Positions 1 through 64,000 of a DNA stretch of 64,000 nucleotides are shown here, one piece after another; positions within the stretch are counted from its first letter, which is position 1, and every line of letters begins with the position of its first letter. The stretch lies in contig CAVSNY010000007.1 of NCBI GenBank assembly GCA_963729605.1, forward strand, positions 192,001 to 256,000, read 5' to 3'. Below the pieces are notes generated by a model. It did not search any database. It saw nothing but the letters and a program-made list of their open reading frames with translations, and had not been told where the DNA came from. The DNA comes from an uncultured Gammaproteobacteria bacterium (lineage in GTDB: Bacteria; Pseudomonadota; Gammaproteobacteria; DRLM01). The translations under genes and the position numbers were made by a program.

Positions 1-16
1 CGGTCTCGGGTCGCAC

Positions 17-901
17 ATGAATTTGAGGAGCAGTTCTTTGATCGAACATTTTGAACCTTTGCGCAATATGGAAACTTTCAGCGATGAGATGTTCAATCGC
101 ATCATCGCCTTTCAAGAGCGCCAGCACCCGGCCTGGAAGCCCGAGTTGCCGTTCGCGCAGCGCATCGCGGGGTTGCCGCTGCATTATTTGATCTTCAGTT
201 GTCCCGACCGCGATCCCGCCAAGTTCGGCCCCACGGTGGCGCCGTATATTCCGCTGCGCGACGAACTGCGCAGGATCGCGTTGTATGCGCGTCAAGTCGC
301 CGCCGAGCCGGTGGTGTGCGATTTTCATCCCGGTAACGGCTTCGTCGGCAGCCTGCTGGCGCGCGAAGGACTGAAGGTGATCGGGGTGCGCGATCCGGCG
401 GCCAAGCCGAATCAGATCCAAAATTTTTATGATCGCGAGGTGTATGCGCTGCGCGAGCAGGCCGTCGCCGATATCGATTTTCCCTTCGACGTGGCCTTTT
501 CGTCGTGGATGCCGGCGGGGGTGAATTTCACGCCGGAGATCGTCAAGCACCGGCCCAAGCTCATCGTGTTCATTCACACCAAACACGTCAACGAAGAGAC
601 CGGTGTGCCGCAGACCGGCACGCCCGCGGCTTACACCGAGTTGCCCGCCGGTTATCAATTGATTCATGAATGGGGAATGACCCGGGTCAAGGATGTCTTG
701 CACGAGGTGTGGCCCGATCTCACGCCCAGCATCGAGGAGACGCGTTACGTCAAAGTGTACGCCGCCGAGGGTTATCACGGCATCGAGATACCGGACGAGT
801 TGCCGGCGGCCGAGCCTTATGATTGGGAGCGCGAGTTGGAGATGGCCTTGTTGGCGATCCAGGCCAAGGAACATTTGCGCGCGCAAGGCGTGCAGGTTTA
901 G
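17..901 (+). CDS. Hypothetical protein, possible SAM-dependent methyltransferase-like fold
   Basis: 294 aa ORF with host-like codon usage; motif VVCDFHPGNGFVG resembles a class I SAM-binding loop; true start may be the ATG at 68. Confidence 0.6.
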   Translation: MNLRSSSLIEHFEPLRNMETFSDEMFNRIIAFQERQHPAWKPELPFAQRIAGLPLHYLIFSCPDRDPAKFGPTVAPYIPLRDELRRIALYARQVAAEPVVCDFHPGNGFVGSLLAREGLKVIGVRDPAAKPNQIQNFYDREVYALREQAVADIDFPFDVAFSSWMPAGVNFTPEIVKHRPKLIVFIHTKHVNEETGVPQTGTPAAYTELPAGYQLIHEWGMTRVKDVLHEVWPDLTPSIEETRYVKVYAAEGYHGIEIPDELPAAEPYDWERELEMALLAIQAKEHLRAQGVQV

Positions 902-946
902 CCGCGGTTACAAACCCGCTGCCCAATACCGAATAGAGTTCCCCGC

Positions 947-1832
947 TCAGCGGATTTCGCTGAGCAGCCGGTCGATCATGCGCTCCGCCTGCGCCGCGTA
1001 GCCGCCGCCGAATAAATTGAAGTGATTCAGCACGTGATACAGGTTGTAGAGTTGCTTGCGCAGCGCATAACCGTCGGGCAGCGGATAGTGGTCGCGATAG
1101 GCCGCGTAAAAGCGTGGTGAAAAGCCGCCGAACAATTCGGTCATGGCGAGATCGGTTTCGCGGTCGCCGTAATACACCGCCGGATCGAAGATGACCGGCT
1201 GGCCGGTGGTCAGCGCCGCGTAATTGCCCGACCAGAGATCGCCGTGCAGCAGCGAGGCGGCCGGCGCGTGATTTGTTAATAAACTTGCGACGCCATCGAG
1301 CAGGCGTTCACCTTTAGTCCGCAACGCCGTGCCGCAACCCCGTTGCGCGGCGAGTTGCAATTGATAACTGCAGTCGCCGCTCGCGCCAGAATTCCGGCCA
1401 ATCATCACAGGGCGTATTGATCTGCGGCGTCGCGCCGATGGCGTTGTCGCGATGCCAGCCGAAACGTGGCGCGGTGTGGCGATGTAACGCGGCGAGTTGC
1501 GCGCCCAATCGATCGGCGCTGTCGGACTCTCCGCGGCCGAACGGCAAATGTTCGAGAACTAGATAGGCCGTCTCGCCGTGGATCGCCCAACAAATCGGCG
1601 CGGGAACGCGAATCGCGCCGCTGGCCGCCAATGCCTGCAACCCTTCCGCTTCCGCCGCGAACATCTCCCTGACGGCGGACTCATGGAGTTTGACGAAATA
1701 GTGCTGATCCCGGTCCGCGATGACGTAAGTTTGATTGATGCAGCCGCCGCCGACCGCGTGCCGGGTGAGCGCGCTAAAAGGCCGGCCGGTGGCGGCGCTG
1801 ATGGCGGCGGCGATGGCAGGCCAGAGGGTCAT
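947..1832 (-). pseudogene. Fructosamine kinase family protein, split by one frameshift
   Basis: N-half in ORF 1314..1832 (VGGGCIN, YFVK, FGWHRDNAIGATPQIN); C-half in ORF 947..1408 (LLHGDLWSGN, IFDPAVYYGDRETDLAMTELFGGF); one extra T near 1365-1369 (CTG CAG T TAT CAA on minus strand). Confidence 0.8.
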
Positions 1833-2079
1833 GGCGAGGAGCGGTGTGTTGCGGGTCCGATTTTATTGTAAAGGAAATCGCGGGGACTACGCGGCGATTC
1901 TGAAAAATTGAGTTGACCGCCAAGACGGCGGGAAAGTCGCGGTATGAAAAATCAAATCTTGGCGCCTTGGCGCTTCAGTATGATGTGTTCAGGATGAATG
2001 GACGGATGAAGCGACTGATGTATGCCCTGCGCCTGAAGCGAGGCGCAGGGCATGGATATGGAGTTCGTGAAAGCAGGAT

Positions 2080-3231
2080 TTATCCCGCGGCGCGCACATT
2101 GGCTGTTTGGAAGGCCAGCAGTTTGCTGTTGACGGCCGCGAGTAGATTATCGAAAGATTTGGCGAAGGATTTGACGCCCTCATCTTCCAATTGTTGGGTG
2201 ATAGCGGCGAGGTCGATATCGACGGTTTTGAGCGCGGCGAGCTGGGCATGGGCCTCGTCCCAGCCCGACAGCAGGGTGGTCTGCGGCCGGCCGTGTTGTT
2301 TATACGCGGCATAGGTGGCCGGCGGTACCGTGTTGACGGTGTCGGGCCCGATCAGCTGTTCGATATACATCACGTCGCTGTAATTGGGATTCTTGACGCC
2401 GGTGCTGGCCCATAACAGACGCTGAGGCGCGGCGCCCGCCTGTTTGAGTTTGTCGAAACGCGGCGACGTGAACAGGTGCTGATACCATTCGTAAGCCACT
2501 TTGGCGTTGGCGATGGCGATTTTTCCTTGCAGCTTTTGTAAGGGTTCACGCTCGGCGCCGCTGAGTTTGGCGAGACGTTCGTCGAGTAACTTGTCCACCG
2601 TGGCATCGACGCGGCTGACGAAGAAACTTGCCACCGAAGCGATGCCTTTTACCGGAAGGCCGCGCCGCAGGCGGGCATCCAAGCCGGCGAGATAGGCCTC
2701 GGTGATTTCCTTGTAACGCTCCACCGAGAACAAGAGGGTGACGTTGACGTTCAATCCTTCTGAAATCAATTTCTCGAAGGCGACCACCCCTTCGCGGGTG
2801 GCCGGTACTTTGATCATGAGGTTGGCGCGGCCGACCCGTTTCCAGAGGCTGAGCGCCTCGGCGACGGTGGCCTCGGTGTCGTAGGCGAGATCGGGCGAGA
2901 CTTCCAGACTCACCATGCCGTCCTGACCGTGACTGGCCTCGTATACCGGCTTCAATAAATCGGCGGCGGCTTGGATATCTTCGATGGCCAAACTGAAGAA
3001 GGCCGCGCGCGCATCGGGTTTGTGCGCCCCCCGGCTGAAACGGGCCAGGCCTTCGTCGTAATCCTTGGAAGCCGCGATGGCCTTTTCAAAAATGGTGGGG
3101 TTGGAGGTAATGCCCCGCAGACCGTCATCCTTGATCATGCTCGCCAATTCACCGGATCGCAGCATCTTGCGCTCAATATTGTCATACCAGACGCTTTGGC
3201 CGAATTCCTGTAGGCGTTTGAGTGGGTTCAT
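2080..3231 (-). CDS. tal: Transaldolase
   Basis: [50 protein letters not shown] motifs. Confidence 0.95.
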
Positions 3232-3464
3232 GCGGGTTCTCCTTCAATGGCGCATCAAGGCGTTGGAATATCCACCGAGGTTATCGGCGATCGCGGCTTG
3301 AGGTTGAGGACGGCGCGGGTAGATTGTGTGACCCCTGTCCGGCTGGCGGGTTCCTTTGATTCGAAGGGTCGTGCATCCATTCAGGGATAAGCCTAAAATC
3401 AAATATAGATCAAAAGACCGGCTTATCATAGGGACATTAACTTACAGGTTAAAAGGATCGCACT

Positions 3465-3677
3465 ATGTATCTAAAACATAAGGCATCGGGTTCCTTGGTG
3501 GAGGTATTGGATATGAGCGCGTTGAGCGACCCCTGCCGAGGCTATTTGTCGGGACGGTTTCATGCCGGGGAGGAGCTGCAGGACCCCTCGGATTTCGCCA
3601 AGGGCGATTTGAGTTTCCCCTCGGGCGAGGATCTGCCCCGTTGCTGGAAGGATCCAGGTTACAAAAATGTGATGTGA
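3465..3677 (+). CDS. Small conserved hypothetical protein
   Basis: 70 aa, RBS AAGGA; ends in F-P-S-G-E-x-L-P-R-C-W-x-D, a conserved small-protein pattern known from cyanobacteria and proteobacteria. Confidence 0.75.
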   Translation: MYLKHKASGSLVEVLDMSALSDPCRGYLSGRFHAGEELQDPSDFAKGDLSFPSGEDLPRCWKDPGYKNVM

Positions 3678-3795
3678 TTAGCCCTTTTCCGGGTCAACCG
3701 GACTCACGGAAATTTGTTAGGAGGACGATACAAAATGTAGTGGGAATGTACAGTGTCGGCGCGCAAGCCGGGTAAATGGTGAGGTCTAGAAGACC

Positions 3796-4254
3796 ATGTA
3801 TTTCCGAAAGTTCGCTTTTGCGATGCTGACTTTAGCGCTGGCGCCGATGGCCCAAGCCGATTCAGGGGATAATGACAGCGGGCATGCGCCGTCACGGGGT
3901 CCGATATCGGTTTGTTTGAATGCTTCAATCACGTTATATCCGTGCTTGTCGCTTACCCCGTCTTTATCACCCGCTTTAAGTGGGACATCTTCATACGACG
4001 GCGCCCCGCTGCGTGGCCAACCCGAGGCCTCTACTCATCTTTTCACTTTTTCGATCAAGCACCGCGATCCCGCCAGCCTCCACTGGAGTAGCTTGCGCCG
4101 ATTCGATGGGGTGGACCTTAACTTCAATCTGGACCCTACCGGCGCCGGGATGAACATGGATATGGGCGGTTTGGAATTCAACGTCATCTTGGATGAAGGG
4201 GAAGATACCCTGATAGAGCCGCGCTTTTTCCTCGGGATTGATAGGGCCTGGTAA
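3796..4254 (+). CDS. Secreted or outer-membrane hypothetical protein
   Basis: Signal-peptide-like N-terminus (LALAPMAQA), C-terminal aromatic residue (..GIDRAW), RBS GAGG. Confidence 0.55.
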   Translation: MYFRKFAFAMLTLALAPMAQADSGDNDSGHAPSRGPISVCLNASITLYPCLSLTPSLSPALSGTSSYDGAPLRGQPEASTHLFTFSIKHRDPASLHWSSLRRFDGVDLNFNLDPTGAGMNMDMGGLEFNVILDEGEDTLIEPRFFLGIDRAW

Positions 4255-4345
4255 ATCCGCTTTATTTCCGTAGCGGCTTTTAATGAAAACCGGCGTGGGA
4301 CCGGACCGGGGCGGCCGGCGCATCGGATGATGCGGACCGATGAGA

Positions 4346-5518
4346 TCAGCCGAGGGGTTTTTTATCCTGGCCCCCGAACCAGCGTTCCAGCCATATATCC
4401 ACCGCGCCCCAAAACTGCTCCGGCACTCGCCGGTACCAAGGCCGGTTTTTCCAATGTACTAATAGATATTCCTTGCTGTCGGCGAAGTCGTCATTGAGCA
4501 TGGCGCGCACCTCGGCGGCGAACCCCTCATCGGCGATTTCCTGATTGGCTTCCAGGTTCCAGCGCATGGTCCAGCGGTCGATGTTGCTGGAGCCGATACT
4601 CACCCATTCGTCGCATAGCAGGACCTTGGAATGGGTGAAGCGCGGCTGATATTCGAAGATACGCACGCCGTGCCGCAGCAGCCGGTAATAAAACCGCCGG
4701 CCGGCGTGGCGTACCGCCGGGTGATCGCTGTGTGGTCCCGGCAGCAGCAGCCGTACCTCCACGCCGCGCCGCGCCGCGCGGATCAAGGCCCGCCGCAGTT
4801 TGATGGGGGGTACGAAGTAGGCGGTGGCGAGCCACACCCGGCGGGCCGCCCCCCGCACCCGGTTGAGGGCACTGCGTTGGATCTCCGGATAAGCGATGCC
4901 GCGGGTATAACAGACCCTGCCGAATTGCGCACCCGCGCCGACGGGCGGGATGACCGGCGGGTTCAACCCTCCACGCGCGTGACGCCGCCAGGTCTGGACG
5001 AACAAATTTTGCCAGTCCGTTACCACCGGCCCGGCGATGGCGACGACGGTCTCCCGCCAAGGCGGCTGATCGAGGCGGACCGGCGCGAACTCATCGGTGA
5101 GGCCCATGCCGCCGACGTAGGCGCGGACGCCGTCGATCAAAAGCAACTTGCGGTGGTCGCGAAAAAAATTGCGGCGCAAGCGTCCATAGTGGAGACGGTT
5201 GAAATACGCGACCCGGATTCCGTCGGCGCCGAGCCGTTCGCGGTCCGGTCGTTTCAAACCCCGCGAGCCGAAATCGTCCAACAACAGATAAACGGCCACG
5301 CCGCGCGCGGCGGCCTCGCAAAACGCCGTAATGAATTGGTCGGCGACCTGCCCGGATTCGATGAGATACATTTCCAGCAACACGAAGGAGCGGGCCGCGC
5401 CGATGGCCTCCAACATGGCCGGGAAAAACGCGCCGCCGTCGATGAGTAACTCGAAGCGGTTGCCGTCGCGCCAAGGAAAGGTGGGGGTGTCGCTGCTCGC
5501 GCTCGGCGTGGGAGGCAT
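4346..5518 (-). CDS. clsB: Cardiolipin synthase B-type phospholipase D
   Basis: Two HKD motifs (HRKLLLID, HSKVLLCD), no N-terminal TM pair. Confidence 0.85.
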   Translation of the reverse strand: MPPTPSASSDTPTFPWRDGNRFELLIDGGAFFPAMLEAIGAARSFVLLEMYLIESGQVADQFITAFCEAAARGVAVYLLLDDFGSRGLKRPDRERLGADGIRVAYFNRLHYGRLRRNFFRDHRKLLLIDGVRAYVGGMGLTDEFAPVRLDQPPWRETVVAIAGPVVTDWQNLFVQTWRRHARGGLNPPVIPPVGAGAQFGRVCYTRGIAYPEIQRSALNRVRGAARRVWLATAYFVPPIKLRRALIRAARRGVEVRLLLPGPHSDHPAVRHAGRRFYYRLLRHGVRIFEYQPRFTHSKVLLCDEWVSIGSSNIDRWTMRWNLEANQEIADEGFAAEVRAMLNDDFADSKEYLLVHWKNRPWYRRVPEQFWGAVDIWLERWFGGQDKKPLG

Positions 5519-5786
5519 GCGCTGATGTCGCTTATGGCAAAGAGAACCGACTATAGCGGATTTGCCCCAGGATGAGGAGGCAGCGGGGTGGAACGGAAAT
5601 AACGTCCGAGGCGGATGCCGCGCCGGTCAGCGGTTTGCGGCGCGGGGGTCATCGCGCGATTTTCGCTTTGGTCCGCCCCCCGCGGCGCGGTATGATGGCC
5701 GCGCGTAATTCAGCCCGTGAAAATAACCGTCCGGTGAATTGGTCGTCGCGCGATACATCCATGCCCGTGCCGCAGTGGGGAGATTT

Positions 5787-6302
5787 GTGCCGTCATTCGT
5801 GAAAACGTTCTGGGAGATTTGCATCCTCCAAGCGGCGCCGCAGGATTTGCCTACCTCGCGTTCGTTGCTGCTCTTCAGCCTGGCCGTTTATTTCGCCATC
5901 AATCTGTTCTCGGGATGGCTGCAAATCTCGGCACCGCTGGCCTTGCCGGCGGCCTTGGCGGATACCGTGTTGCTGGTGGTGCTGACCCGCGTGATGCTGT
6001 GGGTGCGTTCCTTCGACGCGCGTTTCGTGCAAACCCTCACCGCCCTGGCGGGTAGCGGCGCGGTGATGGGGCTGATCGCCACCCCGATCTTGTATTGGCA
6101 GCATTACGCCGGCGGCGCGGAAGGCGAATTCACCCTGCCTTCGCTGCTGTTGCTGTTGTGGATGGCCTGGAGCGTGGTGGTGATGGGGCATGTGTTGAGA
6201 CATGCCATGTCGACCATGCTGGTGATCGGTCTCACCCTGGCGGTGATCTATATGCACTTCGCGTTTCGCTTGCTGCACTTTTTATTTTTGACGAATAAAT
6301 AA
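5787..6302 (+). CDS. Hypothetical inner-membrane protein
   Basis: About 5 hydrophobic segments, PQDLP motif, GTG start after GGGAGA, ends 1 bp before mpl. Confidence 0.75.
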   Translation: MPSFVKTFWEICILQAAPQDLPTSRSLLLFSLAVYFAINLFSGWLQISAPLALPAALADTVLLVVLTRVMLWVRSFDARFVQTLTALAGSGAVMGLIATPILYWQHYAGGAEGEFTLPSLLLLLWMAWSVVVMGHVLRHAMSTMLVIGLTLAVIYMHFAFRLLHFLFLTNK

Positions 6303-6303
6303 C

Positions 6304-7668
6304 ATGCACATCCACATCCTCGGCATCTGCGGCACCTTCATGGGCGGCATCGCGCTGCTGGCGCGCGAAATGGGCCTGCGGGTCACCGGCTCGGACGCCA
6401 ACGTCTATCCGCCCATGAGCACGCAGCTGGAGGCGCACGGCATCGGTTTGATGCAGGGCTTCGAGGCCGCCCACCTTGAACCGGCGCCGGACCTGGTGGT
6501 GATCGGCAACGCCTTGTCGCGCGGCAACGCCGCCGTGGAATACGTATTGAACCGCGGTATCCCGTATACCTCGGGCCCGGCCTTCCTCGCCGACGTGGTG
6601 CTGAAGGATCGCTGGGTGCTGGCGGTGGCGGGCACCCACGGCAAGACCACCACCAGCGGCATGCTGGCGTGGATCTTGGAATACGCGGGCCTGCGGCCGG
6701 GTTTTCTGATCGGCGGCGTGCCGAATAATTTCGGCGTGTCGGCCCGCCTGGGCGACGCGCCGTTTTTCGTGGTGGAGGCCGACGAATACGACACGGCCTT
6801 TTTCGACAAGCGTTCCAAGTTCGTCCACTACCGGCCGCGCACGGTGATTTTGAACAATCTCGAATTCGACCACGCCGATATTTTTCCCGACCTCGCCGCC
6901 ATCCAGCGGCAGTTTCATCACCTGGTGCGCACCGTGCCCGGCGGCGGGCTGATCGTCGCGCCCCGCCACGACGACAACGTGAAAGACATGCTGGCGCAAG
7001 GCTGCTGGACGCCGGTGGAATATTTCGCGGTCGGCGACGACCTTGAGTGGAGCGTGCGCGATAAGGCGCCCGACGGCGGCCGCTTCGCCGTGCATTGGCA
7101 GGGTCAGCGCAAAGGGGTGGTGGAGTGGGAATTGATGGGCGACCACAACGTTCACAACGCGCTCGCCGCCATCGCCGCCGCCCGCCACGCCGGGGTGGCG
7201 CCGGAACACGCCATCGCCGCGCTCGCGGAGTTTCGCAACGTCAAACGACGCATGGAGCAGCGCGCGCAGGTGAACGGCATCACCGTCTACGACGACTTCG
7301 CCCATCATCCCACCGCCATCGCCACCACCCTGGCCGGCCTGCGGCGGCGGGTGGGCGGGGCGCGTATCATCGCGGTGCTGGAGCCGCGTTCCAACACCAT
7401 GCGGCTCGGGGTGCACCGCGAGGAGTTGGCGCCCAGTCTCGCCGGCGCCGACGCGGTGTTCCTCTATCAACCCGCGGACTTGCGCTGGGATGTGCACGAG
7501 GTGGCGCGCGCCGTCGGACCGCGCGCCCAAGTTTGCGGCGACATCCCCGCTTTGACGCGGGAAATCGCCGCGCTTGCGCGGCCCGGCGATCACGTGTTAA
7601 TCATGAGCAACGGCGCCTTCGGGGGCCTGCACGACAAACTGGCGGAGGCACTCAAACATGAGCCGTGA
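6304..7668 (+). CDS. mpl: Murein peptide ligase
   Basis: [50 protein letters not shown]. Confidence 0.97.
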
Positions 7669-8260
7669 TGCCATCGCATTGGCCATGACCGGCGCGTCGG
7701 GCGCGATTTATGGCCTGCGTCTGCTGGAATGCCTGCTGCGCGCCGAGCAAAAAGTCTATCTCATGCTCTCCATGCCGGCGCAGGTGGTGATCGGCATGGA
7801 GACCGAATTCAAACTTCCCGGCCGTCCGGCCGAAATACAAGAGGCGCTGGCCGCGCGTTATAACGCCAAGCCCGATCAGCTGAGCGTGTTCGGCCGCGAG
7901 CAATGGACCGCGCCGGTGGCCAGCGGCTCCAGCGCCCCGCGCGCCATGGTGATTTGTCCCTGCACCAGCGGCACGCTTTCCGCCATCGCCCAGGGCAGCA
8001 GTGATGATTTATTGGAGCGCGCCGCCGATGTGGTCATCAAGGAACAACGTCAGCTCATCGTGGTGCCGCGCGAGATGCCGCTATCGGTCATCCATCTGGA
8101 AAACATGCTCAAGCTGGCGCGTCTGGGCGTCACCATCATGCCGGCCTGTCCCGGTTTTTATCACGAACCGCGCCGCATCGAAGATTTGGTGGATTTCGTG
8201 GTCGCGCGTATCCTGGATCACCTCAAGATCGAACAAGACCTGGTACCGCCCTGGGGGTGA
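7658..8260 (+). CDS. ubiX: Flavin prenyltransferase UbiX
   Basis: [36 protein letters not shown]. Confidence 0.95.
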
Positions 8261-8263
8261 GCC

Positions 8264-8857
8264 ATGCTGAACCGCCTGCATATCCCGCTTTTTCCGCTCA
8301 ACAGCGTGTTGTTTCCCGGTGGTGTTTTGCCGCTGCGGGTCTTCGAACCCCGTTACATGGACATGGTCAGCGCCTGCATGCGCGAGCAGTCGGGTTTCGG
8401 CGTGTGCCTGATCCTCAGCGGCAAGGAAGTGGGCGAGGCCGCCACCACCTATGACGTGGGCAGCCTGGCCCGCATCATCGACTGGGATCAGCGCGAAGAC
8501 GGCATGCTCGGCATCACCGCCCAAGGCCAGCAACGTTTTCGCATTCTCTCCTCCCACGTGCGCCCCGGCCAATTGCTCTGCGCCGAGGTCGAGCTGCTGG
8601 AGGAACCCGCCGCCGTACCCATCCCCGCGCGCTTCGCCCACGCCGTGCCCTTGCTGCGCGATCTCATCGAGCGCCTCGGCGGTCTGCACGCCGAACAACC
8701 GGCCTCATACGACGACGCCTGCTGGGTGAGCGGCCGCCTCGCCGAACTGCTGCCCATCGGTCTGCCGCAACGACAATACCTGCTGCAATTGGACGACCCC
8801 GTCGAACGCCTGGAGCGTTTGTGCGATATGTGGGATTGCATGCAGGGAGAAGAATAG
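8264..8857 (+). CDS. LON peptidase substrate-binding domain protein
   Basis: IPLFPLNSVLFPGGVLPLRVFEPRYMDMV. Confidence 0.92.
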   Translation: MLNRLHIPLFPLNSVLFPGGVLPLRVFEPRYMDMVSACMREQSGFGVCLILSGKEVGEAATTYDVGSLARIIDWDQREDGMLGITAQGQQRFRILSSHVRPGQLLCAEVELLEEPAAVPIPARFAHAVPLLRDLIERLGGLHAEQPASYDDACWVSGRLAELLPIGLPQRQYLLQLDDPVERLERLCDMWDCMQGEE

Positions 8858-8967
8858 CCACCGTGGCCGGCGTATAAAAACCACCCCTATCCCGTCAAGC
8901 GAGGCGGTGCAACGCACCTCGGCCAGATTAAAATACGTGGAATTCAACCGGCAACCGGGAGGTGCCC

Positions 8968-9552
8968 ATGGAAGCAGCCGCCGTCCAACATGTACCGGCG
9001 ATCATCGAGCAGGCGGCGAAAAGTCCCTTGGGTCTGTTCGCCTTGATGGTGATCGCCCTGTCGGCCTTGGGTTTCGTATTCTTCCGCCGTTCGTCCGAGC
9101 GGACCCGCATCGCGATGTTCGTGATGCTGTTCGTCGGCGTGGTGTCCTTCGGCGTGGCGGCCATGCGCATCACGCCCGGTGTGACGGCCGGCCCGGAGGC
9201 CGCCGCCGTCGCGGTGGCGGACATCGACGGCGAGTGGCGGGCGGAGGTGAAATACGATTGGGGCGATACCCATAACGAAGACTTCGCGTTTAACTACGAC
9301 GGCACCGAGGTGCTGGGCACGGCGTCTTATCTGGGCAAAAAACGCGCGCTGTTCGAGGGTCAGCTCAAAGGCGACCGGATCAGCTTCATCACCAAGAGCC
9401 AGCAAAGCATCAGCAGCGACGATTCCATCCGCGAGGTCGTGCATCATTACACCGGCAAGGTCGCGGGCGATCGTATTCAATTCGTGTTGCGCAGCGCAGG
9501 CGGCTTCACCGAGCATGTCCCGGTGGAATTCACCGCGCTGCGCACGCGATGA
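8968..9552 (+). CDS. Hypothetical protein, two TM helices plus a beta-rich soluble domain
   Basis: RBS GGAGGT before ATG 8968; host-like codon usage. Confidence 0.7.
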   Translation: MEAAAVQHVPAIIEQAAKSPLGLFALMVIALSALGFVFFRRSSERTRIAMFVMLFVGVVSFGVAAMRITPGVTAGPEAAAVAVADIDGEWRAEVKYDWGDTHNEDFAFNYDGTEVLGTASYLGKKRALFEGQLKGDRISFITKSQQSISSDDSIREVVHHYTGKVAGDRIQFVLRSAGGFTEHVPVEFTALRTR

Positions 9553-9687
9553 GCGCGTAATGGAGATTAAAAGATGCGATAGGCGTCGGGCGGAATTTTC
9601 CACGATGCGCGCATGATAGGCGCGTAGCAGGTCATGGGTTGCGCAAACCGAACTTCGCCCGTCGATATTGAAAAACCTAGCGCAACA

Positions 9688-9830
9688 CTCGCTCTTTCGG
9701 CGGGAGAGTGGAGGGGTGAAGGGGCTCGGATGAGTGGCCTCACTTCGCGAAAGCCCTTTTTCCCATCCTCCCTTACCTCGTCCTGACATCGGCGCCCTCC
9801 TTCGCCAAGCCCCTCTCCCGCGAGAGCAAG
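9688..9830. repeat. Degenerate inverted pair of CCCTCTCCCG-type REP-like elements
   Basis: ctctttcggcgggagagtggaggggtgaagggg facing ccctccttcgccaagcccctctcccgcgagag; same family as the element at 55824. Confidence 0.45.
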
Positions 9831-10005
9831 AAGTTCGCGCCGGCCGGTAATCCTTATTCCAATTTTGAAATGAGCCTGGTTTCGCCGGGAGGCTATGCTT
9901 ATGGCGTCCAGCGGCGCTATGCTGAGCCTGAGGAAATGCGCGGCATGTTGCTTTTCGCGCAGTGGTCCTGCCTCTGGTCGCTTAAAGGATGAATCGCCGC
10001 CTTTC

Positions 10006-11748
10006 ATGATGCGCCGTCTGCAAGAAATCCGGATTCCCGCGCCGCAATTCGCCGTGGCCTTGCGCGAAAGTTTGGCGCAGGGTTACGGACGCGACGATTT
10101 ACGCGCCGATGCGCTGGCGGGGTTGACGGTGGGCATCGTCGCGATACCGCTGGCCATGGCGCTGGCCATCGCCAGCGGCGTGCCGCCGCAGTATGGTTTG
10201 TACACCTGCATCGTCGCCGGGCTGGTCATCGCGCTCAGCGGCGGTTCGCGGGTGAATGTGTCCGGACCCACCGCCGCCTTCGTGGTGATACTGCTGCCGA
10301 TTACCCACGCCTATGGTGTGGGCGGTTTGGTGGTGGCCTCGTTGATGGCGGGTTTCATCCTGCTCGCCATGGGCTGGTTGCGGCTCGGCGGTTTGGTGCA
10401 TTTCATTCCCCATCCGGTGACCACCGGTTTTACCGCGGGCATCGCGGTGGTCATCGCCAGTTTGCAGATCAAAGATCTGCTCGGTCTCGAGACCGAGGCG
10501 GCGGGCGCGCATTTTTTCGAGCGGCTGCAGGGCATCATCGCCGCTCTGCCGAGTTGGCATCTGGCGGACGCCGGCGTGGGCGCGCTCACCCTCGCGCTCA
10601 TGTTGTGGTGGCCGCGTTGGAAGTTGCGCGTGCCCGCGCACCTGCCGGCGCTGCTGGCGGGCGCATTGTTCGCCGCTTTGTTGGGTTGGTTGTTGCCCGA
10701 ACATCAGGCCGCCACCATCGGCTCGCGTTTTTCCTACAGCATCGACGGCATTTTGCATCACGGCATCCCCGCGCTGCCGCCGCTGCCGGTATGGCCCTGG
10801 GAATTGCCCGGCGCCGACGGTCATGCGGTGGGCTTGTCGTTCGCCATGATTCACGCCTTGATCGCTCCGGCCCTGGCCATCGCCATGCTGGGGGCCATCG
10901 AGTCCTTGCTGTGCGCGGTGGTGGCCGACGGTTTGGCGGGTACCAAGCACGATCCCAACGCCGAACTCGTCGGCCAGGGTTTGGGCAACATCATCGCGCC
11001 TTTCTTCGGCGGCTTCGCCGCCACCGCCGCCATCGCCCGCACCGCCGCCAACGTCCGCGCCGGCGCGCGCAGTCCTATCGCCGCCGCCGTGCACGCGTTG
11101 GTGGTCTTGCTCGCGGTAATCGGTTTCGCGGGCTTGCTGGCCTATGTGCCCATGGCTTCGCTCGCGGCGCTGCTGCTCATCGTCGCCTGGAATATGAGCG
11201 AGGTGAAACACGTCATCAACACGTTGAAGATCGCCCCGGCCAGCGACGTGGCGGTGCTGCTGGTGTGTTTCTTCCTCACCGTGGTATTCGACATGGTGGT
11301 GGCGGTGGGCGTGGGTGTGGTGCTGGCGGCCCTGCTGTTCATGCGCCGTATGGCGGAACTCACCGGTACGGAAGTGGTGACGCCGCGCGAGCATCCCCAC
11401 CTCGCCGACCTGCCGCCGCAGGTGGCGGTGTACGACATCAACGGCCCGTTATTTTTCGGCGCGGCGGAAAAGGCGCTGGACAACCTGCGACAAGTCAGCC
11501 CCGAGGTGCGGGTGGTGATCATCGACATGAGCGACGTGACCATGATAGACATGACCGCGCTGGTGGCCTTCGATTCGCTGGTGAAAAACATGCGCAAGAA
11601 AAAAGTCGCGCTGGTGATTTGCGGCCTGCGCCCGCGCCTCGTCACCAAGCTGGCCAACACGGGTATCCGTTCGGAGGAGGGTGTGTTGCGTATTTGCGAT
11701 ACGCTTACGCAGGCTCGCGTGGTGGCATTGGAGTTGGCGAAAGAGTAG
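10006..11748 (+). CDS. dauA: SulP family transporter with STAS domain (DauA/YchM-like)
   Basis: AGLTVGIVAIPLAMALAIASGVPPQYGLYT, SGPTAAFVV, LGAIESLLCAVV, C-terminal STAS (GPLFFGAAE). Confidence 0.88.
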   Translation: MMRRLQEIRIPAPQFAVALRESLAQGYGRDDLRADALAGLTVGIVAIPLAMALAIASGVPPQYGLYTCIVAGLVIALSGGSRVNVSGPTAAFVVILLPITHAYGVGGLVVASLMAGFILLAMGWLRLGGLVHFIPHPVTTGFTAGIAVVIASLQIKDLLGLETEAAGAHFFERLQGIIAALPSWHLADAGVGALTLALMLWWPRWKLRVPAHLPALLAGALFAALLGWLLPEHQAATIGSRFSYSIDGILHHGIPALPPLPVWPWELPGADGHAVGLSFAMIHALIAPALAIAMLGAIESLLCAVVADGLAGTKHDPNAELVGQGLGNIIAPFFGGFAATAAIARTAANVRAGARSPIAAAVHALVVLLAVIGFAGLLAYVPMASLAALLLIVAWNMSEVKHVINTLKIAPASDVAVLLVCFFLTVVFDMVVAVGVGVVLAALLFMRRMAELTGTEVVTPREHPHLADLPPQVAVYDINGPLFFGAAEKALDNLRQVSPEVRVVIIDMSDVTMIDMTALVAFDSLVKNMRKKKVALVICGLRPRLVTKLANTGIRSEEGVLRICDTLTQARVVALELAKE

Positions 11749-12094
11749 GCGGCGCGGAATGGAAATGTAGCCTGGGTGGAGCGCCGTTCGCGAATCCCGG
11801 CTTGTCACGCAACGGCACCGGCTTCATTCATCGCGCCGTTCTTTCATCGCCGCCTTCCCGCCTACTCCATCGGATAAACCCTGCGTGCACCGATCCACGC
11901 CGCATTCGACCACTCACCGCGGATCACGGTTGAGCGGCGTTACGATGAAGAAGTGACGCGCGCCGGGGATAAGCGCGCCGACAATCATCCTGCCGTTCAT
12001 CAATCCGCCTTTCACGTTTTGTCGAGCTGGATGTCCCGGTTTCGCGAACGGCTCTCAGCCCAGGCTAGGTTTGTTTCGTCAGGGCCGATCATGG

Positions 12095-13135
12095 TCATGG
12101 CTCCGCGCCGGACCGGAGCGGATAGCCCGCTCCGCGCCACGCCTTCATGCCGCCGTCCAAGGCCACGGCGCGCTGGAATCCCAGTTCGCGCAGCGTTGCG
12201 GCGGCCAGTGTCGAAATCCGGCCGAACTCACAATACGCGAGGATGCGGCGAGTCGGGTCGGGCAAGTCATCGTTGACGCGCAGCTCGAGTTGGCCGCGTG
12301 GCAGCAGCCGCGCACCCGGGATGTGTCCCTGCTCGTAGGCGTCACGTTCGCGCACGTCCAGGACGATGAGATTTTCCTCCGCGGCATCGATGCGCGTTTT
12401 GAGGTCGGCCAGCGACATGAACGGCACCACGGCGGCGGCTTCCGCGAGCAATTGCGCGACGGTCTTCCCTCCGCTCATGTTGCTGCGCAACGCCTCGGTG
12501 ATGTGTGTCGGCATGTTCAGGCTCAGATTGCGCATCATGGCGACGAACGCGGCGCGGTCGCGCATCTGAAGGCGCGGATTCTCGGCGAGTTCACGCGCGA
12601 TCGTCGAGTAGTCCCCGCCCTGGTAGATATGCGCCGGATGCACTTTGGTCGCCGGGTCCAGCCGCAGGATGCCCTGGAATAGACTGTCGTAAAGCGCCTC
12701 GGGATCGCCGGTGGGCAGGTCGGTGCGGCCGGTGGCGCCGATGAGTAAGGTATCGCCGGTGAAGAGCCGGTCTTCCACATGCAGACACATCGAATCGCGC
12801 GTATGGCCCGGCGTGTGTATCGCCCGCAGCCGCAGGTGGCCGACGAGAAGCATGTCGCCGTCGTCCAGACGCATATCCACGAATGGCGCCGGACTTTCGC
12901 GATGCATCACGACGGGTACGCCGAGTTGCCGCGCCAGTTGCCGTGTCCCGGAAAAGTGATCGGCGTGCGTATGGGTATCAATCAGGTAACGGATGCGCAA
13001 CCCGTCGCGCGCAGCGATGCCAAGATAGCGGTCGAGCTGACTGATCTCAGGATCGATGATTACGGCCGCGTAGGTCTCGCCGCAGCCGACGAGATACGAT
13101 TGGCAACCACCGCTAGCAATCCGCTCATGGATCAT
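12095..13135 (-). CDS. MBL-fold persulfide dioxygenase-like protein fused to rhodanese
   Basis: THTHADH, HTPGHT, FTGDTL, GRTD motifs; C-terminal DVRE..GHIPGA..YCEFGRIS..LDGGMKAW. Confidence 0.9.
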   Translation of the reverse strand: MIHERIASGGCQSYLVGCGETYAAVIIDPEISQLDRYLGIAARDGLRIRYLIDTHTHADHFSGTRQLARQLGVPVVMHRESPAPFVDMRLDDGDMLLVGHLRLRAIHTPGHTRDSMCLHVEDRLFTGDTLLIGATGRTDLPTGDPEALYDSLFQGILRLDPATKVHPAHIYQGGDYSTIARELAENPRLQMRDRAAFVAMMRNLSLNMPTHITEALRSNMSGGKTVAQLLAEAAAVVPFMSLADLKTRIDAAEENLIVLDVRERDAYEQGHIPGARLLPRGQLELRVNDDLPDPTRRILAYCEFGRISTLAAATLRELGFQRAVALDGGMKAWRGAGYPLRSGAEP

Positions 13136-13268
13136 AGTGAGTCTCCTGAGGTACCCCGCGCCAAGTAGACGATATCGGGGCCTTATAACACCGCTTTTGG
13201 CGCCTAAGCAAAGTCTTTATCGGAAATGGAGTTCTCGGTCATGTGTCTTGTGACGCCCGGCGATCGGG

Positions 13269-13721
13269 TCATGCCCCGCGTTGATTCGCGACACGGCAGT
13301 AGGCCTCTTTGCCAAGCTTGGCCACACCGTAGAGACACACTGCGACGAACCCGCTAATCAGCGTGGCCGGCGCGCCGATGCTGGCCCCCATGAACGTAGC
13401 GATGACGCCGACGAGGGCGGTTGTACCTTGTCCATCGAGCGCGGCAAGTCGCTTCCACAGTTCCTGGTAGCGGTTGTCGTTCGTGCACAGGAACAGGTGC
13501 ATTTCGGTCTTAACGGCCTCCCAATAGGTTTTGTCAGGGCGACGATCCTCGCCGTGCGGGTCATGTGCTGAAGCCTGCGGCGACACCGGCCCGCCGCGGT
13601 ACATGAACGCCGCAACTTCATTTTCAGTTTCGACGATACCGAGTTTCCACGCGATGAGGGGCGGAGCCGCGGCCGTCAGTTCAAGAAGGTCGATCTCGGA
13701 CAACAGCGACTGGGTATTCAT
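13269..13721 (-). CDS. Hypothetical protein (cassette-like gene)
   Basis: RBS AGGAGA before MNTQ; begins right after attC core GCTATGC; stop overlaps GCATGAC. Confidence 0.7.
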   Translation of the reverse strand: MNTQSLLSEIDLLELTAAAPPLIAWKLGIVETENEVAAFMYRGGPVSPQASAHDPHGEDRRPDKTYWEAVKTEMHLFLCTNDNRYQELWKRLAALDGQGTTALVGVIATFMGASIGAPATLISGFVAVCLYGVAKLGKEAYCRVANQRGA

Positions 13722-13735
13722 GTTGGTCTCCTTGG

Positions 13736-13799
13736 GCATAGCCTTTAAGGTAAGAGGCGCGCCGCTGGCGGCGCGTCCCGCTTGACCGCAATGTCGGGC
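13736..13799 (-). mobile_element. Degenerate integron attC site
   Basis: Minus strand GCCCGAC-attgcg-GTCAAG-cgggacgcgccgccagcggcgcgcc-TCTTACC-ttaaag-GCTATGC: R''/L''/hairpin/L'/R' layout, 64 bp. Confidence 0.7.
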
Positions 13800-14266
13800 A
13801 TGAAAGTGGACTGTATGGCGGCAACATCTGGAATTGCCTTTGCCTGCCAGCGGACTATGCGAACGCCGGCAGAAACCAAGGCTTGGTCTTTTTTTGCGTC
13901 GGCAACCTGACGGTCTTTCCTTTGGTGCGTGGCGTCGTCAAGTTCAATGACAGCGACTATGCTCGAATCCTTGTTGCACACCACGAAATCAGCGCTCATA
14001 CGGTTGATGCGGTTAGACCAAGCCTGATAGTTGTTGCCTTTCTTGATCCCGAGCAATCTAGAAAGCTGAACTTGGGCGAGAATTATATGTTCAGGCAAGG
14101 CTTCGACAAGCCGGAAGTAGAGGACTTGCTCGGGCTGGGACAGTGGTTTCTTAGCATAGAAAGGCCAAGCTTCATCACCGGCGCCGCCCTGAGATTTGGT
14201 TTTCAGGACGTAAAAAATAGCTACTACGGCGACGGCGACAATCAACAGCAGCAGGATCGAACCCAT
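13745..14266 (-). CDS. DUF2726 family protein (cassette-like gene)
   Basis: N-terminal TM; LSQPEQVLYFRL, AQVQL, ADFVVC, VIELDDATH, DAKKD; visibly more AT-rich than flanks. Confidence 0.85.
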   Translation of the reverse strand: MGSILLLLIVAVAVVAIFYVLKTKSQGGAGDEAWPFYAKKPLSQPEQVLYFRLVEALPEHIILAQVQLSRLLGIKKGNNYQAWSNRINRMSADFVVCNKDSSIVAVIELDDATHQRKDRQVADAKKDQALVSAGVRIVRWQAKAIPDVAAIQSTFMPDIAVKRDAPPAARLLP

Positions 14267-14400
14267 TTATTGTTTCCTCTTGGTGAGCCTATGCCTGACT
14301 TGAGGCGTTATAACAATCACCTTTGGTATATTAAACCCGCTGCCGGCGCCATAACACTCTACTTTAATTTGAGGCTCGCGAGAAAAAACCGCCACCCGTC

Positions 14401-14674
14401 CTACAGCATCGAGATCACCATCATCACCGCCACAGCGCCGCGACGCTCTACCAACACGGCCGCCGCCGCGCATCTTTGACGAGCTTGATGCGAGGATGGA
14501 TTTCCGGATGCCGTGATCGGCCACGTGTTCGGCGGCGGCGTTGGTGAGTTCGGCGGCGATCACCCGCGCCAGCAATAACAGCGCCGCCCTTTCGATGGGG
14601 CCGCGCGGACCGGCTTCGCCGCGCGGCTCGGTTCAGGCGAAGCCGTGACCTGGCGCGAAGGCGCGGTTTTTCAT
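14401..14674 (-). pseudogene. dgkA: Decayed diacylglycerol/undecaprenol kinase
   Basis: Fragments across frames read MKNRAF..GFA* / AAELTNAAAEHVADH / HPEIHPRIKLVKD / AAAAVLV, matching ExxNxAxExxxD and KDxAAAAVL of DgkA; internal stop, deletion and several frameshifts. Confidence 0.75.
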
Positions 14675-14675
14675 A

Positions 14676-16679
14676 TCAGGATGGTCCGGCGCGGGACGGG
14701 GCGCGGATCAATAACAACGTGCCGTCCCAGTCGGTGTTCAATTCATCGCTGTGATGTACGGCCCGCCACGGCAGATCGCCGAGGCTGGTTTCGAGCAGGT
14801 TCAGCGGCGTGTTGAATTCATCGCCGGTGAGTGGCATGGTGAACAAGGGCAACGGGCGCGCGGCGCGCAGGGTGGTGACCGTGCCGACCCATAACGGATT
14901 GGACGGTTGTTGCAGGACGAAGTCCGATCGCCAGAGACGCAGCACTACCCATTGCCCGTCGGCGGTGCCGCGCACCAGGCGCAAGGCGTCGTGACGGCCG
15001 TCGTGTACCTGCGGCAGCAGCGGCAGTTCCGCCAGCGAGGGCGAGGGCAGCAGCCAATGCAGCAGGGCGGTGGAGGTCAAGGCCGGCGGGTCTTGCCAGC
15101 CTTGGGTTTTGAGCTGGGCGGCGAGGATGTCCAGGGGGCCGGCCCATTGCACCGACAGCGGCTGTTTGGCATGCCCTTCGACATCGATGCGGTAAGCGGG
15201 CAGTGTGCGCCAGGCGTCGCTCCACCAGTGGGCGGTGTCGAAAATTTCGATGTTATGCCGTAGCGTGTGGCGAACCAGATCCTGCTGGTAATGGCTGCTC
15301 ATATAGGCGGTAGCGGAGATCAGCAGCGCGGTGAAGGTGATGAGGATGAGATGGCGCGGCGGCACCGGCACGGGGCTGTGGCGCCGGTAAGCGGCCCCCA
15401 GCACGACGACCCATAACAAGGCCAGCAGCCAGCCCGCGACGGCATTCGAAACCCAGGTCAGGCCGAGATAGAGCTGGGCGAAGATCAGCGACACCATGAA
15501 CAGGCCGGTGACGCCATACGGCAGCCAGCGCCACGGACCGCGCATGCCGTGGGCGACCATCACCGCGAGCAAACCGTAGAGCACGCTGTTGATCACAATG
15601 CCGCCGCCGGTGCCGACCGTTACGTCGCCCGGGGGGGGCGCCATGCTCCAGCCCAGCGACAAAGTCAGGATCAAGGCGAAGGCCACGGCGCCGGCGACGT
15701 GCAGCACGGCCAGCCAGCGGTGGCGCCATGCCAGCCAGATCATCACCGCCGCGGTGACCGGCAAGGTGACCGGGCTATCACTGAGTTCGGCCAGAAAGAC
15801 CATGATCCGGTCGGCCCAGGGGACGCGCAGTCCCTGCATGAAATTGAAGACCGTGATGTCGGCGGCGATCAAATGCGTATCGAAGAGGCCGCGTCCCACG
15901 GTGATCAGCCCCACCGCCAGCGACACCAGCAGGCCGGCCAGCACCGCCAGGCCGCGCCATTCGGGTTGTTCGGGGTCGAGCACCGACGACACCAGCTTGC
16001 CCGCGTAGCGATGTTCGTCGCCCCAGGCCAGCAAGCGGTCCATGATGACGCTGGCGCGCGGCGCCAGCAGCCGGTAAATGCGGTAGACCAGCCAGACCGT
16101 GAGCCACAAACTCAATAACACCGTGAGCAACAGCATCGCCAACCGCGAGGCGACCTCCGAAGCCAGATTGAGCGACGCGCCGAACACCACGCCGGGCAGG
16201 ATATAGGCCGGTGCCCAGGCCAGCGCCGAGATGACGTTCACCAGCAGAAAGCGCGCGGGCGGCATGCCGAGCATGCCCGCCACCACCGGGATCACCGGCC
16301 GCACCGGCCCGACGAAGCGGCCGAAGATGACGCTTTTACCGCCGTGGCGCTGAAAAAAGCGCTCGCCGCGGGCTAGCAAGGCGGGATAACGGCGGAACGG
16401 CCAGCGTTCCCGCAAGGCGTCTTTGTAGTGATAACCCAGCCAGTAACTGAGACCGTCGCCGACGATGGCCCCGGCCACGGCCCAGGCCAGGGTGGCCCAC
16501 AGGTCGAGGGCGCCCGTCGCGATTAAGGCGCCGATGCCGAACATCACCGCCACGCCGGGTATGAACAGGCCGACGATCGCCAGCGATTCGCTGAGGGAGA
16601 TGACGAACACCGCCAGCCCGGCCCAGGTCGGGTTGGCGCTGATCCAGTCGATCATGGGTTTGAGTGTCGCGAGGTCCAT
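14676..16679 (-). CDS. DedA/VTT + PAP2-like + LssY C-terminal membrane protein
   Basis: ESLAIVGLFIPG, GDGLSYWLG, GRFVGPVRP (DedA); degenerate PAP2 segment (AQLYLGLTW); C-terminal PLSVQWAG..LPQVHDGR. Confidence 0.88.
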   Translation of the reverse strand: MDLATLKPMIDWISANPTWAGLAVFVISLSESLAIVGLFIPGVAVMFGIGALIATGALDLWATLAWAVAGAIVGDGLSYWLGYHYKDALRERWPFRRYPALLARGERFFQRHGGKSVIFGRFVGPVRPVIPVVAGMLGMPPARFLLVNVISALAWAPAYILPGVVFGASLNLASEVASRLAMLLLTVLLSLWLTVWLVYRIYRLLAPRASVIMDRLLAWGDEHRYAGKLVSSVLDPEQPEWRGLAVLAGLLVSLAVGLITVGRGLFDTHLIAADITVFNFMQGLRVPWADRIMVFLAELSDSPVTLPVTAAVMIWLAWRHRWLAVLHVAGAVAFALILTLSLGWSMAPPPGDVTVGTGGGIVINSVLYGLLAVMVAHGMRGPWRWLPYGVTGLFMVSLIFAQLYLGLTWVSNAVAGWLLALLWVVVLGAAYRRHSPVPVPPRHLILITFTALLISATAYMSSHYQQDLVRHTLRHNIEIFDTAHWWSDAWRTLPAYRIDVEGHAKQPLSVQWAGPLDILAAQLKTQGWQDPPALTSTALLHWLLPSPSLAELPLLPQVHDGRHDALRLVRGTADGQWVVLRLWRSDFVLQQPSNPLWVGTVTTLRAARPLPLFTMPLTGDEFNTPLNLLETSLGDLPWRAVHHSDELNTDWDGTLLLIRAPSRAGPS

Positions 16680-16715
16680 CTGCTCCCGATTATAACGGCG
16701 TTAACTTCGCGCGCC

Positions 16716-18245
16716 TCAGTCCCGCAAGCGCGCGAGGACGATGCCGTTTTTCTGATAGAGCACCTCGATGCCGGCGAGTTCTGAAAGGTAGATCGATTTG
16801 GTGAGGATCACATCGCCGGCCCGCGGCGCGCGTTTTTCCACCAGCCGTTGCGCGTAGAAATTGAAACTTGGCGTATTGAGCCGCCACATCACCACGGGGT
16901 AGTCGCGGGCCTTGGCCAGCGCCGCCGCCTCTTTGATGGGCGCCTGCTGGATGGCCGCCGCCAGCGGCATGATGAAGTATGAAAACGCGAACACCGTGAT
17001 CACGCCGCTGGCCAATAATTGGGATTGGGCACTGTGGCGGGTCTCCCACATAAAGTAAAGCGTCAGCCCGGCGGCGGCGGCGAAAAAGAGTCGGTAAGCG
17101 ACGCTGAAATAATCGGCGTGGTCTCGCAGCATCACCGCCGCGTGGGCGTCTTGGATATGCGGCAATACGGCGGCGATGACTTCCGGCAGCAACAGGAGAA
17201 ACACGAATAACAGCAGCGGCGGCAAGAACAGCCAGCCGCGCCCCGGCAGCTGGTTAATATTCATTGCCATGAGGATGTACAGGGCGGCGTAGCCGTACAC
17301 CACGTAATGCGGCAGCTTGGTGCCGGACAACGAGAACAGCACGAACACCAGCGCGAACCACAGGAGCAGGTAGCGGCTCAAGTCGTCGCGCCACAGCCGC
17401 GTGCCCTGCGCCAGGGTCTGGATGAGCACCGCGGTGTAGGGCAGCAGGCCGATCAGCACCACCGGCACGTAATAAAACAGCGAACCGCCGTGGCCCTCCA
17501 TGGCGCCTTGAAAACGCCCGACGTTGTGTTTGAAGAAAAAGCCGGCGATGAAGGCGTCGCCTTCCTTGAGGTATTGCAGCACGTACCAGGGCAGCGCCAC
17601 CGCCAGAAACAGCGCGATACCCACCGGATCGAACGCCGCCCGCAGCCAGGCCTTGAATTCGCCGCGGCTCAAATAAAACAACAGGGTCACCGCGCCGGGA
17701 ATGACCACCGCCACCGGCCCCTTGGTGAGAAACCCCAGACCCATCAGCACGAAACAGGCGTACAAATAACCGCGTTTTTGGCCGTGATGGTACAAATAGG
17801 CCGCGAGCATGGCCGAGGTGATGAACAGATTCAGGGTGGCGTCGGCGGTGGCGGCCTTGGCGATGATGGGGATTTCCAGCGAGGTGGCCATGGCGATGGC
17901 GGCGATCAGGGCGCAGCGTTCGTCGCGGACCGCGCGCACGAAGCCGTATACCACCAGCACCCATAACGTGGCCGCCAGCGCCGAGGGCAGGCGCAGGGCG
18001 AATTCGTTCCAGCCGAAGGCGAGGACGCTCGCCGCCTGCAGCCAATGGATGAAGGCGGGTTTGTCGAAGCGCGGCTCGCCGTTGAGATAGGGCGAGATGA
18101 AGTCGCCGCGCAGAAACATCTCGCGGGTCGCTTCGCTGAAGGCGCCTTCATCCAGATCGAACAAAGGCACCGCGTGGATGTTCAGAAAAAACCCCAGGCC
18201 GATGGCCAGCAGCAGGAGTCGGAGTGAGGTATGGCTTGAAATCAT
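16716..18245 (-). CDS. ArnT-like glycosyltransferase family 39/83
   Basis: DLDEGAFSEATREM, RFDKPA, ALRLPSAL, FLTKGPVA, GTKLPHY. Confidence 0.92.
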   Translation of the reverse strand: MISSHTSLRLLLLAIGLGFFLNIHAVPLFDLDEGAFSEATREMFLRGDFISPYLNGEPRFDKPAFIHWLQAASVLAFGWNEFALRLPSALAATLWVLVVYGFVRAVRDERCALIAAIAMATSLEIPIIAKAATADATLNLFITSAMLAAYLYHHGQKRGYLYACFVLMGLGFLTKGPVAVVIPGAVTLLFYLSRGEFKAWLRAAFDPVGIALFLAVALPWYVLQYLKEGDAFIAGFFFKHNVGRFQGAMEGHGGSLFYYVPVVLIGLLPYTAVLIQTLAQGTRLWRDDLSRYLLLWFALVFVLFSLSGTKLPHYVVYGYAALYILMAMNINQLPGRGWLFLPPLLLFVFLLLLPEVIAAVLPHIQDAHAAVMLRDHADYFSVAYRLFFAAAAGLTLYFMWETRHSAQSQLLASGVITVFAFSYFIMPLAAAIQQAPIKEAAALAKARDYPVVMWRLNTPSFNFYAQRLVEKRAPRAGDVILTKSIYLSELAGIEVLYQKNGIVLARLRD

Positions 18246-18505
18246 GTGTGATAACGCGCCCGCTCCCGGAGCGGCCGGGGGCGGACATTATAGAATGTAG
18301 TCGTGCCCGCACGTATAGCCCGCACCCGCGTTTTTTCGCCGCCGCTTCGCGCCTGTGTTATCCTCCGGATACCCTGGTGGGCTACAGGGAATGGGAAGAA
18401 TGGTCTCTATGTCCACCATCGATACGCAGCCCGCGCGGTCTTGCGGTGAACGTCTGGTGGAGAGTGTATTCCAAGCCTGATACGGCTATCCGCCCGGATT
18501 GAGAT

Positions 18506-19645
18506 ATGACAGCGCCGACATTGAGCAAAGATATTCACCAAGAGAACCGCCTGTTGCGGCGGCGTTTGGAGGATTATCTCGCCCAGGCCCATAAGAACGA
18601 GGCCAAGCTGCGGCGTTTCCAGTCGCACGAATTGCGCCTGATCGGCCTCAACTCCCTTTTCGAATTGATTCAAGAGATACTCTATCCCGACCCGTCGGTG
18701 TTCAACTGGGACGTGGTCACCCTGCTGCTGTTCGATCCCGAATACGAATTGCGCCGCATCCTCGAAGAGGAAGGGGTGAAGGTGCGCGACCACGCGGGCC
18801 TGATGTTCGCCGCCGACTGCGACGACCTCAATGCCTTGTTCCCGAGTTCCTTGTTTCCCACCCTCGGCGCGTACAAGCCCAAACAACACGGTCCCCTGTT
18901 CGCCGCGACCCGCCGTTCGCCCAATAGCATCGCCCTGTTGCCCCTGGTGCGGCACGGGCGGGTGATCGGCAGTCTCAACATCGGCAGTTACAACGTCGAA
19001 CGTTTCGTCAAAGGCGTGCGCACCGATTTCATGGAACACCTGGCGGCGGTGGTGGCGATTTGTATTGAAAACGCCAGCAACCTTGAACGCCTCAAGCGGC
19101 AGGGTCTGACCGATACCCTCACCGCCATCAATAACCGGCGTTTCTTCGACCAGCGGCTCAAGGAGGAATTGGAACGTTCCTCGCGCGAAGGCATGCCGCT
19201 CACCTGCCTGCTGCTCGACGTCGATCATTTCAAAAAGGTCAACGACAGTTACGGCCATCAAACCGGCGATCACGTCCTGCGTGAAGTGGCGGCGCTGATC
19301 CGCGCCCAGCTGCGCGGCAGCGATGTGTTGTCGCGTTATGGCGGCGAGGAATTCGCCGCGCTGCTGTCGCGCAGTGCCGGCAACGAGGCGGCGGAGGTGG
19401 CCGAGCGGATCCGCCAAAGCATCGCCGAACATCAATTTCTCAATACCGCCGGCGAGGCGTTTCAGGTCACGATCTCGATCGGGCTCGCCACCTATCATCC
19501 GGAAAAAACACCCGGCGCCGCCAAATTGGCGGGCGACGTGCTGGTGGGCCATGCCGATCGTGCGCTTTACGAGGCGAAATCCGGCGGGCGCAACAAAGTG
19601 GTGAGCGCCGGCGCCATCGAGTTAGGCAAGGATACGTGGTTTTAA
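18506..19645 (+). CDS. DUF484/GAF-like sensor diguanylate cyclase
   Basis: TDTLT..NNRR, DVDHFKKVND, RGSD I-site, RYGGEEF. Confidence 0.92.
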   Translation: MTAPTLSKDIHQENRLLRRRLEDYLAQAHKNEAKLRRFQSHELRLIGLNSLFELIQEILYPDPSVFNWDVVTLLLFDPEYELRRILEEEGVKVRDHAGLMFAADCDDLNALFPSSLFPTLGAYKPKQHGPLFAATRRSPNSIALLPLVRHGRVIGSLNIGSYNVERFVKGVRTDFMEHLAAVVAICIENASNLERLKRQGLTDTLTAINNRRFFDQRLKEELERSSREGMPLTCLLLDVDHFKKVNDSYGHQTGDHVLREVAALIRAQLRGSDVLSRYGGEEFAALLSRSAGNEAAEVAERIRQSIAEHQFLNTAGEAFQVTISIGLATYHPEKTPGAAKLAGDVLVGHADRALYEAKSGGRNKVVSAGAIELGKDTWF

Positions 19646-19736
19646 GCGGGATTTGACCAAAATTGCCGTTTTACGGTAGCTCGGTTGTGCGTCCCTGCGC
19701 CGTGAAGCCGAAGCGTGTTTTTGATTAACGGAATCG

Positions 19737-20105
19737 TTAACAGAATTCGTCCAGATATTTTCTCAGCGCCATGAACATCAGCACATTGTCTTCCAAGCGT
19801 TTGGGGTCGAACTCGATGCCAAGGCGGTGCGTGTCGCCGCCGGTGAGCGCGCCGTCCTGATCGCCGCTTTGGCACCAGCAGACGCGGGCGCTGAGCACGA
19901 TTTCAAAATCACGCGAGACGAACAGGATTTTTACCGGTGTGCCGCTGCTGACGGCCTCCGCGAACCAGATGCCGATGCCGGAGATCGAGGCATCGTGGAC
20001 ATTATTGATGGGGTGCCATTTATCATGGACGTGCAGGCGAAAAAACGCTTCATTATTCGGTATGCGGATAATACGCCGCTCGTGTCGGCGCCGATCTTGC
20101 GACAT
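19737..20105 (-). CDS. PilZ domain protein
   Basis: DRRRHER and DASISG motifs, RLGIEF. Confidence 0.8.
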   Translation of the reverse strand: MSQDRRRHERRIIRIPNNEAFFRLHVHDKWHPINNVHDASISGIGIWFAEAVSSGTPVKILFVSRDFEIVLSARVCWCQSGDQDGALTGGDTHRLGIEFDPKRLEDNVLMFMALRKYLDEFC

Positions 20106-20186
20106 AAGACCTCCCTCGGGGAAGTGGACCCGAGGTGGTTAACGGCCGGCCGGGGAGATTTATTACCGCGTTAAAATGCCATGATC

Positions 20187-20558
20187 TTATGTTTCGCCGA
20201 ACGGATCGATGAATTCCCGCAAGGCCAGAAACAGCATCGAGCTGTTTTTTATATCGCGGTGATTGAAGCGCACGCCCAGCCGGTATTGGCTGTCGTTGTC
20301 CTCATATTCGTCGATGAGGCTTTCGCACCACACCACCGTGCCTTGTACCCGTATCTGCCAGTCGTCCTGATCCAGGCCCAGAACTACCGGCGTGGCGGGC
20401 GGCAAGGGTAAGGGCAATACGATGCCCGCGCCGGAGACCGACACATTGTTGACCTTGTTGAAGGGATATAAAGCCTCATCCGACTCGATGAAAAATGAGG
20501 AATTACCTTCCAACTCCAATAATGTCTTACGTTCGTGTTCGCGACTTTCATGCAGCAT
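20187..20558 (-). CDS. PilZ domain protein
   Basis: ESREHER and NVSVSG motifs, VQGTVVWC, RLGVRF. Confidence 0.8.
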   Translation of the reverse strand: MLHESREHERKTLLELEGNSSFFIESDEALYPFNKVNNVSVSGAGIVLPLPLPPATPVVLGLDQDDWQIRVQGTVVWCESLIDEYEDNDSQYRLGVRFNHRDIKNSSMLFLALREFIDPFGET

Positions 20559-20700
20559 GGCGAGCTTCTCCAGCGGGCGGTACCGAATTAATTATAGCCG
20601 CTCGTTCCGCGAGGTGAAGTCGAATGCATTCCCGCGCCGGAATCGGTCCAGATGTCAGAGGCGGCGCCGGTTTAATGGCCGCGATCGCGGCGATGATTAG

Positions 20701-20849
20701 GGAAGCTCTGATTTATTCAGAGGTTCCCGCGGCACACGGATGCGCCGCCATTTTCCATGGTTAACACCATTGAAAATGAAGGGGAGCGAAAATCACATTT
20801 TCCCTCCCCGTGCCCTGAAAATTCCAGTATGGAATTATTCAAAGCTTCC
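20701..20849. mobile_element. MITE copy 1 (IS5-like ends)
   Basis: GGAAGCTCTGA...TCAAAGCTTCC flanked by TTAG on both sides; homologous to 30897, 45769, 59870. Confidence 0.85.
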
Positions 20850-21100
20850 TTAGTAAATCGTTCGCCGTTCAAGGCGCCGCAGCCGGCGGCGGTGAAACCG
20901 GTTCGATCCTCTCGAGCCGCGTTCGTAAATGTCACCGCCCGCGGCGCTCACCCACGCTCGCTCAATAGAGTGAGATGATGCACTTTGGGGCGCGCTCCCG
21001 TTCAGAAAGCCGCTGTGCGGCCGATAAATTCGGTAGTCAGAATCATATTTTCCCGGGGTATGGCGCGATCGCGCACCGGCCTGCGGGTGAGGATGCCGAA

Positions 21101-22042
21101 GTGGGATTGAAAAGCTGGCTGATACGACGCCTGACCCGGTGGTTGGCCAAGGAACGCCCGCTCGGCGACATGCCGTTGTGCAACTTCGAGCACTTGTCCT
21201 TGGAAATACGACCCGGCGATGTCTTGCTGGTGGAGGGCCGCAGCCGGGTCAGCGACATCATCAAGAACATCACGCAAACCGCCTGGACCCATTCCGCCCT
21301 TTACATCGGCCGTCTGCGTGATATCGAAGATCCCAGCCTGCGCGCGCTGATCCACAAATTTTATGGCGGCGATGAAGACCAGCAATTGATCATCGAGGCC
21401 CTGCTCGGCCAAGGGACCCTGGTGGTGCCGCTCGCCAAATATCGCGGCGAACATTTGCGGGTCTGCCGACCGCGGGGACTGTCGCGGCAAGACGCCCAGC
21501 GCATCATCGAATATTGCGCCCATCATTTGGGCACCGATTACGATCTCCGCCAATTGGTCGATCTCGCGCGCTTCATGGTGCCTTATACCGTGTTGCCGAG
21601 GCGCTGGCGTTCCACCTTGTTCGAACACAATGCCGGCATGCCGACCCGCACCGTGTGTTCGTCGATGATCGCCGCCGCCTTCACCGGCGTGCATTATCCC
21701 ATCCTGCCGGTCATACAGCGCGGTGTTGATGGTAAGCTGCAACTCTATAAACGCAATACGCGTTTGTTCACTCCGCGAGATTTCGATTATTCACCTTACT
21801 TCGACATCATCAAGTATCCGATCTTGGGCGTGGATGATCTGGCGTTGTACCGCCAGTTGCCGTGGAATCAGGACGGGGTGATCTGCAACGACGAAAACGA
21901 TTGTTTTATTCCAGAACATGGCCGGGTGATTTCACCCGTGGCGCCGGTCGCCGCGGAACCCGCGACTGACGGCGCCGAGTCGGCCGTAGCCCGGCCCAAG
22001 GGCAAGGTGATCTTTTTCGGCAAGAAGAAAGGCGTGTCATGA
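21101..22042 (+). CDS. Permuted papain-like amidase, YaeF/YiiX (C92) family
   Basis: RPGDVLLVEG, WTHSALYIG, YDL, VCSSMIA, FTPRDF (His before Cys); GTG start after GAGGA, ORF open from 20975. Confidence 0.85.
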   Translation: MGLKSWLIRRLTRWLAKERPLGDMPLCNFEHLSLEIRPGDVLLVEGRSRVSDIIKNITQTAWTHSALYIGRLRDIEDPSLRALIHKFYGGDEDQQLIIEALLGQGTLVVPLAKYRGEHLRVCRPRGLSRQDAQRIIEYCAHHLGTDYDLRQLVDLARFMVPYTVLPRRWRSTLFEHNAGMPTRTVCSSMIAAAFTGVHYPILPVIQRGVDGKLQLYKRNTRLFTPRDFDYSPYFDIIKYPILGVDDLALYRQLPWNQDGVICNDENDCFIPEHGRVISPVAPVAAEPATDGAESAVARPKGKVIFFGKKKGVS

Positions 22043-24477
22043 ATCCATGGATTTGGTCATTGCTGTTTGTCGTGGTTCTGGGTGCCTTGGCGTATTGGCG
22101 TGTATCGCTCCGCATCGCCGCGGCGCTGACCGCCGGCTTCGCTTTTCTGTCCACCGTGATGCTCAATCCGGGATTTTTTCCGCTGCTGCTGAGTTGGCTG
22201 GCGGCGGCGATATTGCTGACGCTGACGATTGCGCCGCTGCGGCGGACCTTGATCAGCGATCGCGTCCTGCCGGTGTTGCGGCGCGCCTTGCCCGCCATGT
22301 CGCAGACCGAGCGCGACGCGCTGGAGGCGGGCACGGTGTGGTGGGACGCGGAGTTGTTCAGCGGCCGTCCCGACTGGAATAAATTGCTCGCCATTCCGGT
22401 GCCGCGCCTGAGCAAGGAGGAACAGGATTTTCTCGACGGCCCGGTGGAGCAACTCTGTCGCATGCTGGACGACTGGAAGATCACCCAGGAAGACTTCGAT
22501 CTGCCGCCCGCGGTGTGGGCCTATCTCAAGGCGCAGGGCTTCTTCGGCATGATCATCCCCAAACGTTACGGCGGCCTGGAATTCTCGGCGCTCGGCCACT
22601 CGGCGGTGGTGATGAAAATTTCCACCCGCAGCACCACCGCGGCGGTGACGGTGATGGTGCCCAACTCGCTCGGCCCCGCCGAGTTGCTGCTGCATTACGG
22701 CACCGAGGCGCAAAAAAATCATTATCTGCCGCGGCTGGCTCGCGGCGAAGACGTGCCGTGTTTCGCCTTGACCGGTCCCGAGGCCGGTTCCGACGCCAGC
22801 TCGATACCCGATACCGGCGTGGTGTGCCGCGCGTTGTTCGAAGGTAAAGAGACCCTAGGCATCCGCCTCAACTGGGACAAGCGCTACATCACCCTCGGCC
22901 CGGTGGCGACGGTGCTGGGTCTCGCCTTCAAGCTGTATGACCCCGATCGTTTATTGGGTCAACAAGCGGCGCTCGGCATCACCGTGGCGTTGATTCCCAC
23001 CGACACGCCGGGCATCGACATCGGCAATCGCCATTTTCCGCTCAACATCCCTTTTCAGAACGGCCCCAACCGCGGTCACGACGTCTTCATTCCCATGGAT
23101 TGGGTGATCGGCGGCGAGGCGCGGGTCGGCCAGGGTTGGCGGATGCTGATGGAAAGCCTGGCGGCGGGCCGCTCGATCTCCCTGCCGGCGCTCAGCACCG
23201 GCGCGGGCAAGCTGGCGAGCCGCGCCACCGGCGCCTATGCCCGCATCCGTAAGCAATTTAAAACCCCCATCGGCCGTTTTGAAGGGGTCGAGGAGGCGCT
23301 GGCGCGCATGGCGGGCTATACCTATATGATGGACGCGGCGCGCACCATGACCGCCGGCGCGGTGGATTTGGGGGAAAAGCCCTCGGTGATCTCGGCCATC
23401 GTCAAATACCAGCTCACCGAACGCATGCGCCAGATCGTCAACGACGCCATGGACGTGCAGGGCGGCAGCGCCATCTGCATGGGTCCGCGCAATTTCATGG
23501 GCCGCGTCTATCAAGCGATTCCCATCAGCATCACCGTGGAGGGCGCCAATATTCTCACCCGCAGTCTCATAATATTTGGTCAGGGCGCGGTACGCTGTCA
23601 TCCTTACGTGCTGAAAGAAATGCGGGCGGTGGCGGAAAAAGACCCGGCCGCGGCCTCGCAGCATTTCGATGCCGCCTTGTTCGGCCACCTCGGTTTCACC
23701 CTCGGCAATGGCGCGCGCGCGTTGTGGTTGGGGCTGACCGGTGCCCGTTGGGCCAGCGCGCCGGTGAACGGGCCGACCCGCCGTTATTATCAACAGCTCA
23801 CCCGCATGAGCGCCGCCTTCGCCCTGGCCGCCGACCTGGCCATGCTCAGTCTGGGCGGCGCGCTCAAGCGCAAGGAAAAACTCTCGGGCCGCTTCGCCGA
23901 TGTGTTGAGCCAGTTGTATCTGGCCTCGGCGGTACTCAAACGTTTTGAAGATCAGGAGCGCCCCGCGGCCGATCTGCCTCTGGTGCGCTGGGCCTGCGAA
24001 GATGCCTTGCAACAATTGCAAACCGCGCTGGACGGTGTTTTGAAAAATTTGCCACAGCGGCCGCTGGCCTGGCTGTTGCGCGCGCTGATCTTTCCGCTCG
24101 GCAAACCGTATTCGGCGCCGGACGACCAACTCGGTCATCACGTAGCGAAAATGCTGCTTACGCCGTCGCCGGCGCGCGACCGGCTCACCGCCGGCATGTT
24201 CGTGCCCACCGAGGCGGAGCAGGCCTTGGGCCGTTTGGAATTGGCTTTGCATGCGGTGGAGCGTGCCGACGCGATTGAAAAAACCCTGGCCCAGGCCGTC
24301 AAGGGCGGGCGCTTGCCCCAGGCGCCTTTGCTGGAGTTGGTCGAACTCGCCGTGGCGCGCGGGGTCATTGATCAACATGACGCCGAGCGTGTGCGCACCG
24401 CCGAGCGATTGCGGCGTGAGGTGATCACCGTCGATGAATTTTCCAAAGACTATTTGAGGAGGCGCTCAGATGAGTGA
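22039..24477 (+). CDS. fadE: Acyl-CoA dehydrogenase FadE
   Basis: ALEAGTVWWD, MVPNSLGPAELL, FALTGPEAGSDA, ITVEGANILTR; 812 aa. Confidence 0.96.
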   Translation: MNPWIWSLLFVVVLGALAYWRVSLRIAAALTAGFAFLSTVMLNPGFFPLLLSWLAAAILLTLTIAPLRRTLISDRVLPVLRRALPAMSQTERDALEAGTVWWDAELFSGRPDWNKLLAIPVPRLSKEEQDFLDGPVEQLCRMLDDWKITQEDFDLPPAVWAYLKAQGFFGMIIPKRYGGLEFSALGHSAVVMKISTRSTTAAVTVMVPNSLGPAELLLHYGTEAQKNHYLPRLARGEDVPCFALTGPEAGSDASSIPDTGVVCRALFEGKETLGIRLNWDKRYITLGPVATVLGLAFKLYDPDRLLGQQAALGITVALIPTDTPGIDIGNRHFPLNIPFQNGPNRGHDVFIPMDWVIGGEARVGQGWRMLMESLAAGRSISLPALSTGAGKLASRATGAYARIRKQFKTPIGRFEGVEEALARMAGYTYMMDAARTMTAGAVDLGEKPSVISAIVKYQLTERMRQIVNDAMDVQGGSAICMGPRNFMGRVYQAIPISITVEGANILTRSLIIFGQGAVRCHPYVLKEMRAVAEKDPAAASQHFDAALFGHLGFTLGNGARALWLGLTGARWASAPVNGPTRRYYQQLTRMSAAFALAADLAMLSLGGALKRKEKLSGRFADVLSQLYLASAVLKRFEDQERPAADLPLVRWACEDALQQLQTALDGVLKNLPQRPLAWLLRALIFPLGKPYSAPDDQLGHHVAKMLLTPSPARDRLTAGMFVPTEAEQALGRLELALHAVERADAIEKTLAQAVKGGRLPQAPLLELVELAVARGVIDQHDAERVRTAERLRREVITVDEFSKDYLRRRSDE

Positions 24478-25774
24478 TGGCGCGATGAATCACGGGCGGC
24501 CGGTCTATGTCGTCGACGGCGCACGCACCCCGCAATTGAAGGCCAAAGGCGCGCCGGGACCGTTCAGCGCCTCCGACCTGGCGGTGGGCGCCGGCCGGCC
24601 CCTGTTGCTACGCCAGCCCTTCGAACCCGCCGCCTTCGATCAAGTGATACTCGGCTGCGTGATGCCGGGTCCCGACGAGGCCAACATCGCGCGGCTGGTG
24701 GCGTTGCGGCTGGGCTGCGATCAGCGCACGCCGGCCTGGACCGTGCAGCGCAATTGCGCCTCGGGCATGCAGGCCCTCGACAACGCCTTTCACGACATCG
24801 CCGCCGGCCGTTCCGATCTGGTGTTGGCGGGTGGCGTCGAATCCATGAGCCGCGCGCCGGTGTTGCTGAGCGACGCGATGGTGGTGTGGTTGGCGCGATG
24901 GGGCGCGGCGCGCAATCTCGGCGCGCGCGCCAAGGCGCTTACCCAATTGCGGCCCGCCCATCTCGCGCCGGTGATCGGCCTGCTGCGCGGCCTCACCGAT
25001 CCGCTGGTGGGTTTGAACATGGGCCAGACCGCCGAGAATCTCGCCTACCGTTTCAAGATCAGCCGCGAGGACATGGACGCCTTCGCCTTGGAGAGCCATC
25101 GCCGGCTCGCCGCCGCGCAAGACGAAGGACGGCTCGGCGAAATCGAATTGCTGTACGACGGCGCCGGCAAAGTCTACGGCGAGGACGACGGCCTGCGCCG
25201 CGACGGCGACATGACCAAGCTCGCCAAATTGAAGCCGGTGTTCGACAAAAAATTCGGCATGGTCACCGCCGGCAACAGCGCGCAGATCACCGATGGCGCG
25301 GCGCTGTTGATCCTCGCCAGCGAAGCCGCGGTGAAAAAACACCGGCTGTCGGTGTTGGGTCGCATCGTCGACAGCCAGTGGGCCGGCGTCGATCCGGCGC
25401 AGATGGGGCTCGGCCCCGCCAACGCCATCGCGCCGCTGTTGCAACGCGGCAAGTTCGGCGTGAACGATATCGATTATTGGGAGATCAACGAAGCCTTCGC
25501 CGCGCAAGTGCTGGCGGTGCTTGCCGCGTTGAAGGACGAAACCTATAGCCGGGTCGAACTCGGCTGGGATCACGCGGTGGGCGAGATTCCCCGCGAACGT
25601 CTCAACATCGACGGCGGCGGCATCAGTCTCGGTCATCCGGTGGGCGCCAGCGGCGCGCGCATCGTGCTGCACTTGTTACACGTGTTGCAACAGCGCGGCG
25701 GCCGCCGCGGCATCGCCAGTTTGTGCATCGGCGGCGGCCAGGGCGGCGCCATGTTGCTGGAAAGCGAGGGTTGA
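24470..25774 (+). CDS. fadI: Acetyl-CoA C-acyltransferase (thiolase)
   Basis: RNCASG, EINEAFA, GHPVGASG, CIGGG. Confidence 0.88.
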   Translation: MSDGAMNHGRPVYVVDGARTPQLKAKGAPGPFSASDLAVGAGRPLLLRQPFEPAAFDQVILGCVMPGPDEANIARLVALRLGCDQRTPAWTVQRNCASGMQALDNAFHDIAAGRSDLVLAGGVESMSRAPVLLSDAMVVWLARWGAARNLGARAKALTQLRPAHLAPVIGLLRGLTDPLVGLNMGQTAENLAYRFKISREDMDAFALESHRRLAAAQDEGRLGEIELLYDGAGKVYGEDDGLRRDGDMTKLAKLKPVFDKKFGMVTAGNSAQITDGAALLILASEAAVKKHRLSVLGRIVDSQWAGVDPAQMGLGPANAIAPLLQRGKFGVNDIDYWEINEAFAAQVLAVLAALKDETYSRVELGWDHAVGEIPRERLNIDGGGISLGHPVGASGARIVLHLLHVLQQRGGRRGIASLCIGGGQGGAMLLESEG

Positions 25775-25777
25775 ACC

Positions 25778-27820
25778 ATGGCCGATGAGCTGATGTATAC
25801 ACACTGGCATCTGGAGATCGACGCCAAGCGCATCGCCTGGCTGGCCATCGATAAAGCCGAGGCCGGCGCCAACGTGCTTTCCAAAGACGTGTTGGAAGAA
25901 TTGCAAGCCGTCATCGACGCGCTCGCCGCCGCGCGGCCGCGCGGCCTGGTGATTCATTCGGCCAAGGCCAACGGTTTCATCGCCGGCGCCGACGTGAAGG
26001 AATTCACCGCGCTGAACAACTTCGAGGAGGCGACCGAACTGGTCGGCCGCGGCCAGGCCGTGTTGAACCGCCTCGAAGCCTTGCCGTTTCCCACCGTCGC
26101 GATGATTCATGGTTTTTGCCTGGGCGGCGGCATGGAGCTGGCGCTGGCCTGCCGCTATCGCGTCGCCGAAGACGACCCGCGCACGCGGCTGGGTTTGCCC
26201 GAAGTGAAACTCGGCATCCACCCCGGCTTCGGCGGCACCGTGCGTCTGCCGCCGTTGATCGGCGCCCCGGCGGCGATGGATTTGATGTTGAGCGGCCGCA
26301 CCGTGGAGGCGCGCCAGGCGCAAAAAATGGGCTTGGTGGATTACGCCGTACCGGCGCGGCAGTTGCGGCGCGCCGCCGAGAGCATGGTGCTGGAGCAGCC
26401 GAAACCGCATCGGCCCAAATTTTTCCAGCGCGTCACCAATCACGGCGCGCTGCGGCCGCTGCTGGCGTCCAGGCTGCGCAAGAAAGTGGCGGACAAGGCG
26501 CCGCCGCAACACTATCCCGCGCCTTACGCGATGATCGATCTTTGGTCGGAATACGCCGGCAACCGTGAACGGATGATGCAGGAGGAGGCCCGTTCGGTGG
26601 CGCGGCTGGTGACCGGCGACACCGCGCGCAATCTGGTGCGGGTGTTCTTTTTGCAGGAGCGGCTGAAGTCGCTGGGCCGCGGCGCGGATTTCAACGCCAA
26701 ACACGTGCACGTAATCGGCGCCGGCGTGATGGGCGGCGACATCGCCGCCTGGTGCGCGCTGCGCGGATTGCGGGTCACGGTGCAGGATCGCAGTCCCGAG
26801 GCTCTCGGCCGGGTGATGAAGCGCGCGCAGGCCTTGTATAAAAAGAAATTGAAAGTGCCGCGGCTGGTGCAGGCCGCCATGGACCGCTTGCAGCCGGATC
26901 GGGCCGGCGCCGGTTTGCGGCGCGCCGACGTCATCATCGAGGCGATTTTCGAGGACATCAAGGCGAAACAACATCTCTACCGCGAGATCGAACCGCTGAT
27001 CCGCGCCGACGCGCTGCTCGCCACCAACACCTCGAGCATTCCGCTGGAGACTTTGAGCGAAGTGCTGCGGCATCCCGAGCGTTTGGTCGGCGTGCACTTT
27101 TTCAATCCGGTCGCGCAAATGCAATTGGTGGAAGTGGTGGCCAGCACGCGGACGTCGCCCGAGACGGCGAAACAGGCCGCCGCCTTCGTGCGGCAGATCG
27201 ATCGTCTGCCCCTGCCGGTCAGGAGTTCGCCGGGCTTTTTGGTGAACCGGGTGTTGATGCCGTATCTGCTGGAGGCGGTGGCCCTCGAAGCGGAAGGCGT
27301 GCCGGCGACGGTGATCGACGCCGCCGCCACCGAGTTCGGCATGCCGATGGGGCCGATCCTGCTCGCCGATACCGTGGGCCTCGACATTTGTCTCTCGGTG
27401 GCGGAGATTCTTTCCAAGCAATTGCAGCGCGGCGAGGTGCCGCCGCGCTTGCGCGAGCTGGTCGCCGCCGGCCATCTCGGCAAGAAAAGTGGCCGGGGAT
27501 TTTATACCTATCAAGGCGACCGGCCGGTGTTCGTCAAACCGCCCAAGGGTTATCAGCCGCCGGCGGATATCACCGACCGCCTGATGTTCCGTTACTTCAA
27601 CGAGGCGATGGCCTGTCTCCGCGAAGGCGTGGTGGAAGACGCCGACCTGCTCGATGCGGGTATGATCTTCGCCACCGGCTTCGCGCCCTTCCGCGGCGGG
27701 CCGCTGCACTTCGCGCGGCACACCGGCGCCGAGGCGGTGCGGCGGCGCCTGGAACAATTGACCCAAGAACACGGCCGGATTTTCCAGCCGGACGAGGGAT
27801 GGCAGTCCGTATTAACCTGA
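25778..27820 (+). CDS. fadJ: Enoyl-CoA hydratase/3-hydroxyacyl-CoA dehydrogenase
   Basis: FIAGAD, GLPEVKLGIHPGFGG, VIGAGVMG, ATNTSS, HFFNP. Confidence 0.88.
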   Translation: MADELMYTHWHLEIDAKRIAWLAIDKAEAGANVLSKDVLEELQAVIDALAAARPRGLVIHSAKANGFIAGADVKEFTALNNFEEATELVGRGQAVLNRLEALPFPTVAMIHGFCLGGGMELALACRYRVAEDDPRTRLGLPEVKLGIHPGFGGTVRLPPLIGAPAAMDLMLSGRTVEARQAQKMGLVDYAVPARQLRRAAESMVLEQPKPHRPKFFQRVTNHGALRPLLASRLRKKVADKAPPQHYPAPYAMIDLWSEYAGNRERMMQEEARSVARLVTGDTARNLVRVFFLQERLKSLGRGADFNAKHVHVIGAGVMGGDIAAWCALRGLRVTVQDRSPEALGRVMKRAQALYKKKLKVPRLVQAAMDRLQPDRAGAGLRRADVIIEAIFEDIKAKQHLYREIEPLIRADALLATNTSSIPLETLSEVLRHPERLVGVHFFNPVAQMQLVEVVASTRTSPETAKQAAAFVRQIDRLPLPVRSSPGFLVNRVLMPYLLEAVALEAEGVPATVIDAAATEFGMPMGPILLADTVGLDICLSVAEILSKQLQRGEVPPRLRELVAAGHLGKKSGRGFYTYQGDRPVFVKPPKGYQPPADITDRLMFRYFNEAMACLREGVVEDADLLDAGMIFATGFAPFRGGPLHFARHTGAEAVRRRLEQLTQEHGRIFQPDEGWQSVLT

Positions 27821-27830
27821 TGAGGCGCCG

Positions 27831-29630
27831 ATGTCAGAGGCCGTACCGGACATTATCACCCCGCAAACCGCGATAACCCTGGCGGGCCTGTTCCGCGAAC
27901 GGGTGCGGCGCAGCCCCGACGCGTCCGCCTACCGTTATTTCGATGAGACCACCATGCAGTGGCAGACCGTGCGCTGGGCCGACATGGCCCGCCAAGTCGC
28001 GCGCTGGCAGGCCGCGCTGTTGCAAGAAGGCGTGCAACGCGGCGACCGCGTGGCGGTGATGCTGCAAAACGGCCGCGAATGGGTGTGTTTCGAACAGGCC
28101 GCGCTGGGGCTGGGCCTGGTGGTGGTACCGCTCTACGTCAACGACCGCGCGGAAAACGCCGCGTATATCCTGCGCGACGCCGGCGCCAAGTTCCTGTTGA
28201 TCGGCGGCGCCGAACATTGGCAGGGCCTGCGCGAGATACGCGGCCAACTTGATGAGCTCAAGCATGTCGTGGTGGTGAAGCCGTTCGAGGACATGGACCC
28301 GGCGCTCACGGTGTTGAACACCTGGCTGCCCGTCGACGGCGGCGAGCTGCGCACGGTGGACGGTGCGCCCGATGAACTCGCGACCCTGGTCTACACCTCG
28401 GGCACCACCGGCCATCCCAAAGGCGTGATGCTCAGCCACCGCAATATTTTGAGCAACGCCTACAGTTGTTCGCGCACGGTGCCGGTTACCGGTGACGATG
28501 TATTTTTATCTTTTCTGCCCTTGTCTCACGCCCTCGAACGCACCGTGGGCCATTACCTGCCGATGATGGCGGGGGCGACCGTGGCTTACGCGCGCTCCAT
28601 TCCGCTCTTGTCGGAAGACCTGCTCAGCGTGCGGCCCACCATCCTCATTTCCGTGCCGCGCATCTACGAACGCATCTACGCCAAGCTCCGCGCCCAGCTC
28701 GATGAAAAACCGCCGATGGCGCGGCGCCTGTTCGAGTCGGCGGTGGAGGTGGGCTGGCAGCGTTTCGAGCGGCGTCAGGGCCGCGCGCCGTGGCGGATAT
28801 CGCAATTGTGGTGGCCGCTGCTGGAAAAATTGGTCGCCCGCAAATTGATGACGAAGATGGGCGGCCGGGTACGGGTGGCGGTGTGCGGCGGCGCGCCGCT
28901 GTCGCCGTCCATCGCGCGGGTGTTCGTCGGTTTGGGTCTGCCGCTGATTCAAGGTTACGGCCTCACCGAGACCAGTCCGGTGGTGAGCGCCAATCAGCTC
29001 GATGACAATATCCCGGCCAGTGTGGGCCTGCCGTTGCAGGAGGTGGAGGTGCGCCTGGGCGCCGACGGCGAATTGCAGGTGCGCGGACCCAATGTGTGCC
29101 TGGGTTATTGGAACAAGCCCGAGGCGAGCGCCGCGCTGATTGGCGCCGACGGCTGGCTGCACACCGGCGATGTGGCGCGCATCGAAAATCGACATATCTT
29201 CATCACCGGCCGGCTCAAGGAGATCATCGTGCTGGCCAACGGCGAGAAACTGCCACCGGCGGACATGGAGGCGGCCATCGCCCGCGATCCGGTGTTTGAA
29301 CATGTCCTGGTGATCGGCGAAGGACGGCCGTATCTGAGCGCGCTGGTGGTGCTCAACCCCGAACGCTGGAAGACCGCGGCGCGCAGTCTGGGCGTCGATC
29401 CCGACGCGGCTGACGTGTTGAATTCCAAGCCGGTGGAGAAATGGGCGTTGGGCTGCATCGACGCCCAGGTGCGCGGCTTTCCCGGTTACGTGCAGGTGCG
29501 GCGGGTGGCGGTGAGTCTGCTACCATGGACCATCGAAAACGGTCTGCTCACGCCGACGCTCAAGGTGCGGCGCGAGCGCATCCTCGCTCAATTCCGCGAC
29601 GCGGTGGACCGGCTCTACGAAGGACATTGA
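27831..29630 (+). CDS. fadD: Long-chain fatty acid-CoA ligase
   Basis: YTSGTTGHPKG, QGYGLTET, GWLHTGD, LTPTLK. Confidence 0.9.
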   Translation: MSEAVPDIITPQTAITLAGLFRERVRRSPDASAYRYFDETTMQWQTVRWADMARQVARWQAALLQEGVQRGDRVAVMLQNGREWVCFEQAALGLGLVVVPLYVNDRAENAAYILRDAGAKFLLIGGAEHWQGLREIRGQLDELKHVVVVKPFEDMDPALTVLNTWLPVDGGELRTVDGAPDELATLVYTSGTTGHPKGVMLSHRNILSNAYSCSRTVPVTGDDVFLSFLPLSHALERTVGHYLPMMAGATVAYARSIPLLSEDLLSVRPTILISVPRIYERIYAKLRAQLDEKPPMARRLFESAVEVGWQRFERRQGRAPWRISQLWWPLLEKLVARKLMTKMGGRVRVAVCGGAPLSPSIARVFVGLGLPLIQGYGLTETSPVVSANQLDDNIPASVGLPLQEVEVRLGADGELQVRGPNVCLGYWNKPEASAALIGADGWLHTGDVARIENRHIFITGRLKEIIVLANGEKLPPADMEAAIARDPVFEHVLVIGEGRPYLSALVVLNPERWKTAARSLGVDPDAADVLNSKPVEKWALGCIDAQVRGFPGYVQVRRVAVSLLPWTIENGLLTPTLKVRRERILAQFRDAVDRLYEGH

Positions 29631-29646
29631 TGAAAGGAAGCCGCGC

Positions 29647-30045
29647 GTGATCTCTCCCTGTCTGCCCAAAGACCGCGATCCGACCTTGCGTATCGTGGCC
29701 ATGCCCACCGACACCAATGCGTCGGGCGATATCTTCGGCGGCTGGATCATGTCGCAGGTGGACATCGCCGCCAGCATCGCCGCCTTGCGCCGCGCCCAGG
29801 GGCGGGTGGTGACGGTGGCGGTGAATTCCTTCGAGTTCCATCGGCCGGTGTTCGTCGGCGACCTCATCAGTTGCTACGCCGAAGTGACGCGGGTGGGGCG
29901 CACCTCGCTCACCGTGGAAGTCGAAGTGTTCGCCGAGCGCAATCGCCAGCAGGACGATTGCATCAAGGTCACCCAGGCGACGCTGACCTTCGTCGCGGTC
30001 GACGACCAGCGCCGCCCGCGGCCGGTGCCGCCCGCGGCGGCATGA
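29647..30045 (+). CDS. yciA: Acyl-CoA thioesterase
   Basis: AMPTDTNASGDIFGGWIMSQVD hotdog motif. Confidence 0.9.
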   Translation: MISPCLPKDRDPTLRIVAMPTDTNASGDIFGGWIMSQVDIAASIAALRRAQGRVVTVAVNSFEFHRPVFVGDLISCYAEVTRVGRTSLTVEVEVFAERNRQQDDCIKVTQATLTFVAVDDQRRPRPVPPAAA

Positions 30046-30057
30046 TGGAATTATTAA

Positions 30058-30896
30058 CTAGAACCTATCTCAAAATTGCCTGAGCAGGATACCGATGGTT
30101 GCCAGCTGCACAAACCCGAGAAAATTCTCGGCGTAGTATTCCCAACGGACCAGGAGACGACGTTGCCATTGAAGCCAGGCAAAGAAGCGTTCCACCAGCC
30201 AGCGTCGTTCGTATCGGCGCAGGCGACGCCCGTCTTGTGTCTTGGATTTTACGCGATTCTGCCGGTGCGGCGAGATCATCTCGATGCCCTCTTGCCGCAA
30301 TTCCTCGTCCAGTTTGTCGCTGTCGTAGGCACGATCGCCAATCAGATTTTCCGGCTTCGCTTCGATCATGTAGAACTCGAAACTCAGCTGCACCAGCGTG
30401 ACTTCATGGTGGTTCGCCGCATGCGTACTGACCGCCAGCGGCAAGCCGTGACGATCCACAATTGCCATGATTTTAACGCCTTTTCCGCGTTTTGTCGGGC
30501 CGATCTCCGCGCCGCCGCCCTTGGCCGAGGCAAACGTGGCATCGATAAAGCATTCCGATTCATCCAGCGCGCCTTCATCGCGCAGCGTGTTGGCGAGAGA
30601 GGTCATGACATCACGCAGCACTTCGTTGCGGCACCAATTCTGAAAACGGCGATGCACCGTTTTGTAGTTCGGATAGCATTGCGGCAGCATATGCCACTGC
30701 GCGCCGGTATTGAGAATCCAGAGAACGGCATCGAGGACTTGACGGGAAGAAATCGGCTTGCGACCTGCGCGCCCCGCCGCAATGTTTTCCTCCGGAAAGT
30801 GTTCCCGGATGCGTTCCCAGTGTTGGTCGCTCAGCCGTAGCATGCGGCAAATTATATGCGATTCTGCTCAGCTTGTGATTTTGAGATAGGTTCTAG
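30058..30896 (-). mobile_element. IS5-family insertion sequence (IS427-like group)
   Basis: Perfect inverted ends ctagAACCTATCTCAAAAT...ATTTTGAGATAGGTTctag enclosing an intact transposase; coordinates include flanking CTAG. Confidence 0.93.
30070..30843 (-). CDS. IS5 family transposase
   Basis: LSDQHWERI, GAQWHMLP, IDAT, IGDRAYDS, RWLVERFFAWL (DDE). Confidence 0.95.
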   Translation of the reverse strand: MLRLSDQHWERIREHFPEENIAAGRAGRKPISSRQVLDAVLWILNTGAQWHMLPQCYPNYKTVHRRFQNWCRNEVLRDVMTSLANTLRDEGALDESECFIDATFASAKGGGAEIGPTKRGKGVKIMAIVDRHGLPLAVSTHAANHHEVTLVQLSFEFYMIEAKPENLIGDRAYDSDKLDEELRQEGIEMISPHRQNRVKSKTQDGRRLRRYERRWLVERFFAWLQWQRRLLVRWEYYAENFLGFVQLATIGILLRQF

Positions 30897-31045
30897 GGAA
30901 GCTCTGAATAATTCCATCCTGGAATTTTCAGAGCACGGACAGCGAAAATGTGATTTTCGCTTCCCTCCATTTTTAATGGTTAACGCCATTGAAAATGGCG
31001 GCACATCCCTGTGCCGCGGGAACCTCTGAATAAATCAGAGGTTCC
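30897..31045. mobile_element. MITE copy 2 (opposite orientation to copy 1)
   Basis: GGAAGCTCTGAATAA...TCAGAGGTTCC flanked by CTAG on both sides. Confidence 0.85.
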
Positions 31046-31240
31046 CTAGAAAAAGCGATTGACCACGGAGGGCACGGAGGGAAATCAACGATGGTGAGCC
31101 GGGTCGAAGTCGCTCGATAGATGAACGCCCGATGCCACACCGTCCTGATGCTCCGTACCCGCCGTGGTTTGCATCTAAAATTATGGATAGCATCACGCTG
31201 TTTGACGTTGCCTTGCCCTCTCCCGAATAAACTTGTGACA

Positions 31241-32779
31241 TCAGCCGACCGGGGCGACCGCGCCGCGTGGGGCGCGATCCAGCCGCCGATAAGAAATCGC
31301 CTCGCCGATGTGGGCGGCCTGTATCGCGGGCGCATCGGCCAGGTCGGCGATGCTGCGCGCCACCCGCAGCACGCGATGAAAGGCCCGCGCCGAAAAACCC
31401 AAACGTACTACCGCCTGTTCCAATAAATTCTCCGCGGCTTTATCCAGCGCGCACGTGTGTTCCGTTTCTGTTGTCGTCAAATGATGATTGAGCTTGCCCG
31501 CCCGCGCCATTTGCCGCGTTTGAGCGGCCTGCACGCGCGCGCGCACGTCGGCGCTGGAGGGTTCGTTCGCGGTTTGCGCGCCCCGCATCAGCTCGTGCGG
31601 CAGCGCCGGCACCTCGACGTGTAAATCGATGCGGTCGAGCAGCGGGCCGGACAGGCGGGCGCGGTAACGCAGCACGTTTTCCGCGCTGCAACGGCAGCGG
31701 CCGCCCGCATCGCCGAGGTAACCGCACGGGCAGGGGTTCATCGCGGCGATCAATTGAAAGCGCGCGGGGAATTCGGCCTGACGCGCGGCGCGGGAGATGA
31801 CGATGCGTCCGGACTCCAAAGGTTCGCGCAACACCTCCAGCACGCGGCGATCGAACTCGGGCAATTCGTCGAGAAACAACACGCCGTGATGGGCGAGCGA
31901 GATTTCGCCGGGCCGCGGTTGCGAGCCGCCGCCCACCAGCGCGACCGCCGACGCGGTGTGATGCGGGGCGCGGTAGGGACGGCGGCCCCACGACGCGGCG
32001 GTGAAACCCTGATCGCTGATCGACGCGATGGCCGCCGCTTCCAGCGCCGCTTCTTCGCTGAGCGGCGGCAGGATGGAGGTGAGCCGCGAGGCCAGCATGG
32101 TTTTGCCGGTGCCCGGCGGACCGATGAACAATACATTGTGGCCGCCGGCGGCGGCGATTTCCAAGGCGCGTTTGGCGTGATGCTGGCCGCGCACGTCGCG
32201 CAGATCGGCGTCGTGCGGCGCGGGTGCCGCCGCCAGGTTTGCCGCGGGCGCGTGCGGCGCGAGGCGGGTCGTACCGCGCAGGTGTTCACACACTTCCAGC
32301 AAATGCCGGGCGCCGAACACCACCGCGTCCCGCGCCAGCGCCGCTTCGTCGGCGTTGACGTGCGGCAGGATCACCGCGCGTCCCGCGTTGCGGCTGTGCA
32401 AGGCGAAAGGCAACGCGCCGCGGACGCTGCGCAATTCGCCGGTGAGCGCGAGTTCGCCGACGAATTCGTAGGTGTGCAGCGCGTCGCTGGGAATTTGCCC
32501 GGAGGCGGCGAGGATGCCGAGCGCGATGGGCAGGTCGAAGCGGCTGCCGTCCTTGGGCAGATCGGCGGGCGCCAGGTTGATGGTGATGCGCCGCGCGGGA
32601 AAATCGAATTGCGCGTTCAACAAGGCGGCGCGCACCCGGTCCTTGCTTTCTTTGACGGTGGCCTCGGGCAGGCCGACGATCGACAGGCCGGGCAGGCCGT
32701 TGGCGAGGTGCACCTCGACGGTGACGGTCGGTGCGCTGATGCCGTCCTGCGCGCGGGTGTGGATGACAGCGAGGGACAC
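31241..32779 (-). CDS. comM: YifB/ComM Mg-chelatase-like AAA ATPase
   Basis: VGLPEATVKES, INLAPADLPK, GPPGTGKT, LFLDELPEF, AMNPCPCG; GTG start at 32779. Confidence 0.95.
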   Translation of the reverse strand: MSLAVIHTRAQDGISAPTVTVEVHLANGLPGLSIVGLPEATVKESKDRVRAALLNAQFDFPARRITINLAPADLPKDGSRFDLPIALGILAASGQIPSDALHTYEFVGELALTGELRSVRGALPFALHSRNAGRAVILPHVNADEAALARDAVVFGARHLLEVCEHLRGTTRLAPHAPAANLAAAPAPHDADLRDVRGQHHAKRALEIAAAGGHNVLFIGPPGTGKTMLASRLTSILPPLSEEAALEAAAIASISDQGFTAASWGRRPYRAPHHTASAVALVGGGSQPRPGEISLAHHGVLFLDELPEFDRRVLEVLREPLESGRIVISRAARQAEFPARFQLIAAMNPCPCGYLGDAGGRCRCSAENVLRYRARLSGPLLDRIDLHVEVPALPHELMRGAQTANEPSSADVRARVQAAQTRQMARAGKLNHHLTTTETEHTCALDKAAENLLEQAVVRLGFSARAFHRVLRVARSIADLADAPAIQAAHIGEAISYRRLDRAPRGAVAPVG

Positions 32780-32879
32780 GGTGCGCCTTTCTTTATGAGG
32801 CCTGTGTATGTCGACACGTCGCCGCGGGCGGCGTCGTGTCTGCGACATTATTCCCGAGACGCCTCCCCGTCGCCAGGGA

Positions 32880-33158
32880 CTAAACGACCGGATTGCCGGG
32901 CTGCGTGATCCGCGTTTGGTCGCGGCCTTCCAATTCGGCGATCTGCCGTTGCAGGGCGTCGAGCTGCAGGCGGGTGCGGGCCAGCAGCGCGGTTTGTACG
33001 TCAAATTCTTCGCGGGTGACCAGATTCAGTTTGGCGAAGCCGCTCTGCAGGATCGCGCGGAAGTTTTTTTCGGCGTCCTGCTGGAGTTCGCGTACGCCGG
33101 GCGGGAGGGCCTTGGCCAGCCGTTCCGCGAGTTGGTCGAGTAGGTGGGGATCCATCAT
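32880..33158 (-). CDS. ubiK: Ubiquinone biosynthesis accessory factor UbiK
   Basis: KLNLVTREEFDVQTALLARTR; usual position between glnK and comM. Confidence 0.9.
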   Translation of the reverse strand: MMDPHLLDQLAERLAKALPPGVRELQQDAEKNFRAILQSGFAKLNLVTREEFDVQTALLARTRLQLDALQRQIAELEGRDQTRITQPGNPVV

Positions 33159-33233
33159 GGCGCTGCTCCTCGTCGGTTTTATGTAGACGTGAGCCAGTCT
33201 ACTGCAATTCATAAAAAGTGCACCAGGGGTGCG

Positions 33234-33280
33234 CGCACCGGACTGGTGCGAAGGTTTTTTATCGCATCCAAGATGGTGCG
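33234..33280. promoter_or_regulatory. Two NtrC-type enhancer boxes
   Basis: CGCACCggacTGGTGCG (33234-33250) and GCATCCaagaTGGTGCG (33264-33280), close to TGCACC-N5-GGTGCA, upstream of the sigma54 site. Confidence 0.75.
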
Positions 33281-33343
33281 CGAGGCCCGTCCGGGCTAGG
33301 CCGGATCTTAATCATATCGCTGAAATTCAGCGCCTTTTTGCAG

Positions 33344-33359
33344 TGGCACATATCGTGCT
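33344..33359 (+). promoter_or_regulatory. Sigma54 -24/-12 promoter of glnK-amtB
   Basis: TGGCAC-atatc-GTGCT with correct GG-N10-GC spacing. Confidence 0.8.
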
Positions 33360-33418
33360 GAAGGCTAGACCGTAGGCCGTTTGGCGAGGCACCGTAAGCT
33401 GGGGGCCCGCGCAAATAG

Positions 33419-33844
<426 letters not shown>

Positions 33845-33858
33845 GCGGGGAGTTAATC

Positions 33859-35298
<1,440 letters not shown>

Positions 35299-35320
35299 TC
35301 CACCAGATACGTCGGTACTT

Positions 35321-35349
35321 ACGGGCGCCTTAGGGCGCCCGTTTTTTTT
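35321..35349 (+). terminator. Rho-independent terminator
   Basis: ACGGGCGCC-ttag-GGCGCCCGT followed by a T tract. Confidence 0.85.
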
Positions 35350-35424
35350 ACCGCTCAAAAAGCGGTGTTGCAAGTTAATCAACTGGAAAACGCCGGGTCG
35401 CGTAAAGCGTCCCGGCGGCCGTGC

Positions 35425-35661
35425 TCAAAGGCTATTGTGGGTGCCGTCGCAAAACGGTTTGTCGTTGCTGTGTTTGCAGCCGCAGAGGGCGAGGGGCGCT
35501 TTCGAGGTGACGGTGAATTTGACCGGGGAAAATTCGCTGCCTTTGTGCGAACCGTCGCAGAAGGGTTGGTTGGCGGATTTGCCGCAGGCGCACCACCAGT
35601 AATCGCCCGGCGCCAACTGGACAACATAGGGGGATTTTTTCGCGATCGTCGGTTCAGCCAT
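35425..35661 (-). CDS. CDGSH iron-sulfur domain protein
   Basis: CACGKS..PFCDGSH and CGCKHS..PFCDGTH. Confidence 0.93.
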   Translation of the reverse strand: MAEPTIAKKSPYVVQLAPGDYWWCACGKSANQPFCDGSHKGSEFSPVKFTVTSKAPLALCGCKHSNDKPFCDGTHNSL

Positions 35662-35888
35662 GCTGTTCTCCTTCTCGGCCAGTGCGGCGCGGTTGCGCCG
35701 TGGCGCCGATTTAAAGCTGGTCTCCTTGCGCTGTCAAGCTGGGCGCTCATCCGTGGCGGCGGAGCCGGATTGATACACGGCGCGCTGCGCGACCGATCGT
35801 TTGCGGCGTGAGCGGGAAATATAAAACGGCCGAGGCGTTTTTTTGATGTTGACGGCGATGCCGGCCGTTCGCGCGCATCGGGGTTTTT

Positions 35889-38285
35889 TCAGCAGATCAC
35901 CAAGGGCGGAGCGCCGGCCATCAGTTCGGCGGCGGACACCGGTGCGCCGAACAACCGCCCTTGCGCCAAGCGGCATTCATGCTCGAGCAAGAAATCCAGT
36001 TGCGCCTGGTTTTCCACGCCCTCGGCGATCACCTCCAAATCCAAACCGCGGGCGAGGGCGATGATGGCGCTGGCGATGGCGGCGTCCTCGGCGTTGTGGG
36101 TGACGTCGCGCAGAAAGACGCGGTCGATTTTGAGGCCGCTGACGGCGAGTTGTTTGAGATGGCGTAACGAGGAATAACCGGTGGCGAAATCGTCGATGAT
36201 CAGCCGGACCCCCAACTGGGCCAGGGTCTGGCAGTGGCTGACGATGAGATGTTCGGCGCTGGTGAGCGCCGACTCGGTGAGTTCGAGGGCGAGACAGTGC
36301 GCCGGCAAGCCGGTTTCATGCAGGATGTCTTTGACCATGGCGGTGAAAGTGGGATGGCGGAGCTGGCGTTTGGAGACGTTGACGGCGACGCGCAGCCGCG
36401 GCCAACCCTCGGCGTGCCAGTGCGTGGCCTGGCGGCAGGCGTTGCGCAAGGCCCATTCGCCGATCTGGATGATCAATCCCGATTCCTCGGCGTAGTTGAG
36501 AAAGGCATCGGGCCGCAAGAGGCCGCGTTGCGGATGTTGCCAGCGCAATAAAGCCTCGACGCCGATGATGCATTGCCGGCGCAGATCGAATTGCGCCTGA
36601 TAATGCAGCAGCAGCTGTTCTTCGGCGATGGCCTTGTGCAGCGCGCTTTCCAGTGAAAATCGCTCGTTGGCGCCGACGCTCATTTGCGCCTCGTAAATCT
36701 GGTGACCGCCCCGCCCGGCGCCTTTGGCGGCGTACATGGCGGTATCGGCGTATTTGAGCAAGTCCTCGGCGTTGGCGCCGTCGCGCGGAAACAGGCTGAT
36801 ACCGATGCTGGCGCCGACGAAGACCTCGTGTTCCTGTAAGCGGAAGGGCCGCAGAAAAATCCGCAGCAGACGTTCGGCGATTTGACGGGCTTCCTCGGCG
36901 TGACCGATGGGGTAGGCGACGATCACGAATTCGTCGCCGCCCAGGCGTGCCACCAGGCTCTCGTTGTCGCGGGTCGGGTTGTCGCTGTGGGCGGCGTCGC
37001 GCACGCTTTGGCGCAGGCGTTCGGCGACCAGGTGCAGGAGTTGATCGCCCACGCTGTGGCCGAGACTGTCGTTGATGTGTTTGAAATGATCGAGGTCGAG
37101 AAAAAGGATGGCGAGTTGACGGTCGCTGCACCGCGCCGCCGCCAGGGCCGCTTCCAGACGCTGCCGGAAGTGTTCGCGATTGGGCAATTGGGTGAGGCTG
37201 TCGTAATAGGCGAGTTGGCGGATCTGTTCCTCGGCGTGTTTATTTTCGGTGATGTCGCGCAGTACGCAGACGAAGGTGGCGGGCGTGCCGTCGCGGTCGC
37301 GCATGATCGAGACGGCGATGCCGAAATGGCGGTTCGCGCCGTCGGAACGGGGATAGACGGTTTCGTAATGGCTGAGGGGGTTGCCGTCCAGCAGGCTTTG
37401 CAGGGTGTCGGCTTTCAAACCCAGCGCCTCGCCCAGCCGGGTGTCCAAGATATTTTTATTGTCATAACCGAGCATATCGCACGCGGGTTGATTGGCGAGA
37501 CGCACGATGCCGTCGGTATCCAGCAGCACCAGGCCGTCGTTGATGGTTTCGATGATCTTCTGCGCGGCGTAGGCCGGTGTGATGTCGATCAGCCGGTAAC
37601 GCCAAGTGACGTAGGCTACCAGCGCGGTCAATGACACCACCCCCAGATAACCGAGCGGCAACAGCGGAATGCCGAAGGCCGGGGCGAAGTCGGCGCCGCC
37701 GAAAATGCCCATGGTGAAAAACAGGCCGAGATATTTGGCACGGCGCCGGTTGTTGCTGCCGGGTCGGGCGCGGCGGTAGGCCTGCCAGAAGATCCGCACA
37801 TCGACTATCCAGATCAGCGCGAGAAAAATCACGAAGGCCAGACCGGCCCAGCCGTAACGCGGATGATAACTCCACGGATACGCTTCGGGCGCGGCGAGAA
37901 ACCAGTCCGTGCCGAAACACAGGGTGATGAACAACAGGGTGATGCCCCACACCGCCCGCAGCCAGAGTTTGCATTGCGCGGCGCGATCGGCGACCACCAC
38001 GGTGAAATGATAGGTCGCGGCCGGAATGATAATGATGCCGACGTGGGCCAGCCGGCCCCAGTCCATGGCAACTTCGGCATCGATGGCCAGATACATCCAG
38101 GCGTACGCGAACACCCAGATGAACAGGGCGAGTATCAAAACGGTGAGAGGCGATGCGGCGCGTGAGCCTTTCTCGCGGGCTATCGTGAGTATGCCGAGCA
38201 GGAGTGTGATGGCGGCGGTGATGAATAAGGGGACGGCGTGGGGATTGAACGCATAATGGTCTGCGCTGAGCAGCGGTGCAAACAT
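35889..38285 (-). CDS. 7TM-PAS-GGDEF-EAL c-di-GMP signalling protein
   Basis: About 7 N-terminal TM helices, PAS (..LRDITE), RLGGDEF, VEALLRW, DDFATGYSS. Confidence 0.93.
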   Translation of the reverse strand: MFAPLLSADHYAFNPHAVPLFITAAITLLLGILTIAREKGSRAASPLTVLILALFIWVFAYAWMYLAIDAEVAMDWGRLAHVGIIIIPAATYHFTVVVADRAAQCKLWLRAVWGITLLFITLCFGTDWFLAAPEAYPWSYHPRYGWAGLAFVIFLALIWIVDVRIFWQAYRRARPGSNNRRRAKYLGLFFTMGIFGGADFAPAFGIPLLPLGYLGVVSLTALVAYVTWRYRLIDITPAYAAQKIIETINDGLVLLDTDGIVRLANQPACDMLGYDNKNILDTRLGEALGLKADTLQSLLDGNPLSHYETVYPRSDGANRHFGIAVSIMRDRDGTPATFVCVLRDITENKHAEEQIRQLAYYDSLTQLPNREHFRQRLEAALAAARCSDRQLAILFLDLDHFKHINDSLGHSVGDQLLHLVAERLRQSVRDAAHSDNPTRDNESLVARLGGDEFVIVAYPIGHAEEARQIAERLLRIFLRPFRLQEHEVFVGASIGISLFPRDGANAEDLLKYADTAMYAAKGAGRGGHQIYEAQMSVGANERFSLESALHKAIAEEQLLLHYQAQFDLRRQCIIGVEALLRWQHPQRGLLRPDAFLNYAEESGLIIQIGEWALRNACRQATHWHAEGWPRLRVAVNVSKRQLRHPTFTAMVKDILHETGLPAHCLALELTESALTSAEHLIVSHCQTLAQLGVRLIIDDFATGYSSLRHLKQLAVSGLKIDRVFLRDVTHNAEDAAIASAIIALARGLDLEVIAEGVENQAQLDFLLEHECRLAQGRLFGAPVSAAELMAGAPPLVIC

Positions 38286-38706
38286 GAAGCCCCCTACAGT
38301 CTAGTGGCTTTACCGTCTCATGGCTGGAATAGGCGGCTCTCCTCGATCAAGGGCGGACGTCTCACCATGGTGTTATAGGCGGAGCGTGAACGGATACCGG
38401 GTAAGGGCCGGCGGTTGAGACGGAGCGTCGGAGAGCGGTCATAATCGTGCGTCATCATTCCTTGAATCGGCTCCATGGTTTTGGCTAGTTGCCGCCCTGA
38501 TTTTAAATCCATGCGATAACAGAGCTAATTTAAAGTATGGTCTTTTGGTGTGCTTGGCGCAAGTCGTGTTTGCCGCGTCGAAGAGTCGTGGTTGAGTTGG
38601 TACCCATGTCGAAAGAAATAACCAACCGGCATTTTTTACGACGGGGAATCGCTAGAATAGCGCGGGTGGTTACGCCAAGACCTCATTTTGCGGATCGTGT
38701 TCTGAG

Positions 38707-40074
38707 ATGAATTCATTGTTGATGAATCTGCGCGCGGGTGTGCGCTTGTTGTTTTTCCGTGGACTCGCCGCCGCCGATTATCGGGTTTCCGCCGATCAGC
38801 TGGTGCTGCTGGCCGGTTTGCTGACCGGTCTGTGGTTTTGCGCCGATTGGCTGCGCGCGCTGCCGGACCCCGCGCTCAATGTGTATGCCTTCGCCGATTA
38901 TGGCCTGCTGTGGTCGTGCGTCTTGTTCGCCGCTTATTTGGTGAGCCGCTTAATACGCGTGCCCGCCGCGGCGCTGGCCTTGCCCGTTTTAATCTTGAGC
39001 GCCGCCTTGCCCCTTTCTATTTTGCTATTGGTGGTGGACGGGCTGGCGGCGAGCGAGTTTCCGGACCTCTTGGTTTGGATCGCCGGCGGGTATTGGTTAT
39101 GGCTGGCGCTGGCGGTGGCGCGGGCCTTGTATCTGGTCATGGGCCGCAGCGTCGTAGGCGCGGTGGGCGGTTTTCTGTTCATGGTGGCGGTGAATATATT
39201 GCCGCTGTGGGTGGTGAGGCTCGGCCAGTTCTGGGAGCCGGCACCCGCGTGGGCGATGGATCAGGCCGCGCTCCCGGCCGTCGATGCCGAGGCGGTGTTT
39301 TACGATCAGCCGGCGCGGATGGCGCACACCCTCGCCGCGTTGCGGCCGCAGCGCCCCGGCGTGAGCGATGCCTACTTCATCGGATTTGCCGGCGACGCCT
39401 CGCAGGCGGTGTTCGCGAAAGAGGTCGGTTATGTGCGGGCCTTGTGGGATGAAAAATGGGATACCCGCGGCCGCTCGCTGGCCTTGGTGAACGATCCGGC
39501 GACGGTGGGCGAGACGCCCATCGCCTCGGTGACCAATTTGAATACCGCCTTGCGCCATATCGGGCGATTGATGGATCCCGCCGAGGATGTGCTGGTGTTG
39601 TTTCTCACCAGCCATGGCTCCGAGGATTTTGAACTGACGGTGAACTTCGCGCCGCTGGCGCTCAATCCGCTCACGCCGGAACAGCTTAAAGCCGGCTTGG
39701 ACGAGTCCGGTATCAAATGGCGGATCGTCATCGTCTCCGCCTGTTATTCCGGCGGGTATGTGGCGGGCCTGCGCGATCCCTACACCGCGGTGATGACCGC
39801 CGCCGCCGCGGATCGCACCTCCTTCGGCTGCGACACCGAGCGCGACTTCACCTATTTCGGCGAGGCCTATTTTCGCGACGAACTGGCCCGGGGTGTATCG
39901 TTGTTGCAAGCCTTCGAAAACGCCACGGCGCGGATCGCTCAACGGGAGCGGGCCGAGGGCTTGACGCCGTCATTGCCGCAGTTGTTCGTAGGCGATGAAA
40001 TGGCCGCGCGTTTACCGCTGTGGGAGACGGCATTGCATGAACGGCGTTGCGGCGCTCAAGTCGGCGAGTGTTAG
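38707..40074 (+). CDS. Membrane-anchored peptidase C13 family protein
   Basis: LFLTSHGS, VSACYSGG, DRTSFGC, FTYFGEAYF. Confidence 0.9.
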   Translation: MNSLLMNLRAGVRLLFFRGLAAADYRVSADQLVLLAGLLTGLWFCADWLRALPDPALNVYAFADYGLLWSCVLFAAYLVSRLIRVPAAALALPVLILSAALPLSILLLVVDGLAASEFPDLLVWIAGGYWLWLALAVARALYLVMGRSVVGAVGGFLFMVAVNILPLWVVRLGQFWEPAPAWAMDQAALPAVDAEAVFYDQPARMAHTLAALRPQRPGVSDAYFIGFAGDASQAVFAKEVGYVRALWDEKWDTRGRSLALVNDPATVGETPIASVTNLNTALRHIGRLMDPAEDVLVLFLTSHGSEDFELTVNFAPLALNPLTPEQLKAGLDESGIKWRIVIVSACYSGGYVAGLRDPYTAVMTAAAADRTSFGCDTERDFTYFGEAYFRDELARGVSLLQAFENATARIAQRERAEGLTPSLPQLFVGDEMAARLPLWETALHERRCGAQVGEC

Positions 40075-40106
40075 CGGCGCACGGTTATCATTAACCCGCA
40101 ACTCAA

Positions 40107-40147
40107 GGAACCTCTGAATTTAATCAGAGGTTCCCGCGACATACGGA
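40107..40147. mobile_element. MITE partial copy (terminal hairpin only)
   Basis: GGAACCTCTGAatttaaTCAGAGGTTCCcgcgacatacgga between convergent genes. Confidence 0.75.
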
Positions 40148-40199
40148 GGTACCGCCTTCAGCCCACTGAGTTCCCGTTTTAATATGTCAACAAGGGAGG

Positions 40200-40610
40200 T
40201 CAGTCGCCGATCTCCAGCGGAATTTCGGCCACGGCGTCTTCGCACAGGCGATAGCCGCGCAATTCCAGTACGCCTTTGGTCTGTAGCGAGATGATGAGAT
40301 ACACGGCTTCGGGGTAAGCCGCTTCGTCGATGTCGGCCCGGGAAGGAATCGGCGGGGTGTCCGGATGCGAGTGGTAAATGGCGTACAGGGTTTCGCCGCG
40401 CTCCCGCATGACGCGCAGCGCCGCGATTTGTTGCGCGGGGTCCATGATGAACACGCGCCGCGGCTCGCCGGCGCTATTGGCGATGGGATAACAGCTCACC
40501 GGCACGCCGCCGTGGCCGCCGAGCAGGCCGCAGACTTCCTGTTGCGGATATTGCTGGGCGTGCTCCAGCAGTTGGTTTACCAAGCCTCGCGGCAGGTGTT
40601 GCGTATTCAT
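40200..40610 (-). CDS. JAMM/Mov34 (M67) metallopeptidase
   Basis: E-VCGLL and IYHSHP..PSRAD. Confidence 0.92.
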   Translation of the reverse strand: MNTQHLPRGLVNQLLEHAQQYPQQEVCGLLGGHGGVPVSCYPIANSAGEPRRVFIMDPAQQIAALRVMRERGETLYAIYHSHPDTPPIPSRADIDEAAYPEAVYLIISLQTKGVLELRGYRLCEDAVAEIPLEIGD

Positions 40611-40613
40611 GGT

Positions 40614-41480
40614 TCAGTCTCGTTGTCCCAGGGTGACCCGTGGCCGGTCCGCGTAATCGGACAAGGTTCTTACTTGATGATAGTGCAGCAGATCCAGTAA
40701 TTCCGCCACCGCCGGCCCTTGTTGATAACCATGTTCCAACAGCAGCCAGCCCTGTGCCTGTAAATGGGCCGGCGCGGCCTGCGCGAGCCGGGTGATCATT
40801 TCCAGGCCGGTCGGCCCCGCCACCAGCGCGCCGCGCGGTTCGGCGGTCAAGTCGCCGTCGAGTAAATGCGGGTCGTCTTCAGCGAGGTAAGGCGGGTTGG
40901 AACAAATCATGTCGAAGCGTTCATCGCGCAGCGCGGCGGTGCCGTCGCCTTCGCGAAAACTCAGATTGCCAAGGCCCAGCTTTTGCGCGTTGTGCGCGGC
41001 GATCGCGAGGGCCTGCGGCGAGATGTCGGTGGCGACGATCCGGCAACGCGGCCGTTCGCTCGCGATGGCCAGCGCGATGGCGCCCGAGCCGGTGCCGATG
41101 TCGGCAATGCAATAATCGCGGTCCGGCGGGATGCGTTCCAAGGCGAGTTCCACCAGGCGTTCGGTGTCGGGGCGGGGAATCAAAGTGTGGCTGTTGACGT
41201 GAAGATTCAACGACCAGAATTCGCGCTGGCCGGTGAGATAGGCGACCGGCCGGCCGGCGGCGCGCTCCTCGATCAAAGCGAAAAAATCGCACCGCTGCTG
41301 CGGAAGCAAAACCTGCTCCGGCCAGGCGCGCAAATGGCTGCGCGGTTTATTCAGCGTGTGGGCGAGCAACACGTCCGCGTCGAGGTCGGCGCTGTCGGCG
41401 CGTATGCCGGCGAGCCGCGCGCGCGCGGCGGCCAGGGCGGCCGCGATGGTCAGTGAATGTGCCGGGCGGTTCGCGTTCAT
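40614..41480 (-). CDS. prmC: Release factor glutamine methyltransferase
   Basis: TLIPRPDTE, DIGTGSGAIA, SNPPY, LLEHGY. Confidence 0.95.
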   Translation of the reverse strand: MNANRPAHSLTIAAALAAARARLAGIRADSADLDADVLLAHTLNKPRSHLRAWPEQVLLPQQRCDFFALIEERAAGRPVAYLTGQREFWSLNLHVNSHTLIPRPDTERLVELALERIPPDRDYCIADIGTGSGAIALAIASERPRCRIVATDISPQALAIAAHNAQKLGLGNLSFREGDGTAALRDERFDMICSNPPYLAEDDPHLLDGDLTAEPRGALVAGPTGLEMITRLAQAAPAHLQAQGWLLLEHGYQQGPAVAELLDLLHYHQVRTLSDYADRPRVTLGQRD

Positions 41481-41491
41481 GGCGCGCGTCG

Positions 41492-42573
41492 TTATTCGCT
41501 CAGCGTCGCCAGCTGTTCGGTCTGGTGTTCGTTGATCAGCGGGTCGATGAGTTCGTCGAGATTACCCTGGATGATGCTTTCGAGCTTGTAGAGGGTGAGA
41601 TTGATGCGGTGATCGGTGACGCGGCCCTGCGGGAAATTATAGGTGCGGATGCGTTCCGAGCGGTCGCCGCTGCCGACTTGCAGGCGGCGGGTCTCGGATT
41701 GCTGCGCGGTCTGTTTTTCGCGCTCGGCGGAGAGCAGCTTGGCCTGCAACAGCGACATGGCGCGCGCGCGGTTCTTGTGTTGCGAACGTTCGTCCTGGCA
41801 TTCCACCACCACGCCCGAAGGCAGATGGGTGATGCGGATCGCCGAGTCGGTTTTGTTGACGTGTTGGCCGCCGGCGCCGGAGGCGCGGTAGGTGTCCACT
41901 TTGAGGTCGGCGGGATTGAGCGCGATGTGATGAATCTCTTCCACTTCCGGCAACACCGCGACGGTGGCGGCGGAGGTGTGGATGCGGCCTTGCGCCTCGG
42001 TCTGCGGCACGCGCTGCACGCGGTGGGTGCCGGATTCGAATTTGAGGCGCGAATACACCCCATGGCCGATCAGGCGCAGCACCACTTCCTTGTAGCCGCC
42101 GTGTTCGCCGAGACTCTCGCTGATCAGTTCGCTCTGCCAGCCCTGCTGTTCGGCGTAGCGGGAATACATGCGGTACAAATCGCCGGCGAAGATCGCCGCT
42201 TCGTCGCCGCCGGTGCCGGCGCGGATTTCCAAGAAGATGTTGCTGTTGTCGAGTGGATCGGTCGGCAGCAGGAGTTTGCTCAATTCCACTTCCAGCGTCG
42301 CGGCGCGCGCGGTGGCCTGTTGGAGTTCTTCATCGGCCATCTGTCGCACGTCGAGGTCGGGATCCTGCATCATCGCGCGCGCCGCGGCGATGTCGGCGAT
42401 CGCGCCTTGATAAGCTCGAAACAGGCCACCACCGGATTGAGCTGGGCATATTCTTTCGACAGATCGCGGAAACGCTCCTGCGACGTGATCACGTCCGGAT
42501 CGGCGAGGAGCGCATCGAGCTCCTGCAGCCGTTCGGAGAGGGTCTCCAATTTGCCGCGTATCGAGGGTTTCAC
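41492..42573 (-). CDS. prfA: Peptide chain release factor 1, one-base frameshift near 42419-42421 (likely assembly error)
   Basis: N-terminus [16 protein letters not shown] in ORF 42370..42573; rest ([30 protein letters not shown]) in ORF 41492..42793. Confidence 0.93.
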
Positions 42574-42582
42574 GCTGGAAGG

Positions 42583-43845
42583 CTACGAGTGGGGATCTTT
42601 GAGGTCGAAGAGTTCGCGGGCGATGTCGAGGACGTCGGAGCGGCCCTCGAAACCCGCTTGGCGCATGTGCACGCTGGGCGAGTGTATCAGTTTGTTGGTG
42701 AGGGCGCGGCCCATTTGAAATAACACTTCTTCCGCCGGCATGCCGCGGGCCAGCAGGCGTTTGGCCTTGGCGAGTTCCTGGTCGCGCAGCCATTCCGCGT
42801 TGTCGCGGTACACGCGGATGGTGGCCACCGCGTCCAGCGAACGCAGCCAGCCCATGAAACGCGCCACCTGGTTTTCGATGATCTCTTCGGCCTGTTTGGC
42901 GGCCTCCTGCCGCGAGCGCAGTCCCTCTTGGATGATCTCCTGCAAATCGTCCACCGCGTACAGATACACGTCGTTCAGTTCGCCGGCCTCGGGCTCGATG
43001 TCGCGCGGCACGGCGATGTCGATCATCAGAATGGGGCGGTGTTTGCGTTGTTTGATGGCCCGTTCGATGGCGCCTTTGCCGAGGATGGGCAATTGGCTGG
43101 CGGTGGAGGAGATCACCAGGTCGGCCTCGGCCAGATGGGCGGGGATGTCGCTCAGGGAAATCGCGTAACCGCCGAATTCGGTGGCCAAAACATGGGCCTT
43201 TTCCACGGTGCGGTTGGCGATGATCATGCGGCCGATGCCGTGTTCATGGAGATGGCGGGCGGTGAGTTCGATGGTCTCCCCCGCGCCGATCAGCAGGGCG
43301 GTGTGTTTGGAGAGGTCGCTGAAGAACTGTTTGGTCAGACTCACCGCGGCGAAGGCCACCGAGACCGGGCTGGAACCGATGGCGGTGTCGGTGCGGACCT
43401 GTTTGGCGACCGCGAAGGTGTGCTGGAACAAGCGGCCCAGCAGGGTGCCGACGGTGCCGTTCTGCAGGGCGGTGAGATAGGCCTCCTTCATCTGGCCGAG
43501 GATTTGCGGCTCGCCTAAAATCATGGAATCGAGGCCGGAGGCGACCCGCAGCAGATGGCGTACCGCGAATTGATCGGGGTGAAGGTAGAGATAAGGACCG
43601 ATCTCTTCGCCCTGAAGTTTGTGATAGTGTTGGAACCAATCGATCACCGATTGCGAGTGATCTTCTTCCACGCAGCAGACGATTTCCGTGCGGTTACAAG
43701 TGGATAGAATCGCCGCCTCTTGCACCGCGGGCAGGGTGGTCAACTGGCGAAGCGCGTCCGAAATCTGCGGCGGAGCGAAGGCCACCCGTTCCCGGATGGC
43801 GATCGGCGCGGTTTTATGATTTATTCCAAACGCTAAAAGAGGCAT
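42583..43845 (-). CDS. hemA: Glutamyl-tRNA reductase
   Basis: [36 protein letters not shown]. Confidence 0.97.
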
Positions 43846-44003
43846 GGCATCAGGCCGACATAGACTTTGATCATTCTGCGGTACTTCTTGGGTGGGTGGC
43901 AAGTTTAGCTAATAATTATCCTTAGGATGAAGTAATGGTGGGCAAAAACTTGTCTGTAGCGAATGAGATTCATACCTTGTGGCTGGCCGTACGGAGAATG
44001 CAT

Positions 44004-45752
44004 ATGGAAGGCTCTCAAATTAGAGCGCTGATGGTGATAGTGCCGGTCCTGCTGGCCGGTTGCGCCTCCCCTATGGCGGCCCGCGACGCGCTGGTCCCGG
44101 CACCGGAACCGGTGGCGGCGCCCGCTCCCGCTTCCGAATCCAAGCCAGTGGTCGTCACGGCGGTGGAGCCGGAGGTGATGTACCAAGTGCTGGTGGCCGA
44201 GGTCGCCATGCAGCGCGGCCAATATGACCTCGCCATTCAAAACTACCTCGAATTGGGGCGGATTACCCGCGACGTGCGCATGGCCGAGCGGGCGGCGCGG
44301 GTGGCGGTTTATGCCCACGACAATGAAAACGCCTTGCAGGCCGCCAAGCTGTGGGCTGAGCTGGATAGCGGTAATCTCGAAGCCAGGCAGGTTCTTAGCG
44401 CGCTGTATATCCGCAACGGCCAGCTCGAGGAGGCTCAGCGGCAATTGGAAGAAGTGCTGGGACTGGCGCCCGCCGGCGATGAGAACGGTTTTATGTTGAT
44501 CGCCGGCCTGCTGGGTCGCCAGCAAGATAAACAGGCCGCCTTGCAGGTCATGCAGCGGCTGATCGCCGACCGCCCCGACGACCCCGCCGCCCTGATGGCG
44601 TTCAGCCACTTGGCGGTGCGCACCGGGGCCTTGGATCTGGCCGAGGGCGCCATCAAGCGGGTGGTCGAGCTGCAACCCCAGCGGGTCGATGCCTTGGTGC
44701 AGCAGGCGCGGATTCTGACCATGCGCGGCAAGGCCGCCGAGGCCCTCGCCTTGTTGGAAGCAGCGGTCAAACAGCATCCCAAGGATGCCGACCTGCGCAC
44801 TGCGTACGCCCGCTTGCTGGTGGACGCCAAACAGTTCGAAAAGGCCTTGGATCAATTTAAAATCGTTAATAAACAAGTACCCAGCCAGCCTGAGATCTTA
44901 TTCGCGCTGGGTATGGTGGCCGTGCAATTGGAACGGGTGGACGAAGGCGAAAAATACTTGCTGGAGCTCAATCGCGGCAACCAGGCCTATGTGACGGAGA
45001 GCGCCTATTATCTGGGCCGCATCGCCGAGGAGTACCGCAAAGATCCCGATGCGGCCATCAAGTGGTATCGCCAGGTGGATCGAGGCGAGAGCGCCCTCGA
45101 GGCCCAAATCCGCATCGCCTACCTGATCGCGCAAAAGGGTGAGATCGACCAGGCCCGCGCCCAATTGCATACCATCACGCCGCGCGGCCCGGCCCAGGCG
45201 CTGCGCATCTATCTGGTGGAGGGGCAGTTGCTGCGCGACGCCGGCCGCAACGAAGAGGCCTTGGAGGTATTCAACGTCGGTCTGGAGGAGTTGCCCGACA
45301 ATACCGATTTGCTGTATTCCCGCGCCATGGTGGCCGAGAAGCTCGACAAACTCGACCTCATGGAGGACGACCTCAAGCGCATCCTGGCCCGCGAGCCCGA
45401 CAACGCCGATGCCCTCAACGCCCTGGGTTATACCTTGGCCGACCGCACCCGCCGTTACGACGACGCCATGGTGTATATCCAGCGAGCCCTGGAGCTGCGT
45501 CCCGACAGTCATTTCATCCTCGACAGCATGGGCTGGCTGCAATACCGGTTGGGTAATTACGAGGAAGCGGTGCGTTATCTGCGGCGCGCCCTCGAGGTGA
45601 ATCCCGATTCGGAAATCGCCGCCCATCTCACCGAGGTATTGTGGGTGATGGGTGATCAGCAGGGCGCGCGGACGGTGTGGAAGCAGGCCCTCGACGCCTC
45701 GCCGGGCAATAAATTCCTGCTTGAAGTCATGGATAAGCTCGATCATAAATAA
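44004..45752 (+). CDS. TPR-repeat lipoprotein
   Basis: Lipobox LAGC, TPR repeats, ALNALGYTLAD, DSMGW; usual position between hemA and lolB. Confidence 0.9.
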   Translation: MEGSQIRALMVIVPVLLAGCASPMAARDALVPAPEPVAAPAPASESKPVVVTAVEPEVMYQVLVAEVAMQRGQYDLAIQNYLELGRITRDVRMAERAARVAVYAHDNENALQAAKLWAELDSGNLEARQVLSALYIRNGQLEEAQRQLEEVLGLAPAGDENGFMLIAGLLGRQQDKQAALQVMQRLIADRPDDPAALMAFSHLAVRTGALDLAEGAIKRVVELQPQRVDALVQQARILTMRGKAAEALALLEAAVKQHPKDADLRTAYARLLVDAKQFEKALDQFKIVNKQVPSQPEILFALGMVAVQLERVDEGEKYLLELNRGNQAYVTESAYYLGRIAEEYRKDPDAAIKWYRQVDRGESALEAQIRIAYLIAQKGEIDQARAQLHTITPRGPAQALRIYLVEGQLLRDAGRNEEALEVFNVGLEELPDNTDLLYSRAMVAEKLDKLDLMEDDLKRILAREPDNADALNALGYTLADRTRRYDDAMVYIQRALELRPDSHFILDSMGWLQYRLGNYEEAVRYLRRALEVNPDSEIAAHLTEVLWVMGDQQGARTVWKQALDASPGNKFLLEVMDKLDHK

Positions 45753-45768
45753 TTTAAAGCAATTTTAA

Positions 45769-45918
45769 GGAATCGCTGATTTATTCAGGAGTTCCCGCGG
45801 CACACGGAGGCGCCGCCACTTTCAACGGCCGAGGCTGTTGAAAATGAAGGAAAGCGAAAATCACGTTCTTCGCTTTCCGCGCGCTGAAAATTCCCGAATG
45901 GAATTATTCAGACCTTTC
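45769..45918. mobile_element. MITE copy 3 (more diverged)
   Basis: GGAATCGCTGATTTATTCAG...TTATTCAGACCTTTC flanked by TTAA on both sides. Confidence 0.8.
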
Positions 45919-45942
45919 TTAAATAAACCGTAGTGGGGGTTC

Positions 45943-46560
45943 ATGTATATCGAAACCGGCGCGCGCCGGAGCGGATGGCTGCTCATCGTCATCACATGGT
46001 GGGTGAGCGCTTGCGCCAGCCTGCCGGCCCCGGTCTCCATTCCCGAAGAGGCCCGCCTCTGGCAGCAGCGGCAGGTTGATCTGTCCCGGCTCGATCATTG
46101 GGTGGTGAGCGGGCGCATCGGCATCCAAAGCGAGGATACCGGCTGGCATGCCTCGCTGCGCTGGCAGCAGGACGGCGAGGATTTTCGCATCGTGCTCAGC
46201 GCGCCTCTTGGACAGGGCTCGGCGCAACTGCGGGGGGGGCCGCAGCAGGTTGAGTTGATCATGAGCAACGGCCAGCGCCTGACTGCCGCCGACCCCGACA
46301 GTTTGCTGAATCGCGCCCTCGGTACGCCGATCCCGGTGTCGGGCCTGCACTATTGGGTGCGCGGTCTGCCGGTGCCGGCGTTGCACGCTACCCACGAATT
46401 GGACGGCCAGGGCCGCTTGGCGTGGCTGGAGCAGTCAGGGTGGCGGATCTCGTTCCGCCGCTACGAGGCGGTGGCCGGCCAGGACTTGCCCACCAAGATT
46501 TTTTTGGACAACGCCCAATATAAAGTGCGTTTGACCTTCGACAGCTGGATTTTGTCGTGA
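45943..46560 (+). CDS. lolB: Outer-membrane lipoprotein insertase LolB
   Basis: Lipobox VSAC, WQQ, LSAPLGQG, IPVSGLHYWVRGLP; precedes ispE. Confidence 0.92.
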   Translation: MYIETGARRSGWLLIVITWWVSACASLPAPVSIPEEARLWQQRQVDLSRLDHWVVSGRIGIQSEDTGWHASLRWQQDGEDFRIVLSAPLGQGSAQLRGGPQQVELIMSNGQRLTAADPDSLLNRALGTPIPVSGLHYWVRGLPVPALHATHELDGQGRLAWLEQSGWRISFRRYEAVAGQDLPTKIFLDNAQYKVRLTFDSWILS

Positions 46561-47414
46561 GCCCCGCGACCGCCGCCCGCCGCTGGCCGGCCCCGGCCAA
46601 ACTCAATTTATTCCTGCACATCGTCGGGCGTCGTCCCGACGGTTACCACCTGCTGCAAAGCGTCTTTCAATTCCTCGACGTGGGCGATGTGATCAGTCTC
46701 ACCGTGCGCGACGACGGCCTGATCCGCCGCGTCACGCCTCTCGCGGGCGTGGCGGAAGACGCTGATTTGACCGTGCGCGCCGCCCGCTGCCTGCAAGCCG
46801 CGACCGAAACGTCCTTGGGTGCCGACATCGCCGTGGAGAAACGCCTGCCGATGGGCGCGGGCCTGGGCGGCGGCAGCTCCGACGCCGCCACGGTGCTGGT
46901 GGCGCTGAATCGATTGTGGGGTTTGAATTGCACGGAAGACCGCCTCGCCGACCTGGGGCTGACGCTGGGCGCCGACGTGCCGGTGTTCGTACGGGGTCGC
47001 GCGGCCTGGGCCGAAGGCGTGGGCGAGCAACTGACCCCGGTCGATCTGCCGGAACCTTGGTACGTGGTATTGGTGCCGCCTTGCCATGTGTCCACCGCGG
47101 AAATATTTGGGGCGCCCGAATTGACACGAAACGCCCCTCCCATCACAATAGCCGCCTTTCTTTCCGGGTCCGGGTCCAATCTGTGCGAAGCCGTTGTGCG
47201 GCGCCGTTATCCGGAGGTCGGAGAGGCGTTGGACTGGCTGCACGGGCATGCGCCGGCCAGGATGAGCGGCACGGGCGCGGCGGTCTTCGCGCGCTGCGCG
47301 GACGAGACGGCTGCCCGCCGCATCGCCGCGTTGGCGCCGGCCGCGTGGCGCGCTTTCGCGGCGAAAGGCCGCAACCGCTCCCCGCTCCACGAGATGTTGC
47401 GCAGCGAAGAATAA
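46557..47414 (+). CDS. ispE: 4-diphosphocytidyl-2-C-methyl-D-erythritol kinase
   Basis: PAPAKLNLFL, PMGAGLGGGSSDAA, LGADVP, MSGTG. Confidence 0.96.
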   Translation: MSPATAARRWPAPAKLNLFLHIVGRRPDGYHLLQSVFQFLDVGDVISLTVRDDGLIRRVTPLAGVAEDADLTVRAARCLQAATETSLGADIAVEKRLPMGAGLGGGSSDAATVLVALNRLWGLNCTEDRLADLGLTLGADVPVFVRGRAAWAEGVGEQLTPVDLPEPWYVVLVPPCHVSTAEIFGAPELTRNAPPITIAAFLSGSGSNLCEAVVRRRYPEVGEALDWLHGHAPARMSGTGAAVFARCADETAARRIAALAPAAWRAFAAKGRNRSPLHEMLRSEE

Positions 47415-47480
47415 ACGGGCGAGGATGAAAGCGGTGCCGTTAAGGCGGCCGCGTGTCTTGTTGAACGTGAATGTGTTTGT

Positions 47481-47555
47481 TGGGGTGTCGCCAAGCGGTA
47501 AGGCACTGGATTTTGATTCCAGCATCCCCAGGTTCGAATCCTGGCACCCCAGCCA
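47481..47555 (+). tRNA. tRNA-Gln(TTG)
   Basis: Cloverleaf TGGGGTG...CACCCCA-GCCA, anticodon loop TTTTGAT, GGTTCGAATCC. Confidence 0.97.
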
Positions 47556-47677
47556 TTTATTGATGGAAAATCGTGATAAGCGCCTTTTATTGAGGCCGCG
47601 TATTGTGATGCCGGATGAATAGTCCAATGGGTTCAGTCGAGTCGGCGTTTGCCGCGGGCGTAGAAAGAGGGGTCGAC

Positions 47678-48631
47678 GTGCCGTACAACTCGATGCTGGT
47701 CTTCAGTGGCAACGCCAACCGGCAGTTGGCGGAAGACATGGTCAATTACCTGAACCTGCCGCTGGGCAAGGCCATCGTCGGCCGTTTCAGTGACGGCGAG
47801 ATCATGGTGGAGATCATGGAAAACGTCCGCGGCAAGGACGTCTTCATCGTCCAGCCGACCTGCCAGCCCACCAACGATCACATCATGGAATTGCTGGTGA
47901 TGGTGGACGCGGTGCGCCGCTCCTCCGCCGCGCGGGTGACCGCGGTGATCCCGTATTTCGGTTATTCCCGCCAGGACCGGCGGCCGCGCTCGGCGCGGGT
48001 GGCCATCTCGGCGAAGGTGGTGGCCAATATGATCAGCAGTGTGGGCGCCCACCGGGTGTTGACCGTGGACCTGCATTCCGATCAGATCCAGGGGTTTTTC
48101 GACATGCCGGTGGACAATGTCTACGCCTCGCCGATCTTGCTGGGCGACATCTGGCGGCAGAAATACCCGGACCAGATCGTGGTGTCGCCCGACGTGGGCG
48201 GGGTGGTGCGGGCGCGGGCGCTGGCCAAGCGGCTGGGCGACGCCGACCTCGCCATCATCGACAAACGCCGGCCGCGGCCCAACGAGGCCAAGGTGATGCA
48301 CATCATCGGCGAAGTGGAAGGCCGTACCTGCGTGCTGGTGGATGACCTGGTGGATACCGCCGGCACCTTGTGCGAGGCGGCGCGGGCGCTGAAAGAGCGC
48401 GGCGCGGTCAAGGTGGTGGCCTATTGCACGCATCCGGTATTGTCGGGCGCGGCGATAAAGAATATCGAAAGCTCGGTGCTCGACGAACTGGTGGTGACCG
48501 ACACCATCCCGCTCCGGCCCGAGGCCAAGGCCTGCACCCGTATCCGCCAGCTGAGCGTGGCGGGCATGCTGGCCGAGACCATGCGCCGTATCAGCACGGA
48601 AGAGTCGGTGAGCACCTTATTCATGGATTAA
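47678..48631 (+). CDS. prs: Ribose-phosphate pyrophosphokinase
   Basis: [32 protein letters not shown]. Confidence 0.97.
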
Positions 48632-48746
48632 AACGAATTCGGCAGGCGGCGAGGTCGCGCGCCGCCCGCTGAAAATCCGTCCCCACTTTGAAAACGGGGA
48701 CGGCCTATGCTGCCCGAGGGCGGCTTTTATTTTTGGAGAGACGAAC

Positions 48747-49397
48747 ATGAGTACCAGTTTTGAATTAACCGCGGAATCGCGTACGGACATGGGGAAAGGT
48801 GCGAGCCGCCGCCTCCGTCGCGAAAGCAAAGTGCCGGGCATCATGTACGGCGGCGGCGGTGAGCCGGTCGCGCTGACCTTCATCCACAAAGACGTGGCGA
48901 AGAGCCTGGAGAGCGAAGCGTTTTACTCGCACATCCTCACCATCCACATCGACGGCAAAGCGGAGAAAGCGGTACTGAAAGACCTGCACCGCCATCCCTA
49001 CAAGCCCATCATCATGCACATGGATTTGCAGCGGGTGAACGAGACCGACAAGATTCACATGCACGTGCCCCTGCATTTCAAGGGCGAGGACATCGCCCCC
49101 GGCGTCAAGCTGCGCGGCGGCATCGTCAACCACTTGATGAACAGTATCGACATCTATTGTTTGGCGAAGGATCTGCCCGAGTACATCGAAGTGGATGTCT
49201 CGCCGCTGAACGTGGGTGAGTCGCTGCATTTGTCCGACCTCACCCTGCCGTCCGGTGTCGAAATCCCCGGTCTGGAAACGGGCTCGGAGCACGACCTGCC
49301 GGTGGTGGCCATCGTCCTGCCGCGCGCCGCGGTGGAAGCGGAAGAAGCGCCGGCCGCCGAAGCGGCGCAGCCCGAGGCGGGCAAGGCCGCCGAATAA
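48747..49397 (+). CDS. rplY: 50S ribosomal protein L25/Ctc
   Basis: GKGASRRLR, VPGIMYG, HMDLQRV, VPLHF, LPEYIEVD. Confidence 0.97.
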   Translation: MSTSFELTAESRTDMGKGASRRLRRESKVPGIMYGGGGEPVALTFIHKDVAKSLESEAFYSHILTIHIDGKAEKAVLKDLHRHPYKPIIMHMDLQRVNETDKIHMHVPLHFKGEDIAPGVKLRGGIVNHLMNSIDIYCLAKDLPEYIEVDVSPLNVGESLHLSDLTLPSGVEIPGLETGSEHDLPVVAIVLPRAAVEAEEAPAAEAAQPEAGKAAE

Positions 49398-49444
49398 GTC
49401 CGGTCTCCGGTCTTTAACGCAACATAACAACGAGGAGCCCGGCG

Positions 49445-50011
49445 TTGACGGAGGGCGTGAGTTTGATCGTGGGCTTGGGCAATCCGGGTGCCCGCTATCA
49501 AGCCACCCGCCACAACGCCGGGTTCTGGTTTGTGGAGGCCTTGGCGGCGCGGCGCGGCGTCACGTTTAAAACCGCGGCGCGTTATCACGGCGACGTGGCG
49601 GAGCTAAACGGCGGCTGGCTGATCAAGCCCGGCACGTTCATGAATCGCAGTGGCCAGGCGGTCGCGGCGCTGGCGGGGTTTTATAAAATTCCCGTGGCGC
49701 GGATTTTAGTGGTCCACGATGAATTGGATCTGCCGCCCGGCACCGCGCGGCTCAAACAGGGCGGCGGCCACGGCGGGCACAACGGTCTGCGCAGTCTGAT
49801 CGCGGATTTGGGCGCCGACTTCTGGCGCTTGCGGCTGGGCATCGGCCATCCCGGCCACAAGGATTTGGTGACGGATTATGTGTTGGGCAAACCGTCGCAG
49901 GACGACCGGTTATCGATCGAAGCGGCCATCACACGCGCGGTGGAGATCGTGCCGGCGATGATCGCGGGCGACCCGCAAGGGGCGATGCTCAAACTGCATA
50001 GCGGCGAGTAA
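49445..50011 (+). CDS. pth: Peptidyl-tRNA hydrolase
   Basis: IVGLGNPG, TRHNAG, FMNRSG, HDELD, GGHNGL. Confidence 0.97.
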   Translation: MTEGVSLIVGLGNPGARYQATRHNAGFWFVEALAARRGVTFKTAARYHGDVAELNGGWLIKPGTFMNRSGQAVAALAGFYKIPVARILVVHDELDLPPGTARLKQGGGHGGHNGLRSLIADLGADFWRLRLGIGHPGHKDLVTDYVLGKPSQDDRLSIEAAITRAVEIVPAMIAGDPQGAMLKLHSGE

Positions 50012-50116
50012 CCGGTACGCTCGTGAGGGTGAACCGGCGATAATGCGGCCGCTGGTTAAATCGATCAAACTCGCGCTACGCGAACCTTACTGCTACATTT
50101 TAAGTGGATCGAATTT

Positions 50117-51208
50117 ATGGGTTTCAAATGCGGCATCGTCGGCCTGCCCAACGTGGGCAAGTCCACCCTCTTCAACGCGCTGACCCAGGCGGGCATCGAG
50201 GCGGCTAATTACCCGTTCTGCACCATCGAACCCAACGTCGGCATCGTGCCCATGCCCGATCCGCGTCTCGACGAATTGGCCAAGATCGTCAAACCGCAGC
50301 GCGTCATTCCCACCACCATGGAATTCGTCGACATCGCCGGCTTGGTGGCGGGCGCATCCAAGGGTGAAGGCCTGGGCAATAAATTTCTCGCGCATATTCG
50401 CGAAACCAACGCCATCGCCCACGTGGTGCGCTGTTTCGACAGCGGCGACATCGTGCACGTCGCCGGCAAGGTGGACCCGCTCAGCGACATCGAAGTCATC
50501 AACACCGAGCTGGCGCTGGCGGATCTGGACACCGTGGAAAAGGCCGCGCACCGTGCGGCCAAAGTCGCCAAGACCGGCAACAAAGACGCGCAATTGCTGA
50601 CCGCTTTATTGGAACGCGCGCGCGCCCATCTCGATCAAAGCCGGCCGGTGCGCACACTGGAAATGGACGAGGACGAACGCCGCAGCCTGCGCGAACTGAC
50701 GTTGCTCACCATGAAGCCGACCATGTACATCGCCAACGTGGCGGAAGACGGCTTCACCAATAATCCCTATCTCGATAAGGTGCGCGAGCTGGCGGTGCGG
50801 GAAGGCGCGCAAGTGGTGCCGGTGTGCGCCGCCATCGAGTCCGAGATCGCCGAACTCAGCGACGCCGACAAGGGCGATTTTCTCCGCGACCTCGGCCTGG
50901 CCGAACCGGGCTTGAACCGGGTGATCCGCGCCGGCTACAGCCTGCTCGGCCTGCAAACCTACTTCACCGCCGGTGAAAAAGAGGTGCGGGCCTGGACCGT
51001 GGCGGTGGGCGCCACCGCGCCGCAGGCCGCCGGCGTCATCCACACCGATTTCGAGCGCGGCTTCATCCGCGCCGAAGTCATCGGCTACGCCGACTTCATC
51101 GCCTGCGGCGGCGAACAAAAGGCCAAAGAGGCCGGCAAATGGCGCCTGGAAGGCAAGGACTACATCGTGCAGGACGGCGACGTTGTCCACTTCCGCTTCA
51201 ATGTTTGA
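50117..51208 (+). CDS. ychF: Redox-regulated ATPase YchF
   Basis: [35 protein letters not shown]. Confidence 0.97.
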
Positions 51209-51304
51209 CCAGAAAACCACCCGGCCAGTGAAAAGAGCGAAAAATGGCGTTATAATGCGCCAGCTTTTTTCGTTGTACGGCTAAATTTCCACGCAAGTCA
51301 ATTC

Positions 51305-51381
51305 GGCTACGTAGCTCAGCTGGTTAGAGCGCGGCACTCATAATGCTGAGGTCGGTGGTTCGAGTCCACCCGTAGCCACCA
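51305..51381 (+). tRNA. tRNA-Met(CAT), elongator type
   Basis: GGCTACG...CGTAGCC-ACCA, anticodon loop CTCATAA. Confidence 0.96.
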
Positions 51382-51508
51382 TTTAGTCACCAAGAACTTA
51401 TCTCAATTAACCAACTTCACCACCTTCTGTCTGTGCCGAAAGTGTGACCGGCACGATTCGCTCCGCATGCTGCGCCAGGTGTATCGCCGAGAGGTGTGCA
51501 TAACGCCT

Positions 51509-51913
51509 CTATGGTGCGATCAACTCAAGATTGGGAAAATACGTTTTATAACGTCGCTTATCACGAGTCAGCAAAGTGTATCCGCCAATCGCCGCATGGG
51601 CACCGATATAAAAATCGGGAAGGGGCGAGCGCCGCGCGCCGCCGGCGCGGCGATAATTGACGAAGCACTTGCCGGCCAAAAAGCCCGCTTCCCACGGCAG
51701 AGCTTCACGCCGCAAATAATCCTCTGGCAAAGCGGCATCGAGCTCTTCAATGCGATCGAAGCCCACCGAGACTTCGCTGTAAATGATGGGATTGATAATC
51801 AGGACATGGGTCTCCGCAAGCATTTCCAGCTGAGTCGCGGACCACGAAAACCATTTTGGGTCCTCGTTAACAATGTCGAGGATCACGTTACTGTCCACGA
51901 GAACATTGGCCAC
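51509..51913 (-). CDS. vapC: VapC family PIN-domain toxin
   Basis: VLVDSNVILD, IYSEV, PDFYIGAHA, LLTRD. Confidence 0.92.
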   Translation of the reverse strand: MANVLVDSNVILDIVNEDPKWFSWSATQLEMLAETHVLIINPIIYSEVSVGFDRIEELDAALPEDYLRREALPWEAGFLAGKCFVNYRRAGGARRSPLPDFYIGAHAAIGGYTLLTRDKRRYKTYFPNLELIAP

Positions 51914-51920
51914 GGTAAGA

Positions 51921-52145
51921 CTAGCCCCGCGTGAGTGCCATGATCTCCTCGGTGCTCATGCGCTTGTTCCCTTTGCCGCGCATAAGGCTGACCAGGCGCT
52001 TGCCGCGCCGGCCCGGCTGCTCGGCCTTGCGCAACACGACCGTACCGCCGCGCATAACGAACTCCACCTCTGTGTCCGGGAGCAGCCCAGCCTTCTCTCG
52101 AATCTCGGCAGGAATGGTGACTTGACCCTTGCTGGTGATACGCAT
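51921..52145 (-). CDS. AbrB/MazE family antitoxin
   Basis: MRITSKGQVTIPAEIR; directly upstream of the PIN gene. Confidence 0.92.
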   Translation of the reverse strand: MRITSKGQVTIPAEIREKAGLLPDTEVEFVMRGGTVVLRKAEQPGRRGKRLVSLMRGKGNKRMSTEEIMALTRG

Positions 52146-52381
52146 GAAGATCGCTCCTTGGAAGTATTACTTCCAAAAGTAATACTAGAGGCTGCGGCAG
52201 TCAAGCAGTGCGATTCAGGCCGTCGCCGCTACAGCCCCGCTAGCATCAATATGAGTTGTGTCATCAGTGTGCCTTCGCTTAAAGAATTGACCGAAATTTA
52301 CCGGCTATTACTGGCACATAAACCAAGCGGCAGCGCCGTAAGTGGCTGATTATTAATAAACAGCATATTTACAGCCTTGGA

Positions 52382-52425
52382 TCATAATGCTGACGTCGTG
52401 GTTCGAGTCCACCCCGTAGCTACCA
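52382..52425 (+). repeat. att-like duplication of tRNA-Met 3' half
   Basis: TCATAATGCTGACGTCGTGGTTCGAGTCCACCCCGTAGCTACCA vs TCATAATGCTGAGGTCGGTGGTTCGAGTCCACCCGTAGCCACCA. Confidence 0.88.
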
Positions 52426-52682
52426 TTACCTTCCAGATCATCCCAACCCCAGCATCCCAAGGGAGCAAGAAAGCGGCCGCCAAATCCCGCGCATCGGGAT
52501 GTTTACCGTGGCGGCTTTGGACATGGATAAAAAATCCTGTACAAGAAAGCGCTATTTCGGTTTACTTGCCAGTCGCATAGATACTTAAACGCTCAATGGA
52601 ATGATCCATTAAGAACAATAGGTCGGTGGCTGATGAACGATTTCGCATGTGCGTAAGTTGTTTTCAAGTCGCGTGATCGACA

Positions 52683-52823
52683 ATGACTGAAAATCAGAAT
52701 CCCGAACAAAAAGCCCGCGACCGGATCGACAACCTGCCTGAGCCGGATGAGTTGGCGTTGGAAATCATCGAAAACCTGGAAGCGGGACTGAACAGCTTCC
52801 GGGGAATCGCGACGGCGTTGTAA
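52683..52823 (+). pseudogene. Type I restriction-modification deletion scar (hsdR start fused to hsdM end)
   Basis: 46 aa ORF MTENQNPEQKARDRID-NLPEPDELALEIIENLEAGLNSFRGIATAL. Confidence 0.72.
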
Positions 52824-52881
52824 TCATTATTTTCAGAGATAATGACAACGCCATTATTAATTACCTTTAAGGAGATGGTGC

Positions 52882-53349
52882 GTGATAAAACGTATATTTT
52901 TTGTCCCGCTTGCGGTGGTGTTGACTACGGTCATTCCCGCCGTGAGCGGTTGTTCCGAATCAGTTGATCCCGATGTGAAGACTACTATGGAGGTGAGTAA
53001 CGTGGCGGAAATGATTAAGACGGACGTGGTTGTCGGCGAAGGCGCGGAGGCGGCGGCGGGGATGAATGTGTCGGTGCACTATACCGGTTGGCTTTACGAC
53101 GAGGCCGCGCCTGACCATAAAGGGGAAAAATTCGATAGCTCCCGTGATCGCGGTACGCCGTTCGAGTTTCCTCTCGGCGGAGGTCGGGTCATTAAGGGAT
53201 GGGATCAGGGCGTGGCGGGCATGAAAGTCGGCGGCCAGCGGATATTGACCATTCCCCCCGAGATGGGCTACGGCGCGCGCGGCGCGGGCGGTGTGATTCC
53301 GCCGAATGCGACCTTGATATTTGATGTGGAGTTGCTGGGCGTTCGCTAA
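52882..53349 (+). CDS. FKBP-type peptidyl-prolyl isomerase, putative lipoprotein
   Basis: [36 protein letters not shown]; lipobox-like VSGC. Confidence 0.95.
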
Positions 53350-53595
53350 AAAATAATGAGATCAGTCTCGTCATGGCCGATTCTGCAAATTAAAGGGTGG
53401 GACGCTATCCATTATCCGCTGTGGCTCAGCGCGTTTTTGTTTAGAGCGCCCTCCGGCGTCAAGTAATATTGATTGGTTGATGCCGCGATCGGATTGCGCA
53501 GATCGGGGCTGGCTATCTTTGAGCGTGGTACCGACGCATGGACGGGACGAAATGGACGTTACCCTTGGCAGTAATTTCAATCCGGAGTGCTCCCC

Positions 53596-54141
53596 ATGGG
53601 CAATTCACTTTTAGAGCAGTTGAAGAAAAGCGGCCTGGTTGATAAAAACAAGGCGCAGCAGGTCAAGCAAAGCCAATACAAAAATCAGAAGCAAAAAACC
53701 AAGCGGGGCGCGCCGGATAAGTTGGATGAAGTCCAACTGCTGGCCCGGCAGGCGCAGGCCGAAAAGCTTGAGCGCGACCGCCAGTTGAATCAACAAAAAC
53801 AGGAAGAGCTCGAGCGCAAGGCCATCGCCGCGCAGGTCAGGCAGTTGATCGAAACCAATCGCGTCAAAGAGCGTGATGGGGATATTGTTTACAACTTTGC
53901 CGACGCCAATGTGGTCAAGCGTCTGTATGTCTCGGAGCGGATCCATAAGCATCTCATGGCCGGTCAGCTGGCTATCGCCAAACTGGGCGAGGGCTACGAA
54001 CTGGTGCCCATGCCCGTGGCGGAGAAGATCAAGCAGCGCGATGCGCGGTGCATTATCCAGGCTGATCACGACGCCGCGCCCAAGCAGGACGGTGATGATC
54101 CGTACGCCGACTATAAGATTCCGGACGATCTGATGTGGTGA
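53596..54141 (+). CDS. DUF2058 (YaiL-like) protein
   Basis: SLLEQLKKSGLV start and DDPYADYKIPDDLMW end. Confidence 0.92.
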   Translation: MGNSLLEQLKKSGLVDKNKAQQVKQSQYKNQKQKTKRGAPDKLDEVQLLARQAQAEKLERDRQLNQQKQEELERKAIAAQVRQLIETNRVKERDGDIVYNFADANVVKRLYVSERIHKHLMAGQLAIAKLGEGYELVPMPVAEKIKQRDARCIIQADHDAAPKQDGDDPYADYKIPDDLMW

Positions 54142-54307
54142 AGAGGGCCGGGCGTCAATGGTGCTTCCTCAAGCGGTGTCATAATCGATGCAGAGTGGCT
54201 TAGGCGCGTTTTTTGCGCCGTAACGCTAACTCATCCTACATTGAATTTATGTAAGTGCCGTTCGGGTCAGGTTTTGACGTTATTTTCCAAGGCGCGAGGA
54301 TTTTGAG

Positions 54308-54586
54308 ATGAAAGCGACCGCTGAATTACAAATCGTCCCGATCGGCAGGGGTGTCTCGGTCAGGCGTGAAATCATCCGCGTCGTCGAGTTGCTTCATGAG
54401 CATGACTTCATTATTGAGACCCATGCCTCGGGCACCAATGTTGAAGGTGAATTGGCGGAGATACTGGCCGCCGTCGAGAAAATACATGAAGCGCTCCATC
54501 GCGAAGGCTGTGTCCGTTTGGTGAGTTATTTGAAACTGGAAACCCGCACCGATAAGGCGCCGACCTTGGCGGGGAAGAGGCTTTGA
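54308..54586 (+). CDS. MTH1187/YkoF thiamine-binding family protein
   Basis: AELQIVPIG..SV, GTNVEGE, LKLETRTDK. Confidence 0.88.
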   Translation: MKATAELQIVPIGRGVSVRREIIRVVELLHEHDFIIETHASGTNVEGELAEILAAVEKIHEALHREGCVRLVSYLKLETRTDKAPTLAGKRL

Positions 54587-54621
54587 TTATTTCGTGATCG
54601 AGCTCCTTAAATAAAAGGAAA

Positions 54622-54667
54622 ACCACCCCGTCCGCTGCGCGGTCACCCCTCCTTGGAAAGGAGGGGA
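54622..54667. repeat. REP-like palindromic element
   Basis: ccaccccgtccgctgcgcggtcaCCCCTCCTTggAAAGGAGGGG double hairpin. Confidence 0.55.
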
Positions 54668-54807
54668 GCTATACCTGTTCGCCGCTTTTTCTTTGATGAT
54701 GTGGCGGAGATAACGTGAAAGGTCCGGCGGTTTTTCCGCTGGGGCTGGAGTGCATGCGGCATAGTGTTTACCGCTAAAGGGCGGGTGATGGTGAGACGGT
54801 TTTATCA

Positions 54808-55623
54808 ATGCAAATATTAGTTACCCTGAAAGAATATCAGATCTTGCGCGTGGCCTTGCAAACCGGCGTGCCGCATGTCGAGTGTTCGCTGGACTTGGGC
54901 CGATCCATGACGCGCGTTGAGGTGGCCGATGAGGGCTGGTGTTGGCAAGGCCGATGGTTTCCCTATCTCGAGAGTTGTAACGACAGGACCATCTATTATT
55001 GGGATGGCGAGTCGTTTCAACCGGTGTCGCGTTACACCACGTCCTTGATCAAATTGGTGCCGACTGACTGGGGGGCGCCGACCTTCGAGATCGACGGCAT
55101 CAAAATGCTGCCCACGGCACAACTCTCTCCTTACACCGACGCCGAACGCAAGGTGGCGTTGATACAACCGCGCGGCAAGCTGATATTGGACACCTGCGGC
55201 GGCCTCGGTTATTTCGCCGCCTGGTGCGTGCGCGGCCTGGCCCGGCGGGTGCTGTCTTTTGAAAAGAATCCCGACGTGGTGTGGTTGCGGGATTTAAATC
55301 CCTGGTCGCCGAAGGTGGACGAGGTGTTGAGTTTGACGGTGGGCGATATCGTCGAGCAGATCGTCTCGCTGCCCGATGGTTCGGTCGATGCCATCTTGCA
55401 CGACCCGCCGCGTTTCGGCATCGCCGGCGAACTTTACTCGCAGGTCTTTTACAATCAGTTCGCCCGGGTGCTGCGTCGCAAAGGCAAACTGTTTCATTAC
55501 ACGGGTGCGCCCAACAAATTGACCAGCGGCCGCGACGTGCCCAACGAAGTGGCGAAACGTTTGCGCCGCGCCGGTTTCGTCACGGAGTTGAACGGCGACG
55601 GCGTGCTGGCGGTGAAAAGTTAA
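54808..55623 (+). CDS. SAM-dependent methyltransferase
   Basis: PTFEIDGIKM, LDTCGGLGY, ILHDPPRF..AGELYS, LFHYTG. Confidence 0.9.
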   Translation: MQILVTLKEYQILRVALQTGVPHVECSLDLGRSMTRVEVADEGWCWQGRWFPYLESCNDRTIYYWDGESFQPVSRYTTSLIKLVPTDWGAPTFEIDGIKMLPTAQLSPYTDAERKVALIQPRGKLILDTCGGLGYFAAWCVRGLARRVLSFEKNPDVVWLRDLNPWSPKVDEVLSLTVGDIVEQIVSLPDGSVDAILHDPPRFGIAGELYSQVFYNQFARVLRRKGKLFHYTGAPNKLTSGRDVPNEVAKRLRRAGFVTELNGDGVLAVKS

Positions 55624-55834
55624 GCCGCACTGGCGCCGCGGCGAAGTTATGCGGCCGATCACCGCCCGCGGGTTCACGGTCCTTTTTGAAAGATCGAGTG
55701 GCCCGGCACGCCGGCCTCGCTTGTTCGACATCGAAGAATCTTTCGAATACATCGCTTGTCCGCTCGTGGCGAAGGGCGAAGATGAAAGAAGTGTTCTGCG
55801 GAGTGAGGATGATCATCCGGGCGCCCTCACCCCT

Positions 55835-56347
55835 GCCCTCTCCCGCTCGCGGGAGAGGGAGGAATCCGTCACGCTGACCGTGGCGCCCGTGATATTGCCT
55901 CTCCCGCGCGCGAGGGAGGAATGATTTTGCGAGGTACGAGAAAATTACGGACCAGTCTCTCCCGCGCGCGCGGGAGGAATGGGATGGAATCATTGCGTGT
56001 GCAGGCCGGCGCTGTCTCTCCCGCTCGCGCGAGCGAGGAATGGTGGTGGTCGTTCCGTCCGTTTCGGGTCATGCGCCTCTCCCACTCGTGTGCGCGGGAG
56101 GAATAATGCAGCGGTTCGACAAGAACATTCATGCCGAGCCTCTCGCCCGCGGGAGAGGAGAGAAATCATCGCCCAGGCGGGCGTCGATTTTCCGCTGAGC
56201 CTCCGGCTCGCGGGAGAGAGGGAAGTTGATCGGTTCATCCCCACGCATGTGGGGAACGAGCCTCCCGCGTGCGGGAGAGAGAAGAAATTACTTCCGCAGC
56301 TTCATCATCAGTTCGAACGAGCCTCCGGCTCGCGGGAGAGAGGGAAT
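55835..56347. CRISPR. Orphan CRISPR-like array: 9 divergent REP-derived hairpin repeats and 8 unique spacers (non-canonical, no cas genes nearby)
   Basis: Repeats start at 55835, 55897, 55955, 56014, 56075, 56136, 56197, 56258, 56319 (26-31 bp, CTC(T)CCGC..GCGGGAG core, GAAT/AAAT/AAGT end); spacers 30-33 bp and mutually unrelated. Confidence 0.65.
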
Positions 56348-56463
56348 AATAATGCTCAGCCTGGTATTCCAGTGTTGCGTTAGGTTGCCCATCGTGGACG
56401 GGTTCCAGCTGGGATGCCCCGGCGTCGCTGGCCCGCGACGCCGATGCTGGGATACCATAACCC

Positions 56464-56733
56464 ATGGCCAGGGTCGTCTTCACCGATAACTTGCAGCGGC
56501 TCGTCGCTTGCCCGCCCGTGGAGACGGACGGCGGCAGCTTGCGCGAGGTGCTGGACGCGGCATTCCGGAAACATGCGCGGGTACGGACTTATGTGCTCGA
56601 CGAGCAAGGCGCCATTCGTAAACACGTCGCGGTGTTCATCGACGGCGTCCTGGTCCAAGATCGTCAAACCTTGACGGATCCGGTGTCGCCCACGGCGCAG
56701 GTGTACGTCATGCAAGCCTTGTCGGGAGGATGA
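56464..56733 (+). CDS. MoaD/ThiS family ubiquitin-like protein
   Basis: 89 aa beta-grasp pattern, YVLDEQG..RKHV, C-terminal ALSGG. Confidence 0.92.
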   Translation: MARVVFTDNLQRLVACPPVETDGGSLREVLDAAFRKHARVRTYVLDEQGAIRKHVAVFIDGVLVQDRQTLTDPVSPTAQVYVMQALSGG

Positions 56734-56737
56734 TTTC

Positions 56738-57838
56738 ATGTCGAATCGCTTATTGGCGGGGACGCGGAAGGGATTGTTCGTTTTTAATATGGATGACCGG
56801 CACGCGACCTTGAGCGCCACCCATTTTCTCGGCGAGCCCGCGACGGCGGTGCTGCCGGTGAGCGATACGGAGTGGTACGTGTCCTTGGGACACGGCCACT
56901 TCGGCGCCAAACTGCATTACACCGACGACGCGGGCGCGAGCTTCCGTGAAATCGCGTCGCCCGCCTATCCGCCCAAGCCGGAAGGCCTGGAGGATCTCGA
57001 CCCCATGCGTAAGCAGCCCATCCCGTGGGCCGTGCAGCAGAACTGGATACTCGAGGCCGGCGGCGCGGCGGGTGAGCTGTGGTGCGGCACCATACCCGGC
57101 GGCCTGTTCCGCTCCGCCGACCGCGGCGCTTCGTGGCAATTCATGGACGCCTTGTGGAATCAGCCGGCGCGCGCCAAGTGGTTCGGCGGCGGTTACGATT
57201 ATCCGGGCATCCATTCCATTTGCGTCGATCCGCGCGACGCGGCGACGGTGACGGTCGCCGTGTCCTGCGGCGGTCTGTGGCGGACCACGGATCGCGGCCA
57301 GACCTGGAGTTCGCACGGCCGCGGCATGCGCGCCGCGTATATGCCGCCGGAGTTGGCCGGCGATGCCGAGATTCAAGACCCGCATCGCATGGTGCAGTGT
57401 CCGGGCGCGCCGTCGCATTTTTGGATACAGCATCACAACGGCATCTTTCGCTCCACGAACGACGCGGTCGATTGGAGCGAGCGGCACGGCACGCCGTCCA
57501 GCTTCGGCTTCGCGGTGGCGGTCCATCCGCGCGACCCCGACATCGCCTGGTTCGTACCGGCCCAGCAAGACGTCTGCCGCGTGCCGGTGGCGGGCCGCTT
57601 CGGCGTGATGCGCACCCGCGACGGCGGCGACTCGTTCCACTTGTTGACCGAGGGCTTGCCCGACGCGCCGGCCTATCATCTGGTGTATCGTCACGGACTG
57701 GATGTCGACGGCGCCGGCGACACCTTGGCCATGGGTTCCACCACCGGCAGCTTGTGGCTGGGCCGCGACGGCGGCGAGCGTTGGAGCCGGGTCAGCGCCG
57801 AACTGCCCCCTATCAATACCGTTCGCTTCTGCCGCTAG
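56738..57838 (+). CDS. BNR/Asp-box beta-propeller (sialidase-like) protein
   Basis: GTRKGL start; repeated S/TxDxGxSW boxes; QHHNG. Confidence 0.9.
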   Translation: MSNRLLAGTRKGLFVFNMDDRHATLSATHFLGEPATAVLPVSDTEWYVSLGHGHFGAKLHYTDDAGASFREIASPAYPPKPEGLEDLDPMRKQPIPWAVQQNWILEAGGAAGELWCGTIPGGLFRSADRGASWQFMDALWNQPARAKWFGGGYDYPGIHSICVDPRDAATVTVAVSCGGLWRTTDRGQTWSSHGRGMRAAYMPPELAGDAEIQDPHRMVQCPGAPSHFWIQHHNGIFRSTNDAVDWSERHGTPSSFGFAVAVHPRDPDIAWFVPAQQDVCRVPVAGRFGVMRTRDGGDSFHLLTEGLPDAPAYHLVYRHGLDVDGAGDTLAMGSTTGSLWLGRDGGERWSRVSAELPPINTVRFCR

Positions 57839-58180
57839 GGTGATCGGCGGTGTAACCCGATGAGATGACCGGTAACGGCTGACTGGCGGCGTGCTCAATG
57901 ACGTAGCGTGAGCGCCGTGCTGACGCCCCGCCCCGGCCGTTCTCCATCACTCATGATTAATGCCGCCATTGGCCGCGCGCATTGGGCGGTGCGCCGCAAC
58001 GGCCGCGGCCATTTTTATAAATGGCGATCACCCGACGATGGCCCGGCAGGCCGAATGATCGAACCTGTGTTCCGCACGGCCTCCATTTAAATCAGATACG
58101 CTTCTTTCATGGGTTATCTTGTCTAAAAAACGCATTGGGATATTCCGGGCTGCATTGGCCACTTTTTTGAGTCATGATTC

Positions 58181-59749
58181 ATGCAAAACCTTCGTTTCGA
58201 TAATCGCTTCGTTCATCAACTGCCCGCCGATCCCGAAAGTGGCCCGCGCCCGCGGCAAGTACAGGGCGCCGCGTATTCACGCGTCGATCCCACGCCGGTG
58301 AGCGCGCCTCGGCTGGCGGCGTATTCGCGCGAGGTGGCGGCGCTGCTCGGTATCGACGACGCGAGTATTGCATCGCCTGCTTTCGCGCAAGTCTTCGGCG
58401 GTAATGCCCTGCTCGACGGCATGTTGCCTTACGCGGCGAATTACGGCGGTCACCAGTTCGGCCACTGGGCGGGCCAGCTCGGCGACGGCCGCGCGATCAC
58501 GCTCGGCGAAACGATCAACGCGGCGGGCCAGCGCTGGGAACTGCAACTCAAGGGCGCGGGCCCGACGCCGTATTCGCGGCGCGCCGACGGCCGCGCGGTG
58601 TTGCGTTCGTCGGTGCGCGAGTTTCTGTGCAGCGAGGCCATGTTCCATCTCGGCGTGCCCACCACCCGCGCCTTGAGTCTGATGACGACCGGTGAACGGG
58701 TGGTGCGCGATATGTTTTACGACGGTCACCCCAAGGCCGAGCCCGGCGCCATCGTGTGCCGGGTCGCGCCGTCGTTCATCCGCTTCGGCAATTTCGAATT
58801 GCCGGCGGCGCGCGGCGATACGGCGCTGTTGCAACAGTTGATCGACTTCACCATTCGCCGCGATTTCCCCGAATTGAGTGAAGATGACCGCCACGGCGAA
58901 TCGCTGCGCACCGCGTGGTTCGCGCAGGTGTGCGAACGCACGGCGCGCATGGTCGCGCATTGGATGCGGGTAGGTTTCGTGCACGGAGTGATGAACACCG
59001 ACAATATGTCGGTGCTCGGCCTCACCATCGACTACGGACCCTATGGCTGGGTCGATAATTTCGATTTGGATTGGACGCCCAACACCACCGATGCGGAGGG
59101 ACGCCGCTACCGTTTCGGTAATCAACCGGAAATCGCTTATTGGAATTTAACCCGCTTCGCCAATGCAGTGGCGCCGGCCTTCGCCTCGCTGGAACCGCTG
59201 CATGCCGGATTGCAACGTTACGTGGATGTCTTCGAGGTCGCCGAGCGCGGCCACATCGCGGCCAAGCTCGGTCTCGCCGAGGGTTTGGAAGAGGATGTCG
59301 AACTCATGCGGGCCTTGTACGCGTTGCTGCAATCGGCCGAAGTCGATATGACGTTGTTCTTCCGCGCCTTGAGCGATGTGGAGATTGATGCGCCGACGCT
59401 GGCACCGTTGCACGGCGCATTTTACGACGAGGCGAAGCGGCAGCATGCCGAACCCGCCTTCATGGCGTGGCTGACCCGTTATGCGTCGCGCGTGCGCCGC
59501 GATAATGAACCCGCCGGGCAACGGCGCGCGCGCATGCGGGCGGTCAATCCGCGCTACGTGTTGCGCAATTATCTGGCGCAAGAGGCGATAGACCGCGCCG
59601 AGGCCGGCGACGACGCGGGCATACACGAATTGCTCGACGTCTTGCGCCGCCCTTACGACGATCAACCGGACCGCGATTCATTCGCCCAGCGCCGGCCGGA
59701 CTGGGCGCGTCATCGCGCCGGGTGTTCGATGTTGTCATGCAGCTCGTGA
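58181..59749 (+). CDS. selO: Protein adenylyltransferase SelO/YdiU
   Basis: [29 protein letters not shown]-terminal CSMLSCSS. Confidence 0.96.
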
Positions 59750-59869
59750 GGGGTGAATCGGTGACAGGGCGCTTGGGTGTTCGGTCCTGCGTTGTCGAGC
59801 GATGATATTAAGATCGGACGTTCGAGGTTTTAAGCCGCTGAGGCGTGCCGCGTTCGCGACAGCTTTAGG

Positions 59870-60019
59870 GGAAGCGCTGAATAATTCCATCCGGGAATTT
59901 TCAGAACACGAGCAGCGAAAATGGGATTTTCGCCTCGCGCCATTTTCAATGGCTGACACCATTGAAAATGGCCGCACATCCGTATGCCGCGGGAACCTCT
60001 GAATTAAATCAGAGGTTCC
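59870..60019. mobile_element. MITE copy 4
   Basis: GGAAGCGCTGAATAA...TCAGAGGTTCC; TTAG (plus one extra G) on the left and TTAG on the right. Confidence 0.85.
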
Positions 60020-60192
60020 TTAGCAAGCGCATGTGTCGGTGCAATGTGCGGGCGGAGGTGCGGGCGCGCCGGAATTTATTGCGCAGGGCAGAACGCGAAG
60101 TGATCTTTGTTGAAGACCTGTATCGCTGATTCGTCGCCTACCCTGCGCATTCAATATGAATCATGGCATTCCGGATTTCGGCTCAGCCTCAG

Positions 60193-60534
60193 TTAGCCGG
60201 CGTTGACCCGGTAATGCCCTTCGCCGGCCGCGTCTTGTGTGCAGTGTTGGCCGATGACGGCCGGTTCCATTTCATCGTCGAACATTAAACCCATGCCGCT
60301 GCTGGTGACTCGCACCACCATGGCCTTGGTGCGCAACAGCGGTTGATTGATGTCTTTTTTGAGGGGGAACACGACCTCGATCAAGGCGTGTAGCGGCAGG
60401 CGCATTCGTCCGGTGTGGACGAACATGCCATGCCGGCTGAGATTGAGGGCGTTCGCTTGGAGTAAACCAAGGCTGTTGTAATAAATGGCGACTGGGGTAT
60501 TCGATGCGGCCCGTTCGCTCAGGCGATGTTCCAT
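60193..60534 (-). CDS. PilZ domain protein
   Basis: EHRLSER and NLSRHG motifs, GMGLMF; RBS GGAGG. Confidence 0.85.
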   Translation of the reverse strand: MEHRLSERAASNTPVAIYYNSLGLLQANALNLSRHGMFVHTGRMRLPLHALIEVVFPLKKDINQPLLRTKAMVVRVTSSGMGLMFDDEMEPAVIGQHCTQDAAGEGHYRVNAG

Positions 60535-60818
60535 AATGACCTCCATTTTCCATTTAGTCAGCGTGCCGATGGGCGTTGGAGTCGCGCGAGCGCGGTTTGT
60601 AAAGACTCCAAAAACACCGGTGCGCGCCGGATACGACAAGGCGCAATGACGTCAGCTTGGGACGGGGTGCAACGTTGCAGTGATGCAATGATGGGTTGCG
60701 CCGCCAGTTGAAGCCGCATTTGCATCGAGCCGGAGAGAAATGCGGCAACGGTTAGTTAATAAAAGCCTAAGTTCCGGCCAAGATAAAGCACGGTATATGC
60801 GAATGATGATTGGGGTAT

Positions 60819-61439
60819 CTACCGAGATTCCCGGCAGGCTACCGTCACTCTCACCAATTCGGCCACGGATTTGACGTGGAGTTTTTGCATGATTTTGGCG
60901 CGGTGGGCCTCGACGGTCTTGGTGCTCAAACCCAGGTCCGCGGCGATGCGCTTGCTGGATTCGCCGGCGATGACACGATCCAGCACCTCATGCTCGCGTT
61001 TGGTGAGATGGGCCAGGCCTTCCTTGGCTTCGCCGAGGGCGGCTTGTCTACCCCGGTTTTCGGTGTCTTGTTGCAGGGCATGTTGGATACGGTCCAGCAA
61101 GGCCTGGTCGTTGAAAGGTTTTTCGATGAAATCGACCGCGCCATTTTTCAAGGCGCGCACCGCCATGGGGACGTCGCCGTGGCCGGTGATAATGATGATA
61201 GGGATTTCAATGTGATGGGTTCTGAGGTGTTCCTGTAGCTCCAGGCCGCTGATTTCGGGCATGCGCACATCCAGCACGACGCAGCCGGGGCGGTCGTTAT
61301 GGAAACTGTTGAGAAAATCGCGGGCCGAACCATAGGTTTCCACCGGCAGACCGACCGATTCGATCAGCCAGCGCAACGATTCCCGCACCGCTTTGTCGTC
61401 GTCGATCACATAGGTAATGGGTTGGCTGCTGGTCATCAT
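60819..61439 (-). CDS. FixJ/TtrR-like response regulator (REC + LuxR HTH)
   Basis: VIDDD, LDVRMP, ITGHGD, FIEKP, LTKRE..KTVEAHR. Confidence 0.94.
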   Translation of the reverse strand: MMTSSQPITYVIDDDKAVRESLRWLIESVGLPVETYGSARDFLNSFHNDRPGCVVLDVRMPEISGLELQEHLRTHHIEIPIIIITGHGDVPMAVRALKNGAVDFIEKPFNDQALLDRIQHALQQDTENRGRQAALGEAKEGLAHLTKREHEVLDRVIAGESSKRIAADLGLSTKTVEAHRAKIMQKLHVKSVAELVRVTVACRESR

Positions 61440-63700
61440 GAATTGTCCCTCGCCAGAGGTAAGGTGAACGTGAACACCATGCCACGGGGTTTGTCGGGTT
61501 CCGCCCAGAGACGGCCTTCGTGACTCTCTATTATGGTACGGCTGATGGATAAACCCATACCCATGCCGCCATTTTTTGTGGTGTAAAAGGCATTGAAGAT
61601 GTCGTTGAGGTGATCGTGCGGCACCCCGGGACCGGTGTCGCGCAACGACACCCGCACGCGATTGTTGTCCATGCCGGTCTCGACATGCAAGACGCGGTGG
61701 TCTTGCTTCATCGCCGTCATGGCCTCGAAGGCGTTGTGCGCGATATTGATGATGACTTGTTGTATTTGCGTGGGATTGACCATCACCGGCAAGGGAGTTT
61801 CATGAAGATGCAGGTGTACGGGGATGCCGGCGTTGCGCGCCTCCGGCAGCACCAGATGCACGGCGTGGCGGACCAGCTCGTTGATGTCGGTGGTGATCAG
61901 CACGGGTTTTTCCTTGCTGACGAATTGGCGGACATTGCGCACCACCGCGGCGGCCCTTTCGGTCTGTCCTATCACTTCCTCCAGCGCGTGCAGCAATTGT
62001 TGCGAATCGAGTTGGCCGGCGCGCAGCCGCAAGACGCATCCTTGCACGTAATTGCGCACCGCCGACAAGGGTTGGTTGATATCGTGCGCCAAGGCGGTGG
62101 CCATTTCACCCATGGTGGTCAGGCGCAGGCAGTGGGCCAATTCGTTTTCGTGGCTGCGGAGCAATTCTTGCGCCTTGATTTTATCGGTGATGTCCACCCA
62201 ATAACCCACCACCTCGATAGGGACGTTGTTCTCATCGCGGACCAGGCGTACGTCGTCGTGCAGCCAGCGGTAGTCGCCGTCTTTGGCGCGGAACCGGTAT
62301 TCGCGGTGGTGAGCCCCCTCGCGCAGCAGGGTATCCATGCTTTTCTGCACCGCCATTTTATCGTCCGGATGCACATGCTCGATCCAGAATTGCCGGTCGT
62401 TCAGGAATTCACCGGGTTCATACCCCAGTTGCGCGCGGACGTTGTCGCTGATGAAGGTGGTGGGGCAGTTGCGATCGGGGGCGCAACTGTAAATCATGGC
62501 GGGGGTCGCGGTAAGCAGGTGCTGGAGCCGGCCGTTGAGGGTGAGCAGACGTTGTTTGATGAGTTTGTGTTCCTGGATTTCTTCTTTGAGAAACCGCGAG
62601 GACTGATGGAGGCGGCGATTTAAATGATGGACGTACACCAGCAAGGAGCAGCCGATGATGAAACCGATGCCGATGGCCGTCAACCAGGGCCAGTATTGCT
62701 TGGCCAAATCGGACACGGTGATTTTGCCGAAATCCTGGTAGGGCGGTGCGTGCAGTTCCCGCAACAGGGCGTGGACCGGGGAATAGTCGAGCGGGATGGT
62801 CCATCCCGCGTAATCGCCGGCCTTGGCCGCCTCGCTGTCCGGAGTCATGGACAGCAGGGCGATGGCGATCTTTTCCGCGAGGTCCGCCGGCGCGGTGGGC
62901 AGTTGGGCGAAAGGCCACTCGGGATAAAGCTGAGTGCTCAGTAGAAAGGGAAAATCATTGGCGACCGGGTGCAGCACTTTTATATCTAGAAGATCGATTT
63001 GTCCCCACATGGCCATGGATTCCAGCACGCCGGTGCGCACGCTGCCGGCGTCCGCGCGATTGTTGAGCACCGCGCGCACCACGTTGTCTTGCGGAAAACC
63101 CAGCGGAATCAATTCAAGGTCGCGCAATGAGGGGATGTCGTGCTGCTTGATTTCCCGCCAAGCCATTTGAAAGCCGCCGAAGGCGCCGCTGTCCACCGCG
63201 GCGAAACGGCGGCCGCGCAAATCGGCGAGGGTTTGAATGTCGTGGCGGTCGGCGCGGGTAAAAATCACCGCGCCGAATTGCGTGAGCGGCGCCCCGCCCT
63301 GGATATTTTTGAGGGTGGCGATACGGCTGGCGCCGTAACGGGTCTCGAGTTCAACGTAATGTCCGGGATTGGTCAGTGTAAAGTGCAGGGAATTGGCCGC
63401 CACCGCCCGGTTCATGGCGGGGATGTCCATGGGCAGCAGATTAAAATGGTAGCCATTAAAGGTACGGTTGAGGTAATCCACGGTAGGTGACCAGCGTTGC
63501 AGGGCATAGTCGTTGCCGCGGTGGGCGAGTACACCGATATGGATGGGGATGATTGGGGTTTCCTGCGCCGGCGTGTCGCGAGGCAGGAAAATCAATAAAA
63601 CCGCCATGATTCCCGCGCATGCCACATACCCCCGCCTTGGATGGTGGAATAAAGTGCCGTCTCGCCTGTGGGGGCGGTGTCGGGATAATGAGTGAGGCAT
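61436..63700 (-). CDS. TtrS-like sensor histidine kinase (periplasmic binding domain + PAS)
   Basis: IGVLAHRG, TNPGHY, YPEWPFA, WTIPLDY; PAS; GEMATALAHDINQPL, DTGPG, GMGMGLSIS; start uncertain. Confidence 0.9.
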   Translation of the reverse strand: MPHSLSRHRPHRRDGTLFHHPRRGYVACAGIMAVLLIFLPRDTPAQETPIIPIHIGVLAHRGNDYALQRWSPTVDYLNRTFNGYHFNLLPMDIPAMNRAVAANSLHFTLTNPGHYVELETRYGASRIATLKNIQGGAPLTQFGAVIFTRADRHDIQTLADLRGRRFAAVDSGAFGGFQMAWREIKQHDIPSLRDLELIPLGFPQDNVVRAVLNNRADAGSVRTGVLESMAMWGQIDLLDIKVLHPVANDFPFLLSTQLYPEWPFAQLPTAPADLAEKIAIALLSMTPDSEAAKAGDYAGWTIPLDYSPVHALLRELHAPPYQDFGKITVSDLAKQYWPWLTAIGIGFIIGCSLLVYVHHLNRRLHQSSRFLKEEIQEHKLIKQRLLTLNGRLQHLLTATPAMIYSCAPDRNCPTTFISDNVRAQLGYEPGEFLNDRQFWIEHVHPDDKMAVQKSMDTLLREGAHHREYRFRAKDGDYRWLHDDVRLVRDENNVPIEVVGYWVDITDKIKAQELLRSHENELAHCLRLTTMGEMATALAHDINQPLSAVRNYVQGCVLRLRAGQLDSQQLLHALEEVIGQTERAAAVVRNVRQFVSKEKPVLITTDINELVRHAVHLVLPEARNAGIPVHLHLHETPLPVMVNPTQIQQVIINIAHNAFEAMTAMKQDHRVLHVETGMDNNRVRVSLRDTGPGVPHDHLNDIFNAFYTTKNGGMGMGLSISRTIIESHEGRLWAEPDKPRGMVFTFTLPLARDNS

Positions 63701-63857
63701 CCGCTTTTTTAGTGCCCGATTCCCGGGCGATTAAACCAATATCCTTATGATACTGCCGATTGTGGTGGAGTCGGCGCGGCGAAGCAACACGGGGTTTATC
63801 CGGATAGGTCGATTTATCGGGGAACCGCGTTGAGCGGGCGGCGTATCGCCGCCCGGT

Positions 63858-64000
63858 TTACGGGGCGACGGGTGCGATGACGGTCGGCGTCGGCGCGGTG
63901 ATGGACGGCGCGGGGCTTGGATCGATGTTCTGTATTTGCTTCGCGCCCGGCAGTTTTTCCAAGGTATCCAGCACGCGAGTGAGTTTGGCGTCCAAATCGC
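63858..64000 (-). CDS. C-terminal fragment of an unidentified protein (runs off the window)
   Basis: Open frame ..DLDAKLTRVLDTLEKLPG..PVAP* followed by GC hairpin 63836-63855. Confidence 0.55.
   Translation of the reverse strand, partial: DLDAKLTRVLDTLEKLPGAKQIQNIDPSPAPSITAPTPTVIAPVAP

What the first reader, a model, noticed from the sequence alone, without database searches (positions are those of the whole stretch)
55835..56347. Cas-free CRISPR-like array apparently grown out of a REP-type palindrome
Seen: nine hairpin repeats alternate with eight unrelated spacers of 31, 32, 33, 33, 31, 30, 31 and 30 bp. The period is 58-63 bp and exactly 61 bp across units 6-9. Unit 1 is the tail of a REP-like element (CCCTCACCCCTGCCCTCTCCCGCTCGCGGGAGAGGGA). 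No cas gene or AT-rich leader is in the window; neighbours are a methyltransferase and a ThiS/BNR pair. Known: REP/BIME clusters usually have conserved linkers, whereas constant-length unique spacers are the mark of measured DNA capture; type I-E arrays have a 61 bp period. Unit 3 plus the next 3 nt (GTCT-CTCCCGC-GCGC-GCGGGAG-GAATGGG) has the same 4/7/4/7/7 geometry as a type I-E repeat. Inference: either a neo-CRISPR array made by in-trans Cas1-Cas2 integration at a REP hairpin, or a guide/memory array of an undescribed system that tolerates divergent repeats. CRISPR finders would probably miss it because the repeats differ.
Basis: partly seen in the sequence, partly recalled or inferred. Interest (0 to 1): 0.93.

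Follow-up and report, generated by a model that had tools for sequence, protein, structure and literature searches.

The report
CRISPR-like array grown from a REP hairpin
One copy of a common palindromic repeat element has been stretched into nine repeats separated by eight unrelated 31-33 base inserts, in steps that look like CRISPR spacer capture although no matching cas genes lie nearby, so it may show how new CRISPR-type arrays begin.

Summary
The array is real: nine copies of a degenerate hairpin-derived repeat and eight mutually unrelated 31-33 nt spacers, period about 61. It is one copy of a dispersed REP-type element whose single hairpin was expanded internally. The left end plus unit 1, and unit 9 plus the right end, align to the dispersed element; inner units align only over the hairpin. 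At least four sibling clusters exist in the genome.

The best-defined gains are a 28-nt repeat duplication plus a 33-nt insert, total 61. Spacers are unique in the genome and show coding-like 3-nt periodicity. Spacer 7 is an exact type I-E CRISPR repeat. Related environmental populations carry 7-, 8- and 9-unit forms, and one close relative lacks the whole element.

The genome has I-F, I-C and a third Cas1, but no I-E genes were found.

My best reading (0.42) is off-target Cas1-Cas2 integration at a REP hairpin. A Cas-independent REP/BIME expansion is nearly as likely (0.36). There is no support for a new guide system. Most REP clusters elsewhere are plain tandem duplications.

The parts
55659..56408 (+). 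About 750-nt segment holding the whole element. It is present here and absent in a close relative.
   Evidence: X2 record 9 (3175 nt, about 96-98% identical in the flanks) joins 55658 directly to 56427. The 13 letters between equal 56409-56421. The non-array parts are unique in the genome, and the only shared feature is a 7-nt repeat near both ends.
55795..55836 (+). Conserved left end of the REP-type basic element, including the CCCTCAC tail.
   Evidence: BLAST hits to C7:419195, C6:157355, C4:311654 and others; profile positions 8-80 align at E=2.9e-18.
55837..55865 (+). Repeat unit 1, the canonical perfect REP hairpin.
   Evidence: reference copy; z=-3.87.
55898..55926 (+). Repeat unit 2, with a decayed stem.
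   Evidence: 79% identity; z=0.24; a CG insertion polymorphism behind 55904.
55956..55983 (+). Repeat unit 3, a good hairpin.
   Evidence: z=-3.21.
56015..56044 (+). Repeat unit 4, decayed.
   Evidence: z=-0.46.
56076..56104 (+). Repeat unit 5, decayed, with an enlarged loop.
   Evidence: 83% identity; z=0.08.
56136..56165 (+). Repeat unit 6.
   Evidence: families D1 and D2; z=-0.99.
56197..56224 (+). Repeat unit 7, 28 nt, identical to unit 9.
   Evidence: family D2: 100% identity between 56197-56224 and 56319-56346.
56225..56257 (+). Spacer 7, a 33-nt insert. Positions 56230-56258 are an exact type I-E-style CRISPR repeat.
   Evidence: 83-93% identity to sequences present 20-40 times per plasmid record; the Thermus plasmid match lies beside an annotated I-E cas operon; 0 differences to repeats recurring about every 61 nt in X3 and X20 contigs; 61-nt arrays in 7 of 400 other genomes of the class.
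56258..56287 (+). Repeat unit 8, a perfect 7-bp stem that differs from units 7 and 9 in the loop and tail.
   Evidence: z=-1.63. Unit 8 is absent, together with spacer 8, in an X1 variant (joint 56254 to 56316, skipping 61).
56319..56346 (+). Repeat unit 9, identical to unit 7.
   Evidence: family D2; joint 56220 to 56345 (skipping 124) in an X1 variant.
56343..56385 (+). Diverged right end of the REP-type basic element.
   Evidence: unit 9 plus this flank align to profile positions 50-120 at E=7.8e-6.
56167..56197 (+). Spacer 6, with a 29-of-31 match inside a chromosomal gene of another genome of the class.
   Evidence: G287, E=5.6e-6 per genome; the match lies in an NTP_transf_5 ORF. It may be a codon-usage coincidence.

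Best explanation
The locus is one copy of a dispersed REP-type element (conserved left end, one palindromic hairpin, conserved right end). Its hairpin was serially expanded by steps that each duplicated about 28 nt of the repeat and inserted about 33 nt of unrelated DNA.

The most likely agent is a CRISPR adaptation integrase (Cas1-Cas2) acting off-target, with the REP hairpin serving as a pseudo-repeat. The candidates are the resident type I-F module, or a type I-E module that was present earlier or supplied on a mobile element. On this reading the array is a by-product, a 'neo-CRISPR' scar. Nothing maintains it, so its repeats decay, slip at CG runs, and recombine or delete in unit steps.

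Shown: the anatomy, the uniqueness and coding-like nature of the spacers, the I-E-repeat spacer, the 61-nt quantum and the unit polymorphism.

Inferred: that Cas1-Cas2 did it, which subtype, and the direction of growth.
For: 1. One element expanded internally. The left end plus u1 align to the dispersed element at E=2.9e-18, and u9 plus the right end at E=7.8e-6. Inner units match only the hairpin.
2. A before/after case. In an 8-copy, roughly 330-nt composite element, one copy gained 175 nt (units of 61, 61 and 53) at hairpin 1 and 59 nt at hairpin 2. All of it is new sequence.
3. Geometry. u7 and u9 are identical over exactly 28 nt. The 33 nt that follow u7 (spacer 7) are the step missing from the 7-unit form. 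The u8/sp8 step is also 61 nt. E. coli I-E adds 61 bp per spacer (PMC11788318, passage read). The split into a 28-bp duplication and a 33-bp insert is my recollection only.
4. Spacers are mutually unrelated. They have no significant match in the own genome or in 4 near relatives.
5. Nineteen non-duplicate spacers from 5 clusters have 3-nt GC periodicity of 0.333. Coding sets give 0.316+/-0.029. Non-ORF sets give 0.228+/-0.028 and their own shuffles 0.231+/-0.025; 0 of 400 sets of either kind reach the observed value.
6. Spacer 7 is an exact I-E-type repeat plus 4 nt.
7. Nested 7-, 8- and 9-unit forms differ at the right end in related populations.
8. G000 is the only 1 of 12 genomes of its order with an I-F Cas1, and the only one with such clusters. 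G003 and G005 carry 17 and 27 strict REP copies but no clusters.
9. Elsewhere, 61 of 79 clusters of this hairpin are plain tandem duplications. Only 1 of 25 clusters with at least 4 units has all-unrelated spacers, so this pattern is not the usual REP behaviour.
Against: - No I-E genes were found. Cas6e and Cse1 give 0 hits in the own genome. Cas6e gives 0 of 12 in the order, but that search also missed the E. coli control. I-E Cas1 above cut-off gives 0 of 12, and there the E. coli control did ring.
- The resident I-F array is 28+32=60 in 281 of 294 spacers, and 33 nt in only 9. The exact 61-nt steps therefore fit I-F poorly.
- Adjacent repeats are only 69-83% identical, and six of nine stems have decayed.
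- u8 differs from the identical u7 and u9. In the C4:40.7k copy, identical outer hairpins flank different inner ones. Serial single-spacer integration does not predict this.
- Neither flank scores as a sigma-70-type promoter. I did not test either flank for a CRISPR leader or for AT content.
- The unit variants have 11-nt microhomology and can equally be deletions.
- Only spacer 7 has a clear donor. There is no significant phage or plasmid match for the other spacers.
- A 61-nt array with mostly unrelated 32-nt spacers exists in a Methylobacterium genome in which no Cas1 was found.
- The order-level co-occurrence with I-F rests on a single genome.
Confidence: 0.42

Rival explanations
1. Cas-independent REP/BIME-type cluster. 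The hairpin family expands by its own biology: hairpin-stalled replication with template switching, REP-to-REP recombination or strand transfer by a tyrosine HUH transposase, import of REP-flanked segments by recombination, then unit loss by slippage. The roughly 60-nt spacing would be intrinsic to this REP family, and the likeness to CRISPR would be coincidental.
For: - The hairpin is a dispersed family: 151 perfect-stem family-A copies and 48 strict copies. Copy number varies in relatives: 5 of 12 genomes of the order have it.
- Spacing of about 56-66 nt between paired hairpins recurs in the genome and in Mitsuaria, Cupriavidus and E. coli.
- Clusters of at least 3 units are widespread: 80 loci, which is the reporting cap.
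- Block duplication inside the C7:419k cluster is demonstrated, with 84-94% identical copies.
- Multi-unit inserts flanked by identical hairpins fit recombination better than spacer integration.
- Evenly spaced REP arrays, and REP dimers with variable spacers of the same length, are in print (PMC3116915 and PMC3733652, passages read).
- No I-E genes were found.
- The neighbours are unrelated housekeeping genes.
Against: - No donor was found for any spacer in the genome or near relatives.
- Spacers look like coding DNA, not intergenic DNA, whereas REP-flanked donors would be intergenic.
- Exact 28+33=61 steps need a ruler that no known REP mechanism provides.
- A spacer that is an exact I-E CRISPR repeat is unexplained.
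- The only RAYT-like gene (C7:5-565) is flanked by a different palindrome.
- Spacers are not unusually structured: mean z is -0.29 without spacer 7, against -0.12 for 80 real I-F spacers.
- 61 of 79 clusters elsewhere have repeated linkers, unlike this one.
Confidence: 0.36
2. Decayed orphan CRISPR array of a lost (I-E-like) system, whose repeat merely resembles the REP hairpin. On this reading it was once a working array.
For: - The 61-nt period and 31-33-nt unique spacers.
- The Methylobacterium locus L059 looks like such a decayed orphan: its repeat occurs only at that locus, 10 of 15 spacers are 32 nt, and no Cas1 was found.
- I-E arrays with the spacer-7 repeat exist in the class.
Against: - Both ends of the array are the ends of the dispersed REP element, and u1 is a canonical REP copy.
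- There are at least four sibling clusters at other REP copies.
- Rfam gives no CRISPR-DR match at E below 0.6.
- The real I-E repeat sits in a spacer position, not a repeat position.
Confidence: 0.07
3. REP hairpins inserted repeatedly, at measured distances, into a pre-existing gene remnant. The spacers would then be consecutive pieces of old local coding sequence.
For: - The spacers have coding-like periodicity.
- The segment is an indel relative to a close relative.
Against: - In the composite-element copy the spacers are demonstrably added sequence, not pre-existing.
- Spacer 7 is a CRISPR repeat, not coding sequence.
- Nine independent, evenly spaced insertions have no known mechanism.
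- Strand and frame continuity could not be resolved.
Confidence: 0.05
4. Guide or memory array of an undescribed, Cas-unrelated system that tolerates divergent repeats.
For: Only the array-like anatomy and the presence of several arrays in one genome.
Against: - Five clusters share no neighbouring gene family.
- Six of nine repeats have lost the hairpin.
- No promoter-like site was found.
- The clusters are expansions of an ordinary REP element.
Confidence: 0.03

Closest known systems
REP / BIME clusters (repetitive extragenic palindromes; REPIN doublets)
   Same: - A dispersed, extragenic, imperfect palindrome with a CCCTCAC-type tail.
- Copy number varies between related genomes.
- It forms doublets and clusters and inverted REPIN-like pairs.
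- Evenly spaced arrays, and dimers with variable spacers of the same length, are described (PMC3116915 and PMC3733652, passages read).
   Different: - The linkers are unique and coding-like rather than conserved.
- 61 of 79 clusters of this hairpin in other genomes have repeated linkers.
- Units here are head-to-tail.
- Gain steps are exactly 61 nt, as 28 + 33.
- No RAYT gene is flanked by this hairpin.
Type I-E CRISPR arrays and their adaptation step
   Same: - A 61-nt period; E. coli gains 61 bp per spacer (PMC11788318, passage read).
- A G+C-rich 6-7-bp stem in the repeat.
- Unique 31-33-nt spacers.
- One spacer is itself an exact I-E repeat.
   Different: - Repeats are 69-83% identical, not near-identical.
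- No I-E cas genes were found.
- No Rfam CRISPR-DR match.
- The array lies inside a REP element.
Off-target ('non-canonical') Cas1-Cas2 integration, Nivala et al. 2018
   Same: The idea that the integrase can duplicate a repeat-like genomic site and insert a spacer there, seeding a new array. That is the footprint seen at u7-sp7-u9.
   Different: - It is known from over-expression in E. coli. I saw only how other papers cite it (PMC11788318 and PMC6698737, passages); the paper itself is not held.
- Here there would be up to eight successive events at one site, and at least four further sites.
- Some inserts span several units.
Neisseria intergenic mosaic elements (dRS3 repeats interleaved with other segments)
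   Same: Arrays of a short palindromic repeat interleaved with variable segments and not Cas-related. PMC3733652 (passage read) notes that clustered Neisseria CGTC-1/dRS3 elements are interleaved with other repeat families.
   Different: There the interleaved segments belong to repeat families and vary in length (partly my recollection). Here they are unique and of constant length.

Membership tests
Canonical CRISPR array | Near-identical direct repeats | tested here: not met
   The 9 copies are 69-83% identical to the reference copy. Only u7 and u9 are identical. Six of nine stems have decayed.
Canonical CRISPR array | Unique spacers of constant length | tested here: met
   Spacers are 31-33 nt and not mutually similar (P=0.52 and 0.71). 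They are unique in the genome.
Canonical CRISPR array | Adjacent cas genes | tested here: not met
   The Cas1 matches lie at C6:214k, C7:615k and C4:145k, none in the window. The flanking ORFs are a methyltransferase, ThiS-like and BNR. A leader was not tested as such; no sigma-70-like promoter was found in 55400-56800.
Canonical CRISPR array | Spacers matching mobile elements, with a PAM | tested here: inconclusive
   Only spacer 7 matches, and it matches plasmid-borne I-E repeats in 56 plasmid records. There is no significant phage or plasmid hit for the others. Spacer 6 matches a chromosomal gene at 29 of 31. IMG/VR was not scanned.
Canonical CRISPR array | Polarised gain of units at one end | tested here: inconclusive
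   The 7-, 8- and 9-unit forms differ at the right end, but the joints have microhomology and could be deletions.
Canonical CRISPR array | Transcription and processing into unit-length RNAs | not testable with these tools
   Only contigs were available. The RNA run X20 covered only the generic hairpin and the I-E repeat.
Type I-E array | Repeat of the I-E sequence family | tested here: not met
   The best Rfam CRISPR-DR match has E=0.64 and is an unrelated stretch. Only spacer 7 is an I-E-type repeat.
Type I-E array | 61-nt unit | tested here: met
   Spacing of 61, 61, 61 over units 6-9. The gain or loss step is 61 nt. Units in the C4:40.7k copy are 61, 61, 53 and 59 nt.
Type I-E array | I-E cas genes in the genome | tested here: not met
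   PF08798 and PF09481 give 0 hits. TIGR03638 above cut-off gives 0 of 12 in the order, with the E. coli control positive. The genome is 94.5% complete.
REP / BIME | Short imperfect palindrome, many dispersed extragenic copies | tested here: met
   272 motif hairpins with perfect stems, of which 151 are family A. 48 strict copies against 0 in the reversed-pattern control.
REP / BIME | Occurs as doublets and clusters | tested here: met
   Clusters of 4, 5, 6 and 9 units. 80 loci with at least 3 units in other species.
REP / BIME | Conserved linkers between clustered REPs | tested here: not met
   The linkers are unrelated here. By contrast, 61 of 79 clusters elsewhere have repeated linkers.
REP / BIME | Cognate RAYT transposase flanked by the same REP | tested here: not met
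   There is one Y1_Tnp match, at a contig edge. Its 3' flank carries a different palindrome. Its 5' flank is cut off by the contig end.
REPIN | Two REPs in inverted orientation forming one long hairpin | tested here: not met
   Units here are head-to-tail, with the same 3' tail in all units. The composite element elsewhere does have an inverted pair.

The most novel reading that the evidence does not exclude
These are natural 'neo-CRISPR' arrays caught in the making. A Cas1-Cas2 integrase took a genomic REP hairpin for a repeat and captured foreign DNA there again and again, including a piece of another organism's I-E array. That would make dispersed REP palindromes a seedbed from which new CRISPR arrays can arise.
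Probability: 0.38. Interest if true: 0.85.

Novelty: new variant of a known kind. Interest (0 to 1): 0.62.

Why it matters
How new CRISPR arrays and repeats originate is an open question. REPs and CRISPR repeats have long been noted to look alike, but no natural intermediate is known to me.

This genome offers one that can be tested:
- A known REP element exists in unexpanded and expanded copies.
- Gain steps have the size of an I-E acquisition.
- Spacers look like captured coding DNA.
- One spacer is a foreign CRISPR repeat.
- Related populations differ by whole units.

If Cas1-Cas2 made it, this is direct natural evidence for de novo array birth, and for off-target integration as a source of genome change. 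If it did not, an unknown Cas-independent process in bacteria measures out and inserts roughly 33-nt DNA pieces next to palindromes. That would matter for how REP clusters are read and for false calls by CRISPR finders.

Tried and rejected
- Tandem Repeats Finder found nothing.
- Rfam at gathering threshold found only two tRNAs in the window. At permissive E-values there was no meaningful family for the array or for the composite element.
- Old tandem duplication followed by drift is rejected as the source of the spacers. One copy of an otherwise well-conserved 8-copy element carries wholly new inserts, and the spacers are coding-like.
- Spacers as degenerate element ends is rejected: inner units align to the profile only over the hairpin.
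- Structured spacers with complementary ends, as in some REP dimers, are not supported.
- Spacers copied from elsewhere in the genome or from near relatives: none found.
- Phage (INPHARED) and plasmid (PLSDB) searches with the whole array gave only spacer 7, plus a 25-nt hit at E=0.6.
- The orthologous loci in same-genus genomes G001 and G003 have other neighbours and no array.
- Metagenome scans: the youngest repeat gave 0 contigs. The right flank gave one contig that starts at the array edge.
- Sequencing runs: all holders had small shares (0.18 or less) and all were contigs, so there is no statement on habitat, expression or RNA ends.
- Strand and frame continuity of the spacers could not be resolved, because the periodicity measure is strand-symmetric.
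- The spacer 6 match in G287 lies in an ordinary gene with common codons. I treat it as possibly coincidental.
- The TnpB gene about 1.5 kb from the Methylobacterium array I treat as coincidence.
- Not done: structure prediction, complex prediction, protein homology searches and the look-up of encoding contigs were not used. Supplements of papers were not opened. Nivala 2018 could not be read.
Full report
**What is there**

Window 55835-56347 (G000 contig C7:247835-248347) holds nine copies of a 28-30-nt repeat built around CTCCCGC..GCGGGAG. They alternate with eight stretches of 31-33 nt.
- One search lists the nine copies at 69-83% identity to the first. The last four are spaced exactly 61, 61, 61.
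- Hairpin centres are spaced 61, 58, 60, 61, 60, 62, 61, 61.
- The strict core occurs 3 times in the window against 0.00 in 100 shuffles.
- The spacer cores are not more alike than random genomic 31-mers (P=0.52 for the mean score, 0.71 for the maximum).
- Only u1, u3 and weakly u8 fold better than shuffled sequence. The other six stems have decayed.
- The 61-nt period rules out a coding repeat.
- No sigma-70-like promoter is predicted.

**The genome is not Cas-free**

It has four Cas1 matches, typed as I-C, I-F and a generic Cas1 plus a fragment. It also has large true arrays. The I-F array has 295 identical 28-nt repeats and 32-nt spacers in 281 of 294 cases.

No I-E gene was found:
- Cas6e and Cse1 give 0 hits.
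- I-E Cas1 above cut-off gives 0 of 12 genomes of the order, with the E. coli control positive.
- Cas6e gives 0 of 12, but that search also missed the E. coli control.

**The repeat is a REP-type family**

- Perfect-stem hairpins with this motif number 272, of which 151 are the CCCTCTCCCGC..GCGGGAGAGGG type.
- A strict 22-nt pattern gives 48 copies in G000, 17 in G003, 27 in G005, 2 each in G001 and G002, and 0 in the other 7 genomes of the order.
- The same hairpin with its CCCTCAC tail occurs as inverted doublets about 60-66 nt apart in Mitsuaria, Cupriavidus and E. coli.
- The genome's one RAYT-like gene is flanked on its 3' side by a different palindrome.

**Architecture**

Several copies share a conserved left end and a conserved right end around a single hairpin. 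A profile of nine such dispersed copies aligns as follows:
- the left end plus u1 at E=2.9e-18;
- u9 plus the right flank at E=7.8e-6;
- the inner units only over the hairpin and a few following bases.

The array is therefore one element whose hairpin was multiplied in place.

Sibling clusters lie at C7:419238 (6 units), C4:311399 (5), C3:214960 (4) and C4:40690-41042. Their neighbours are unrelated housekeeping genes.

**A before/after case**

A composite element of about 330 nt with two hairpins occurs 8 times. In the C4:40.6k copy, hairpin 1 has gained 175 nt (units of 61, 61 and 53) and hairpin 2 has gained 59 nt. All of it is sequence found nowhere else in the genome. Old duplication plus drift therefore cannot explain the spacers. 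The C7:419k cluster also shows ordinary block duplication, with 84-94% identical copies.

**The spacers**

- None has a significant match in its own genome, in four near relatives, or in phage records.
- In plasmid records and in 400 genomes of the class, only spacer 7 gives clear matches. Spacer 6 gives a single 29-of-31 match inside an NTP_transf_5 gene, which may be a codon-usage coincidence.
- Nineteen non-duplicate spacers from five clusters have 3-nt GC periodicity of 0.333. That equals length-matched coding samples (0.316+/-0.029). It is above non-ORF samples (0.228+/-0.028; 0 of 400 sets reach it) and above their own shuffles (0.231+/-0.025; 0 of 400).
- The spacers are not unusually structured.

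**Spacer 7**

Positions 56230-56258 match sequences that occur 20-40 times per record on Thermus, Deinococcus, Acidiphilium and other plasmids. On the Thermus JL-18 plasmid the match lies beside an annotated I-E cas operon. The stretch matches with 0 differences a repeat that recurs about every 61 nt in environmental contigs. Seven of 400 other genomes of the class carry it, with up to 2 mismatches; six of them as 61-nt arrays and G121 as a single copy. G000 has this one copy only.

**Steps of change**

u7 and u9 are identical over exactly 28 nt, and the 33 nt that follow u7 are spacer 7.

Contigs of related populations in run X1, about 86-91% identical in the flank, lack exactly 61 nt (u8 plus spacer 8; 11-nt microhomology) or 124 nt (from spacer 7 to u9). 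This gives nested 8- and 7-unit forms. Near-identical strains keep the array. A relative about 97% identical in the flanks lacks the whole 750-nt segment, whose non-array parts are unique in the genome.

E. coli I-E acquisition adds 61 bp per spacer (PMC11788318, passage read). That this is a 28-bp duplication plus a 33-bp insert is my recollection only.

**Other genomes**

A three-hairpin pattern found 80 loci, the reporting cap.
- Of the 79 with at least 3 units, 61 have repeated linkers (plain tandem duplication; periods 51-66), 7 are intermediate, and 11 have unrelated linkers.
- Of the 25 with at least 4 units, only one (Methylobacterium oryzae, L059) has all-unrelated spacers.

The L059 repeat occurs only at its own locus. 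Ten of its 15 spacers are 32 nt, its period is 61, and no Cas1 was found in that genome. It looks like a decayed orphan array rather than a REP cluster.

**Weighing**

For a capture process with CRISPR-adaptation geometry:
- unique, coding-like spacers absent from the genome;
- exact 28+33 steps;
- a spacer that is a CRISPR repeat;
- unit polymorphism;
- the rarity of this pattern among clusters of the same hairpin;
- G000 being the only genome of its order with an I-F adaptation module and the only one with such clusters (a single case).

Against Cas1-Cas2:
- no I-E genes were found;
- the resident I-F array has a 60-nt unit;
- the repeats are decayed;
- identical outer hairpins flank different inner ones;
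- deletion is an equally good reading of the variants;
- literature already describes evenly spaced REP arrays and same-length variable spacers (PMC3116915, PMC3733652; passages read).

I put off-target Cas1-Cas2 integration at 0.42 and a Cas-independent REP process at 0.36. The remaining probability goes to a decayed true array, REP invasion of a gene remnant, or something unforeseen.

**Limits**

- All population data are contigs.
- There is no RNA evidence.
- No close isolate genome was available.
- The periodicity test rests on 19 short spacers.
- Nivala et al. 2018 could not be read.

Noticed in passing
G000 C4:40600-41110; C5:174090-174400; C6:188630-189640 (3 copies); C7:54390-54700; C7:293690-294000; C7:992050-992360: A composite element of about 330 nt occurs in 8 well-conserved copies. 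It holds two inverted REP hairpins 99 nt apart (REPIN-like) and a conserved tail ending in a 'caattttgagataggttcta' box. No Rfam family matches it. It sits near gene starts in several copies.
   Followed up: partly
G000, genome-wide (e.g. C5:73119-73674, C7:727153-727368): A second hairpin family (CCCCTCCTT..AAGGAGGGG type) has 84 perfect-stem copies, some in clusters at 34- or about 90-nt spacing.
   Followed up: no
G000 C4:153801-171581; C6:198744-209910 and 211213-213384; C7:612497-614354: There are very large true CRISPR arrays: about 295 I-F repeats; 157+31 repeats of a 37-nt type next to an I-C Cas1; and 27 repeats of another 37-nt type next to a generic Cas1.
   Followed up: partly
G000 C7:5-565 (L020): A RAYT-like Y1 transposase gene lies at a contig edge. 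It is followed by a different palindrome (GGGTGCG..CGCACCC type), which may be the REP family it serves.
   Followed up: partly
L059 (Methylobacterium oryzae TC3-10 Scaffold_1), about 2020-2280 and 4240-5000: Two orphan 61-nt-period arrays of a related hairpin repeat lie 2 kb apart and share some spacers by segmental duplication. A KfrA_N protein and a TnpB (OrfB_IS605) gene lie within 2 kb. No Cas1 was found in that genome.
   Followed up: partly
L129 (G121:C154:14548-14573): A solitary I-E-type repeat is followed by an AT-rich, leader-like stretch: a one-repeat minimal array.
   Followed up: no
window 47481-47552 and 51305-51378: Two tRNA genes (Rfam). Just downstream, at 51921-52145 (- strand), a 74-aa ORF begins MRITSKGQVTIP. 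It looks like an AbrB/SpoVT-type antitoxin by eye; this was not tested.
   Followed up: no
window 55904 and other unit loops: CG-dinucleotide runs in the hairpin loops differ between units and between strains (a CG insertion in X1 contigs). This suggests slippage as a source of repeat decay.
   Followed up: no
window 54808-56733 compared with G001:C79 and G003:C100/C95: The methyltransferase and the ThiS-like/BNR genes are neighbours here and in metagenome relatives, but not in the two same-genus reference genomes. The array therefore sits at a synteny breakpoint within the genus.
   Followed up: partly

What the first reader, a model, noticed from the sequence alone, without database searches (positions are those of the whole stretch)
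56227..56257. One spacer of the array is itself a type I-E CRISPR repeat
Seen: spacer 7 is tgat-CGGTTCATCCCCACGCATGTGGGGAAC, a hairpin in the spacer slot between two REP-like repeats. Known: this matches the reverse complement of the type I-E repeat pattern GTGTTCCCC-N8-GGGGATGAACCG, lacking only the last 2 nt. Inference: the array captured a piece of a real CRISPR locus, implying the spacers are acquired DNA and the cell had a type I-E system. If transcribed it could act as a decoy for Cas6/Cascade (RNA anti-CRISPR-like) or as a guide against CRISPR arrays.
Basis: partly seen in the sequence, partly recalled or inferred. Interest (0 to 1): 0.85.

Follow-up and report, generated by a model that had tools for sequence, protein, structure and literature searches.

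The report
CRISPR repeat piece in REP array
One 33-base slot in a regularly spaced cluster of palindromic repeats holds an exact 27-base piece of a widespread type I-E CRISPR repeat, which suggests that these clusters grew by capturing short DNA pieces the way CRISPR arrays do, in a genome that has no type I-E system.

Summary
Window 56231-56257 is an exact 27-nt copy, on the minus strand, of a type I-E CRISPR repeat. That repeat forms 61-nt-period arrays in at least 119 stretches from very diverse genomes. It is unique in this genome.

It is not an assembly artefact: contigs from three other studies bridge it to both neighbouring repeats.

The host "array" (55836-56346) is not a canonical CRISPR. 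It has nine degenerate REP-type palindromes, no cas genes beside it, and its first unit belongs to a genome-wide REP family.

Its geometry is nevertheless CRISPR-like. Units 6-9 are exactly 28+33 nt. The similarity to the I-E repeat stops exactly at the slot boundary, 2 nt short of a full repeat.

Elsewhere in the genome, several different palindromes carry a 28-30-nt duplication flanking a unique 30-33-nt insert, most often 61 nt in total.

Best reading (about 0.45): off-target, Cas1-Cas2-type capture at REP hairpins ("neo-CRISPR"). Slot 7 would then be a captured piece of a foreign or lost I-E array.

The genome has I-F and two other CRISPR systems, but no I-E cas gene was found. I found no support for the decoy or guide idea; expression and Cas6e binding could not be tested.

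The parts
55836..56346 (.). Pseudo-array: nine degenerate REP-type palindromic units with eight unique slots. The left-arm starts are spaced 61, 58, 59, 61, 61, 61, 61, 61 nt.
55790..55863 (+). Unit 1 with its left flank. This is a full-length copy of a genome-wide REP element; its core (about 55820-55860) has dozens of copies in G000, G003 and G005.
55897..56105 (+). Units 2-5 (55897-55923, 55955-55981, 56014-56042, 56077-56105). The long arm is on the left and the tail is GGAATG. Identity to unit 2 falls with distance: 96, 84, 72%.
   Evidence: family D2
56136..56346 (-). Units 6-9 (56136-56163, 56197-56224, 56258-56285, 56319-56346), with 33-nt slots between them, so each unit is exactly 28+33 nt. 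The arm asymmetry is opposite to units 1-5, so this block is read as a second block in inverted orientation. Units 7 and 9 are identical; unit 8 is 79% identical to them.
   Evidence: (family D1)
56225..56257 (-). Slot 7, 33 nt. Read as a captured fragment: 27 nt of an I-E repeat plus 6 nt that would be the start of the neighbouring I-E spacer.
56231..56257 (-). Exact 27-nt match to positions 3-29 of the widespread type I-E repeat. The hairpin is intact in the predicted fold.
56367..56388 (+). Degenerate copy (16 of 22, counted by eye) of an end motif of a MITE/IS-like repeat family. The same motif flanks the other pseudo-arrays in the genome.
   Evidence: motif copies. The window copy fell below the 5-mismatch cut.
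54808..55623 (+). Left neighbour gene, a SAM-dependent methyltransferase-like protein. Context only; not a cas gene.
56464..56733 (+). Right neighbour gene, a ThiS-like protein. Context only. In same-genus genomes it is not next to the methyltransferase gene and there is no array.

Best explanation
The array is a REP-seeded pseudo-CRISPR. A palindromic REP hairpin was used repeatedly as if it were a CRISPR repeat by an integrase of the Cas1-Cas2 kind. Each event duplicated about 28 bp around the hairpin and inserted about 33 bp of captured DNA, giving a 61-nt unit. Slot 7 is one such captured piece. It was cut out of a type I-E CRISPR array from position 3 of a repeat to position 6 of the next spacer. 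That array belonged either to foreign DNA (other organisms or viruses that carry this repeat) or to an I-E module that this lineage has since lost. Shown: the exact repeat match, its truncation at the slot boundary, the 28+33 geometry, the unique slots, the same duplication-plus-insert structure at other palindromes, and the absence of I-E genes. Inferred: that a Cas1-Cas2 integrase did it, which one, and where the DNA came from. The array most likely has no CRISPR function today. It is a fossil record of capture events.
For: (1) Slot 7 is an exact 27-mer of a real I-E repeat. It is solitary in the genome.

(2) The similarity ends exactly where unit 8 begins in the 61-nt register. The two bases beyond it (TC) occur in 0 of 2,144 canonical copies. 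So it is a cut fragment and not a whole repeat in place.

(3) Units 6-9 are exactly 28+33 nt. Six of the 8 intervals in the array are 61 nt.

(4) Genome-wide, 12 of 25 intervals between neighbouring REP cores in such clusters are exactly 61 nt. In an unbiased scan of direct repeats at distances 30-110 outside the real CRISPRs, 61 is the top non-multiple of three, with 5 cases against at most 3 for any other.

(5) These cases involve different palindromic seeds. The exact duplicated blocks and inserts are 30+31, 28+33 and 30+30 nt, and one case is 29+32 with one mismatch (read). The 28+33 case lies inside an enolase-superfamily ORF. In five well-defined cases the hairpin centre lies about 12-13 nt from one end of the block. 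Three of these come from the fold and two from my own reading of the stems. By my count from the repeats printed, the centre lies at 13 in this genome's I-F repeat and at 13.5 in the I-E repeat.

(6) A canonical copy of a MITE-like element, compared with an expanded copy, shows the REP duplicated with unique DNA between the copies: +59 nt at one REP and +175 nt, read as three units, at the other.

(7) Slots are unrelated to each other and to the flanks.

(8) The genome has three Cas1 loci and a very large I-F array of 297 repeats, with Cas6f beside it. Five relatives show the REP-pair pattern only at control level, and four of them have no Cas1. Two of those four carry the REP family.

(9) Real I-E arrays with this repeat are abundant in the same metagenomes. 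Viral contigs carry the repeat as mini-arrays and as solitary units, so foreign sources exist.

(10) Off-target Cas1-Cas2 integration that spawns new arrays is reported for E. coli I-E. I saw this only in passages of citing papers.
Against: No I-E cas gene or remnant was found.

The resident I-F array has 32-nt spacers in 285 of 296 cases, giving 60-nt units. It has 33-nt spacers in only 9. The 61-nt mode therefore does not fit the one integrase of about the right size that is present.

The repeats are far more divergent (68-100%) than in a working array. Units 7 and 9 are identical while unit 8 between them is only 79% identical. Simple serial duplication does not predict this.

The array has two blocks of opposite orientation. 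No I-E-type leader was found, and there is no promoter-like site.

No other slot has a traceable source in the own genome, phages, plasmids or 400 genomes of the phylum. Slot 7 is therefore the only slot of about 30 that shows foreign origin.

One of the 61-nt inserts resembles the sequence just upstream of it: 17 of 22 positions, p=0.005.

Evenly spaced REP tandem arrays are described in Pseudomonas fluorescens SBW25 and attributed to an unknown second mechanism (passages).

The comparison with relatives covers only 5 genomes, some of them fragmented.
Confidence: 0.45

Rival explanations
1. REP-intrinsic growth. The clusters are made by REP/RAYT biology or by recombination, with a spacing rule of their own and no Cas protein involved. 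The I-E piece entered one slot by an unrelated insertion or gene-conversion event.
For: Unit 1 is a member of a genome-wide REP/REPIN family. A RAYT-like Y1 transposase gene is present. Evenly spaced REP arrays exist in P. fluorescens SBW25 and were attributed to a second, unknown mechanism. One cluster (C7 419232-419555) contains a three-unit tandem duplication. Repeat divergence and mixed orientation look more like REP clusters than like CRISPR.
Against: No known REP mechanism gives a 28-30-nt duplication around a unique 30-33-nt insert. The same geometry occurs at unrelated palindromes and inside an ORF. The foreign piece fills its slot exactly. Relatives with the REP family but no Cas1 lack such clusters. 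The RAYT-like gene is not flanked by this REP type.
Confidence: 0.25
2. Relic in place. A type I-E array once stood here and collapsed to one repeat. REP units later inserted around it.
For: Solitary copies of this exact repeat are common elsewhere: 30 of 119 fetched stretches hold at most 2 copies. The locus is a synteny breakpoint.
Against: The copy lacks the first 2 nt, and the bases on the far side of unit 8 do not supply them. A profile of 35 canonical leaders finds nothing upstream, either in the native sequence or with the REP units removed in silico. The slot is exactly 33 nt, like its neighbours, which a relic would not predict. No I-E cas remnants are present.
Confidence: 0.08
3. Functional mimic. 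The solitary repeat is transcribed and acts as an RNA anti-CRISPR-like decoy for Cas6e/Cascade, or as a guide against I-E arrays.
For: The hairpin is intact in the predicted fold. Solitary repeat units that mimic CRISPR repeats are a known viral strategy (abstract of PMC10651486). Viral contigs carry this same repeat as solitary units.
Against: No I-E system was found in this genome to inhibit. The context is chromosomal housekeeping genes, not a mobile element. No promoter-like site was found. The first 2 nt of the repeat are missing. The flanking REP units do not resemble the repeats of the three resident systems.
Confidence: 0.05
4. Chance resemblance or assembly chimera.
For: The host genome is an assembly in 7 contigs, and I-E arrays with this repeat are abundant in related metagenomes.
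Against: There were 0 matches in 100 shuffles. The identity is an exact 27 of 27 to a repeat found in at least 119 stretches. Contigs from three other studies bridge the junctions on both sides.
Confidence: 0.02

Closest known systems
Neo-CRISPR arrays from off-target Cas1-Cas2 spacer integration (Nivala, Shipman & Church 2018; also one of the origins proposed for isolated arrays by Shmakov et al. 2020). I saw both only through passages of citing papers.
   Same: A short repeat-like genomic sequence is duplicated around a newly inserted spacer-sized piece, away from cas genes. By recall, the 28-bp duplication with a 33-bp insert equals the E. coli I-E geometry.
   Different: Here the seeds are natural REP-type palindromes at several loci. 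The arrays are old and degenerate. The matching I-E integrase is not in the genome. One insert is itself a piece of a CRISPR array.
REP / REPIN / BIME clusters, including the evenly spaced REP arrays of P. fluorescens SBW25 (PMC3116915, passages)
   Same: High-copy extragenic palindromes, inverted doublets elsewhere in the genome, a RAYT-like gene, and clusters with regular spacing.
   Different: In the ordered clusters described there, the tandem units, flanking sequences included, are nearly identical copies of each other. The passages I read do not say what lies between the evenly spaced GI sequences. Here the slots are unique, the unit is 61 nt, and one slot is foreign.
Solitary repeat units, viral mini-arrays and RNA anti-CRISPRs (PMC10651486, abstract only)
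   Same: A single CRISPR repeat outside a normal array, with an intact hairpin. The same repeat occurs as solitary units in viral contigs.
   Different: This copy is chromosomal, truncated by 2 nt, embedded in a REP cluster, and in a host where no cognate I-E system was found.
Canonical type I-E CRISPR arrays with this repeat
   Same: The 27-nt sequence and the 61-nt period.
   Different: Only one copy is present. The flanking repeats are unrelated REP units. There is no leader and there are no cas genes.

Membership tests
Type I-E CRISPR repeat (the family found) | Sequence identity to repeats of bona fide arrays | tested here: met
   27 of 27 exact. At least 119 stretches carry it, with arrays of 61-nt period.
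Type I-E CRISPR repeat (the family found) | Full 29-nt repeat | tested here: not met
   The two preceding bases are TC, which is seen in 0 of 2,144 canonical copies.
Type I-E CRISPR repeat (the family found) | Tandem copies separated by spacers, with a leader | tested here: not met
   There is a single copy in the genome. The leader profile gave no hit.
[quoted passage not shown] | I-E cas genes (CasE, Cse1, I-E Cas1) | tested here: not met
   PF08798 and PF09481 gave no match. The E. coli control did not ring for these two families, so sensitivity is uncertain. tblastn with 393 ORFs from 21 I-E loci gave only about 23% identity to the I-F Cas1. The genome is 94.5% complete.
Canonical CRISPR array (for the host array 55836-56346) | Near-identical direct repeats in one orientation | tested here: not met
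   Repeat identity is 68-100%, and there are two blocks with opposite arm asymmetry.
Canonical CRISPR array (for the host array 55836-56346) | Regular spacing with unique spacers | tested here: met
   Six of 8 intervals are 61 nt. The slots are unrelated to each other.
Canonical CRISPR array (for the host array 55836-56346) | Adjacent cas genes or a cognate repeat elsewhere in the genome | tested here: not met
   The neighbours are a methyltransferase-like gene, a ThiS-like gene, a BNR protein gene and SelO. The three real repeat types differ from the REP units.
REP / REPIN | High-copy extragenic palindrome, with inverted doublets | tested here: met
   Dozens of copies occur in G000, G003 and G005, and inverted pairs are seen.
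REP / REPIN | Cognate RAYT flanked by the REPs | tested here: inconclusive
   One Y1_Tnp match lies at a contig start. It is not flanked by this REP type on the side that is visible.
Neo-CRISPR (off-target Cas1-Cas2 integration) | Duplication of a repeat-sized target around a spacer-sized insert | tested here: met
   Exact blocks and inserts are 28+33, 30+31 and 30+30 nt, and one case is 29+32 with one mismatch. 61 nt is the modal unit.
Neo-CRISPR (off-target Cas1-Cas2 integration) | An integrase in the cell with the matching geometry | tested here: inconclusive
   Three Cas1 loci are present. The I-F system makes 28+32 nt units in 285 of 296 cases. No I-E system is present.
Neo-CRISPR (off-target Cas1-Cas2 integration) | Inserts traceable to foreign DNA | tested here: inconclusive
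   Only slot 7 is traceable. The other slots have no match.
Neo-CRISPR (off-target Cas1-Cas2 integration) | Integration shown to depend on Cas1-Cas2 | not testable with these tools
   This needs an in vivo or in vitro integration assay.
RNA anti-CRISPR / solitary repeat unit | Encoded on a mobile element and mimics the repeat of the host's own system | tested here: not met
   The context is housekeeping genes, and no I-E system was found in the host.
RNA anti-CRISPR / solitary repeat unit | Expressed as a small RNA that binds Cas proteins | not testable with these tools
   No RNA run holds the stretch.

The most novel reading that the evidence does not exclude
REP hairpins are natural birthplaces of CRISPR-like arrays. 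An I-E-type adaptation module, now lost from this lineage or only visiting on a mobile element, integrated 33-bp pieces at REP palindromes all over this genome with its usual 28-bp duplication. One of those pieces came from its own CRISPR array. The pseudo-arrays would then be a fossil record of de novo array genesis and of a vanished defence system.
Probability: 0.25. Interest if true: 0.8.

Novelty: new variant of a known kind. Interest (0 to 1): 0.6.

Why it matters
How new CRISPR arrays arise is still an open question. Off-target integration has been shown under overexpression in E. coli, with only circumstantial natural cases, as far as I saw in citing passages.

This genome offers several natural loci where palindromic REP elements, and even a coding sequence, carry the footprint expected of such events. 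One insert also has a provable origin: it is a CRISPR repeat.

If the reading holds, it links the two great classes of bacterial palindromic repeats, REPs and CRISPRs. It also gives a concrete substrate for integration assays, namely unit 9 with its right flank. It suggests that many "questionable CRISPRs" made of REPs may record past adaptation activity.

If the rival REP-intrinsic mechanism is right, there is an unknown process that captures short DNA with a 61-nt ruler. That would also be new.

Tried and rejected
**Rfam.** A scan of 55600-56600 at E up to 10 gave nothing at the I-E piece and only noise elsewhere.

**Relic I-E leader.** A profile of 35 leaders from the fetched arrays scored a median of 24.95 bits on its own leaders. 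It found nothing upstream of the I-E piece at E up to 1000, either in the native sequence or with units 8 and 9 removed in silico.

**Tandem duplication of whole units.** The slots are not similar to each other or to the flanks. The maximum score was reached in 52% of shuffles, and the mean was 5.53 against 5.25 +/- 0.18. One insert elsewhere, compared with its flank, gave p=0.94. Another did resemble its upstream flank, p=0.005.

**Source of the other slots.** Nothing significant was found in:
- the own genome;
- phages (best E 0.4);
- plasmids (one 84% match, E 0.008);
- 400 genomes of the phylum (everything significant was the I-E piece).

**Source of slot 7.** Two of 2,578 repeat copies are followed by the same 6 bases, against 0.63 expected by chance. 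This is uninformative.

**Real spacers against viral stretches.** None of the genome's 507 real spacers convincingly matched the 7 viral stretches that carry the repeat.

**GC content.** Inserts average 0.567, I-F spacers 0.568, and random genomic 27-mers 0.607 (p=0.077). This is not decisive.

**Relatives of the locus.** The search for related loci in metagenome contigs with the ThiS-like protein gave only distant relatives, at most 58% identity. I could therefore not fetch the variant forms seen in run X3.

**Class-wide pattern search.** It drew one genome per family and could not test a link with Cas1.

**RNA.** No RNA holder was listed for the stretch. Parts of the stretch without cover in the laid runs are not counted as evidence.

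**Papers.** Nivala 2018 and Shmakov 2020 are not held, so I saw only passages that cite them. In my literature searches no listed title or abstract described REP-seeded arrays or a CRISPR repeat inside a REP cluster. This is a limited search and no proof that it is not in print. Supplementary files were not opened.

Full report
**1. The observation.**
One search shows TGAT at 56227-56230 and the 27-mer at 56231-56257. It sits between two REP-like units, 56197-56224 and 56258-56285 (family D1). The 27-mer is unique in the window, with 0 matches in 100 shuffles at up to 3 mismatches. It is unique in the 3.48-Mb, 7-contig genome, and a loose I-E-type expression finds no second copy.

Its reverse complement is an exact match to the repeat of real arrays with 61-nt spacing in at least 119 stretches of genome contigs. 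The hosts range from Treponema and Syntrophaceae to Nitrospirales, Methanoregula, Cellvibrio and Chromobacterium.

In 2,144 exact copies in those stretches, the two bases before the 27-mer are GT 1385, GA 350, CT 201, GC 136, AT 57, CC 9, AA 2, CA 2, TT 1 and AC 1. The window has TC, which never occurs.

**2. Not an artefact.**
No public run holds most of the stretch. Contigs of three runs from three different studies nevertheless bridge slot 7 and both neighbouring units with 3-4 differing letters: X1 covers 55976-56280, X2 covers 56049-56270, and X4 covers 56082-56293.

The same runs show a depth spike on the 27-mer (up to 1085 in X2). They also show joints that return to it after 28-32 other letters. 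These are real I-E arrays of other, more abundant organisms in the same habitats.

In run X3, relatives 86-91% identical in the flank show two variant forms. One contig joins 56220 to 56345 and so lacks slot 7, unit 8 and slot 8. Another joins 56254 to 56316 and so keeps slot 7 but lacks one unit. Unit number therefore varies at the right end. This could reflect either gain or loss by recombination between repeats, and I could not fetch these contigs to decide.

**3. What the host array is.**
It has nine units and eight slots. The left-arm starts are spaced 61, 58, 59, 61, 61, 61, 61, 61 nt.

Units 6-9 are exactly 28 nt with 33-nt slots. Units 1-5 carry the long arm on the left and units 6-9 on the right, so I read two blocks of opposite orientation.

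Repeat identity is only 68-100%. Units 7 and 9 are identical, and unit 8 is 79% identical to them. Units 3, 4 and 5 are 96, 84 and 72% identical to unit 2.

Unit 1 with its left flank is a copy of a REP element present in dozens of copies in this genome and in two relatives, often as inverted pairs.

The neighbours are a methyltransferase-like gene, a ThiS-like gene, a BNR protein gene and SelO. In same-genus genomes the two flanking genes are not adjacent and there is no array.

There is no promoter-like site. Rfam gives nothing significant.

**4. CRISPR content of the genome.**
Real arrays are present:
- 297 repeats of 28 nt on C4, with Cas1 and Cas6f beside them, hence type I-F;
- 157 plus 31 repeats of 37 nt on C6;
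- 27 repeats of 36 nt on C7.

Each of the latter two has a Cas1 nearby.

No CasE or Cse1 family match was found. The E. coli control did not ring for these two families, so this alone is weak. As a second test I ran tblastn with 393 ORFs from 21 stretches flanking I-E arrays. It found only about 23% identity between I-E Cas1 proteins and the I-F Cas1.

None of 40 relatives has the 27-mer at up to 3 mismatches.

**5. The wider pattern.**
Neighbouring REP cores in this genome show a distance peak at 55-64 nt. With anchored cores, 12 of 25 intervals are exactly 61 nt; the others are mostly 59 (4) and 60 (2).

A canonical copy of a MITE-like composite element has this structure: REP, about 75 nt, REP, then a conserved end motif. 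Aligned with an expanded copy, it shows +59 nt at one REP. This is the REP duplicated around about 30 unique bases, with a 2-nt deletion in one copy. It shows +175 nt at the other REP, which I read as three units from the repeat layout.

An unbiased scan for direct repeats (24-nt window, at least 22 identical) at distances 30-110 outside the real CRISPRs gives 5 cases at 61 nt. This is the top value among distances that are not multiples of three; the next highest is 3.

These cases involve different palindromes. The exact duplicated blocks and inserts are 30+31, 28+33 and 30+30 nt, and one further case is 29+32 with one mismatch (read). The 28+33 case lies inside an enolase-superfamily ORF whose frame it breaks.

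In five well-defined cases the hairpin centre lies about 12-13 nt from one end of the block. Three come from the fold and two from my reading of the stems. By my count from the sequences, the I-F and I-E repeats have their centres at 13 and 13.5.

**6. Tests of alternatives.**
- The slots are unrelated to one another and to the flanks. Divergence of duplicated whole units is therefore not supported for this array. One other cluster does contain a three-unit duplication, and one insert resembles its upstream flank (p=0.005).
- A profile of 35 canonical I-E leaders finds nothing next to the I-E piece, with or without the REP units. The bases that a split repeat would leave beyond unit 8 are not there. 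A relic in place is therefore unlikely.
- The other slots have no source in the own genome, phages, plasmids or 400 genomes of the phylum.
- Five relatives show the REP-pair pattern at control level, against 15 versus 1 in this genome. Four of the five lack Cas1, and two of those four carry the REP family.

**7. Interpretation.**
The strongest single fact is that a demonstrably foreign sequence fills one slot exactly. Similarity to the I-E repeat ends at the predicted slot boundary, 2 nt inside the repeat, and the slot has the same 33 nt as its neighbours.

Together with the repeated 28-30-nt duplication plus 30-33-nt insert at several kinds of palindrome, this is the footprint of a staggered-cut integrase that inserts pieces of fixed size. 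That is the Cas1-Cas2 kind.

Off-target integration creating new arrays is known for E. coli I-E. I saw this only in citing passages, and it is one of three origins proposed for arrays away from cas genes.

Which integrase acted is open. By recall, 28+33 is the I-E geometry, and the I-E arrays have the 61-nt period. The resident I-F system makes 60-nt units in 285 of 296 cases, and no I-E genes are present.

The source of slot 7 is either a lost I-E array of the lineage or foreign DNA. The repeat is abundant in the same habitats. It also occurs in 7 viral stretches as mini-arrays and as solitary units.

**8. What speaks against this reading.**
- The repeats are strongly divergent, and units 7 and 9 are identical around a different unit 8.
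- There are two orientations within one array.
- There is no leader.
- Only one slot of about 30 has a traceable origin.
- The resident integrase makes units 1 nt shorter.
- Evenly spaced REP arrays are reported in P. fluorescens SBW25 and ascribed to an unknown mechanism.

I therefore give the integrase model about 0.45, a REP-intrinsic mechanism 0.25, a relic in place 0.08, a functional decoy or guide 0.05, and artefact or chance 0.02. The rest is left open.

**9. Comparison and novelty.**
The piece is a fragment of a type I-E repeat by sequence. It is not a member of an I-E array: it is solitary, truncated, and has no leader and no cas genes.

The host array behaves like a neo-CRISPR but fails the tests for a canonical CRISPR, since its repeats are divergent, its orientation is mixed, and there are no cas genes. 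It passes the tests for REP elements.

I rate it a new variant of a known kind. It would be a natural case of REP-seeded, CRISPR-like capture, with a CRISPR repeat as cargo.

Interest is 0.6. The case makes the question of how arrays are born directly testable with defined substrates, but all evidence for the mechanism is circumstantial.

Noticed in passing
G000 contig C4 153801-171590 (outside the window): A very large type I-F array of 297 repeats. Spacers are 32 nt in 285 of 296 cases. Cas6f lies at C4 153115-153669 and Cas1 near 145 kb.
   Followed up: partly
G000 contig C4 305113-305201 (outside the window): A 28-nt exact duplication flanks a 33-nt insert inside an enolase-superfamily ORF (304300-305307), and the reading frame is garbled after it. 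The insert matches the sequence just upstream at 17 of 22 positions (p=0.005).
   Followed up: partly
window 30060-30894 (G000 C7 222060-222894); also C5 231664-232498, C6 421542-422376 and C7 495802-496636: Elements of about 835 bp bounded by inverted copies of the end motif ...ATTTTGAGATAGGTTCT. The same motif ends the MITE-like REPIN composite that flanks the pseudo-arrays. There are about 48 copies of the motif in the genome at up to 5 mismatches.
   Followed up: no
L041, L049, L050, L065, L088, L089, L070 (genome-contig loci): Solitary copies of the same I-E repeat stand directly beside arrays with a different, longer repeat (I take them for type I-C by recall). In L070 the copy stands beside an I-F-type repeat. 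These are either hybrid array ends or collapsed metagenome assemblies.
   Followed up: no
L166/L169, L170/L171, L167 (viral contigs): Viral contigs carry the exact I-E repeat as solitary units; two lie in one 52-kb contig and both are preceded by CC. L165 and L168 carry mini-arrays of 2-3 repeats. They look like candidates for the known viral solitary repeat units.
   Followed up: partly
window 55624-56463: The array sits at a synteny breakpoint. In three same-genus genomes, other genes follow the methyltransferase gene. In G003 an OmpA-like gene precedes the ThiS-like gene.
   Followed up: partly
G000 contig C7 419232-419555 (outside the window): A six-unit pseudo-array in which slots 1 and 4, and slots 3 and 5, are 93-95% alike. 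This means three units were duplicated in tandem after the array had formed.
   Followed up: partly
window 56170-56183: Slot 6 contains its own short GC hairpin followed by a T-rich run. The simple scan scores it as terminator-like on both strands.
   Followed up: no
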